DNA of 64,000 nucleotides from Ascidiella aspersa (Eukaryota): the NCBI GenBank assembly GCA_963924565.1, contig OZ004607.1, forward strand, positions 4,154,001 to 4,218,000, given 5' to 3'. A program made the translations under genes and the position numbers. The notes under the pieces are model-generated. The model saw only the letters and a program-made list of their open reading frames with translations, had not been told where the DNA came from and made no database searches. Of this stretch, positions 1 to 64,000 are shown in pieces. Each line of letters starts with the position of its first letter. The stretch's first letter is position 1.

Positions 1-603
1 TACTTCCGTGTTTGATGAATTTAATAACTGCTTCAGTCGGTTATCCGTGTTGGACTCGTTTTTACACGTACGATTAAATGACGTGCGTTACATTCGTTGG
101 TTTGGTTTTAAATCAGACGGTTAGTGCCAAAAGCCAGGCCTGTGCCATTTGTACCAGTCGTGCGACCAACGCCATATATTCACATTTTCGATGCGTTCAG
201 ATAGCAGGGGTGTCCAACACGCGGCACGCGTGCTGAATGTGGCACGCGACCTAATAAAAATGGCACACGAGACCCCTCAAGAATAGGTATATGTCGTCTT
301 TTACGCATATACCAATTAAGTATCAGTGAGTCAAATTAAATTGGTCATCAAAACTGAATTTTTCACTATAGGATGTGACGTTTCTGAGACGAGACAACAT
401 TTTTTTAAGCAAGAGTATATATTTTACAAAATTGTACCAGGTAACCTTACACCGTCATACGTGGCTTGCGTCGTCAAAAAAACGTTTGTAGACGTTTTAT
501 CAACCAAACGTTGTCTCGATATACGCCTAACATTCAAACAACATGTCCCCTAATTGAACAACATGTCACGGCATGACATGAACCGGGTGTGCGCGCTTCA
601 TGC

Positions 604-1076
604 AGACTGGCCTCCTGACCACAATCAGCAGTTAGACTTTCCCACTAGTGAAGCGGACCTTGGAGACCTTGGCGAAATTGGCGCGCCAAGATTTTTATAG
701 GGCAATATCTCCGAAAGTTGTGCCGCTAATGAGATGACAGTTTTGTACAGTCTTTGTGTTGGATTTAGCAATCCAGCAATCGCACTTTTAGTGAAAAATA
801 TGTTTAAATTTCGCAGATTTTGCCCTAGTTCGACCGGGTTACGTGCATCATGTAATAGCAGATGCGTGGCAACTCTTAGCCACCGACTGTTTGAAAAATA
901 TTTTCAAATTTCGGGGATATTTCCCTATAAAAAAAGTGGATCATGTACTAGCAGGTACGTGGCAACACTCTACCACCGAACGTTGCATCTGCTCTCTAAA
1001 TAGGAAACAGCGCCAAAAACAACGCCAAAAACAGCGCACACACGAAAAATCGTGCTCTGTAGTCGGACACCCTTAA
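604..1076. mobile_element. Probable DNA transposon remnant ending at TTAA (Kolobok/piggyBac-like)
   Basis: Ends ...gtagtcggacacccTTAA. Contains an internal duplicated block (catgtaatagcagatgcgtggcaac / catgtactagcaggtacgtggcaac). The other terminus was not identified. Confidence 0.35.
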
Positions 1077-3869
1077 CGTGCACGCTTCAGCCACGCGTTC
1101 TCATTTTTGGCCTAGTTGCATTTTATTTTATTTGCGCTGTTAATAACGATAATGAATAATAATGCCGCGATTTAAAATGCAAAACATGTATCATGCGTTT
1201 CAGGACTGACTGCGCTTTAAGACTGGTGAATTATTCACTTCGCACTGACCGACTTGATGTATTCAGTAAAATAATATTGGAATCCGTGCATGACATTACA
1301 TATACCAATTTTTTCTTTGCCCAGCCTTTTTATCGTTGCGTAAATGAACACGCCAAAATTTATAAGTAATTTCAATACTGATATATGGACCATTATAAAA
1401 CTTCGGGTCCCTAAAACAACGTAACCCTTTGTTTGATTAAAGCAGCGTTTCTCAACCGGTGCGCCATGGAAGCAAAAGGAAAAAATAATGTATAGGTACT
1501 ATTATATAAAACATATATTAAAACAGTTTTTATAAGATTTGCAAGACGCGTGAACCAGTGACCAGACTTGGACAACTAGATTATTAATTCCAGTCATCGG
1601 CTTGTAAGGCGGCCGCTAGTTTGCATATTGTAGTTTCACAAGCTTGGACTGTGGGAAGGCTAGTTAAGTACAATCTTTTTTGAAAAGCAATGCAAAGATT
1701 GTGTAGTAAAGCGGTTACTACTAACCCACACTCATACATTTATTTTATTTCAGAAGTTTGTGCAAGTCACTCAGTACTGTAAGTTGCACACCACAAAATT
1801 ACCGATAAAAATCCAAAAATTCTAATGTTTCTTTAGTTCGGTTGCAAGTTAGCTAAATACTTATTGGTAAAATGCAAAATACTGTTCTAAAAAGTTGTTT
1901 AAACTTAGTCTGCTCTACCAACACTTCTCTCAACGAGAATATGACAGTTAAACTAATTTCAGTGAAATAAAGTTAAAAACAACATCACTTCTCCATCTTA
2001 CTTGACGTGTAAGTTCCTCGTGGGTTGGACCACACCCAGTATTATGTATTGATAAGCACGAGCAATAGCAACTAAGTAAGCCACCTTGTTATATCTGGTC
2101 TTTGACACAGAACTAGGCAGATGAACACTATAATAGTCAGTAGTATGCAATTTTTTTTCAAAACATTGATGTGGCAATACTTAAAAATTACACTTTGCAT
2201 GAACTCGTTGAATAGTTTTAATAATACAATAATTTTAAATATAAAAAGTTATTTTTATTAAAATCTTAATTTTTAATATGAAAAGCATAGGTCGTATAAT
2301 TCTGTTGAATAACAGGCCAGGGATAGTCATCACCCCAAATTCTTAAATAATAATTTCAGGTTGAACTAGTTTGAGTTACTTGATGTATATTAGATCAGGC
2401 GATAAATCTTTTTTCTATTTAGGGCCCTGCGGCATGTGTTGCTTAATGGCATCCGGCTCAGCAGCATATAAAGGTTAAAAAGCAAGAAATAAGCTATTGC
2501 TGCCAGGCATTATGTATAACCGAGTATTGCTCATCAAGTAGTTTTATTAAAAACAAATTTGACCTATACATTAAGACGCCTTCATCAGGACAATGGCATA
2601 TCTTGTAAGACAGATTTCTTATAAAGCTTAAAAAAACATGTTTCGACAAAAATGAAGTTTGCTATATTCAATAATCCGCGATCTTTTACACTTTTAATGG
2701 GCGACCAATGCTCGCCTTAATGATAAATACTGCATTGTAACAGAGTATTATTCGGAAAAATGAGGCCTTCCTATTTGGGTACTGCTGGTAATTTCGGGAC
2801 GTTTTACATGCATATTTGCCTTCGGTGTTATAGTAGCTCTATGAATACGCATAAACAAAGTATGATTGACTAAACCCAAAATCCATAGTGATCCGATCGT
2901 GACCGTGGTATGGTGACAACAGCATCATTGTATTTAAAATGTGGGCCTAAACATTTAAACACATAAACTTGAATACGCTATACCGCCAATAACATGTTAT
3001 TATACACCTGTAAACGAAAATTAGGGCCAATTTATTAGACTTGACTTTAATTTGTTAGCAAATGTTACCTAGCAATTAGGCGGAGACAATTTCTTAATAC
3101 GGATTTATAGCCTGGGCAAAATAAAGCTGTGCGTCGATCGGGATTTGACGATTAGATGTCATAATGTCCTCGGGCGATGCAGAGAATGTGAAACAAGCTC
3201 AACACGTCGCCTCTTGCCATTAATTACACAGGAAAACGACGACTAGACAGCCTGTGGCACAACCTTGAAACTTTTAATGAACATTGGGAACAAGTCAGAA
3301 GTTGATTTTGGACGATATGAAGTTTGAGAAAGCGTTCGGTCCAAGATTTGTTTATTTGGCTTCTCTAGGCATTGAAAGCATTTTATTGGAGAAAATGTTA
3401 TACAAAAAACGGTGTAGATATTTGCATGGTTACTTGGAAAGCAAACGGCTTCGTTTTTTTATCATTTCTTCACCTGTGCTTTAGGAACCAATTAGTTCAG
3501 GCATTTTTACAAGAAGGAAATCCTAAAATAGTTGGAAAACGAGTCACCTACAAATGTCCTGTAATAATATTCAGCTAAAAATACCTTCTGCATTCAATCG
3601 AAACGACAGAGCTTGGCCTGAAATATTGTTGCAAGTGCTAATTTGTTCAGACATGAAAGGTCCACCTTCGCTTTGGGTTGTCTTCGAGCAATGTGTGTTT
3701 TACTGTCTCTTGAAATTGAAACTTCATAAAAAAAAAAAATTATGTTGTCTACTGTTGCTTTGTGCAGTTTTGGTTTAATTGTTTTTAAAAATTCGCGGAA
3801 ATTCAAACTTTACTTATCTTCTTAGGACCTAACTTACTGATTTTCTAAAAACGGTCGATGTAATTTTAA

Positions 3870-4255
3870 GATTATTTGTAAATGACTTAACTTGGACATT
3901 TGTTGGGTGAGCTGGCATATACAGTCATTGACTTGCACTTAAGCCACAGGTTTTAAATGACTTGACTTGACTTACGTCGTTTGGACAAATGACTTGGGTT
4001 GCATGAAGTGTTTTAATTAGTAATTTGTCATTTTCTTTTATAAGATTGAGCTAATTATCCCAATTTTTGCACATAAAACAGCTTTCTTGCTATACGAGTT
4101 TACCAATCCTAACAATTCTAAGAGTCATTTTTTTATACCACTTATTTGACTTAGAGTTGACTTGCTTTACCTATGACTTGACTGAACTTGACTTGTTATT
4201 TATTCAAAACTTGACAGGAAGAAGTTATTTTACAAATGCCGTGTTTACAACACTG
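3870..4255 (-). mobile_element. Degenerate copy of AAGTC-repeat hAT-type MITE
   Basis: Many GACTT motifs. Terminus gtttacaacactg at 4243-4255. Similar to the copy at 23805-24377. Confidence 0.65.
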
Positions 4256-4928
4256 GTATGCGCCATCTTTAAAGTTATTTTCTATTTAAAATTTACTTAA
4301 TCATCCTCTAGTAAACAAGTAAAGAGACCACAATTTATACAGCTTTTAAATCAGCCACAAAATTATCGGTAAAAAACGAACAATTATTGTTTTTTGGCAA
4401 AAAATTTCTACAACGTGAAATTAAAAACGCCCAATAATGCTATCGAATGTTCTACGCTTCATGTCACAATATTTTTGTTTTATAATTTAGGTGATCTAAA
4501 CATAAGATAAGCTAACATGATTTAATATTTTTCTATTCTATTCCTAGTGTTAAAATATTGTTTTCAAATTTCAACTGAAACAAAACGTTTTGTCAGCCTT
4601 CTTATTTTTAATAATCCCTTAAATAACGTTTATTTTTTACGTCTCGTCCTTTAAGGTCATTGCTAAAAACTAAAAAAGTCAGACATTCGTAGTCAAAAAC
4701 AGCTTGTATCATACATTTTTATTTATTTTATTTTATAGAATAATAATTATTCACAGTCGTTTTTTAAATAGGAGCAACGTTTTGTAAATTTTTATTTATG
4801 TCTTATGATTTTCTTTTCGTCGTAGCGCAATTTAGGGCTAAATAAATGTCCAATATGTTCTGAAAAAAGAAGGCAGATGGACTGGAAAATTCGACAAGCG
4901 AAAGGATTACTATAAAAGAGAAAACATC

Positions 4929-7900
4929 ATGAGTTCCATTCTATACTTTTATCTCATCCTATTTTATTGTGCACTATGCTTCGCTGGAAAAGGGAAAGCA
5001 ACAAGTTAGTACATTTGGGCTATACAAGTAAAATATTGTGTGAAGTGGTAAAATACCTCTGGATCTTGTCAAACAACAAATGGAATGCAAGTATTATATA
5101 ATGTTTTTTTTTCGAATTATTTTTGCCACACAAGTAAAGTAGAATCAAAGGTTAACAAATTTCGTCCATACTATTTTCAAGTGCTGTAAGCCTTCATTTT
5201 TTTCAAATGATTCCCAGTCAAACCATTATTAGAGCAAGTCAACTTCAAGTTGAGTCACTGACATAAAAATAGAAACGTTAAAATAATAAAAATAGTAAAT
5301 TTGTCCATTTATGGACAAATATATCAACTAATAAGAAAACTCAACATAGGCATATGCGCTATGCCAAAAAAATTGATTTTCTTGCAAAAATTGAGATAAA
5401 TAACCAAATCTTAATAAACATGCCGAATTTCAACCCAAATTATTTGACACAATGACTTAAATCCGAGTCATTTGTACGAACACATAAGTCAACTCTCATT
5501 TTGCCCAAAACACTTGAGCCAAGTAAAGTTGTTTAAAAATATTGACCTGAGTTTATTTAATTTACCTAAACCATTCTAACTCTGCCATTTTACTACTATT
5601 TACTGCGGGCTTTGAAGTCAACACACCAGCGGTGCCCCCTCCCTGACCCGCCCCTCTTTTTAAATACCTAACATTTTCGAATTAAACAGCGTTAAAATCC
5701 AAATAGTGACAGCCACAAACATGACAGAGCCGATTAGTGAATAATTTAAAGCAGTGGTTCTCAACCGCCGGTCCGCGTCAACTTTCCTGCCGGTCCGCCA
5801 AATATATTACAATCTTAAATCTCAACTACAAAATGCAAGATGCTGAAGGCTTGTCCATCAAATTTAAAACTTCGCCAGCTTCGTACTTTGCAACATTGTG
5901 ACGTAACATAGAGTTTATGGTCTACTTTGGACTTTATCGTACGAAACAATGCAAGTGTTGTGCCCAACTGTTTAAAAGTCGGCTACAGATCGTTTAAGTC
6001 TTTTTTTAGGAGCAGTTGTATGTGAAAAACTTTAATAGAACCACGTATAACACGTATGACATCAAAGAGACAGCAGCAAATTGCTCATTTAATTTAAGTT
6101 TCTATTCTTTGCTGTTAAGTTGCATACTTTTGTCATATTTGCATTTTGGGTTGATTTTGATTTTTGAAGGTCCACCGGTCCGCAAAATTTGTTTTGAAAT
6201 TTTACCGGTCCGTAAGATAAAAAAAGGTTGAGAACCGCTGCTTTAAAAGCATGTAGTAATTTAAAAGATAAAATAGGTTTCACTTTTCACCTGTAATAAA
6301 CAAAATCATGGACAGGTCTTGAGCCAGTCCGTCGTATGTCCAATGCATGTGCACCAAGTGAAGATTAATTGGGGGCTTTAAAGTCTAAGACATGCACCCT
6401 TACATTGTATGGCTATATTTATGGATCTTTGGAAAATCTCTCGAGGCTGCCATGCTGTCAAATGTAGATTGTTTTATCGACCACTTATAATGCGTGCGCT
6501 TAATCTCGTAAAGGTTGCACCCACAGCTTGACGGCCACTGATCGTTGGCAGCAAGTAAGAAGCCCGGAATACCCACGACCATTTCCCATTCAAACTCAAT
6601 GCTCATGGAGGTAGGCGAGGCTGATATTAATTTCTGAAAAGTTAAAGTTTTTTTGGATGTCAGACGCGAAAAAAAAAATATTACAAAAATAATATTTAAT
6701 TTCGAATAAAGTACCCTTTAAAGTTGCGCAACGTATAACACCGCTTGTGCATATCTATGTTATCGAATATAAAAACTCGTCAACAATAAGAATTATTGCT
6801 ATTCATTTGGTGTTTCTTTTTTGGTGATGGAAAACAATTATGACAGCCGATACAAAAGTTCCAATCAACTTACCCAATAGAAATAATAAGTTGTAAAAAA
6901 TAAATACACTAAAAAACAGGGAGTCGAACCGGAACCGAACCGGACTTTATGAACCGGTTTTGGGTCAATTTTTTCCGAACCGTAACCGAACTTGAACCGG
7001 TTTTTATAAGATTTTAAGGAGCCGAACCGGAACTGAACCGAATTATTTGAAAGTAACTGAACCTTAACCGAACCCGAACCTGTAAATAAAAGCGGTTCGC
7101 TTCTGTATGACGTCACAACTTCTATTTTACAGAGTCAAGTTACGCCATGTTCGAAATTTTATGAAAAAAATATGAATTTTGAATGAAAAAATCGTTTATT
7201 TTTTTATTTTTTAGATATTTTAATAATGAGTTACTGTTTTGTTAATAAATCGGAAACTTAGATTAAATGACTTACAATTTAAAGATTATTCTCTACATTT
7301 ATCGACACACATTTTGAGATTTAACGCAAATTATATTGTATCTGAACCGGAACTTTATGAACCGGTTTTGAAATAACGATGTTCGAACCGGAGCTGAACC
7401 GGAACTTTTAAATTACTCCGAACCGAAACCGGAACTGAACCGGATTACGAAAAAATCCTTGAACCCGAATCGTACCTGAACCGGAAAAGTCAAACGGTTC
7501 GACTCCCTGCTAAAAAATATAGGTTCAACACTAGTGCAAATTTCCGATTCGTCTTTCATCTCCACAGTTTATTTCAAATTCAAGATGCAAAATTCGTGAA
7601 ATTAGTTACGCCAAAGACTCAATAGCGCCACTATCGGCGAAATATCAACATTTACTTTTTCAAATCGCACAGAATTACAGCAGAAGGCGGATTCAGGATT
7701 AAGCTACAGTTTGCAGGCTTCAATTTGGTCAAACCAAACGAGAAGGGCGAATGCACCCGACAGTGGCTGAACATCAGGTTCAGCGACAAAAACGCCGACT
7801 CGCCCTCTTCCTTTTACACCCTGTGTGGAGCCGACAACCCTGGAACCATCGTTTCTCCAGGCAAGTTACTTTAATTGTTTTGCTATTGAAGCGCTCCACT

Positions 7901-9582
7901 TTCCTGAGGATGTAAAAAACTGCTTTTTGTGTCTCTTCACAGATTTGCCGGTACAAAGTTTATACTTAAATGTGCATATCACAAAAATAAATAAATCCGC
8001 GACACTCAGATAGCAACCATATAAAGTCATAAGGACGATACAGAATTACAGAAGTTGTTTGTAACAGTTTATTTTCGAAGCCCAAATAAATATCGATAAA
8101 AAGGTTAGCCATATTTTTAGATCAGTTGATAAAATAATAGTTTTATTATTATTTATTTTGTTAATATCGGGATTAAGGCCTGTTCCAACATTTTTTTCTA
8201 ATCCAAGTGTCACACGTCACAGGAAACGTGGTTAACCTGAACCTGCACTCCGGGTCCGGTTCACAGGGCGCAAAGTACATCGGGTTCCAGGCGAGCTATT
8301 CAAGGTCGGACGAGGCCGTGGCGCTTCCGGGGGACCTCAAGCAGGCCAGTACCCCCGGGCCGGGTGTACGCCCGATCGTTCCCACAAGAAAGACCCTTGG
8401 TTCGGTGCTGAACCAATTGCACCCGGCCCGGGGCACAAAACATGGCCAGAGGAAGTTGACCCAAAACGAGAGAAACGAGTTGTTGAACAAGCGAAGAAAC
8501 AGTGGCCTGCCTGCGCCGCCGAACCCCCTATACGATACCGAGGGTAATATGCTGGACCCCAACGGACAACCATTAACGCGGAGAGCTTACCCGAAGCGCA
8601 ATTGTAAGTCACTTTAGGAACAAAAAAACAGAATGTGCTTGCTTTGCATACCGCCTGTTAGAAGTAGGTAGCATTTTAAACGTTTCCAATAAAGATGTTG
8701 AAAATGAATAAAGAATTATTCGAAACGTTTAAAATGATAGCTACTTCTGCATATTGGCTTTAATATTCTTATAACGTCTCACAAAAACCTCCATTCAACC
8801 ATATTGCTCCAAAGGAAATAATAATGACAGTAATTTTTTGACTCCTGGTCTAACCGATTAAGTATAAACAACGCTCATCTAGCCAAACTCATGCCCATCC
8901 ATCTTTCGCAGATACCAACGCGCCTCCAAAGAAGTACGTACCGCCGCGTCACCCCAAGACAATTTCGAACGAGATAAAGACGGTGTTGATCGTGATCGGC
9001 CTAATCGTGCTCGCCTTCGTCAGCCTCCTAATGGCAGTGAAGCTCGGGCTGATCCGACGCCTCATGCGCAAGAGGAAACAGGGAAAGGAGCGAGGAGCAA
9101 AAGCGGAGAAGGGCGGATACGTGAAGAGCAATGACAAGCAGGAGGCGAAAGCTGTAGGGGCGCAAAAGCGAGCCACCGAAACGGAGAGCAGCCATCGCAG
9201 TCAGCAGCGCAAGCGAGAGGCGCAAACTCAAATTAAAACCGCAGAACGCGGCGCCGAAGATTCGAGAAGAAAGCGTTACGCGGAAAACGCAAAGCGCTCG
9301 AGGCTCGGCGAGGTGCACGTGGCTACTGTGTCTGGTCGAGCGGCGAACCGCGAAAGGCGCTCGAACAGCGCACAACATCAGCAGCAAAAGCGTACAAGAG
9401 CGAACCCTAGTACGCGTGAGGTGGGCGAGCAACAGTCGAGGCGGCATCCAGGTGGCAGCAAACGGAACGAGCGGCCTCGGCGAGCGGAACACGAGCGTAG
9501 AAGACGCCGGTCGCCGTCGCCCACTTCCAGCGAGGCTTCGTCCAGTTCCAGCGACAACAAATACAGACGCCGCAGACGCTAA
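4929..9582 (+). CDS. CUB-domain single-pass (type I) membrane protein with basic Arg/Ser-rich cytoplasmic tail, ~470 aa, 5 coding exons
   Basis: Exons 4929-5004, 6514-6610, 7673-7860, 8223-8603, 8912-9582 join in frame (1413 nt). Signal peptide MSSILYFYLILFYCALCFAG. CUB motifs C-THSLTA...SPEYPRPFPIQTQCSWRITAEGGFRIKLQFAGFNL...ECTRQWLNI...LCGADNPGTIVSPGNVVNLNLHS...GFQASY. Pro-rich stalk, TM VLIVIGLIVLAFVSLLMAVKLGLI followed by RRLMRKRK, then a basic tail. Introns are GT-AG except intron 3 (GC-AG). Confidence 0.88.
5178..5584 (+). mobile_element. Degenerate copy of AAGTC-repeat hAT-type MITE (CUB gene intron 1)
   Basis: Shares blocks such as attagagcaagtcaacttcaagt and attttgcccaaaa with 23805-24377. 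Termini are eroded. Confidence 0.65.
5752..6240. mobile_element. hAT-type MITE (CAGTGGTTCTCAACC termini)
   Basis: TIRs CAGTGGTTCTCAACC / GGTTGAGAACCGCTG (14/15). Subterminal CCGGTCCG repeats. Flanks atttaaag/ctttaaaa (6/8 TSD). Confidence 0.85.
6917..7509. mobile_element. hAT-type MITE with GAACCG subterminal repeats (CUB gene intron 2)
   Basis: Perfect 15-bp TIR CAGGGAGTCGAACCG and perfect 8-bp TSD CTAAAAAA (6909-6916, 7510-7517). Dense GAACCG motifs at both ends. Confidence 0.95.
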
Positions 9583-11195
9583 GGGAATGTTCCATTATAT
9601 AGACGCGTGAACTGTGTTAATCGCGCTTGTACGACTGCCTGCCAGATTCGACACCTCTATGAAATTGAGAGTTTCTTCTGCGACGTGCAGGAGCAAATAA
9701 ACCCTTAACCATCTTAAAACATAAAAAATGTGGCACCACGCGTCTCTGATACTCGTTGTGGCATTGAATATTTGTAGATTTTCAAGCAGAAAATAAATAG
9801 TTCGCTGGCGCAAACAGTACAATTAGTTCTAGAATTGCTACGCCAAAAATAACGGATTCCTACTTCACGGCCTGACGAATGCATGAGCACTACAAGAAAC
9901 GTATCAGTGGTGTATGTAATATAAAGCATGTGCTGCGAGACCATGCTAGGTGGGCTATACTTGCGTTTTAAGGGTACTTTTAATAGTTAATCGAATAATT
10001 GCGAAAAAAGTATTATTATAAATATATTATTAGAATTTTCTGTCAGTAAATTAGTATTGGCAGGTGTTACGAAAAATAAATTAAGCAACAAATGCAAAGC
10101 AGCAATGCCAGGTTTTACTTTTAGAATGCTATCAAAAGCCCTGTATTCTCTAATCTTGCAAAATGGGTATAATTTAGAGTTACAATTTTCAGGAATTTGT
10201 CGACCGATTTCAAAAATTTGGGAAGTTTTCAAAACCGCAAAGCAGAAAATAAAAGAATTAAATATGCAATTTTTTTGCGCATTCGGTGCGTTTTGTCACA
10301 AATTGCTCCTTATTCTCTTGATTACGTATAGGATATTTGCTGGTGTTGTCTATTTCGATCGATATATTTTTCAAAGGTGTGCCGCCGAATTGTTTTAACT
10401 CTGTTGGTGTGCCGCAAGTTGAAAAGGGTAGCGGAGCACCGATATAGGGCGATACAGGCGAACTGAAAAATTAAACGCAAAACAATATAAGGGCCTGATT
10501 TAAACCGGCCAGCGACTAAAATCGGGCGTAAACGAAGACGATCTTAACTAATCGTAATTCCAGCCTTGCCCAACCTTACTGTCGACTATCATCAAGCCTT
10601 CCGAAAACTGCAGGCAATGAAAAAAAGGTGTAAGGGCTTTAATATCGCCAAAGATCGAAAAGTGCGATTAGTTGAGTATACCAAACGATTAGTTAAGTAT
10701 AAACAGGTAAAAGTGAGGTACATAGGTCAACAGGCAACAAAAGTTAAGGGCTGGATTAACCACCAAGCAAAATAAGCACGTGACAAGGGCACCACGGGAT
10801 TTTTATTGGTGCCTCATTGTTAAATTAAATATTTCGAGTTGGTCAGACGATTCAGACCTCAATAGTGGCCGGGTTGAGATAAATCTTGGGAAAATCTTAA
10901 ACCTCTCTATATTTTCGATGGATAATATATTGTGTTAATACCTTGAATTACACATAGTCTATAGGGGGCAGGGGCCCAAAGTTATAAATGCTTAGGGTGT
11001 TTAAAAGACATGATCCTGTGCCCTGCGCACCGGTAAAAAATATTATTAATTACCAGAGTATATGTCCCTTGCCATTCCACTATCTCTTGAAACTATTTAA
11101 ACTAAATATTTCAGTTGCGTATTTGGGTACTACGTCAACAAAAAACCTCCGGTTTCGTGTGGTTGCTCTTTTTAGACGTTCCGTTATGACCAAGG

Positions 11196-11730
11196 CAGAC
11201 TTGGACAACTAGATAAATGTAGTTTTCTAATTCATTGAATTAGAGCAAAATGCGGCTAATTCTAATTCTAATCTAATTTGTGAATTGCTTGTGTGCTCTA
11301 ATTCTAGTTCTAATCTAATTCGGATTTTACCAAAAATCCTACTTTGTCCAACGACAATTGTAGTATCTTAGTGAAAACGAAGAATTTGAATTCAAACTCT
11401 TTGATTGAAACGTAATTTTCACGGAATAAAAATCATGTGCTATGCTAAAATGCTTGAAAATTAGCACACACATAATTGACATGCACATTCCTATTGAAAT
11501 ACTTCTCGATTTAAATGTAATTGATTGTGAATAATAAAATGTAATTTTAGTTTAAATTCTAGTTCAAATTCGTTTTTTAAGAATTCGGTAATTCTAATTC
11601 TAATCTAATTTGAGAAAACTCAAAATGATCTAATTCTAATTCTAATCTGGAAAAACTGAAATGTTATACTTTTAATTCTAATTCTAATCTAATTTCAAAA
11701 AGCTAAAATAAATCTAGTTGTCCAAGTCTG
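11196..11730. mobile_element. hAT-type MITE with TCTAAT repeats
   Basis: Perfect 19-bp TIR CAGACTTGGACAACTAGAT. TSD GACCAAGG/GACCTAGG (7/8). Second copy at 46291-46747 and a terminal fragment at 1563. Confidence 0.93.
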
Positions 11731-12279
11731 GACCTAGGGCCCTAGGCTAACTATAACGTTCGTTGTATGCGCCCCGGTCTATGCGCAGAACGCTATATGA
11801 GGCCAAATTCTTGTAGCGAAACGCGTCTCCCGTTTAAACCACAAAACAATCACACACAGTTTGAATTTGAAGGTAGTTGTCTAAATTAAAAAAGAGTCAA
11901 AGATGTTGGCACAGTAAACGGAGGAGAAGATACGTTTCTATACAAAGGGCAATGTGTCATAACAATTAACTCGTGGTACGATTTCAAATACTATGCTCAC
12001 CAACTGTTTGGGGAACCGGGAGAATGTGGAGCAATTAGCGTCAGTTACATTTCCAACGCCTAAATAAAACAAGCAATTTAACAAACAAGGCCTGATTGTG
12101 ACGTCGCACACATAAACATAGCAAGAGTTTAGGCTAATGTAGTTAACAAAGAGCGATATTTACTACGCTCTAACAGTTCATAAGAAGGGCACGGCAAAAC
12201 AAAAGCAGTGTAAATACTACATAAGAAGAAAATGTGCATGTATTGGCGCATGGTTGTTTCTCGACTCGCTCCTCGCTGA

Positions 12280-12432
12280 GCCTGCATAGCTCAGTTGGTA
12301 GAGCGACCGTCCCGGCTTGACCGGAGGTCGTGAGTTCGAACCTCACTGCAGGCCAGTTGTTTTTCTGGCTTGCTCTGCTTGCATCATAGATCGACAGATT
12401 CGGCGAGTCTGCGATGGCTTTTCGGTGTACAT
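12280..12432 (+). mobile_element. tRNA-derived SINE (5' part)
   Basis: tRNA-like head 12280-12354: acceptor stem GCCTGCA/TGCAGGC, A box TAGCTCAGTTGG, B box GTTCGAAC, non-canonical anticodon arm. It runs into a body (gcttgcatcat...acagattcggcg...gatggcttttcggtgtac) shared with the copy at 49365-49558. Confidence 0.8.
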
Positions 12433-13571
12433 AAGAAGACGTTATCATATACACAAAGCCGTCAATGCTGTGCGAACTGACTACTTGTGTCATCGTAGTA
12501 AATTTAGCAAAAGTTACATTTTACACATTGACATATTACCAGGGCTGCAAACTCATATAATACAAACGCAACTCACCAAAAAATATCTTCCGAGTAACAA
12601 ATACTTCCTTTTACACAAAAACAGAATTACAACTTGAACCACGACGGTCAGGCAAAAAAGAAAAACCGCACATTTTAGAAAGTTAGTTCACAACGATTAC
12701 AGCACCAAAGTCTCATAGAAATCGGTAATTACTGGCAAATATTGAAGTCTTGGGCAAATACGACCGAAGTGCTGGCAATTCGATGTAGATTTCACAGTTG
12801 CCTTAAGGTAGGCCTACTGATCAAAGAGTTAGTTTCATGACCCTAAGTTTGTAAGAAAATGCTCACCCACGTCTAATAAAAAAACACCAAAATTATAATT
12901 GGGGAGCCATTCAGACTATAAAACAATAGACTTGAAGATAAATAAAAATCTGTTTTTTTATTGCGTTTTTTAATATATTTCATTTAAATGATCAACAAAA
13001 CTAGTATCTATTCGTGTCGCTGCGGGCCACATATTTAGGGACACGGGTTACAAACCAATCTCCTAAAGGTATATGGAATTTTTAGTGACGTCATAATTAT
13101 TTTAAATTCATGATCTTAGAATTCCTGTGCTACCAATGATAACATGTTCGGCCCTGGTCTAGAATCCTACCACAATTATCCATTCTAGATCAGCGCCCAT
13201 ATTTCTATATAATAATTAATAACGTTGCTAACACGGTCTCTAAAAGTCTTTTATATTGGTGGGTGAGAATTGCGAAAAAGCGCCATTTTTGGCACGTTGT
13301 ATAGACACATTTTAATTTATTGCTTTTTGGACTAACAATCAATTAGTTACAAATGCGCTCTATTTTGTGGCCAGTTTGCAGTGTCGCTTATAGTTGGGAG
13401 CATAGAATACTAATTACATAGAAGGCTAACTGCCTCATTTGCATACTGTTCCGCATGAATGACACTTACTTCGGTCGTGAATGTAAACAAGCTTTGGCAT
13501 CAAAAATTGTTGTATTGTGTATTGGATTTTCATCACTGACGTTCAGAACTAATTTTATCTACTAATTAAGA

Positions 13572-14258
13572 TCAAATTAGGCTTTTACCATCGTAAAGGC
13601 CTCTCCATACAACCACGGTATAGTCGCGGTCACCTACACCTGTGCGGTAACGAATCTGGGAACACACAATAAGCCCTAAAAAGCAACAATACCTAAAGCA
13701 GAAAAATCTATAAAACCATATAGTATTAAGACCAACGACATAATAAAGCCAAATACGCAGTAATATCCAGTACAGCATAATATCAAAATCGTCTGAATAA
13801 GACCTAAATCTGTCGGATTAAGGCTTTAATTCATCAAAAGAAGTCCTGAATTCATCGGAATAAGGCAAAATTAATCGAAAGAAGGCCTAATGGCCAAAAC
13901 AACGCCCGAACCTGTGGGTAGAGGGCGTTTCGGTGACTACGTTTGGGCGACCTAGTCTGACCGGCTCAGTCAGGGAGCCGGTGTTCTTAATGGGTGGAGT
14001 TAGAAAATGGGTTAGTGTTGAAATTATTAGGGGAGTTAGTGATGTACTTAGGGGTGGGGTTTGTTAAAGTGTTGTTTATGCCTGATTATGAGCATTTAGG
14101 TCTTATTCCGACGGATGTCAAACTTATTCCGATTTAGACGGTACTAATACCATTAGGTATCAGTCCTATTTTGGCCTTATTCCGAATTGTGTTTTATTCT
14201 GTGGTTGGTGTTGTTCTTATCTCAGTCTTATGGCTGGAGTCCTAAGAATCTAATTTTG
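13572..14258. mobile_element. Palindromic (foldback) MITE with GAATAAGGC/GCCTTATTC repeats
   Basis: Imperfect terminal IR aaattaggctttta / taagaatctaattt. Internal perfect 15-bp IR gaataagacctaaat (13796) / atttaggtcttattc (14094). Central hairpin accggctc-N7-gagccggt near 13960-13982. Confidence 0.6.
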
Positions 14259-14300
14259 GTTTTGCGCAGTTATTTTGCTACAATTTAAAAATAAACTAAA

Positions 14301-14322
14301 TATATATATATATATATATATA
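14301..14322. repeat. (TA)11 microsatellite
   Basis: Directly visible. Confidence 0.95.
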
Positions 14323-14382
14323 ACAATAATTTTTAAACAAAATTTTAATATACCAACTTTTTATATGGAATAATATTTACAG

Positions 14383-14923
14383 ATGGTTTGATATTGTAAA
14401 TTGTGGAGTAAAGTGTCCAATAAAAGATGGGGCAGATGAAAATTTGGAATGGTTAGAAAATATTTTTATTCAAGAACTAGCTTCTTGGAAGGTTGTTTAT
14501 ATTAATTTGCTTAAATCTATAGCAGGCACTAACAGCTATTTTTAATTAAAGGAAAATATAGAAAAACACTACAAGGGTGAAAACAAAAGACTTATGGCTA
14601 AGCCCACATTGGAAGGATTAGTGTTCACCACTATTCAGAATTAAATAAACTTTATTCTGCCTAATAATCGTCTTTTAAAACAGCTGGATTATGTGTGCTT
14701 ACACATAGAAGTATCCACCACAAAGCAAATATCAAATTGTGTTTTATTTAGAGGCAACTTTACTTGGCTACCGGGCATGAAATCCGGATATTCACCAGGT
14801 GTCATATGGTGTAAAGCATGTAATAGAAAGAAAAATAAAAAAAGCAAACGCGGTAATACAACATATGAGATCAGAAATGTCTGGATAATACTCTGTGAAG
14901 ATCCCCTCCCTCCAAAAAAATAG
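14383..14923 (+). pseudogene. Decayed P-element/THAP9-like transposase, C-terminal part, with intron remnants
   Basis: Exon-like pieces translate as WFDIVNC...DENLEWLENIFIQELASWK (14383-14491), ENIEKHYKGENKRLMAKPTLEGLVFTT (from 14552), LLKQLDYVCL, LLGYRA*NPDIHQVSYG and KRGNTTYEIRNVWIILCEDPLPPKK. This motif order resembles P-superfamily transposases as I recall them. Stops and frameshifts are present, and I could not find the QDxLE catalytic segment. Confidence 0.65.
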
Positions 14924-15199
14924 GCAAATTGAATAATAATATGGTGTTCTGTTATTACTTGATGTAACAAATAAAAAATGAATTGCTGTTAATGGACTGA
15001 AATTAAATAATTTAACTTTTATAATGATCCCTAATGGCCAACTAACAAATGCTAATAATGCATCAACGATAAAACAACAATCAAGACATATGTCATAAAT
15101 AAATAAAATCCAGGGGTTCAACTTCAAGTTGAGATAACATTTATGTGCAAATAAACTGTTATAATAAAGATTTGAATATATTGTTTTTTTCATTTATAT

Positions 15200-15960
15200 T
15201 ATTTCACATGCCTCTTTCTTATTTTGTCGGCATATCTCTTGTAAACCTGTATATTTCTTATTAACCTTTTAAAAACATTTTCACAAAGATTTTTACTAAA
15301 ACTGTATCCCAAAACCCTTGTAACCAGCATAACCATAAAAAACAGTCACCGTTTTGCTCTGTTCATAATCACATTTAGCCATTTCACTCAGAGTTTCATT
15401 GAACTTGCTAAAACCACTGCTAGAAAGTATGTCAATTATTACTTCATTAAAATTAATTTTATCAGCTTTTTTGTTGCATTTTATGCTAAAAGTAAAATAC
15501 ATATAATCAAAAAATATGAGCAGCACTCAGCAGGCATCTATAGATGGCAATTTTCTTTTTCCAACCTGAAAAGAAAGGCAGAATTCGATGTTCTTTCATT
15601 TTCAGGTGCACATAAAACTTGAATAATTGGATGCAAGTCTTTGTACTTTTTGGAGACCTTGTGAATACAGTATCCAGCAACATATATATACTAACATTTC
15701 ACTTTCAGCTTTATTTATAGAATAGGATTGTAAAGCTGTATCTTCTTCTTTGTTTTAGACAATTTCATTGAATAAATGTAAAAGTTGCTTAGCAGCTTCC
15801 AATTATGGTAAATTAAAAAATAACTTCTCAGCATTACAGCAAAATTTCGGATATTGTGATTTGTGATATTATACAACCCGGTTGATAGTTGGCTTGATTA
15901 GTGGTTGAAATTCCACTTCTTGGGGAACGTTAAGCAGTTCGGCTATTACCTCACTTGTCA
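15200..15960 (-). pseudogene. Decayed ORF convergent on the P-like transposase relic (resembles P-transposase C-terminal domain or an accessory gene)
   Basis: Minus-strand frames give NAEKLFF, ESEMLVY-(TA slippage)-VAGYCIHKVSKKY, and LFFMVMLVTRVLGYSFSKNLCENVFK, with several stops and frameshifts. Confidence 0.5.
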
Positions 15961-17299
15961 GTCCAATACTTGACATGTTAAATTATAGTAAACTGACAAA
16001 ATAAACCTGGATATAATTAGAAAAGTTCGTGCATTGACTGAAACGCTGAATAAAATACGCGAAAACGCAAAAATAATACGCAGGTCAACAGACGACATGA
16101 ATACTCTACCTATAATTGCCGCCGAAACCCGTGTTTTTAACAAATCGTGTTAGTGTTACTAATAATTAAAGTTAGAATTCGCAGTCGACAAAATGACAAC
16201 AAAAATACGCTACAGTTACTCATGCGTGACGAGACCCAGTGAGCCTTCAATGTAATTAGTATTCTATGGTTGGAGCAGTGGTCCCCAAGAAAAACATTTT
16301 AGGTTTTTAAGAAGGTGTCAACATTTACTTTGGTATCATTTGGAAAGATAAATTAATAGTTTTAACATATAAACCTTAAAACAGTGATACTAATAGTAAA
16401 AGCATCATTGTGGAATCGGTTGCTAAAATAAAATGCTTTTCGTTTCAAAATCTTTACTATTGGCTTATTTTTCGTAAACTTTAACACATTGATTAAAGCG
16501 GAATGATTAATTTTGTTTGTTCAAGTTATCTGTTGGGAAATGTCGTGTGGTGGTACCGCAGTACATGCCTGCGTACAAGTTCGCCAAGTGTAAAGTTTAG
16601 ATGCATGCTGTTTAGCCTAATTTAAAATAGGAATTGAAGATGGCTCATATCACTCTTGACGCTTTACTTAATTTACATTATATTTTACCAATTCACTTTT
16701 AAAGCGCTTTCAAGGTGACAGTCATAGACCCGTGCTTTGAAACTGTCAAACTGTTAGCATCAACAACAAGGTTATTTGGGGCATGCCTACATAATTATCA
16801 TCTATATGAAAATGCATTTTGTGTTTTTTAATGTTGTTTATTGAACTCCATAATAAAACAGAACCTGTCTTGATTCTTGCAAAAAAATTTTTTACACAGT
16901 CTTCTTATTTTCATCCTAATTGTTTTGACCAATGATTTAAAAACCTGTGGCCATTCCTTCTTGGTGCATCAACATAGCTGTATGGTTCGTTTCTTGTTTG
17001 CCAAACTATGTTTTTTTGGTGTTGAACTTGCACAATATGTGTGATTTGTGTGATAATTGGCCTTCAGTCTTGGCATTGAACATAATTTGTCGCAGATCAA
17101 GTAAATATGGATTACAATAACTAATGTTTCTTAGGGAACTTGTCTGTCAGGCCAGTGAGTTTCAAACAGAACTTATCTGAAGCAAATTTTCCAGCATTCG
17201 TGGTGAGTGCAAAATCTCAGAAAAAACCCTGATCTGACTTGTGTTTATCATAGCTGTGCAACACCTAGGACTTTTAATTGTGTCAAAACAAAACAAAAA

Positions 17300-20200
17300 A
17301 TGATTGAGGAAGCGATTGAAGCATTTAGGACAGGTTTTCCATTGGGTTTGCTTGTAACGTTTCCAGTCATTCTTCTTGTGGTTTCACCCATAACTGTGGT
17401 AGACGCCGCTCATGAATTCACTGTGTACAGAATGCAACAATATGACATGCAAGGAACTCCATATGGTAAATATTGTTGCTGTTGTTATAAGAGATGTTTA
17501 ACAATGTTGAATCTGAGCCAATACCTGATCCCAACTTTTCATATCGAAGTGCATTTAACCCATGATTTGCTATTTAAGTCTAAACTTTCTATTAAAATGA
17601 TTGATAAAATAAAAATCAAAGTTCTGCTTAACAACATAAAACTTATATGTTTTAATTTCATCATTTTTGTTTTCTTGTAAAACTTTTAAAATCAGGTTGA
17701 CTGGCAAGTTATTTAACTGCGTAAATACATATCACATATCCCGAATTGTTATGTAAATACGGCAAGATTAAAAATAACTACAAAATGTTTTGTTAGGTTG
17801 TCGCAGCGCCATTATAAATGCAGAGGCACGCACGCCACAGTCCTCATCCATTGCTCGCAAATGCATTCTCCTGCGTTCCGAAGAACTTACCCACGCACGA
17901 TACCTGGAGGTACTCGATCGTGGTCCTTCCTCGGTTGTCATTCTTCTCCAGGGCAACATGTCGGAGGGTCAAGTGCAGGTAAAACTGTCAACATCTATCT
18001 ATGTTTACGTCTAGGCTGCGTAGTCGGACTTGGAACATAACAGAGTCGGTTTGCTTTACTGGAGTCGGACATGGGACTCAAGTGAAACCACATAAGACTA
18101 TGAGTCTGATGTGCGCTTGTGCAGTACGAAATTTTGAAACTCATAGTGCCGCAATCTGTAAAATGCCAAGGTGAAATAGAATATATGGTTGAATATTTTT
18201 AACCATGTATTGTAGGTGGATAAATTATATGACACCCCTATGAGTAGATTGCTGTATATCCACCTTAACTGAGTTACGTGAATGGGTAAAATACAGTTTG
18301 TACAGTTGGGACTGGAGTCAGACTCTGGGTATTTCTAACCAACTCCGCAAACCTGGTTTACATATAATATCGTTTTGTTTTTCAAATAAACCCATTATTG
18401 TGCATAGAATTTGAATTTTTTTATGATTGGGTCACATAATATATTCTATGGCCATTGCAGTTATTGTAGTTATATGTAAAAAATCCTATCTATTTTTAAT
18501 ATGTTGTGCAACAATAAGCACTGCTAAACAGTTTCTTGTTTGTGGTCTAAATTTTAGCTCTCTAATCCAGCGTTTCTCAACCGGTGCGCCGCGGCGCACG
18601 CGCACTGGTGCGCCATGGAAGGCTGCTAGGTGCGCCGCGAGAAAAAAAAAACATGTCGAAATCAGTCCAAAACTAATCGGAATAAGACTTTAATGGACAA
18701 AATAACGTTTTTAGTCTCAAAGGCTGGAAGTCTCTTTAAAGATATGCAACTATAAAACCCATATAAAAAAAAATGCAGGCCATTCAAGACAAATATAAGT
18801 ATATACACTTCAAAAATTTCGCGCTCGCTTCGCTTGTAAGGTGCGCTGCCACGTTTTCATACGGTTCGCCCCTAAGTAAAAAAGGTTAAGAAACACTGAC
18901 TCTAATCTAATAAATTTAAATTTTGGTTCCATCACTGTCTTGTCATGAGAATTGTTTTTTATTCATGGCTAGAAAAGAGTAGCCCCAAGGTTATGTTTTA
19001 GAGAAAAAAAATCTTTGTTGCATACAGTCAAGTAGAACTAAAATTATAGAAGAGTGATTAAATATGCAGTAGGCTGCTAAAATACCACATGCATTTATTC
19101 TACATATCAAAAGATGTGTTTTAAAAATTGTATAAATGAAACAACCAGGATTGAGTTAAATTTTTGTAAACAGAGCAGTAAAAACTAAAAACGCATTGCT
19201 CTAGAAGCAAATTTCACTCAACAATTAAATGTTGTTTTATACACAATTTGTACTGCTACACCCCACATAATTACCAATGCCATTAGGAAAATGATTAAAA
19301 AACTAAGAAGAAAGAAAAGAGGTACTGGGACAAAAAGACTGATACATCTAAAAAGAGACTACCGCAAAATTTTCTGTTAATCCATATTCAATTTTCCACT
19401 CTTATCACAAATAATGTGGGCTGCCAGGGAATGGATCATGTTTCAGGATGTCAAACATTAATCTTTGACATGTATAACTTAATGTTGCTTGAAGTTAGCC
19501 ATATTTTACTTTTAAATGCATATATAAAAATGTAATATTCTAATATATTGTAGGTAGGGCCACTTTTTAACCTTTGGAAAAAAAATAGCACAGTACTCCT
19601 AGTATATATTTGGTTCAAGTCTTGGTATATTATATTTTGTAGAAGTTTGTTGCCCTTGAAGGAGAGCTACTTCGAATAGAATCAAACATCCCGGTTTACT
19701 TTACATTTGAAAATGAAGAAATCAAAGACATTTACGACCGGGTATGTTGTTAAACCTGGCTATTCACATTTGCAACACCAATTTACCCTAACTTTTCTTC
19801 TCTTCTAATTTTTTTGTTTTGATAAAGGTTTATTTTAATCATGATATGTTACCTTCTTAATTAAATTGAAGATCAAATACAGGAATGGCATATGTATTGT
19901 CCCCTGTTTAAACCACCAGTGTTGTGAACAAGTCATTTTGAAATGACTCAAGTTTCATTTGGGTCATTTGTAAAATAATAAAGATCAAAAGTCTTTTCGA
20001 ATAAATAACAATTCAAGTCATAATTAGAGCAAGTCAATCTAAACTTTAAATTGTTAAAATGGGTAAATTTTTTTTATATGGGAATATTTCAACTCAAAAA
20101 CAGTCTGCACCAATCTAGTCATGTTAAGTGCAAAAATTAAGATAAATTACTCAAAACTGAAAACACTTAATTTCAACCCAAGCCACTTGACGCAATGACG

Positions 20201-23200
20201 TAAGTCCAAGTCAAGTTAGTTTGCCCAAAACACCAAGTCTGGTCATTTCAAAACAAAGTCATTAACTTAAATTATTACAACTCTGGTTTAAACTGTCTTT
20301 TACTATTTATGACATTTTGGCAACATTTTATATATTTATCAACATTTTATATATTTTTTCTTTATATATTGTTATTGTTTTACAGGTTACTTACTCCACA
20401 AGTAAGGACACCGGTACAGCTCTGCAAACATTAGTTGCCTCGGCCACATCAGTCGGTTATCAACTAGTTACCACTGGAGGGCAGAGTAAACCACAGCCGG
20501 ATCATAGCCTCGTTAACATTGAGGTAATTGCATGCAGCAAGGCTAACTTAAATTATGTGCATTTTGTTCTAGGTAGCTTTATGATTTGCAAAACAGGTTT
20601 ACTTTTATTCACTATAGTATCCATTTATAAACCATTAAACATCCTCAAAAAAACAGTCCATTGGTGTAAAGTCGTTTTTCGCAAATTTTAATAAAAATTT
20701 ACAAATAAAAAAGTTCCATAAAAAACATTCTGCAAGCTGTATTTTCTCAGTCCCTAATTAATAGTGATTACACCATTCTAACATCAACCATTTTGATGAT
20801 AACTTCTAATCTGCTAAGTCACATAATTACTTTATATGGAAGGTTTGTATAACTGTTGTGATTAAAAACAATGTTTTTGAATGACCAAAATAAACAACAC
20901 CTATAGTTAGATAAATTGATAAAAATCTTTTGATCATTGCTATATTTTATAGCCTTTTCGTGATGTTATACCTATTGGATTATGTGCTGAAAGACGTTTT
21001 TCACATAAGAAGTTTTCAAACTTATAAATTATTTTTTATTCTAAAAGCTTCACATGCATGGTGATATTGACCAGTTTAAAATACATTTTAAATAATTTAT
21101 TTCTCTCTTATTTCAGGGCTCCCTTCCGGGGTTGGGACAGGAAGAATTGCTGCCAACAATAGCAATTGTTGCCCATTATGATTCGTTTGGAATTGCCCCC
21201 GTAAGTAATATTTTTAATTTTTTTTATATTGCAAATACCATTACATCTTATATTGTATGTATCACAATAGTTTTTTTATTGTAAATCACATTCTTTTTTA
21301 TTTATTTTGCAAATGACAACATTTATTATATTGCAGATCACATTATAAAAAAATAATGCATTATAGGTAATAAATTGCATTTAACATTAGCTGAATATTA
21401 AGTAATTTACTAGTGCAGGGTTTTGTTAACAATTACCATATATAAAAGTAAGTGCTAAACTACGCAATGCGCTCTTTTTAGTTCTATAAGGTTTAGCTTT
21501 TAGCCATCGCCGAATTCTTTTAAATTTTACTTATATTGCAGTTGCTTTCTCATGGTGCAAATTCTGATGCAACTGGTGCTGTAGCCCTTTTGGAGCTGGC
21601 ACGGATTTTCGGCAAAATATACAGCAACTCAAGAACTCACCCAAAGTAACTTCGCTTTAACATCTATTTTGAATGTGACTAAATAAAACCAGAAGAGCTT
21701 TTGGATATTATTTTAGAATGTGTGAAGTAGTGGTGGCCAACCTATGTTACATTGCACAATACTAGAGGCTCGCACTCCACCCATAAAACGAAAAATAAGA
21801 ATATGCCCGCTTGTAAACCATATTAAATAGTCAGTTTTGAAAAACAGGAATTTAGTTTCTTAACAACTGGAAGTGAAGTTAATTGAGATTAGATCTAATC
21901 TTACACATACAATATATACATTTTTTTGCTTAATGTGCATCCTTTAGTAATCTTCTTTGAAAAAATTACCTTATAACGAAATGTTGGTTTATAACTTTGT
22001 TTGCACCAGAAGAGCTATTTCTATCTCTTTCAGTTGCAAAAAAAAGATAAGTTACGGTCAACTATAGCAGCCGAATAAATCAAAGTGAAAGTGCAAAGTT
22101 TTTGTCGAATACTGAAAATGGTAAACAGGTTTCTATACTAACCAAAGTTTCGCAAAATTAAAGTTGACATTTCAGTTATATGTTCATAAATTGACATTTC
22201 TTTACCAAATTTATTTAGCAGCTTATGAATATGAATAAACTCACTTGCAGACACAACATACTCTTCCTACTTTCTGCCGGCGGCAAATTCAACTACCTCG
22301 GATCAAAAAAATGGATTGAAGATGCGTCGGAGAATGCGGGTTCCACTGAGGACTTGTCCCTCAACAATGCAAAGTTGGTCTTGTGTCTCGATACTTTAGG
22401 TGGCGCTAATACACAGGCACTAAAAATGCATGTGTCCAAGCCACCGAGTAAAGGGACAGTTGCCAGTGTTATCCACTCTAACATTGAAAAGGTTGGTAAA
22501 CTTCATTGTTAAAAACATACATTGACAGTGTTTGTTATTTCTTTATTGACTGTCAATGACATGTGTTTTAAAATGTTTTTATTTTTTTGACATGGTTTTT
22601 AATTGTTTTTTAAGTATGCAATATACAACAAATCTAATTGAATTGTTTTTTAGTTGCAAAAATGAAAAATCAGATAAAAACGTGTATAGTTTAGCTTTTA
22701 TTTTTTATAAAATAAGATTAGATGAAAATGTGTTTACTGTTTAGTTTAACTTCTAAATAATATATAGTTCCACAACGGGTGTTTAATTTTGCAATATTTT
22801 AGGTTGCTGCTTCTCATTACTCTGGTATGGACACATCGATCGTTCACAAGAAAATTCGGCTGTCGTCCGACTTTCTGGCATGGGAACATGAACGTTATTC
22901 AATCCGACGATTGCACGCAGTCACCTTGTCTACCCTGGAGTCGCATGATGTAAGTTACTTAAGAATAGTTAAGTGTTGTTGTCGGCAAAAAATATTTTAA
23001 CTGAAAAAGGTTTTAAAGGCTGCAACTAAAATCTTCTATTGTTTCTGTCTTTGTGCTGAATATTAAAATTTGTTATTCAAAGAATTACTTATACAGAAAA
23101 TTTACTCGAACCACATAACAAAGTGGTTCCAATACTGGTTCTGAAATGAAAAGTTTTTAGTCCCAAACATAACTCAAAATAGGTAAATTCAGTAGATCAA

Positions 23201-26200
23201 ATTAATTAAACGAATTCTCAATAAAGTTTACTGTATATAACTTGTAACGCTTATAATGTTGGTTTTTCATTTTACTTTTAAATGGCTTTTAGGTTGTATT
23301 CCTTTAATTTTTTGGTAAAGGGGTCTGCCAAATTAAATTCTTTGAAAAAGAGAGAAAACCACTCCTCCAAAAATACTTCCTGTTTAGACCTATTAGTTTA
23401 TTTTAGGTTGGCAATATATCACAATTAAATTTATGTATTTGGGGTGCTCTACCAAATTTCTTATAAACTTTATAATTTAACTTTTTTTGAGGGTATTAAC
23501 TTTCTTTCGCATATTTATTGAGGTTTGAACATGTTTTTCGTTGTATCAATTGTAGTTTTAATAAACATTTTAATATTTAGTGGTTTGTAAGAATTTTGGT
23601 CAATGGAAAAGTTAAAGGGGTAGAATATAGAGAAAATAAGGTTAAGTAGCAGTGCTCAACAACAATCTTCTTTATGCAGGATGCAATGAGAAGATCAATC
23701 ATGGACACAAAGAAAACAGTCAACGTTGATACGCTGACGAGAAATATCCGAATCATCGCCGAATCCATCCTCGGATACCTATACAATGTCACTGATGTAT
23801 GTTGCAGTGTTGTAAACAAGTCATTTTGAAATAACTTCAGTCCCAGTCAAGTCATTCGTAAAATAACTTAAGTCCAAGTCAAGTCTTATTGAATAAATAA
23901 CAAGTCAAGTCCCAGTCCAAGTCACCGGTTGCCCAAGTCAAGTCATAATTAGAGCAAGTCAACTTCAAGTCCAGCTAATAAGACTTTAAATTATGAAAAC
24001 CGGCAAACTCCTCCGATTATTATGAGCAAAGTAAAAAATAACACAATAGCAACATATTACAAGCAAATTCTTTTATGTGCAAAGATTGGGATAAATAACG
24101 CAATTTTATAATTAATTGCGTAATTAAAACAATTTATTTTAACCCAAGTCATTTGCCCAAATGACTTAAGTCAAGTCAAGTCTTTTTGCCCAAAAGACTT
24201 AAGTCAAGTCAAGTATTTTTGCCCAAAAGACTTAAGTCAAGTCAAGTATTTTTGCCCAAAAGACTTAAGTCAAGTCAAGTCATTTTGCCCAAAAGACTTA
24301 AGTCTAGTCAAGTCGTTTAAAAACAGTTACTTAAGTGCACTTAAGGTAAGTCATTGACTTAAGCCATTACAACACTGGTATGTTGTTTATAGATTTTAAG
24401 ACACTGTAATTTTTCTAAAAGTTATTAGGGGTAACAATGGTAACATGTTAGTTGGCTTTGAATTTTCATTTTGACACCAACTTATTATCAATATAGTAAT
24501 GCTATGTCAGAAAATCTTTACAGTAGGCTTATTTCCGTATGTATTACAACGCTTAACTTTGTCTAAGCTTGGTGTGTAAAATAACGATTTTAACAGGAGA
24601 GCACCATGAGTCTATCAAGCGGAGATTACGCAATTCACAAAGACCACATACAAGCCTGGCTGAATTTCCTGGCAGAGCAACCCAGGCCTGCACAGGTGAG
24701 TTCACTTCCTCCCACATAATATCACAGCACAGCTGTGCTATGTTAGCCATCAACACCTTAACCTTTCTGTGTCGCTTTCCCAGCCTTAACTTTCTTGGAA
24801 CAGAATACTTTGGTGGCTTCTGTGCGTTGAATCTTGTGGTTGATTTAATGCAAATGTTTTTTTTGTATGTAAAAATCAATAAAACTAATGTTGTTGTGAA
24901 GTCTTTAATATTTAAAAAAAAATTGTTTTTCCAAAAATTTTACCCAAAAATTTATAAAAGTTTAACCCAGAACCTAGGTACTGGAGTTTGTCACAACTGT
25001 ACTACCCCAAGTCTAACTGTTATGTGTATTATCCCTTAAACTTGTTTCTGCATATCTTTATAGTTTTAGCGTTATTGTTTTGAATATTTTTACAAATTAC
25101 CTTAAAATGTTTGGCTAAATTTGGCTGGTGTTATTAAAAAATAGATTTCAAAACAAAAACATTAAACCAATGAAAACTAAATGTTATTATATTTTATTTT
25201 AAAACAGTCAAAAAGTAGAATGATTCACCTGGTAAAAATACTGGTTGCCAGGAAACAACTAAAAAAATAAAATGAACGTCTTACTTTCCAAAAATGATCA
25301 TAGATCATTTAAATCAATAAAGTCTTGCCGGCAAAAATCACTTTGATGTGGTTAAATGTATTTTGACATTTTATTATTTTTCCTGGGCAGATTATGTCTG
25401 AAGATCATCCAGTTGTTTCAGCCTTGGATGTAGCATTACAAAGACATGTGAAACTGGCCAAGAAAATCAAATTGAAAGCTGACAAAAGGTGGGATTTTCA
25501 TTAGAAGATATCACTAATCAGATTCTGACCAACATAAAGCTGCTGCATTTGTGTTAAATGTTTAAACGGAGAACATAGAATTACATCTATACTTGTTTTT
25601 TTTAATAAAAATAAACTTTTGCTGTTTTTAACCCTTTAAATTTTGGGGCTCCCAAACTGTTTTTTATTATGTTGGTATTCATTTTTTAGAGATCCTGACT
25701 TTCTATTTTATGATGTCATGTCTGCGACTATGAGTGCTTCAATTGTCAGATCTGCGGTGTTTGATCTCTATGTGACTGGATTTGTCGCATCTTACCTTGG
25801 TCTCATCTACCTGTTTGTATTGGTAAGTTTAAAGTAAAAATGAAAAGGTTGCTTACTCATATTGCGAAAAAAGTATGTTATATGATGCAGATGTAAAATT
25901 ATAAATCAGCCATTTAAGTGAAGCGCAAGGCTACAGCTAAACTTGATCTTTCAACAAAACCATCATGTTTGGTTTTTAATTAAATTTTATTTAGTCCCAA
26001 TCGTTACTTTGAAGCTTTGGGCTTGGATTGACTGAAAATGTTTCTCCTTTTAGTTTTTCATTTCTTAAATACAACGCAACTGTAAAATGTGTATTTGTGC
26101 ACAAGTTTTGATGCACTAATAAACATAATTTTCAGTATTAACTGTTGGGTTATCTCGCACTATGACTGTTTTGAACAGATCACACTTTTTTAAGGTGTAC

Positions 26201-26281
26201 TCCTTTATTTTGCAGAAATTCAATGGAGTCCTTTCCATCGCCAGAAAAGTCAGCTCTCTGCCAAAAGTTAAAGTTCAATAG
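17300..26281 (+). CDS. NCLN: Nicalin (nicastrin-like ER membrane protein, inactive M28-peptidase fold; BOS complex subunit), 557 aa, 13 exons
   Basis: Exons 17300-17465, 17797-17978, 19643-19741, 20386-20523, 21117-21200, 21542-21645, 22251-22491, 22803-22949, 23680-23796, 24597-24695, 25391-25488, 25690-25822, 26216-26281, all GT-AG and phase-consistent (1674 nt). Recognisable nicalin motifs: DAAHEFTVYRMQQYDMQGTPYG, LPTIAIVAHYDSFGIAP, GGKFNYLGSKKW, LCLDTLG, HVSKPP, LAWEHERYSIRRL, KADKRDPDFLFYD, a C-terminal TM and the KVKVQ* KxKxx-type ER-retrieval end. Confidence 0.97.
18011..18355. mobile_element. hAT-type MITE with GAGTCGG repeats (NCLN intron 2)
   Basis: Degenerate TIRs ctaggctgcgtagtcgg / ccaactccgcaaacctg. 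TSD GTTTACGT/GTTTACAT (7/8). Confidence 0.75.
18568..18898. mobile_element. hAT-type MITE (CAGCGTTTCTCAACC; GGTGCGCC repeats) in NCLN intron 2
   Basis: TIRs CAGCGTTTCTCAACC / GGTTAAGAAACACTG. CTCTAATC on both sides (right copy offset by one base). The same 5' end recurs at 1443. Confidence 0.85.
19917..20285 (+). mobile_element. AAGTC-repeat hAT-type MITE (NCLN intron 3)
   Basis: Termini CAGTGTTGTGAA / TTACAACTCTG. GTTTAAAC flanks both sides (left copy 3 nt away). Confidence 0.85.
23805..24377 (+). mobile_element. AAGTC-repeat hAT-type MITE inserted 8 nt into NCLN intron 9
   Basis: Perfect 11-bp TIR CAGTGTTGTAA and perfect TSD GTATGTTG (23797-23804, 24378-24385). Confidence 0.95.
24151..24315. 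repeat. 33-bp tandem repeat x5 inside the MITE
   Basis: Unit tttttgcccaaaagacttaagtcaagtcaagta. gcccaa occurs at 24155, 24188, 24221, 24254 and 24287. Confidence 0.95.
25244..25256. promoter_or_regulatory. RFX X-box-like motif GTTGCC-A-GGAAAC
   Basis: Matches the X-box pattern. Related motifs at 24431-24444 (GTAACAATGGTAAC) and 29419-29432 (GTTGCCGTAGCAAT). Function untested. Confidence 0.35.
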
Positions 26282-28860
26282 AGCCAGAAAAGATTGTTGA
26301 CTCTGTCACGTTTCTTCAAAAGAAAGGCATCGACCTTTGGCTAAAGACACGTTTTGGTCTACTGATGTATGCAATGTTTCGAACTTACGTGGGTCTGAAA
26401 TGGAAAGTGTTGATCAAACTTTTGTTAACTACTGTGCAAAATTTGATGATTTTTTCGACTGGAGTTTAATTAAAAAAACTCTTTTACACAAACAGCATTA
26501 TTGATTGTAAGACAAAACAAAAAATGAAATTATTTTGTTTAAATTAAAAAAATCAGTTATATCCTCAGTTATATGTTATTGGTACATCTATGTTTATTTG
26601 CTATCTTGTGTGATAATTTAATTCTGCCTAATTTAATGTACACCACCAGTAGCACTGCAATACTTTTTGAAAATATTGTGGTTAAATCTAATTTTTTTCA
26701 CTTTGTTGAAAACTTGACATGAATTTTGTTTCAACTAACTAAAATATATGCACCTAATGAAATGTGTTTCATGATACACTTAGTTATATTATACATGTTG
26801 TATGGTATTAATTTTGTGTGTGCTACCTGCCATCGGTAAAATTCGTTTGTGTGCTTGTTGAACAATTGAAAACCCAATAATAAACGTGCAGTTTGTTAGT
26901 TGTCAGTTTTATGCTGAAAGGTCTTCGCAATAGATTTAGGGTATTTCTTATCAGGTTGGGTTTTTGTTATCAGACTTTTAAACTGTTGTGGGTCTTTAAA
27001 TCAACAGAACCAATAAAACCATTATTTACAAAGAACGAATGTAAAGGGCTTTGTATTTGCTTTGCAGATTGGATAGAATTTCACAAAATAAATAAAACTG
27101 CCATGATTTTCCTTTTGATCTACACCCTTAATCAGAATTTTAATACCGCCTTGAACAAATTTAAACTTTTGACATACGCCAACTGAGTTTCTTTCAATGT
27201 AAAATTAACAAAGAGAATGATTGTCAAGTGGCACAGAAGCTTAAGTAGAGTGGCAGCTGTGTCACAAATTCAACTTGAGGCTTATCCGCTATCCACACAT
27301 TGGCTTTTGTAAGGCTTGTATAGGCGATTATTTTATTCCATTTGTAATCCCCTTTGACAGAAGAAATAACATATGAAGAGGAAAGCATCCATACCTAAAG
27401 CCCCTGCTTAAACAAGTTTACTGATGTGGAAATAGGAGGGAAATTTTAATGACTACAAGAAAAATATTATTTTTTTGAGACATTTATTGGTAACAGATCA
27501 AAAAATAATTTAAAAACTTGTAAAGATGTCATATAAAAAACATAAAATCAGGGCTAGTTTGTTGCCAAAAACAAATGTGTTGTTGCGTCAAAAATCATTT
27601 CAAGTAGTGTCAGGTTCAGAGAAGGACCTTTTGGTTATTCTGAAGATCCTCACAAACCTAAGTGCAACTGTGAAAGATAATAATGATTAAGTGATTTCTG
27701 CTCTTAGTTGAACGACAAAATCAAGTGCCTTAGTCAAGCCTTCAGGACAAAGAGTATATCATTTAAACAATGACTTAAAAAGTTAAAAGACGTTTAATGT
27801 TAAGTTGTTGAAAATTGGGGTCAAGGGTACTCAGGTCTCAAAAGTTTCTAAATTTGGAACCAAGTCTAAGCGCGGCCACTGTTGCAACTTCCTACATAAG
27901 CCTTAGCAGACAATTAAAAAATTGCCTTAGCAGCTAAACCAAAAGAGAAAATCAAAAAAAAGAGTAAGTCTGAAATAATGCTTTTTAACTCATTTAAGGT
28001 TAATACAAAATTGGTTACATTATTTTGGGACAATGTCTGCTAGAATCAGGAATCTCTATAAAACTATAAAAAACTGCTATAATTTATATGTTGATTCATC
28101 AAAGTGTGTGCATTTGAAACACACAAAAAACTGATGATTGCAATTCTCTGGTGGCCCTTTTCATGTTTAAATCATCATCTCAAGCTTTTGTTACAGATTA
28201 GAAAATGATACAATGCTTTTTCCGGCATGCGGCTTTTGTTATCTTTGGTCAGACAACAGAACACTATCTTTAGTCAAAATAAAGACCAGCCCAAATCGAT
28301 TCACTGGCGCTTGTTTTAGGTCTTTTATTCCATACAAAATCATTTAAGGACAAAGGCGGCTCAGCACCGCTGTTTTGTGTAATGGTGCTGTGTCAACAAC
28401 TGCTATTTTGGATCATTCTTTATACAGGTTCTTAAGTCAAGTAGGTGCTAGAACTCGTATAATTGTTGTAGTGAAGCAATTGAATTGTGTCAAGTTGAAA
28501 AAAGGTGCATATATCTGTTTCCGAGCTGTATACAAGAAACCGTTTTATATTTATTAACATTTATTGGTTATAATAGCAGTTTTGATTGTTATTTTAATAC
28601 TAAGCTTTATGTTCTTTTCTTACATATTAAACAGAGTTTCAATAGTAGCATTTCAGTGTAGAGCTTTAACAAGCTATAAATAATATAAATAAAAAGAAGG
28701 CCAAAATCATTTGTTAATTTCCATTTTTTTTTTTATTAGACTTTACTAATATAACAATAAACAAAATATTTTATCAATGACTATTTTTTACAGTTGCTAA
28801 CTGTTGCCTACTGCATTGTTTAGACTTTTTAGGGTTTAAAGTCATATATACAAAAACAAA

Positions 28861-31800
28861 ATGAGAATTGATAAGTTTGTTCCTGAGAGCAAGCGAACAG
28901 GTGTTTCTGTATATTACAACGATTACAAACAAAGATTTTCAGTGGATTGTTCTACAATAAAACCAACATCAGTTTACAGGAAAAACAGACCCCACCCACC
29001 ACAGGTTTGATATATTTAGACAATATTAGTTTTGTTCATAACAAGTATATTTTCCTTTTTTACATAATGCTGCAATCAAGGTACTCCCATACTTTATATG
29101 TACTCTTGTATTGAATAGGCTGTTCACTTGTTTGTATTTCAATATTTTGCTAAATTACAAAACCATAAAAATGCAAACATTATATTTTGTACAGCGCTTC
29201 TATTTAAAAATTTGTAAAATACTTGGATTTTATATATAAAATAAAAAGGTATTCAAACTCCAGGGCCCATCCCTACAAAACATATACAGAAAAAATGTGT
29301 AAATCTAAAAAGGAATTTTTGAAAAGAGCCACAGATTGAATTTTGTGTAAACGTAAAATGTATGTCACAACTGAAATAATCCTGCTACTGGTTGTAATGT
29401 GATACAAACAATCACAAAGTTGCCGTAGCAATACCATACAGTGGTGTTTACTATAAGCATGAAATATTTGTTCCGTTAAATGTGGACAGTCAGGGATAAA
29501 AACAGGTGGGTATTTATTTACCTATAGGTTGCCAATAATGTCATATTTATGGGTCAATTTTTATCCTTGAAATGAGCATCATATGTTGCACCAATCTAGT
29601 GAATGTCATTTTGTTGAAAATACTTTTAGGACGAGCATAGAAGACAAACCTGTTATTCTTATTGATAATAGCTTGTGTGTTATTGGTTGCATGATAACGT
29701 CAATCAGATTTTAGTATATATATTATATGTTGTCAACAAGAAACTGTTGAAAAAAAGTTATAGAAATTTATTTGTTTGTTTCCAGAACTTTTTGGAACCA
29801 AGATATGATCCTGATGAAAGTATTCAACTTCAAAAAAGAGTAAGAAATGCTGTCCACAAATATCTAACAGAAATTTATCAAGCACCTCAACAGAACCGTG
29901 AAGATACGTTTAATCGTACACAACATTTTGGATCACCAACTTTAGAAAGAAGCTTTACAAAATCACCATATCGCCCTAGAAGTAAGAAAAAGTTTTGGTA
30001 AAAATAAATGAATATGTTGATATAAATTTGTTGGGCTAAAGTATATAATATATATAATTACATTATATAGCGATTGCATATCACAATTAAAGGTGAAAAA
30101 CAAAAGACAGTTGAAACTATTTTATTCTAAACTCTAAATTTAAATAAGCAAAAATTTTAAAAAATGTAACATACACTAAAGTACTGATTATACTCTATTT
30201 AAATGCTTTCTTAAAAAAAGTCTAATACCCAAAATTAAGATATTAAAACAAACATAATGCAATACAAAATTTTGTAGAAACAAAATAAAAACTGTGCATG
30301 TTAAACAAAATTTTGAACTTATAAATTTAACTCTACAATAATTAAGGTTAAAAATATAATTCAACATACGAACCTATTTTAATATTATCCAAATCAATGT
30401 CTTGTAATTCACACACTAAAATAAAATAGTTTTAACTGATATCAAAAACTTTTTATGAGGAAATAATTACAAAACTAGAAATTAAATGAATTTAAAAATT
30501 ATTAAAAAAGGACAATATGGCAAGTATTTTTAGGTGCAAATAAGCGTAACCAAAAAAAATTAAAAAAAATACTAATTAAAGTTAAATATGCCAAAACTTA
30601 GTATGATAAAAAAATGTTCATCAAAATATTTTTACAAGAATATTATTTTTCAATTTTAATTGTAAAGGATTTTAAACGTACAAAAAGTCTGATTAACCAC
30701 GGAGGTAAACACTAAATATTCAAATAATTATGCGTCATTAAATTGATAATAATTTTCGAGTTAAACTTGTTAATTAGTTTAAGTCAATGTAGCACAGCTC
30801 AGCTTTTTGGAATGTTTGGTATAATACTTATAGACAGTGTAACTGTAATGCAACAATTTACAAACTTTACTTTACTCCTGAACTGTCAAACAGGTCCTAC
30901 GCCTTTCCAACAAAACTGCTACGCAGGTCGCTACCCTTCGGTTCAATCAGCATCAACTCCAATGCGCATCGCGGGACACGGCTATAGCAACCGGCCTGCC
31001 TCTGCAATCGGAATCGAAAAGTACCCTCCTAAGCAGTTGCTTGGAGAATCGAAGAGGGACCGTAAGTAATTTTCTGTGAATTGCGGCGCTGGTCCGCAAT
31101 CCTACCACATTTTGGGGCGCTCATCTAGAATCCTATCACAACGAACATTATTTGGGTTAGGGTACCGGTTAGCGTTTGGGTTTGGATGAGTCAAGTAATA
31201 GTGTTAAACAATAAAACTTGGCCCACCCTCACCCAAACACTAACCGACACCGTTCTAATCACGATAACCACCTGTAGAGGCATACGCTCAGTGGTTATCG
31301 TAAGCTGCAACGCTCCAAAAGGCTTTCCGACAAACAGATTATTGCAGGCACTGCGCAACTTCAAGTACGCAATATCAACGCTAAAGTGTTACAATTGACA
31401 ACTACTATTGTATCATTTAATTGTATGCCCATTTAAAGATGGTTTTATAATTTACATAATATGGTAAACAAAATTAGATGTACTCTTTAATTTCGTTGCT
31501 CTGTTTAGCACAATTTAAAAAAGTTATAATGTAAATCGAGTTGTTCGATAAAAAAAAATATTCTGCTTAAGAAAATTATAAGGTAAAATTTATCCCGTTT
31601 TGGTGGAACTAAACAGCCCTGATTTATACTTGAAACAAAACTATATCGGTTAAGAAAAACACCATGGACGCAAAATTACTACAAAATTACAGACATGCCA
31701 AAAAATCGTCCCGTTTGTAAATATTATCTTACAGCACATTTAGACAGTTTCCTCTGATTCTTAACTGTGTAAGAAATATAGTAGTATTATAAACTTTAAA

Positions 31801-34800
31801 ACGACATACCTAATGGCCATCTATTGCACCGTTCTATAGGTTGACCACATTGCTAATATATGATCTCACTACGCTCATCATTCAAACTGTAAAACAAAAC
31901 ACGCGAAAAACACCTTATTACACAGGAACAACCTCTTTTACTGTCTGAAACAAGATACTACGCGATTTTTACGCTAAGTCGCAGTCAATACGCGATGATT
32001 AACCTTAACAGAAACTAAGCTTAACGTTATTTAGCAGAGCATACAGTATCATGTCTGCTATGTCGTAAGGTGAAAGGTTATTTTCCTTTCCTTATACTTG
32101 TCCAATGTAAAAAGCTTCCACACTGGCGCAGTGCCCCTTTGCCTTTTCACCTTCAAGGGTGTCCTTTGCTACGCCCGGTGGGCATTGTGCCCTATTATGA
32201 TCAGCACGTCCCACAAAAGGATATCTTTCATGCGCTGGTACCTGATACCTTATAAGTTGTCAGAGGCGGGTGCCCGACACAAGCTTCGGCTTCCTAATGG
32301 CTTAAATCTGCTCAAGAGACAGAGAGGTGACAGCAGGCAGTTGGGCGCAATCGCAAAACGACAATAGAAAGATACATTGGGGTTTATTTCAGGACAGCAT
32401 AGTCTGAAACGATTCGTTTTTAAGAAAGAGACTTTTTGGTCTCAAAAGAAATCAGACATTTTGGTCGCTAAAGAAGACATTCTAAAGCAGGGTTAGACAA
32501 TTGTTTTGACTGGAGGCCCCATTAGAGTAGAATTAGTCATGGCAGGCCATACCGTAACGAGGAACTGATATAATGTTGCGATTAAAAAATGCTGTATAGC
32601 TGGTAAGAGTGGGGAAAAGTCCGCCTTACGAGTGTAATTTATTCATCAATATGTTCCATAATTTTAAGGTAAACAGAAATATGGTTTATTGTGACTGTAA
32701 AGCAGCTTATAAAATATAAGCAACGGGCCAAAGGTGGTCACAGACCAATTGAAACTTTTTATACATCGAGTTTATTGTTATGAACAACGTTTGTAGTTAT
32801 TTAGCCTTTGGAATAAAAAAATTAACTTATTCGCAAGCGTTTCGCCTCGGAAGTAAATTCCAATTCATAATTTGGATTCTACCGACAACATCAGAAAACT
32901 AAACCACAAAAAGCCTAATGCAGCTCGTCAGGTGGCAGATAATACTGTTTTTTAGTCTTTGGGGTGTCTGCGCCCTACATAGATGGATAGATATGTTTAT
33001 TGTTTGGGCAAAGGATTCCCAGGAAGCAGAGAATGACCGTGATATCTTCAAATTAGCTGCCGCCACCACATAAATTAAATAGCCAAAAATGGGCTATCTG
33101 CGGTAGAAGCGGTCTGATCAGCAAATAAACAGGGATATTTTTAAATAGATTTCACTTTTAGAAAGACTTAGCCTCCATAGCCAATATAGTTCCTATTTAT
33201 ACAATTGCAAACATTTTATAAACAATGAAGCCCCGTGACAACCCCGACATTGTAAAATGGAGGTTACTCATGGGCCTGCCGAAAATTTCGCCCAATATCA
33301 TAGCGGCTGCTAAAAGGAGAATGCCGCCATCGCTCAGGCAGAACTTCAAGCCAGGTAAAGGGTGGTTTATTCTTCTGCTGCGTTTCAATGCGTTAAATCG
33401 GCATGAAAAAACAAATTCATTTTAGGCTAGCAATACACGAGAGCCCCTGCAGCACACAAAATGCATATTTTGTTATAGATATTTCCTTAAATTGGAAAGT
33501 GGCATAAAACTTCAATGGGAAAATAGCACTAAATTAACATTTACTCTATGGCGGAAACTAATTTAAATTTTGTTAGGCAAAAATAATAAAATTTTTTTCA
33601 TTTGTTTAGACTCCGGTCATTTGTTATGTATGAGAATGACATTATGACAGTGTGTTGCAGGAAAAGGTAGTAGTAAAACGAAGGGCAACGTGCATTGGCT
33701 ACCTTATTTTATTAAGTACGGTAGCCAGTTATTTTGAAGTTTAGTTTCGGACTTGAGAGACCGCCCTTGCGTTGTATCGTGTGTTTTTCTAAATCGTGAA
33801 CATTGGCGGGGTGCAAAAGATTGAAAGTCAATGGTCTCAGGGTGGTCCAAGGTTGACAGCATCGCGGGCCACAATATTTCTTGCATGTGCTTTGCGGGCC
33901 ACATAAAGTGCTACATGCGTGCCAGGGGCGGATCAATGATTTTCGTTTGGTCGGGGCATAAAATGTTTAAACATGACGCCACAAAGCATCGTCAAAAAGT
34001 AACGTCGAAAGACATTAGCTCTAGAAACATTCTGCTATCGTGGAACTTGTGCGAAAATGAAATCGAATGATAACTATGAGACTGGGAACATGGTGCTCGC
34101 GAAGCGCGAAAAATATTGTGTATTTGACAAAACTTTTAATTTAGGCAAAAATAGTAATTTATCCAGGGCCTTTTATGTTATGTTTATATTAAAACGATGG
34201 AAAACAAAGCGCAAATATAACTAACAAAACGCAAACATATACTTATTAAGGTTTGCAAAACAGCCATTTTAGAAAGTTCCATATAGGACGTACTGCGACT
34301 TTCAAACTCGTCTAACACATATCAAAAATTACATGTTCTTGCCACCCCTGGATCCGAACTTGATGAGCGATAGTAAACTGGTTTATTTAATGGTGTAACC
34401 GGAAAAATGTAATCATAACCAAACAATTGCAGTATGTTTGCTGATCGTTAGTCTTTTTTGTTTCTTTGATTAAACCCTCAACTGTACGTATTACAATAAT
34501 TTAACAGTACTTCGCGGGCAACGAACAATGATGTCGTTGGCCACATCTGGCCCGCGGGCCTGGGTTTGAACCACCCTGGTTTATGTAGATGCAGCCAACA
34601 CGTCGATCGCCACATTTCACCTGGTCGATCACGTGTTACGTCATTACAAAAAAATGACGAATTTTTGTCTGGACAAGCCTAATAAAGCGTTCTATCAATT
34701 TTAAAGGGCAACACTATGGCGCCAGTTTCGTTTAAAGCTATGGTTATGTTTGTCTTATCTAGGTTATACTACTTTTGAAGCAACGTTTTCCTTGGTTATC

Positions 34801-37800
34801 AATGTAAAAACTTTAAACAAGATTTGCTTGAAAATATTATATTTTAACTGTCATTCTTGTGAGAAATATTTCTCTACCACAAAAAAACACTGACAAAACA
34901 CTTTAGGGCTTCACACTTAAACCAACAATCTACAAAATAACAATTGGTAAAATTACAAATGCTTTTCCTAGCAGTAAGATAAAACAGAAATTTACAGGAC
35001 CTGTACGTTGGACCTGACTTACACGAGAAATAAATACACGAGACTTAATTCCAACATAAAGCTCTAATTCAATGAGGATACACACATATGTCTTAGAACT
35101 GTAACCTAGTCCTTCTGAAGCTGCGGTTTGACTAAAGATTACGCTTACATATCGTTAGTAGGCTACACCAAAAGCCATTGCAGACTCACCAAAATCTGTC
35201 GAAAAAGCTCTAACGTAAAGTTACACGTATTTCAGGTTCGGTACGGATCAATCAGGAGATTAAGGGCAAAACCCGACTGACAACGCCAATCCCGCAGCGC
35301 CAGGTCTGGCAAGATTCCAAGGTATCCGTGCCTAACGATCAGCACAAGCCACATTGGGTTAGGTGAGTTATAAAACGAATTAACGACTCGTTTGGCTGGT
35401 CAATTTTTTGTTCTGTGGTAAATTTCAAATAGTTTTTATAGATATAAAGTGACTTAACGATTTTTGGGTTATATTGGGAACTTGAACTAGGTAAACAGTA
35501 AAATTGCACGACTTGCTATTTCTAATGACTTAAAATAACATTCCCGGGATTTTTAGAGCGTTCTGTTTCTTTTGCTCCTAACAAAAATATTTTCCAACGG
35601 TATTTCAACGTTGGAAGACTTTTGGTCAGATTAATATTAGACATTGTATAACCCCCAGTCAACCATTGCGCAGCACAAAAAAACATCTTTTTCAAAGCGT
35701 AAAAAAATTAGTCGACCTTACCAAAGGATGCTTGTTCAGGTTTTACCACACAGACTGTCTGAAATTACGACCCACCTCGTCTTTTCATTAAGCCACGTCA
35801 CTCATTCACGATATTAAATTCACGAAATGACGAACAAAAGCAAACTGCGCGCCGTAAAACCAACACGAAAATCCTTAGACAATGTACAAGGTCGACTCAT
35901 TTTAAAGCGCAAGCGCAACTAGTAAGATCTAACGAAAGAGCCGCTAGACCAGGGGTTCTTGAACTGGGGTCCATGGACGCCCAGAGGTCCATGAACTAGT
36001 TTTAGGGGGTCCACGAAGGTATAATTGAAATATTAGTGTATATTTAAGCAGTAATTATTTTTTCAAAGAAAACAGTTTAATTAAAAATAAAACTGATTTG
36101 TGCTGAATGTATTCAGACTCATTTGACTTTCACATTTTTTTTTTCATTTGACTTTCACATTTTTGGATCGAAATCACCAGATTTACGAAGTTTATTGTAT
36201 TCTGACGTCAATTTATGACGTCATTTTAGAATTTTTTGCCTACCGTAATCCACGCAAAGCAAAAACCGAATTTAGGGATCTGCGGTAATAATGAGTTTAA
36301 GAACCCTGCACTAGACAAAGATACTTTTTCTGCTTTTAAGAGACCCGCAAAAAGAGGCAAGAAAAAAGCGGATCGTCTCAGCCCCACCCGGAACCAAAGG
36401 CTTTACCCATTACCCCCAGCAAACAGCAAAAGGCGGTCACATGGATACTGAGAATATGACGTCACGTTTGGAAGAATGGGCCCAACACGCGAGCAACTAC
36501 GGTGAGCCGACTATGACAGAATAAAATTAATGTTATTTTTTTTGTATTATTGCGTGAGTAGAAAATTGCTTAAGTTTAGCTTAAGTTTTAACATTCGATT
36601 TTTAACTTGCGTTGAAACAGAAAAAATCGCCCTGTTTTGACAGGTGACTGTTTATCTGATTGTTCTAGAGTATAGTGGTTTCCTACCGGTTTTTTTTAAG
36701 TGTGTGACAATGTGAATCATACAAGCATTTTTTCGCTATTTGCATCAAAGTGCCTCATATCGCAAAGCATCGTACTTTTTGTCATAATATTCAGACAAAT
36801 AGGGATAAACGTTCAAGCTCCATAGGTTCCCCCTTGACCCAAAAGTTTCGTTTTTAATGTTCAAAGGTGCCAAATGTGCCGACAGGTTTATAGGAATCTA
36901 TAACGGATGTGTGCGATTGGAACACAACAAATACTTATACTTTTTCTACATTGCGTAGTGTTCATGGATGTTCTCTTAGGGTCTTTTTTTGTAACACTAC
37001 ATTAAAACACTTAACGAAAATGCTATGATGGGTGTCGAAATATATAAATTATTTCTGGGGTGTTCCGCAAAACAAAAAACGTTTGGAACCACTGTGCTGG
37101 TGTGTTGTAGTTTTACAGCGTCAAATGGCCATTAATTGTAATTTGGTGTTGGCAATCTTATTGTTGTTGTTCACCTCTGCAGAAAAACAGGTTGTATTCA
37201 AAATGCTGAAGCAGGTCTCCCCGCGTCCGGACGGGGTGCCCCAGACCCCGGAAAGCCGTGATTTCCTGATGCGCGCACAAAGCCTCCCCCTCGGCGACCC
37301 CCCGCAACGTGGCCACGGGGTGGCGCACTACGCGAAACGTCACGTGACCTCGGCGCCGGTGAAGAAGATGGCAGGTGACTTTTTAGCACTCACGAAAACG
37401 TGTTAAACAGTTCTTTTAAACGTTTGAAAAGCACTGTTATATAGGGTTAGTAGTAAACAAGGAAGTTTAGGCAAACCAGCGGTATTAATTTGTTAAAAAA
37501 ATTGTGTTTTTTTAACCAACTTATTGCTTGACCAATAATTTTTTTCCGACAGGTTTATTTGAATAAATTTTTATTTTTAAACTCAGGAAAGAGCGTTTAC
37601 TATTTTAAAATCGGTTCGTTATCGTGGATTGTAAGACGACAATTGTTGTAAAATGTAAACCGACTGTTAAATTCTTTTTCGGACTTTTCAACGTCAAGCA
37701 TGCGTACAATGCACAAGCTTTATATTTTAAAAGCATAATAAACAGTGTCACCAGAAAGTTAAATTCGGTATGCGGCAGCTTATTGCAGTTAGCTCTAAGG

Positions 37801-40174
37801 ATTTAAGGTTGCAAATTATGGGGCATCAAATTAGGCACGGTTTTAAACTGCACGATTTTGAATTACTGGTACCGGTGAAAAACAAATCAAAGACTATTTA
37901 AAGACTTTTGGAAAACCATGGGTTTTTTTAAAAGCCATTAATACGCAAATTCATTCAAAGAATTAGTGAAAATATCTCTGAATTTTAGTTTTATTTAGTT
38001 TTTAATTTCATAATCCTAAATATGTGTCTAACGAATATTGCAGCATGCCAAACCGTGTAGAAACTAGTTTCGATTAGAGTTAAAGAAAAGTTGGCCTTGA
38101 CGCAAAACAAGGAACCGGAAAAGTTGCAACAAACAACAAAACGCTGTTTTTTTAACTTTACAGGTCTTGTGTCCTCCTCTACCCAGTATCCGCATCGGGA
38201 TCAGCGGAACTACAGACTTAAGGGTCAGGACACCAGGATTGATCCTGCTCCCGCTGAGGAACGGGACCTCAACTTCTACATGGATAAGATGAGGTTGGTC
38301 CTAAAGTTTTTTATAGGACATTTAAATGAAACATGCACACACATTTGTGTGTTAACAACTGTGATCTAGCTCTTCTGAAGCTGCTTTTTGACCAACGATT
38401 ACAGCTTGCGTATCATTAGTACGCCGAAAAGAACATATAACTTTTCTTTCGCGGAACCGCTCAAACTACTTAACTGACCCCACTTTGTTAGCCACTTATT
38501 TGCACTTTCTCGCAATTTAATCGCTCTGAGCACAGTATAAATGTAAGTTAAGCTACGGTAGTGCGCAAATTCGCATTCTGTCAAAGGAAGATGTAATTTT
38601 TTTACCTAAAAATGTCAAATTAAACCCATCGAAAGCAAAACTTTCGGCAATTAAAAGCTTCAAAGAATTTTTGACCTGATTCTATTTACAGGCTTTGGCC
38701 TAAACTATATAACCAGATTAGAACTTTAACTGCGTATAGAAGCCTATAACTTAAAAGTTCAGTTATTTAAACGACAGAAAGCGCAGTAGGCCTACTTCAA
38801 ATCCAAGCAGCTCTAACCAATTTCATCAGGAGCTCTAACCAATTAGTTCTAACCAATTTCATTTTACACGTTTGAATATAGTTGAAATTGAATCGATGCG
38901 AAATGGAGGCGAATTCTAGACCGAGAAAAATCGTGTTTGTTTCACAGAACTACGTCATATCCGATTTCAAAAAGTGACCGGAAGTACGCCGCCGTTCCAA
39001 TGCACACTTATCCATCAAAGAAGAAGACAGGAGCCCAAGATTATCAGGTAGCGATCATCAGCACGTCGAAGTCTTTCAATACCACTTTTTTGCAAATTTA
39101 ACACAGCAAAAAGATGTATTTACACAGATATTTCGACTTCACTAAAATTAATACGAATTTCCTGAAATCAGCACAAGTAATGTGGAAGTGTTTCCTTCTC
39201 ACTAGTTCTGCGTTTGGGAAACGTTTTTTGCATTCTGAAGGGTTAAGATAGGTCAAATAGCTGATGCTTTACTCACGAAAGATCGTTTTTTATAATCCCA
39301 CTGATTTGTTTAAATAGCAGTGAAGGGAAGATATGCACAAGAAATGTTAAAGTGTTTCAATATTATTTCTTCTTTTGCAAATATAGCAAGATGTTTTTTA
39401 CACAGATAGTTCGACTACACTAAAATCAGGACGAATTTCCAGGAATAAGGATATATAAAATGCTGAGATCGTGAGTTCAAATCTCAACACAGACTTTTTT
39501 CTGGCCTTATTGAGCTAGCCCCTCACAGGAAGATAACAGAACATTTTAATTTTCTTTGTCGCACCTAATTAGGTAGAATGAGCAGTAAACCATTTTCAAA
39601 TCCACTTTAAACATAGCAATACATAATGGCAAATATTAATAGTAATATGAGGTTAATCCAAAGCTGATGCCTTAATCACAACCGGTCTTCTTCTTTTTTA
39701 TCTCACTGATTTGTTTAAATAGCAGTGAAGGAAAGAGTTAGGGAATCCCGATCAAGATAATATGACAACCCAGGGAACAAATAAATGTGTCAAGAATAGT
39801 TAAGTTGAAAGGAATAACGTTAATCGGATAGCAACGGTTCTGTTTAACCAATTTTTTTTTAGTAAACAATTTTAAAATATATCTATATTTGAAAGAGTTT
39901 CGGGTTTTCAGCACCGTCAAATTTATGTGGTTGTTTAGTGGACAATTCGTCGGGTTTTCTTGTTTAATTATGAGACCTAACTGTTGTCGTGAATTCGGAC
40001 GGGGGTTTGCTTTATTGTACATTCGACTTTTTTGTTTCTCAGTGCAAAGTGAGCTTCTTTCAAACAGTTCGTTCTCCATTCAAGAGCCACTTCGTCATTC
40101 ACCCCGACTTCACCTCCGAGGAAGTTAAGAAAAGGAAGCAAGTCTCTCACGACATCACGCACTTCAAATACTAA
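28861..40174 (+). CDS. Uncharacterised Pro/Arg-rich protein (~449-517 aa), possibly ciliary/sperm microtubule-associated
   Basis: Phase-consistent exon chain 28861-29004, 29786-29981, 30894-31061, [32158-32237, 33231-33354: weaker sites, skippable together in frame], 35236-35362, 36341-36501, 37183-37374, 38164-38293, 38948-39047, 40043-40174 (TAA). Exons are mostly GC-richer than the flanks and have GT-AG ends. Motifs: SVYYNDY, YRKNRPHP, EEWAQHASNYEKQVVFKML, SHFVIHPDF. The function call is inference only. Confidence 0.75.
33838..34578. mobile_element. hAT-type MITE (GCGGGCC repeats) with a nested GGGGCGGATC-type (Harbinger-like) element at ~33923-34362
   Basis: Outer TIR CAGGGTGGTCCAA / TTGAACCACCCTG. 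Inner ends caggggcggatc and ccctggatccg. Confidence 0.75.
35950..36308 (+). mobile_element. hAT-type MITE (GGGGTCCA repeats)
   Basis: TIR CAGGGGTTCTTGAAC / GTTTAAGAACCCTG. TSD CGCTAGAC/CACTAGAC (7/8). Full-length homolog at 50142-50476. Confidence 0.92.
38360..38430 (-). mobile_element. 3' fragment of the tRNA-derived SINE
   Basis: tgtgatctagc...gaagctgctttttgaccaacgattac...gtatcattagtac is nearly identical to 49378-49450. Confidence 0.8.
39070..39740. repeat. Old diverged tandem duplication, second unit containing a SINE B-box fragment
   Basis: 39070-39170 resembles 39355-39445. 39260-39330 resembles 39662-39735, sharing cactgatttgtttaaatagcagtgaagg. gatcgtgagttcaaatctca at ~39467. Confidence 0.75.
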
Positions 40175-41959
40175 TATTTCTTTGCCGCTAGATGGCCGCG
40201 CGCGCAAAATTGCGTATCAAATCGACATTTTGACCGAATTGGTCCACTGTAGCCTATTGTATTGTACTCAATGAATCTAGATAAACGCTTTTTGACTTTT
40301 AAAATGATTGAACGCCTTTGAAAGACATTGCACAATGTTTAAATGAGTCAAAATATGCCAAATACGTACGAATTTGAACATGTCATTTCTGACAATGAAA
40401 AAAAGAAAACTGACAAAAAACACCCCCTACTCTATTCAGACACTATAGTGAATATCTAGTAAAAACATAAATAATTTAAAATGTAATTCATTTTAGTAAT
40501 TTCAATAAAAATATTTAATCCATTATTATTCGACAAAATCGACATTTGTTTCGAATATAATGGCTTTAATATTTTTATTGAAATTACTAAAAAAAACACG
40601 TTTGTGTTCCATAATTTATGTTAATTTAAAATTTGCTGAAGAAATTAAGACTATCGTATTTCGAAAATGTACCACCCTGTGTTTCCTTAATTATCCCATT
40701 TTACCTAAAAGTGGAGTTCTGTTGATTTCGCTTTCATTTTTCACTAGTGAGATTTTTTTTTCACTAGTGTTTTCTTCGTTTTGATCATGTTTCTCTCGCT
40801 TGGCTTTCTATTGAATTGATACTACAGACACTTTCACTGTGACCAGGTCTGCAAAAAGTATAAACTTGACTGTCGCGCGTTAATAAACAAGCCTAGACGC
40901 AAATTTAGCAACAGCAGAACTTGTTTGGTCAGTCGGGACAACCATCAGCTTCGTGAAAGTCAGTAAACCCCTAAAACTAAACCAAACCCACTTCAAACAT
41001 GGGTGTTATATTTTATGTCCGATAATATCGGATCGGAGCCGTGAGTCGTGGCAAAAAAGATTCGAACCTTGCCGCTTAAGGTTGGAATGTATATCTCTCA
41101 TTTGCCAAGCAAATAGTAAAATATTAAGTTGCACCGTTCTGGATTAGAGTGGCTTATGGCCTACAGCAGCACCAAGACTCAATATTAGTTGTACTTATTT
41201 TAACATCGGTTTGCTAGTAATTTTCGCAATGTGTAATACAAAAGCTTCTGTTCTACTTGGGCCAAGTATTAACAATGTTTGCCTTACAGTGCTCAGATAA
41301 AAATGGAGAAAACTGTGCAAACTGGGCAAACTGGCAGCTTAGTATGTTGAGGTACCTGATTACTTGGAAAGGTAAATATATCAAAAAATATTAGGTTAAA
41401 CCAAATTGTAGCAATTATACCGCTGGTGCGAAATATGGTCTTTACACTTAAATAAACACATCATTGAATGTTATAATCTAATTGTGTTGTTTGTTTTGTC
41501 CGCAGTAATGTTGTCATTTGGTATCGAATTAGACCGCGGTACTTGTTCGTTAACTAGTGGTGAATTTTTTTATATATCGGAATAAACTACCATAGGTAGG
41601 CTATCTACCATTCCTCGTCCCAACCAAAATTAAAGACGAACTGGTATATTTACACCAGGCTCAAAAGCAGTGTTACGTCACTCGGCAAATTGAAGTGTTT
41701 GCTTCCGGGGTAAAATCGGTTTGTCAAACATTAGTTTTCGATCGGCCAGTAAGCGGACACTCCAGCACAAGGTTGTTGTTGCTTCTTCTGCTGTTGTTGT
41801 TGCTGTCCATAGCGCTGTGCTTTACCGTACCTTACAACATACGAGCCCTCTCGGGCCGCTCTGACAATATTTACCCTTCGTCGCAGTGACGTACAACCAC
41901 CCAATGACGGCTGGACCCAAACGTCCCCGATGGAACCGAATCAGCCAATTGACACGGTT

Positions 41960-42213
41960 CAACGGTTGGGGGAGTGGGGGTGGGGGTGCATATGTCCCCG
42001 GGCGCCAAGGGCAGGGACGCCAAACTAAGGCTTATGGATGCCAAAATGAGGCTGCTTCTTCTTTAAATACAAATCTTTATTAAAATTTGAATTGTTTTTC
42101 CGTGTAAAGTGACGTATATTATGTTAAGGTAATAAAAAATGTAATTAAACATGGAGGGGGCGGCAATTTTATATTTTGCCCCCGGGGCGCAAAATACCCT
42201 GGCTACGTCTCTG
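41960..42213. mobile_element. Harbinger-like MITE remnant
   Basis: GC-rich ends ...gcccccggggcgc...ccctggctacgtctctg resemble CAGTGGCGTAGCCAGG-type MITE termini. The 5' end is eroded. Confidence 0.5.
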
Positions 42214-43023
42214 ACACGGCCGTCTTCAATTTCCACAAGTGTTGTATAGCTCGAAATGCGAACAAGAACACAAAAGCAGGGAAAAATATGCCCAGTTAAC
42301 GTTCTTGATAATACGAGGAGTCGGTAAATCTACAAATGGACGCGTGAAACATTATTTTAGCCGAGAAAACTGTATCCGAAAGGCACCGTCTTGCCAAGGT
42401 CACAGAGTGATGGCTTTTTCGTGTTTTTCCAGTTCGACGAAATGTTCTCGAGCGTTCGCGGGAGAAAAACAAACACAAGAAACGAGATTGACAACACTGG
42501 AAGTGGAAACACTCTTTGACTTCTTTGTTTGGTAGCCGAACTGCAAATATACCACTGGTCTGTATGCAAACTTTAAAATTTTTTACAAGTTTCGTTGTCG
42601 CTGCTTTACCTTATATAGCTTAGCTGCCACTTCAGCACATTTTATAACATTGTGAACCTATAGGACCTTGGTGACCTTGTGCGCCCCGAAGCTGATTATC
42701 GGAACCCCATCAGTGTGCACCAAAAAGCCCTTGCTACAGAAAAACTCAAGTTTTCCGCGAAATCAAGAACAATTTAAGAGCTGATGAGTCGTGACGTGCT
42801 GCAAGAAAAATTAGTCGATCAAGTTGTTACGCAAACGTTTAGTGCGAAAAAGCAATCGTTTCCATGTAACAAAAGAACACTGCTTTATAAGCTGTCGTGT
42901 TTATTGAACCCTGCTTTACAAGCTGTCGTGTTTATTCATCAAAGGGGAAAACACGGCATTAAGGCACGGTTGTCAAAAGCGCTATACAAACAATTGTATC
43001 ACAAGCTTAACTGTAAAACGATC

Positions 43024-43152
43024 CAGTGTTGTAAACAAGTCATTTTGAAATGACTAAAAGTCCAAGTCAAGTCATTCGTCCAAAATACTTAAGTTAAGTC
43101 AACTCATTTATTTGCAAACAGTGACTTAAGTGCACTTGTCATTACAACACTA
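43024..43152 (+). mobile_element. Internally deleted (~130 bp) AAGTC-repeat MITE
   Basis: Both termini are retained: CAGTGTTGTAAACAAGTCATTTTGAAAT and CATTACAACACT. Confidence 0.85.
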
Positions 43153-44316
43153 CAATGATGATCTATTGCAAGGCCAATTTTGCATGCGCCACTTCGTTGC
43201 CGGTCGTAAAAAACGCGAGCGCTCTCCGGTTGTGTCCAGCCTTCAGAGTGTAAACACCAATGTACGACGAACTGGTTACGATCACGTGCTTTTGTTGTGG
43301 TGCATTTGCGCACAGGGTCGCGTGCGACGTGCGTGTGTGACGTAACAGTGAACAACAAAGGGGCGCGCGAGGGGCGACGGCTGGCTAGCAGATCTGGTGC
43401 AAGCCCAAAGTTCGTGTACCCGACTGCAAGTTGTTTGCATTGCGGCTGTAATTGCTGAACGACCGATCGTCACGCCACTAGTTAACGAAAAACAATGATG
43501 CGGAAATTTATTACCAGCGTGTGTGTATCAATGTGGGCCTTTCTGAACGTGATTTCAAATCGAACGACTCGAAGAGAATCGAGAACGCAATAGCAGTAGT
43601 AATTAGCGCTCTAATGCTGATTAATTCCACTGCATTCGTGGGAAGGTTGCTGATTCACGATTACATTCCCCTCATACTTTCCAACAAGATTAAAACGAGC
43701 AGAATATTAAAATAATAGTCATGTAGTCACAAAACGACATGATCACTTAACGGGAGTGATTTGTCCAAGGTCTGCTCAACCGTTTGCTGAAATGAAATGT
43801 CGTTTTGATTGGTGCAGTTTGCAAATTGACTGCGCGGCAATCCACTTGCAGTGCCAACTATTTTAGTACGTACGTCAGTAGTAAAGATGCAGATTTTACG
43901 TAACAGTTAAACTACATATTTTCAATTATTTGCATTTTAAATTATTGCTAAACAATTTGGTCATATCACATTGTGGGTCGCACAATAAAACTTCATTAAA
44001 AGTGGGTCGCGAACTGAAAAAGGTTGGGAAGCAGTGTAGTAAATCGTGTGAGGTGTTTAAGGCTACACATGCCAACATAAGTTAGTAAAATTTCGAAAGA
44101 GGTCTTAACATGGACATAGTTTAATCCAGAACATAAACAAGCAACTAACGTACAACGAACTAAAGCGGAAACATCCACACGTTACATATCGAGGCTGGTT
44201 GTGTCTAAAGAAAGGAAGGGTCAATGTAACACTAATTAAGAATTAAAAAATAGCCATTTAGCGATTGTGCTAAAACAGCTAAAAGGTTTGGTACACTATA
44301 CACGAATATATAATGT

Positions 44317-44509
44317 AGCTTGATAATGAATTGCAAAGCCAAAAAGGTCGAGTAGATCGACATCATCTTGATTAAGAAGTTTTCAATACAAGCCTGTATC
44401 CAGTTAATGTGACAAATTTAACTAAAGATAAAAAAAATCGAAACGTCTTAATCAAGATGGTGTCGATCTATTCGACCTTTTTGGCTTTATAATTCATTCT
44501 TATCAAGCT
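44317..44509. mobile_element. Foldback MITE with ~65-bp arms (possibly Tc1/mariner type)
   Basis: agcttgataa...aaagccaaaaaggtcgagtagatcgacatcatcttgattaaga is the near-perfect reverse complement of tcttaatcaagatggtgtcgatctattcgacctttttggcttt...ttatcaagct. The right end is followed by G-TA. Confidence 0.85.
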
Positions 44510-46290
44510 GTAAGGTTGTTTACCGCCTTTAATCACGTACGCGCTCGCTCTACTGCTCACTATTTACATAGCCGACAAACGTGAACCTTACAGACTGAGC
44601 GCAATGGCGGCGTTTCCTTTTGCAGCAAGTCGAATTGCGCAGGCAATCAATACTCTTTCTCCATCGCTAACCGCACAGGAATAAAAGCAAGAGACCCCGT
44701 AAATTACAAGATGTTATCTCGGCGGAGTTCGAAGCAAATCTCATTTCGTGGGAAAGCTCGTTGGACCGCCTTTTGTTCCGTTCAGGCGGGTTCGTTACGC
44801 TTGGCTGGTTTACTTGTATTGACCTTTGCTTTGGCGTGAGATTAAGAACCTGGCGAGACAGGTTGCTGGATCAGTTGACAGGTTAGGCCCAACGGCGAAA
44901 TTCGGCCTATTTCTAAGTGCTGGATTTAAAAAGTCGAAATAACGTTTGGACGTGCAGTTGTGAAACCCTTAACCTTAAAAAATGCTATTTTGGGCCGCTT
45001 TTTAGTAAAGATGATTACTTTTAAAGAGTATGTCCGGTAGTAACAGTCAGTGCGCAATTTCACTTTTCCGCGAAATTCGGACACTCCCAGCAATCAAGGA
45101 GTCATGCCTTGCTCACACTACAAATGGCTCCCAAAGTGTAACTTTATACAATGTTTTACTGCTTGCATTCATCCAACTTTGTTAACACCCTGGTTTAACA
45201 ACCATTGTAGCAGGAACGAAATTAGATGTCACTACAGTGTGTTGAAAAGCATTTGGACCGGGCACCAATCTATCAGTGCGCCCAAGAAGCAATATTTTCT
45301 CGATTAACTTGTGCTGTGAGTGATGATGACAACTGATTCTTTGAAACGACTGGCGGTCGTCACTCCTCTGAAGCTACGGTCTTAGTTAAGATTGCGAACG
45401 GTTGCGTAACACGATTGAGGGGAAAGTCCCGTCGTTTCGTTCGTCTTCCTGGAAGCGCATAGTAAACAAAAGTAGGAAACGAAAGATGCAGACTTGTTTT
45501 CGTATAATGCTGGTGGTAAGGCATGACTGTGCATATTTATAACCCACAGGTAACCCGCTATAAATACACAAAACACAAAAAGGTGTACGCCGATAAAATA
45601 TTCACCAACTCACGGAAGGTTCTTTAGTTCATTTTAGTATAAATTTTGATCTTCCTATGCTCATTTGGTGCAGGCCTATATCGAATTTAACAAGTGTATA
45701 GCTAAGTGCGCATGGTGTATGTTTACCCAGAAATGCTCCATAAGACACAAGCGATTAGCGTTTTCTTTGAACTTTAAATACAATCGATTGTGTTTTAACG
45801 AAAGCTTATCGATTGCCTAACTGCGATTAGATTGCATAAACCGATAGCTTATACGCGTGTTTAAAAATGCGCTATACAAATTTCCTGTCAAAATGAAACG
45901 GTTAGAGCTCTGGTTTGAATATAACTGACTGATGCTCAAAATCAAACGGTATGTATATTTGCTTAGGTTTGCTGTATTCCTTATCAACAGTCAATCATAT
46001 TATCACGAATCGGTTAATGACTGCACTCTTAAATTGATTGACAGCTACAATGTCGAGAGTGGCGACTGCTAGTTTAAGAGCCTTAACCGCCACTAAATTC
46101 TTTGTTGTCTGACGGTTTGTTTCGCAAAGTTTGGTGCAATAATAAAAAGGTTTAAGCCGAGTGGATTGCGCCATTGAGCGCCAACGATATTTGAATTTTC
46201 ATTGACCTCATGACCTTTAGTTTTACGAGAAAAAAACAAACTTTCACATTAGCAAAATTTGGACGGCACAACGAGCCCCCAACCACCAAA

Positions 46291-46747
46291 CAGACTTGAA
46301 CAACTTTTTGTTTGCTTGTGTGCTCTAATTCTAGTTCTTATCTAATTCGGATTTTACCAAAGATGCTACTTTGTCCAACGGCATTTTTAATCTCTAAGTC
46401 GAAACCAAAGAATTTAAATTTAAACTTTTGGTCGAAACAATTGTTTGGATGAATTTTACAGCATAAAAGCAAAAACCTATAAAATATATCACAGAAAGAT
46501 TTGCAATACACATTCCTATTAGAATAAATTTTGATTTAAACTAAATTGTTTGTGAAAAATTAAATGTAATTCTACTTTTAGTTAAAATTTTGTTTTTAAG
46601 AATTCGGCAATTCTAATTCTGATCTAATTTGAGAAAACTCAAAATGATCTAATTGTATTCGTAATCTAGTTTGAAAAAACTGAAATGGTCTAATTCTAAT
46701 TCTAATCTAATTTTAAAAAGCTAAAAAAATCTAGTTGTCTGAAGTGG
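46291..46747. mobile_element. Second copy of TCTAAT-repeat hAT-type MITE
   Basis: Colinear with 11196-11730. Perfect TSD CCACCAAA (46283-46290, 46748-46755). Confidence 0.92.
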
Positions 46748-47303
46748 CCACCAAATCCCCGTGTGCACGCTATACATATCATGACGTACTTGCAATCGTG
46801 CATTCACCAAGACGTGACGTCACATTTCTGACGCTAGAGAGACAGCGACTCCGTTTTAGGCAATCGTCAGTCACAGGACGTGACAGACGACCGAATTTTA
46901 AAGGGTAAACTTGACCTGGAACCGGTGGAACCAGAACAAAGTCCTGCTCTGGCGGGTGGTACCGCCGACCAGTGCGTCGATGATTACTTGTTGCGTCACA
47001 ATAGCACCGATCTCGACACGAAACGCCGCCGGGGCTTCGAAATGTCTGTTGCGATAAAAGATTAACACCGCGGTGAGAAGTTCAAGCTGCTAAAGCAGGT
47101 TTTGGACAGCCTCTTCGTACAGGGCCGATCCCTATTTTAAAAACTAGTAGAGTGGGAAAGAGTCAACATCTACATTATGCCCACAACTCTATTTGGACTT
47201 TCTATGATCATAACTTTTGCTTCGTGTCAGAAAGCCAAGTTGCAATATTAATTACATTGGACATGATTAGTATACTTTCGGCTGCCACATCCTCGCTATG
47301 TTA

Positions 47304-47592
47304 TAGAGCTAATTTTATAAGTTTTTTGTTATATGTTCCGTTTTGTTGGTCGCTTAGGTTTTTAAGGTTTACAAAGTTAGGTAAAATTTCGTGGTCCCTC
47401 ATTTCTTAGCGGACAACAAAACCAAACCTTAAAAACATTTCTACTTTGACCTGATGAAGCACGGTCGTTTTAGAGCTAATTTTATATTTTTTTGTCATAG
47501 TACCCCGTATTGTTGGTCTCTTAGGTTTTCAAGTTTTTAAGCTTTTTTAAAGCTTAGATGAAATAGTCGTGGTCTCTCATTTCCTAGAGGAT
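47304..47592. repeat. Diverged direct repeat (~110 bp x2)
   Basis: agagctaattttata...tgttggtc-cttaggtttt...tcgtggtc-ctcatttc occurs twice (~47304 and ~47472). Confidence 0.8.
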
Positions 47593-47984
47593 ACTAAATC
47601 TAGCATTTTTGTTGTAATGTCTCGTTTTGTTTGTCATTAAGGTTTATTTCACCTAATTTTTTTTTCGTGCTACGCCAAAGGTTTTTGCATAAGCGCAAAG
47701 ATGGCACGAAAACGGCATTGAAAAAGGAAGTCGACTACTTTTAAAGTGGCCTCGAAGCCCGGCTGATTGCGGAAGGGGAACCTCGAGGTCAAGTGCACTG
47801 TGGTTGCGCTACTTCGACGCAAGTCATCGAGGATAACGTGGAGAAAGAAGCTTTTCTGTTATCGCTGCAGAAAAACAGAGCTTTTTCGTGGTTTCGCAAA
47901 GCTGCCAAGCCGGTCGGATGGCGTTGATTTTTTGCTTATCTCGTCAAACTAGAAATATCCGTGCGTTGGCCAATTAAAAACGGC

Positions 47985-48109
47985 CACTGTCCTTTTAAAT
48001 GACTTGACTTGACTTAAGTATTTTTACCAAAATGACTTGGGCTTGAGTTATTTTTCAATTTACTTGACTGGGACTTAAGTCATTTTAAAATGACTTGTTC
48101 ACAGCACTG
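47985..48109 (-). mobile_element. Short AAGTC-repeat MITE remnant
   Basis: GACTT arrays and terminus aaaatgacttgttcacagcactg. Confidence 0.75.
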
Positions 48110-49364
48110 TTATAATTTTTGCTTATCTCGTCAAACTACAAATGTCCTTGCGTTGGTCCTGTAAAACCGCCCGCTGCACTTTCCCGAAAGACGGCGACCT
48201 TTCAGGTTTTTACTGCGCTGTTCCAATTATTCGGCAATTTACCCGCTACAACATTTTCGGCGAACAGCCTTTGCGTCACAAAAGTGAAACCACCGAAGCT
48301 TTTTTACCACGTCCGCTCGGATTTTAAATTGCAGAGCGTTCTTGCGCAGCGATGCCGATTATGTTTTCACGGCTGGGCGCCGAAGTTTAAAACAACATTC
48401 GGTGACGCTTTTGGCTCGGTCCAATTGCCGGAAAACCGACACACGTCAGCTTTAACAAAACATAAACGGAGTTGCTGAATCGTCGTTTTGTCCGGGAAGC
48501 CCGCTTTTCGCCATGTCACTCTGATTTAGTCCGAGTATTATTCCTGCCTCCGATTCCAGGAACCTTTTTGAAGTTTACGGCAGCTGAGTAGTTTAACGAC
48601 CGTGGAGCCATTACCGCTACAGCGTCATATAAGGAGATATAACTCGGCTGCTGACCTTCGTCCTTGGTTTTGAAATGTTTTTGTTTTCTTTCGGAGATGC
48701 CCGGTTTTTAGAACAGTAGACCAACAGCGAACTAAACGAAGCGGTATCTTTTTCGCCCTGGCAAGAAAATAATAACAGCAACTTGAAATGAACTGAAATG
48801 CTTAAAAGACTATATTGTTGACAAAAACGAACTTTTTGTTTACTTTTCATAAAGTGACTGAGTTTGTAATATGCCAGAACAATCTGAAATATTCGCAGTG
48901 GATCAAAGCTACAAATTCTTGCCAGACTCACACAAAGCGTACCTAATAGTTCAAAAGTTTTTCTGTTTGGTTCATGGATCAGAACTCCGATACCACCCAC
49001 CACTTTTTGAGTAAACGGTATACTACGTTCCATATTTGAATTGCTTCTCTCAATACGTAGAGCTAACAAATACTTGAAACCGATGCAGCACATAAACCTA
49101 CTTTGTTGATTTTTAAAACCTTTGCGAAGTGAAACTCTAAACCGGTTCTCTGTGGTCCGTAATACATTTTATGTGACATTTAGGAATTCAGATATGAGTT
49201 GGCGAAACTTCCATTGTTGATTGTTTAAATCCAGGTAATACAATACGCCTTCAGGGTAGTTTAAAGAGCCAATATTTATTGCCCGCGGTCCGTAGGTTGA
49301 CCACCCTGCTTTAAAATATTGCAGAATCCCCGATAAAAGAGCATAGTAGATCACGAGAATCTGT

Positions 49365-49558
49365 AGTTTATTGCAACTGTGATCTAGCCCCTTGGAAGCT
49401 GCTTTTTGACCAACGATTACGGCTTCCGTATCATTAGTACACCGAAAAGCCATCGCCGAATCTGTTGATCAATGATGCAAGCAAGGCAGGCTACAAAAAC
49501 AAACTCAATACCTCCGGCCATACCGGGACCAACGCTCTATCAACTGAGCTATACAGGC
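49365..49558 (-). mobile_element. tRNA-derived SINE (near full length, T-arm partly deleted)
   Basis: Reverse complement starts GCCTGTATAGCTCAGTTGATAGAGCG...CCCGG...CCGGAGGT. It shares its body with 12280-12432 and its tail with 38360-38430. Confidence 0.82.
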
Positions 49559-50141
49559 TGAAATGTGAGCAAGTTGAGAAACTTTCATTGCTGGAAATAA
49601 CGTAAAGCTCAAACAACCAGGCTCCATCTGTAACTTGTCGTGTATTTTAAGCAAGTCATGCACGAGTGGAAAAAAACACAAGCGCCACACACCAACTACG
49701 TCATAAACAGAGGTTGTGACGTCACACAGAGTAAACGGTTTCGCGTTTTGGAGTCGGGTTTCTCTGGAGGGGGGTTTCCCGGCGTTTGTTCCGATCTGGT
49801 GACTTATTTTTACCGTTTTTTTCTTTACTTAAAAAATAACAAAAAAGGAGAAAGGTAGAAAACCCCTAAACCAGCGGGGCTGCAAAAAGAACAATGAAAA
49901 AAGTGAAAAAAAAATACTGGAATCATCTCAGAGAAGGGGGAGACGTGCTACTAAATGATGGGGAGGGGTTCAGTGGGTGAAGTTTTTTTAACCTCGTTTT
50001 TTGGGGGGGACTTAAAGCAGTGGGGTTTTCCCTAAAGCGGAGCGGTGGGAAAGATACGTCACCGGTTAAGGAAAATTGTTCGGCAAGAACAGAGCGAATA
50101 CGAATGCGAGCATCTTAATTCTTAATGTATATGATCTATAA

Positions 50142-50476
50142 CAGGGATTCTTAAACTGGGGTCCATGGACCCCTTGGGTACGTGAATTAGATTTAGGGGG
50201 TTCATGAAGCCAAATTGAAATATTTGTGTATATTGAAGAAGTAATCAATTTTTCAAAGAATTTAATTTAATTAAAAAATAAATTGGCTTTGTACTGAATG
50301 TGTTTAGACTTCATTTCACTTATACATTTTTGGACCAAAATCAGCAGATTTTAGAAGCCTATTTGTATTGTGACGTAAATTTTTGACGTCATTTCTAAAA
50401 ACTTTTGCCGATACTGTTTCACGTGAAGCCAGAAAAAAATTAGGGGTTTGCTGTCAAAAACGTTTAAGAAACCCTG
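50142..50476 (+). mobile_element. hAT-type MITE, homolog of 35950-36308
   Basis: CAGGGATTCTTAAACTGGGGTCCATGGAC ... GTTTAAGAAACCCTG, colinear internally with 35950-36308. Confidence 0.9.
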
Positions 50477-51672
50477 TTCTAGATTTATATACTCTTTTAA
50501 GGATCTATAAATGCTGCGATATAGAAGAAAGCCGAGTGATCTGCAGTTGTTTGTTGAACCAACTTCGTTTGGTATAAAGTGGTCGCAATTTTTACGATCC
50601 ATCTTAAGTTTCACGTCAGCAAAAAAAGCCTTAACAATTTCCTTCCTTAAATAATCTAGGAGTGATTTTGAAAAACAAGCGTTTCAATTTGATCCGTTTT
50701 ACAAAAAATAGCCACAGAAAACAAGAGGGCTACAGCGAAAGAACAATAACGAAAAACAACGATATGAAAAATCTTGGAAAAAACGTAACAGTGCGAGCAA
50801 AGCTAATACGGGGGCTAGGGGACCGAAAATAATCGGATTTTAAGGAGGGGTAAACGTAAGGATACGTAAAAAAGAGAAGGGGGGCTTAAAAGGGGGGTGG
50901 GATTCCCCAACTACAGCAGAAATACGTTATCACAGTCGACCACACCAAAAATAGTTAAACAGTCGGAAAAATATGAGTAGAAAAAAAGAGCACAAACATA
51001 CTGAGTATCCGTGGTCAAAAGTGACAGGCTATACGCGGGGCGCCGCTAATATAAGAGCGAACAACAAAGTCTCGCCGCATATAGCGAAATCGCCACAAAA
51101 AAGGAATGCTTTCGTTTTGGTTCGCGCGAAATGAACTTTCGAATTCTAGGAGGGTGTCATACTAAGCGTATACGCCATCGACAACAAAATTGCGCGCTTT
51201 CGTTCGGTCAATTTTCGGCGCTTGACTTAAAAAGTCGTGAAAATACCGTGAAAGACAAAGGGTGTCGTCTTTTACATTTAAACGGCACAGCAGTTGGCCT
51301 GGAACATTGGTCGATAATGAAGCGGGGCGGAAACGTGAATATCCAACCGCTTAGTAGTGGTATAGTATATAGAAGAAGTAACAGTAGTGGTAGCTGCATC
51401 GGCCGGCGGAGAGCTACCCAATCGAAAAATCGAACTGAAAGGAGAATCGACGCAAAAAGAGTGTCCAACGCTAAATAACAACAACATCAAGATCAACAAC
51501 AGAGGAAAACAACAACTAGTCAGTGCGGAACAGTAGTAGTAGTTTATAAAGAGTACGGTGAGACGCGAGCGCAAAAGTCGCTAAGTGTTTGTGCACAGGC
51601 GTCGCTTGATGTAACTGGTGAAGGAGGGGAAAACAGGGGGGGGGGGTAAGTTTTTTTTTGGCGAGGGGCAGG

Positions 51673-51762
51673 TTAGCTCCAGCCGTTGTCCTTCACCATG
51701 TGGATGAGCTCGATGATAAACTTTCCCTCCTTGTACTTTTGACTTGTCTCGTAAGCGCGCTC
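51673..51762 (-). CDS. Terminal coding exon (ERAYETSQKYKEGKFIIELIHMVKDNGWS*) of an unidentified gene whose upstream exons were not found in the window
   Basis: On the minus strand a strong acceptor (tgtgttttacag) precedes 30 codons with GC-rich third positions ending in TAA. About 2 kb of UTR-like sequence follows. I found no matching upstream exon in 51763-64000. Confidence 0.7.
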   Translation of the reverse strand, partial: ERAYETSQKYKEGKFIIELIHMVKDNGWS

Positions 51763-52639
51763 CTGTAAAACACAAGCGGCGATGTTTAAATTGATGCACA
51801 GACCGAAACTTATGAACTTAAACAGCATTTTTAGGTGCTTCGGACGTGCCGTACATGAGGTTGAACAAATTGATTTCAATTTTTGTAAATTACTATTTAT
51901 TAAGTGATATGATCTAGAAATACCTGACATGCAGCATACATATTTTTAAAATTCTAAACCATTACATTTTTATGTTGCTTTTAACGATTTATCTGTTGTT
52001 TTTTGGGTATGATTCTTTAATGGCCGGTTAAAATACAGCATATTTCGACTATGGTTATTTTTGCATATACTTAAATAAAATAGTTGTACAATCTTCAAAT
52101 AATGAGCCGTGAGTTTAAGTCATCTTTTGGTAATAAATTGGACGCTATTTTGTTCCTGAAAGGAAGACCACTTTCGTTCAAATCCAATGCAACAACAAAA
52201 CTGTACAAAAGATTACTCATGAAACGCAAACAGGGGAGCAATAAAAATAATTTTCGAAAAAAAAACGCCTTAGTATTGGCCTTGCAAAGTTGTTTCCAGC
52301 AGAACGCACAGAATCGATGCCGAACAAAAACGACGCGAAAAACTACGACTGGCTTTAGGCTGGAGGAAAACATTCCCTTTAGACTTCGGTTGGAGCCTTA
52401 ACGTAGGCCGTTTGGGTCGATATAACGCAAGAGGCTGATTTCCAATCTGGCAATATTGATCTGTCGAGATAGGTTTCTGTTGGACCGAGGTGCGGGGCTA
52501 ACGGGGGAATGGACTTGGCTTGCCGCAGCAAGGACACAAGATTTTTTATCGATTGGCGCCACAATGAAAACGGAAATGTAGTTTTCGCGGGCGGCCGTGT
52601 TTCGCCCTTTTGATGAAAACGGTGGTGTAATAATGCGGG

Positions 52640-52915
52640 TTTAAACAGTTAAACCGGCGACTTTTGCATTTTAGAGGCTACCATTTCAGCTGTTCACTGA
52701 AAATGAAGTTTTAAACAGTTACCAACGTTATTTTTGGATTAACAGACTACCATTTCAGGTGTTCACCAAAAACCAAGTTATAAACGGTTAAGACCGTGAT
52801 TTTTGCATTTTACAGACTAACATTACAGCTGTAAACCGAACATAATGTTTTAACAGTTAAGACGTGATTTTTGCATTTTAGAGGCTACCAATTCAGCTGT
52901 TAACCGAAAATCAAG
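52640..52915. repeat. Minisatellite, ~69-bp unit x4
   Basis: ttttgcattttagaggctaccatttcagctgttcac...aacagtta units start near 52661, 52731, 52800 and 52867. Confidence 0.9.
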
Positions 52916-55289
52916 TGCGCACGCGCCGTGCTAATAATAAGGAGTGCCCCGGTAGTGGGCAATTAAACCTGAATCGCAATTACGCAAATAGGTATCAGCC
53001 AGCTGTTATTACGGGCTGTTACAATTCACGCCGCGGCCGAGGATATTAGCGACAAGTAAGGATTACTACACGTTTAACAATCTGTCGGGGGTTTGGATCA
53101 AGGTCGCAACGCACTCTATAGCGCAATAATAGCGTTCCGTCGCTAACATCCAGCAATTAGTACAGGAAACTGAACACACCCAAGGCCGGATACACGTCGG
53201 TGCTAATTCGCTTTTAATCACTGAGTCCAACTTCAGTCTGACGCAGCCGACGGAATGATGAGGGCGAAAAAGAGTTTAAAGATTTCTTTTCAAGCTTTAT
53301 GTTTTTTATGTGGTAATGTGGAAGGTGGCACAATTTTTGTTCAAAGATGTGTGGTTGATACGACATTCCATTTTCACTGCTTTTAACTACAAAAAAGCGA
53401 TTTTACGCAAGGGCAGCGATTTATCGCATCATCAATCCTTTAATAGATGCCAAATTGCCGAAAACCAAGGCGTTTTGCTTCTTAGGACCCAATTTGTTAC
53501 CAGGACAACTGTCCTTAAAATTAACCTTCCTGATCAAAGAGGCAGGTGTGACGCGAAAAACCGCTAAGTGACGTAACACAGCGTGACAGCCCGTCAGTTT
53601 CTTAACTAATCCTGGGATGATCGGGCGCTTTGGCAACATATGACGTCACGATTTGCCCAAGTCGGGTTCGATGGCAGTTGAAGCGCGACTTTCGTTGTTT
53701 TTGCTATTTTCGCTTTGCGGACACCACAAACACCAGACGAGGGACAACCGAGCTTGTACAGGTCACTGGCAACGTTTAGAGTGTTTCTGTGGTTCTTTTT
53801 TGCCACAAAAAGTTCCTTTTAAATAGTCGTTAAAAACATTAAAATGTATCAGAGCAGATTGTAAAAAACAACAAACTAAACGATTTTCTATTTTTGGTTG
53901 TTCGGTCGAACTTAAACAGCCGAGATTCTCAATGAACGCAAAATATGGTCAAAATAGCGTTCGGTAAATCATGAGTACAGAAATAATAACTATTTTATAC
54001 AGGACAAAGTTTCCGCGAACCGCGCCCGTTTGCGTTAGTTACGGTTGAACAAAAATAACTAAATATACAGACATTTCCCATTAAACAAGGCCCGAGGGTT
54101 AAATGGAGGCGCAGTGACGTTTATTTCTCGTCTGTCAGATACATTGGCGGCAAACGTTGACTAAGCCTCCAAGAATAGTTGATCGAAATAAACGGACTGT
54201 CAACCACTAAATAAAACTTGACGCCCATTTCTAAGGCCACTATTTAGCTTTTTTCGAATTTCCATTATAAGTAAATGTCAAAAACTTTATTAAATACATT
54301 ACAATGACAGTGTTTACATATCGAAAGGGCGTGATTAATTTTGATCATCACTTGACGGGCAAGTATACCATAAATAGAGCTCTTTGCTCATTTTGGAAGC
54401 GCAGCGACTAACCCATGGCATTCGTCATTGTTAGGCCACGTCAGTGTTTTTGTTCCGAAAACACAAATAAGCAGCAAATTTATATTGGCGGTTTATTAAC
54501 AGGGTTTATTTTACAATGATCCAATCTTATTTTGGCATTTTCTGGGTTTATACTCCCAAGAATAGTGTATGTTTAATCTAGGGATAATTATATCCACAAA
54601 AAATATTAAGCCTACGGTGCGGCACCTAGTAATGTCCACAATTTGACGCAGTATAATATGGCCTGAAACGTGCTATTATGACTATCACGATTTATGCTGC
54701 TTCGCAACCAAGAATTTTAATGAAGATACTGATTAAACAATTATCAGGTTCGATAGAAATAACATTTTGATTACAAGTGACTCGTTGCTTCGAAATTAAT
54801 AGAAGGGTTTTAATCAACTTAACATTCACAAAACACACAGTCAGTCATATGCGGCCAACGGTGCTACAATTTTGCCGTTTATTACATTGTAATAATTGCA
54901 GCGTTGCTCGACTTGAAGTTTTCCTTGGTTGTGCCTTATATCGCTTACTCGTCGTGGCATATTCACCGAAAAAACACTAATATTTTTTTTTAAATTAGAG
55001 CTTAACTCCCCAGGAAACGTTTGTAAACAAATGTCAAATACCCCACTTCAGCACGACCTTGGAACGGCATTGACCGCGTGGAAAAAACGGCGCTGACAAC
55101 TCGACAACAAAGCCGAACAATGGACGCGACAGGACTGCCTTTGTTCGTCGACGGCCAGGCGCCGATTGTCGCCACAAATCGGCTCCAATTGTGACGCAAC
55201 AATCGCCAGGGCGACAAGCGACAACAGACCTCAGCTCGGCGCTGAACGCCCGACGAATTTGCATGGCGGCTTCGCTAATCGCAAGCCTT

Positions 55290-55500
55290 AGTCTTGTCTA
55301 GAATCCTACCACATTTTTTTTAACGCTAACGAAATCAGTTGTCAAAGTTGAAATTGCAAGAAAGGCAGGAATATGTAAAAATTAATATTATAATAATACT
55401 TGATCCACCCAAACCTAAACGCTAACTCGCACCCTAACTCAAATACTGTTAACAACATTCACCCCTGGTTGAAAATGTGGTAGGATTCTCGACCAGCGCC
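55290..55500. mobile_element. MITE with GGCGCTGGTCTAGAATCCTACCACATTTT-type TIR and internal CCCTAA-like motifs
   Basis: tctagaatcctaccacatttt (55297) / aaaatgtggtaggattctcga (55472-55492). Family fragments at ~13150-13198, ~31084-31260 and ~57095-57140. Confidence 0.8.
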
Positions 55501-57609
55501 AAGGCCTTTTATTTTCAAACGTTCGTGCTTCTTTTGACACTTGTCCAGTTGTTAACCTGGGCAATTTAAAATCAAACGGCTTGCTGATTGTCATCCTGTT
55601 TATATTTTTGTCTAGTGCAGTGGATGTCAAACGTTTTTAGCTACTGAGTAAATCATATTGAGTTCGCGACAGGCCTTCAACCATATTATTTAATTATTAC
55701 TCGACATCACCCTTAACTTACAATAGGTAAATTCTGTAATATTATCCGTATTTATTCCAATCAGATGTCTTATTGATTGTGTGCATCGAAATCTGGCATA
55801 AAATCCGAGTGCCTAGCTATTTCTAATACCAACTGGTTATTTAACACAATTACAACAAAGTTTTGCGGCACACGTTTGAATTACTAGACGCGCACAGTTT
55901 GAGAAAATACTCTTCTTTAGTTGCTCGAAACGGCCTTAGCACCGAATGGTCGATTACAGCAAACCACAATAGCCACGTAACATTGCTGTTTACGAAAAAA
56001 CGAGTCGATCGTACAAACGGAGTTTACGAACAAGTTTAGTGTTGGTGCTTCCCACCAATGGGCCTACGTCGGTAGGGCAAAAAGCACAGGTTGCTCGAGG
56101 GAAAATTTGGACAAAACACCTTTCTGTGCCTTGATATTTGACGGCCTTAACGGGAATACCCAGCGTTATCGTGGTCCTGAATGTCGTCAGCCTTAGCTTT
56201 GAACCCTGGCGATGGGTAAAAACAAATTGGTTGACATTTTTGTTGAAATTTTCCACGTGCTATTTTTATACCAGAGGTGACAAACAAAAAAATTGGACTG
56301 TAAATCGGCATTCTTCTGTACCTGATTCTAGTTGAGTATGTTAACAGGTACTTCTGCCATTGTTGAGTTAGATCTGCGTCAATGGAAATTTTAACAAATT
56401 TGTTTTTAACATGTAGTTTACTTTCAAGGACAGCTTTAGAGTTGCGGAACGAACTAGCTTGTATTAGGGCGTAGTAAGAATATCAAAGCCCATAGAGAAG
56501 TGTTTTTAAACTTTTCAAATATCTCTTCATTAATTTTCAAGATCAAGATTTGTTAAAGTACATTAAGGTGTACTGTATAAGCTTTAATATTCTTACTACA
56601 TCTTGTTACAACCTCCAACCATTATGCTTCAAGCTATGTTATGATAATAGTGGGGCACATAGGTTATTGTGCTTCAAACAGGCATTGCGATTTACAAACA
56701 CGTCAACGGTTGCAGTAAACGTCCAACCGAAATCATGGTTACTTTTTTTTTAAAGTAGAAGCCATAGGCTGGTTTTGAATGCCCGTTTAAGATTCTCAAA
56801 ATTCAAAACAACAACAGCATGGCTCGAAGTGGGGGTATGAACCCCTTTTTTTGCCTTCGACGTGGAAATGCGTGCGACTCGACACAATGGCGCGGAGCAT
56901 CCAGCTCGGAAACCACGCCAGCTTTTCGTCACGCTCTGCTAGCATGACGTCACGCAGCTTCGCCAGGAGTCAACATGCGGTCGATCGCGATTTCCGCGGC
57001 TGTTCACAACACCGGGCATGTATACCCCTATATACCCTGGACGAGATATGCCCACCCGAATTTGGGCTTTTTTCCAGCGTTCAAACAATTATTACATTAA
57101 CGCACATTATTTCGGTTAGGGTTCGGGTTGGTCAAGTGTTGTTATTTCTATCTCACACTTTTTGTTATCTTTTATAAATTTTCAGTGATATTTTGTATTA
57201 ATTTACGCCGGGAGTTTACCTGAAGGTCCAATTAGTGAATTGCCACGACCTTGTAAGTCTAAAAGTCAGACTTTTCTGCCATTTGATGCCCTAATTGTGG
57301 TTGACCTTTTTGCTTAGCACTGCACTAATTTCTAACGGATCGCGTGCCTTAGCCGAGCTGACTGGATTGAAAATGTTTACGATAACAATGCGGGTGACCT
57401 CAACCAGGCTGGCTTCCGTTTGGCCGAGGCGCCTCGCTATTTGTATACATAGGCGGTGGGCGCTGTTTCGGTCCTACAACAACAGCATTTAAAGCAACGT
57501 GTTAACAGCTGTGATTTCGGCGCGACAGATTAAGGAAAATCGAAATTTCGTCACGAATGTTTACTTGGCGTGCGCGCCTAAATCCCAGCACAAGAGACCA
57601 AACAGGATT

Positions 57610-58178
57610 CACGTTGGTTCTCAACCGGAGCCCTGGTGTGCCATTTCTAATTCTCAAGGGTGCCGATAGGTATTTGAGATTTTTAGGAATCCGATTTTTG
57701 CTCAATTGGTAAGCTTCTTGATACAACTATTTGTGTACTGTTATAGAGACCATTATAGCAACTGAATACATGCTTTAAGTTGATTGTGTTGTTCCAGTCC
57801 CATTTATAGTGGCATTTAAGTAAAATACTTAAAAAAAATTCCAGTCGGGGTGCCGAAAATCTATATACCAGGGGTGGGCAAATTTATTCAACCGAAGAGC
57901 CATTAGGCAAATGAAATTCCTTAGCAATGAAATTGCGTTAGCTTGCAGCAACTAACTCTTTAGTGCCACGTCATAACCGAAATGCTGGCCTAAATAAAGA
58001 AATAAAAAAAGAAAAACGTTCATAAACGTACTCTTGGTGGCCTTTACTTTTTTTTGGAATTTTACGATTCGACTAGAAGAGCCACAAAAAACTTGCCGGC
58101 GAGCCGCAGTTTGCCCACCCCTGCTATATACTATTTTTAGGGGGGGTGCAGTAAGTCATAAAAGGTTGACAATCACTG
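57610..58178. mobile_element. Older hAT-type MITE (host of a nested insertion)
   Basis: Degenerate TIRs ttggttctcaacc / ggttgacaatcactg. GGGTGCC subterminal motifs on both sides of the insert. Confidence 0.7.
57869..58123. mobile_element. Young hAT-type MITE nested in another MITE
   Basis: Perfect 14-bp TIR CAGGGGTGGGCAAA and perfect TSD CTATATAC (57861-57868, 58124-58131). Confidence 0.95.
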
Positions 58179-59644
58179 GTTTTAACAGTGCACCGCTGTA
58201 GCTAGTTGTGTCCCGTTACTGCGTGTAAAGTTGTGGTTTGTCAGTGCGACTTACACAAAGTGACCGATCGCCCAATACTGATATGCAGGAATGAAAAACA
58301 CACATGTAAAAGGGAAGTCAAATAAGAACTGAAAGTAAACGAGGGTTGAAATAACGACACCGTTGCGTTTTTCGCAGAAAGCAAACAGCGTTCGACGCAA
58401 TTGTACATGTTTGGCACATTTTTATTCGGAAATCAGCGACGGGTGTGTGTATGTCGTGCACGGGCGTCTATTGTTAAGCGCTGTTCAGTGCACACATGGC
58501 ACAGCGGATACACAGAGTTAAGCAATTTTAGCACGGGTCGCGTAAAGTGTGAAATATTTGTTGGAACACGTCGATCATCAATTCCGCATTATGCAACAAT
58601 TAAGTGTGAAATATTTGACAGAAAACTTGTAGAGCATTCGCATTTGCAACAAGCGATTGGCACACGGCCACTTTTGAAATCGTCACAACCCGTTCTTTTT
58701 CAATACACATTAACGCTGTTTTTCACCGATTGGCGAATATAGGCAATTTTACGTCCGTTTAAAAACATGGCGGATAGGTATTGTTTACTTTCCGGTGAGC
58801 ATGGCTGGAACATTTGCGAAAGGCACACACCACAACCAAATGGCTTGTGATGGTTCAGCAGAGCGGACAGACCGACTAGACTAGACTAACCCGAATTTTA
58901 CATTGCGCCTATTAGATTTACCAATAAACTGTAGTCGGAATTAGAAATCGCCGAATGTCCTCGGGACTAAGGTTTGCTTAGCGCGAGGTAGGAGCTCGAA
59001 ATATCGACCCTTCAGTGCAATAAACAGGGAAAAAATCGGGCCTCAGCACGACACTACTTGACGTCGTCGAAAACCAATTCAAAAAGCAGAAGGTAAAATA
59101 AATGAATATAAAACTGCCAGGAAGCAACAATATAAAACAAATGAGGTTCGATGCGAAAAACGGGCTGCAAAAGCGTCAAGCCGAATTTTACTTCAATAAA
59201 AAAATGTTTTACACAGAACTAAGATAAGTTTGCAACTCTGTGTTAAACTTTTGTGCGCTTACGCTCCATAGCCTTCAATGTAAATTAAAGCCCCAAAATG
59301 ATATACCACTTACACAAACACACACACACAGAGGTTATCATACGCGAGATCCCTTGTCGCGTTCAAACAAACTGTACAGCAGCAGGGGGTTTTCGGGGCA
59401 AATTAAGGGCATTTACTGAAGGGCGTGCCATATGGCTGAGGTACAGGTAACAAGGTAAGGAACCCACAAGGCTCATGCCTAAAGGATATGATGCGACACA
59501 GATGCTCAGCGGTTCGCCGACGCTGATCAATATTGATGGAGGTCTCTGGCAGGGGGTCTCTGTTTGGTTAACTATACGGTTTCCGTTTGCTGTTTAAGCC
59601 ACGTGGGAGCGAATCCCGCCGGGCAGTTGGTCAGTATACGCCTC

Positions 59645-60045
59645 CTTTGAAAGAAACGAACGCTTTTCCATGCGTTTTTTTGTTTGAAAATTGAAAAAGA
59701 TGAAATACTGCTTTGGGTCAAACGGCGGATAAGCTTACTGAGTGTGGCTATTCTTCTATATGAATCAACCACCATTCAAGCCATTTCCGTAACAGCAATG
59801 GTTAAACAATAATCAAGTTGGTCATTATACGCCCCCGTTTAAAGAAACGGTTGCTTTTGTTTGTTTACCCGTTTTTTTTTTAAATTTGCGAAACTGAAGA
59901 GGATGGAAAAATATAGTTCAATGCTTCTAGGTCAAAAAACGGCATAAAAGCATGCTCACTGTGGCAAAGAGGGCTATTCTTCTCTATGATTCGACCACCA
60001 TTAAAGCCATTTCCGTAGCAGCAATCGTTAAACAAAAATCAAGGG
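59645..60045. repeat. Diverged tandem duplication (~170-200 bp x2)
   Basis: ggctattcttct-tatga-tc-accaccatt-aagccatttccgta-cagcaat-gttaaacaa-aatcaag occurs at ~59745 and ~59972. Confidence 0.85.
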
Positions 60046-63000
60046 CCCTTGACGTTCTATAAGAGTAGATCAATGCTTGGTCAACGTGGGCGTTCAACGT
60101 CATTACCACAACCGATTTCGGTCCAGTCCAATTGCGAGTCACACGCTCGACTAGGGTTTGATCTATCAAGTAACTATGCTAACCCATTATGGGTGAATAG
60201 GCCACATCGATATAGGTAAAACCAAATCAAAAGGCGGAATAAGTCAGATGCTCAGCAAAGGTTCACAACGGGAGGCCGACATTGGAATACAGCAGATATA
60301 GCCAACTTATGTTTGATTGCAAATGACTGAAATACTTTTTAGATTAATTTCCAATAACAATTAGTCATTTTAATGATCCGCTTGTGTGCGATAGCTACTG
60401 TAATGACGTAACACATATTAGAAGCGATCGACCGTAAAATGTGGCGATCGACGTGTTGGCTACTCCTGGTGTTAAGTGTAGGTTGCAACATCACGCGGTG
60501 TTGGCGATTAGGCAATCTTTATGAAACGCGAAAAATCAAAGCAAAATGCGTAATAAATGCGACGTTACAGCAAAAGTCGAACAACGGGAGGCCGCGCCCG
60601 ACATTGGAATAGAGCATAAGTGATCGATGGAAAGGTGATAGGCGCGCTGACAGCTTATCGTCGGCCTGGATCAAGGACCGCCGCTACAACGCCCCCTCCA
60701 AAGTCGTGTGGGAAAGTCTGGCTACCTTAAGCCGCCGACCATCGCCGGTGTTGGATGTCGCAACCTGAATGCGCCTGATTTAAACCCGGGCGCATGCAGA
60801 TTTAGCGTTTTGCATCACAATAGGCGCCTTACAGATGCAAGGGCACTTTCGGCGAGGATATTTACGTGATGTGGTATTTCTTTCCACGTTGAGTGTCCAG
60901 CTTAATGGTTAGTATTAAAGGATTTTCAAAAGATAGAAATAAAGGATAAAAATGATCAAAAATCGTTCGCACCCGAGGGGACTTGTATAAGTTTTATCTG
61001 TGCTGTCGTCTTAATTCATTTTAGATGGGTACTTCAAAAGCACCTTTTTTAACCAAAACTTCCTTTGCCTTTGGCCAGCTTACATACCCCCTTCCCGCTA
61101 AAAAAACAAAAAAGCAGAAATCGTTTTTGAAAGTAACTAGATCGATAGCTACATAGAGCTAAAACGATGACGTCACATAAGTTTAGGTTTTTTGTCCCCC
61201 AACCAAATGCCCCTAGGGGCACAGACTCATAAACCACCTATACGCACCTATCTTACATGTTACTCTACGTCGTGTCCAAAAATTTGAAAGTTCTACATGC
61301 ATACTTTTTCTATAAAGATTCGTACAAAAAACTGTCTGAAACATAGCATAGCAAACCTAAAACGAATAGCAGCAAAAACAAGATATGTCCCAAAAATCAA
61401 TTGTCGGCCCATATAATTATTCCACTTGAGTCGCCTTTCTATATTGTCGACAGCGCGGTTTCCGATGGACTCGAGCGCCGAGCGGACATCACAACACAGT
61501 CGGAGCACTCGACCACGTGGTGCCAACGCGGTTATGACGTCACAAAGAACGAACGGAAAACGTGGCTGGTACGGCGGTTGTGTCAGACAAAGGGAAGGCA
61601 AACCGTAGGGGCTTTTTTCTGTTGGCGGAGATTTTCTGTGTTGTTGTTGCGTTGCCACGAATTTACAGGCTCCATCATAAATTAATTTTCAGTATTTTGT
61701 GCTATAGTAAATATAGAATGTGGTACGTTAGTTACAAGTGGCGTAACGAGATTTACTAGAAGCTCTCATCAGAAGCAACTATAGTCACCATTGAAAACTA
61801 ATGGATCCAAACCGATACTGAAGTCTTTATCAGTGTACAGGAATTTATTAATAATACAAATGCTTTCACAGGTGGATTCTTATTTAAGCTCCAAAGAAAG
61901 ATATTCGAAGCTTCAAATAAAAGCCACGGTATAATAAGCGGACGTGTTCTGAGTTGTTGTTATGTTGCTACGGAGATAAACATGACGGCGATTTTTTTAG
62001 AAAAAAAAAATGAATCGCTGGGCCAGTTTTTGAAATTAAACTGCCACATTCGGTTTCCTGAGAAACACTAGAAAAAACACAGTAATGGGCATGCTCAAAC
62101 GCGTCTTTGCTGGATCTGAAATACTTTGTTTTTATTGTGGAGCACAGTTCAACTTTGTATGTAGCTTGAGATCAAGAATAGAGGATGAATTACAAAAGTT
62201 CATCTCACAAGGGTTCTGTGTCAGTTTTACTAAGACGATCCAATCCAAATATGGTGTTAAACAAGCTATACTATGTCGATCAATGTGCAATGAAGCATTT
62301 CTCTGGTAGGTGTAATTGCGCACGTAATTCTAGCGACAAATTTACATAATTCGTGCTATTCGCTTGAACTTAAGGAACTAAAAATACCGCGCTACAAAAA
62401 ACGACAAACTTACACGCCTTCACAACAAAAATAGCCGAGTGACATGAAAATAACGCAAATCGTCGGTCAGAATGTTTTATAGCTGCTTTCCTAGAAAAAA
62501 AAAAAATTAAAAAAAAACATGACGTATCCAAAAATGAATATACTATTGCTACCAGGCAATGTTTCAATTGTAAAATTATTTATCGGCAGATTTTTTTTGA
62601 ATTACCAACGTTTCGACCACCTATTCGGGCAATCTTTCCATGGCATTATTATTGCAACCATATGCAAAAATATACACCAGCCAAACATTAACGGAAAAAA
62701 ACCCAAAATGTTAAGTTGTTTGCATTTTGGGACAAATGGAGGTTTTGCTATCCTAGGACCGCAGACGCCTATTAAAATTGACAAGTATATCAACGGCCCA
62801 GCGGAAACGGCAATGAATCAGCGGGTGTGACACCGATTTGGCGCTGCAAGACCTATCTTGTTCCGGAGTCGCAGTCGAATGTCTGAAGCGATTCCGGCTG
62901 AATGCTGTTTCCTAATTTGAGCAAACCTTGTAACTGCATGACAGGGCGTACAAGGGCGAGTTGAACAGTACTTCAAAAGGCTACACATTTTACCATGTTA

Positions 63001-63769
63001 TTAAAGCATTTTGAGACCCCTTTATCTCCAATTTGTCCAAAAATTTAGGTCGAACAAAACAGAAAGTACGCAAAAATACCAGAAATCAAGGCAGCCTTTG
63101 TATAGCAGCCTTGTCCCCCGTCCCTTCTATTTTGCCCAAAAAATTAGGAAAGCAAAACAGCAAGTACGCAAAAATGCCAGAAAATCAAAGTAGCTTTTGT
63201 ATGTGGGAGCCTTGCAAACGGGCTTAATACCTACCAAAACAACAACAACCGTGAACCGTTAAAGCGCCGAATCTTTTTCTATCAGTCATGCCACGCTCTA
63301 AGTGACAAGGAAGGAAACGGTGACCTCCAGTATTTTCGGCAGCACGCTTTTCACCGGCGCCAAAAATACCCGGCGGAAATGTGACCCCGTGACGTCACGG
63401 CTTAGGGGCCAGGCTCAAACCTGTCGGTCGGCGGCAAAAGGCGCTTTTCGCCAGTCAACAGCCGTTGGACGCGCGCACTTGAAGACGAATGGGACTAAAG
63501 GCCGCGAAAACTATAAATGTACTGACACACCTGCAAATGTGGCCAAAACAGGAACTTGCCTACGATATGGCCCACTGTTGCTAAGGGTACAAGAAACATA
63601 TTATGGAATAACATTTTTGAGCATAATGGTTGGAGGTTGTAGTAAGACGTAATAAGAATATCAAACATTCAAATCTATTTAAAACAACGGCATTTGGCAA
63701 CGAATTAAAGTGTAGGACAAGTGATCGACACAAACGCTACAATAGCCCAGCAACAAACACCTCCGACAG

Positions 63770-63906
63770 ATCGGGTTATAATACTATGCATTTATAACCG
63801 AGTATGGAAAATAAATATATAATTATAATAATAAATGTTTACAAATAAAATTGCTGGTTAAGCAATACTCGGTTGTGCAATATTCCTGGCAGCAATAGCT
63901 TATTTC
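63770..63906 (-). repeat. Dispersed repeat, inverted homolog of 2487-2550
   Basis: The reverse complement aaataagctattgctgccagg...aaccgagtattgct matches 2487-2550. Adjacent hairpin ggttataa...ttataacc. Confidence 0.7.
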
Positions 63907-64000
63907 AATGTGTATACTTATCTTAAGGAGAGTGCATAGAAAGGAGTTTGAAAATAAAACACTTGTATTTTATCCATAGCAGAATTAATAATGGCAAAAT

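Follow-up and report, generated by a model that had tools for sequence, protein, structure and literature searches.

The window (the whole stretch of 64,000 nucleotides from Ascidiella aspersa that was analysed) contains a dead, internally deleted DNA transposon of the P superfamily, which spans 2,868 bp (13401-16268) between terminal inverted repeats of 32 bp. These repeats place the borders of the element well outside the extent originally predicted (14383-15960), which was too small. Inside lie the remnants of two convergent genes, a transposase on the plus strand and a second gene facing it on the minus strand, behind a nested insertion:

13393..13400, unstranded: left copy of the target-site duplication, longer than the right one by a single G
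13401..13432, plus strand: left terminal inverted repeat of 32 bp, starting CATAG, 94% complementary to 16237-16268
13658..14242, unstranded: nested non-coding MITE-like insertion with GG ends, flanked by a 9-bp duplication (13649-13657 and about 14243-14251)
14383..14491, plus strand: predicted exon of the transposase remnant, from WFDIVN to LEWLENIF..W, aligning to residues 370-394 of the transposase P0151
14552..14715, plus strand: predicted exon of the transposase remnant with TLEGLVFT; in sister copies the catalytic-Glu stretch follows downstream, deleted here
14752..14923, plus strand: last exon of the transposase, frameshifted, with NPDIHQ, GNTTYE and EDPLPPKK before the stop; open in the sister copy L002
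15199..15976, minus strand: convergent second gene, decayed by several frameshifts and stops and an internal deletion of about 105 bp
15993, minus strand: pile-up of RNA molecule ends (18 molecules, depth 45), 17 nt upstream of the second-gene ATG
16237..16268, minus strand: right terminal inverted repeat, pairing with 13401-13432
16269..16275, unstranded: right copy of the target-site duplication, 7 bp

The nested insertion is presumably Mutator-like, to judge from the length of its 9-bp duplication; similar DNA is found at unrelated loci, and RNA covers both of its strands, with loose read ends at its borders (13657/13658 and 14242). The RNA data, which concern transcripts and not protein, come from one stranded run (X6) with the same species label, about 6% of which was read and compared with the window and with a copy of another P family (L025, described below). 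The strand rule for this run was fixed by the nicalin gene, which starts about 1 kb to the right of the element (17300-17978 and beyond) and was identified by PDB matches (E-values of 2.5e-13 and 4e-6), its first intron (17465-17796) being backed by RNA. Elsewhere in the window, a short tRNA-like repeat, likely a SINE, lies in opposite orientations at 12256-12406 and 49453-49582, and 33-bp tandem repeats at 24119-24351 are related to dispersed repeats at 3955, 5426, 19917, 43024 and 47993.

Ends, target duplications and short remnants

The genome searched was the 308.6-Mb assembly that contains the window. The right part of the element has 118 matches there, the best copies being 91-95% identical, and its terminal 18-mer has 81 exact occurrences, against none for the reversed control, so that the region is more than a chance resemblance. 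Most, but not all, of these 81 matches were retrieved, and 33 end pairs were picked by hand, pairings that joined unrelated ends being left out. The 7-bp flanks are identical at 21 of these pairs and carry one mismatch at 7 and two at 5 (at most one mismatch in 28/33); when 6-bp or 8-bp flanks were compared, none of the 33 pairs had fewer than three mismatches. The target consensus derived from the 7-bp flanks of the window's family is the palindrome GTT-N-AAC, and the family ends are CA..TG. Terminal inverted repeats combined with a 7-bp target duplication, a P-superfamily feature, are present both in this family and in family B (see below).

Eleven of the 33 end pairs are remnants of 32-46 bp, in which two terminal-repeat stubs (about 14-20 nt each) lie between 7-bp duplications (L044, L050, L051, L055, L057, L061, L069, L071, L075, L078 and L080). 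One stub is 18 nt long owing to the design of the search, and the other measures mostly 14-16 nt; additional copies of two remnants (three of one, one of another) are tandem duplicates. P elements leave two-stub footprints of this kind in vivo. Such remnants are expected from the repair of breaks about 17 nt inside the ends, which is where the fly P transposase is described as cleaving (PMC7776569). The eleven short remnants are therefore likely to be excision footprints of the window's family; they are consistent with P-type staggered cutting, a fit that is not equivalent to a cleavage assay.

All examined copies of the family are decayed, and the unpaired terminal repeats of this assembly led to remnants and deleted copies only, with no autonomous master among them; the window copy would have spread as a passenger, moved by an autonomous partner. 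Among 20 large copies retrieved, 14 hold both genes and 6 the second gene alone. The proposed co-occurrence of the two genes, tail-to-tail between shared inverted repeats, was found in all 14 copies that hold both. At one further locus (L098; G000:C8:15326500-15336400), a copy of a single-gene P family sits between the ends of a window-family copy.

The two convergent genes

The motifs on which the original prediction was built are all present. On the plus strand these are WFDIVN (14384-14401), LEWLENIF (14444-14467), TLEGLVFT (14606-14629), NPDIHQ (14781-14798, in a different frame), GNTTYE (14852-14869) and EDPLPPKK with its stop (14897-14923), and on the minus strand ESEMLVY (15706-15686), VAGYCIHKVSKK (15681-15646) and RVLGYSF (15318-15298), in a reading frame that begins at the ATG at 15976 and stops near 15199. 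The convergent stops are separated by about 275 bp, close to the 280 bp predicted. The window copy holds just the final third of the transposase, its introns being predicted from splice-like sites in the sequence. Against home-made profiles of relatives, its plus-strand gene scores 7.9 bits and its minus-strand gene 1-2.5 bits, the latter at background level, and a Pfam search of eight window fragments returned nothing relevant. Since this copy is too decayed to score well, the homologies of both genes rest on sister copies and homologs, through which the predicted P transposase identity of the first gene and P-family homology of the second do hold.

Neither the THAP domain nor any of the three catalytic residues is left in the window copy; sister copies keep them in part. 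Sister L082 possesses a THAP-like start (presumed, as is that of L025, from a pattern read by eye), an HTH exon (PF12017, E-value of 0.002, 18.8 bits against a cut-off of 23; 34 bits with our own profile) and the first catalytic Asp motif, LTLDEMK, while L081 and L094 keep the catalytic-Glu motif SQD[VI]LEAFFG that the window copy has deleted. The exon at 14383-14491 is predicted from its alignment to cover the end of the GTP-binding insertion and the return to RNase H. Matches above cut-off were obtained for PF21788 and PF21789 in L024 and for PF21787 and PF21788 in L102 and in P0151, a P transposase of 523 residues without C-terminal domain; the RNase H core with its GTP-binding insertion is present in the lineage, and the window's family retains sub-threshold pieces of it. 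The last exon, which in L002 matches profile positions 463-519, ends in a short tail that resembles those of the tail-less P0151 and of metagenome loci. The resemblance to P0151 argues that the early stop of the transposase is its natural end and not damage.

The second gene of the window's family is recognizable in sister copies, where it reaches 16-22 bits at best against the family profile, with hhalign probabilities of 60-63%. Pieces of two sisters, L013 and L019, match the second-gene profile in the correct order (E-values of 7e-5 and 8e-5), and the second gene of L094 scores 21.8 bits over profile positions 5-158. These similarities suggest a distant member of a family of second genes that resemble the P tail. 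Full-length homologs are proteins of 320-400 residues that stand alone in protein collections, none of the ten clusters examined being named; their features are an acidic start, a single C2H2 finger (none was seen in the window's family), a helical domain and, opening with a Y..G[YR] helix, a C-terminal domain. The alignment of second proteins (A2) comprises three seeds and 12 further hits carrying the domain; the results of a PDB sequence search, an Atlas search and most of 150 listed representatives were set aside, their matches being driven by the zinc finger. In a codon test for selection, pN/pS in the second gene of the window's family came to 0.5-1.0, compared with 0.74 among private changes. 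The least-deleted sister copy has this gene interrupted by an insertion (L082:840-2250), which we take to be retroelement-like from its reverse transcriptase end and GIY-YIG-like motifs, and short pieces of the second gene that have no terminal repeat in their vicinity (L041-L043) were read as old debris.

Structure prediction was applied to P0001, the second protein of family C (AlphaFold2, pLDDT 82). The best match of the model, ranked first among 48,161 chains, is residues 617-734 of 6p5a_B (Z 8.0, rmsd 2.6, 107 of 118 residues; next-best match Z 6.8), although a Z of 8.0 can arise by chance for helical proteins and the modelled protein belongs to another family than the window's. A Foldseek search of the same model against the PDB gave no match at E<=0.001. 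At the sequence level, the second-gene profile aligns by hhalign with the fused tail of the single-gene transposase L040 (E-value of 4e-5, probability 70%), and PF12596 is matched by one of 18 second-gene members (E-value of 0.002). Structure match and sequence evidence agree independently, and the fold predicted for the second protein resembles the C-terminal domain of the fly P transposase.

Over 14840-15987, which takes in the second gene, minus-strand RNA reaches a depth of 34-112, against 1-5 for the plus strand, and over the transposase region (14348-14675) the depth is 0-1.3. With a similarity mostly of 90-95% and a segment that the window copy lacks, the minus-strand reads must come from sister copies. 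The 5' ends piling up at 15993 fall on an acceptor-like CAG within TTTTGTCAG (minus strand) and could mark where transcription starts, or else reflect an exon further upstream or the trans-splicing of a leader. No RNA joint connects the first gene with the second in run X6, either at L025 or in the window.

Recurrence of the layout in other P families

A genome search with PF21789 produced 48 matches in two score classes, from which 30 stretches were retrieved (two overlapping earlier ones). Nineteen distinct loci carry a transposase without tail; they comprise families B, C, D and E and the single locus L122. A second gene lies downstream on the opposite strand at 14 of the 19 and on the same strand at none, and no second-gene match was obtained at the remaining five (L029, L034, L037, L038 and L122). 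The second-gene profile included proteins of families B, C and D, so that there is some circularity in the scores of these families, though none in position or strand. The convergent layout is thus shared by the window's family and four other P families of this genome, whose second proteins are 30-38% identical, and the full-length tail-less transposases stop 46-54 residues after the catalytic Glu. L122 (4833-7340), the one locus seen of yet another tail-less P family, has a THAP-like start and no detected second gene, and is possibly a deleted copy or an exception to the layout.

The pattern extends to metagenomes, in which 17 loci were confirmed, 16 of them with the Glu motif. Thirteen of these 16 transposases stop 51-76 residues after the motif, two stop earlier and one runs off its contig; none continues into a tail domain. 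A facing gene is present on each of the three contigs with more than 1.4 kb of downstream sequence (E-values of 3e-23 to 1e-8), the other 14 ending within about 800 bp. Sixteen of the 17 loci derive from one archive series, so that this support may reflect few hosts.

The reverse situation is met in a single-gene THAP9-like family of the same genome (L040 and seven further copies). In seven of the eight copies the tail domain follows RNase H on the same strand (about 21 bits, E-values of about 2e-6), the eighth (L035) being a fragment without tail match, and a facing gene is found at none of the eight. Across the 19 tail-less and eight single-gene loci, the two states are therefore complementary: fused tail or facing gene, never both.

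Family B provides the best-preserved examples. Its copies are 6.1 kb long, about 99% alike and bounded by imperfect terminal repeats (L025, L027 and L028), with 7-bp duplications at the five copies of which both ends were read, and the second genes of L025 and L028 are open over 349 codons from stop to stop. At the near-intact copy L025 (531-6640; G000:C1, near 22,716,000-22,722,000), transposase RNA is found on the coding strand with five GT-AG introns; second-gene RNA has a depth of 1-3, being confined to the opposite strand only over 5322-5749 and present on both strands nearer the start of the gene. Nine reads of the RNA run span the empty site of this insertion, which at least one of that individual's chromosomes must therefore lack. 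Near-intact, transcribed and with an empty-site allele, the copies of family B suit experiments better than the window copy does.

Interpretation and comparison with known systems

We consider it probable that the window element is a dead P copy from a split lineage, in which a short transposase and a convergent tail-like gene are encoded apart and their products likely assemble as one enzyme. The ends of the element, its 7-bp duplications, the convergent arrangement of both genes in five families, transcription from opposite strands and the P domains of the first gene are established; the joint function of the two proteins is what we infer. The central proposal of the original prediction, that the missing C-terminal region exists as a separate convergent gene, draws support from the layout, from the profiles of sister copies and from the fold model of P0001. 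In such a system, the first protein would bind the element ends through THAP and HTH and would cut and join through RNase H with GTP, the cuts being staggered about 15-18 nt inside each end, while the second would make in trans the contacts to target DNA and to the long single-stranded end that the tail provides in the fly; at the ends of the element, the two would come together as a single functional enzyme. A flexible, disordered linker connects the fly C-terminal domain with RNase H (PMC7776569), so that little should be lost by severing this linker, provided that the free domain is otherwise recruited; the extra zinc finger and helical domain may, as a guess, be candidates for this recruitment. 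A complex prediction between P0151 (residues 85-523) and the second protein of L108 (residues 80-412) gave a score of 0.00, for proteins taken from different elements and folded without alignments or DNA.

The main rival, which we regard as unlikely, is that the second gene is a homolog of the tail domain kept as a regulator (a repressor or targeting factor), the short transposase working alone. Such a role would suit the abundance of second-gene RNA in the window's family next to a nearly silent transposase remnant, the antisense course of this RNA across the last transposase exon, and the C2H2 finger and helical domain that most homologs add and the fly tail lacks. The low RNA level of the remnant is, however, little informative, since its 5' exons have been lost. 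Moreover, the fly domain is described as lying between RNase H and the partner subunit's GTP-binding domain and as touching the DNA of both end and target at many points within the strand-transfer complex (PMC7776569), and the complementary distribution of fused tails and facing genes fits a needed part. It is considerably less probable that the minus-strand gene of the window's family is unrelated to the P tail, as cargo or a chance motif match: Pfam is silent on the window fragments and the profile scores are weak, but two separate sister pieces match the profile in order, L094 does so over a long stretch, and the gene has the same position and strand as the second genes of the other families.

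That the layout is an accident, namely an inverted 3' end of one ordinary P gene amplified in dead non-autonomous copies only, is the least credible alternative and very improbable. The decay of every examined copy of the window's family would agree with it. A local inversion, a possibility which the original prediction had itself raised, is nevertheless contradicted by the recurrence of the layout in divergent families and on unrelated metagenome contigs, by the open frames of family B, by the similar short tail of the first gene at unrelated loci, and by a second gene equipped with an ATG and RNA of its own and with additional N-terminal domains; with intact two-gene elements and recent insertions in existence, this alternative is largely refuted.

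The P transposase is a textbook single-chain enzyme. A natural split at the boundary between RNase H and the C-terminal domain would mean that this domain can be a free module, its role being directly testable; it would also place P among the two-component DNA transposons, account for an unnamed family of zinc-finger proteins as components of transposons and provide a two-part transposase that can be switched. More tentatively, it is possible that these elements form a widespread and still mobile P clade with an obligate two-subunit transposase, consisting of a catalytic core and a zinc-finger-bearing C-terminal-domain protein that would be needed for cutting or target capture; with a promoter of its own for the second gene and RNAs that overlap in antisense, such an element could tune or gate its transposition.

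The literature search met no description of a two-gene P element, and the part of the Repbase overview available to us names P without such a two-gene subgroup (PMC4455052); Repbase entries and most subscription papers were outside the scope of this search, so that a prior annotation of such a clade is quite possible. In its presumed working, the system resembles a P element: the terminal repeats, the target duplications and the RNase H core of the P superfamily are present, and a THAP domain and HTH are probable, but the canonical P/THAP9 feature of a C-terminal domain within the RNase H polypeptide is absent from the tail-less lineage. Kolobok, with its Kol0 and KolX proteins, is likewise a DDE transposon with a second protein, but has RR..YY ends and, in KolX, a zinc-binding P2X7 ballast fold (PMC9587614). 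An identity with Kolobok was rejected, given this different fold, the best match of our second protein to the P tail, and CA..TG ends with 7-bp duplications. Galileo and 1360/Hoppel share the 7-bp target duplications and a P-superfamily transposase and are described as intron-less (PMC3698922), whereas the lineage described here has introns and two genes. The single-gene THAP9-like family of the same genome shares the Pfam core (PF12017, PF21787, PF21788 and PF21789), and its fused tail (PF22824) matches the second-gene profile, but it consists of one long frame with 266 residues from Glu to stop in open copies. The fly P element (PDB 6P5A) is alike in its split RNase H with GTP-binding insertion, probably in its THAP and HTH, in its helical C-terminal domain (as judged from the model match), in inverted repeats of about 31-32 bp and in its introns, and the remnants found here fit its staggered cut of roughly 17 nt (PMC7776569). 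It differs in its target duplication (8 bp, against 7 bp here) and in the C-terminal domain, which the present lineage encodes apart, in the convergent gene, and which there mostly comes together with a C2H2 finger and a helical domain as additions.
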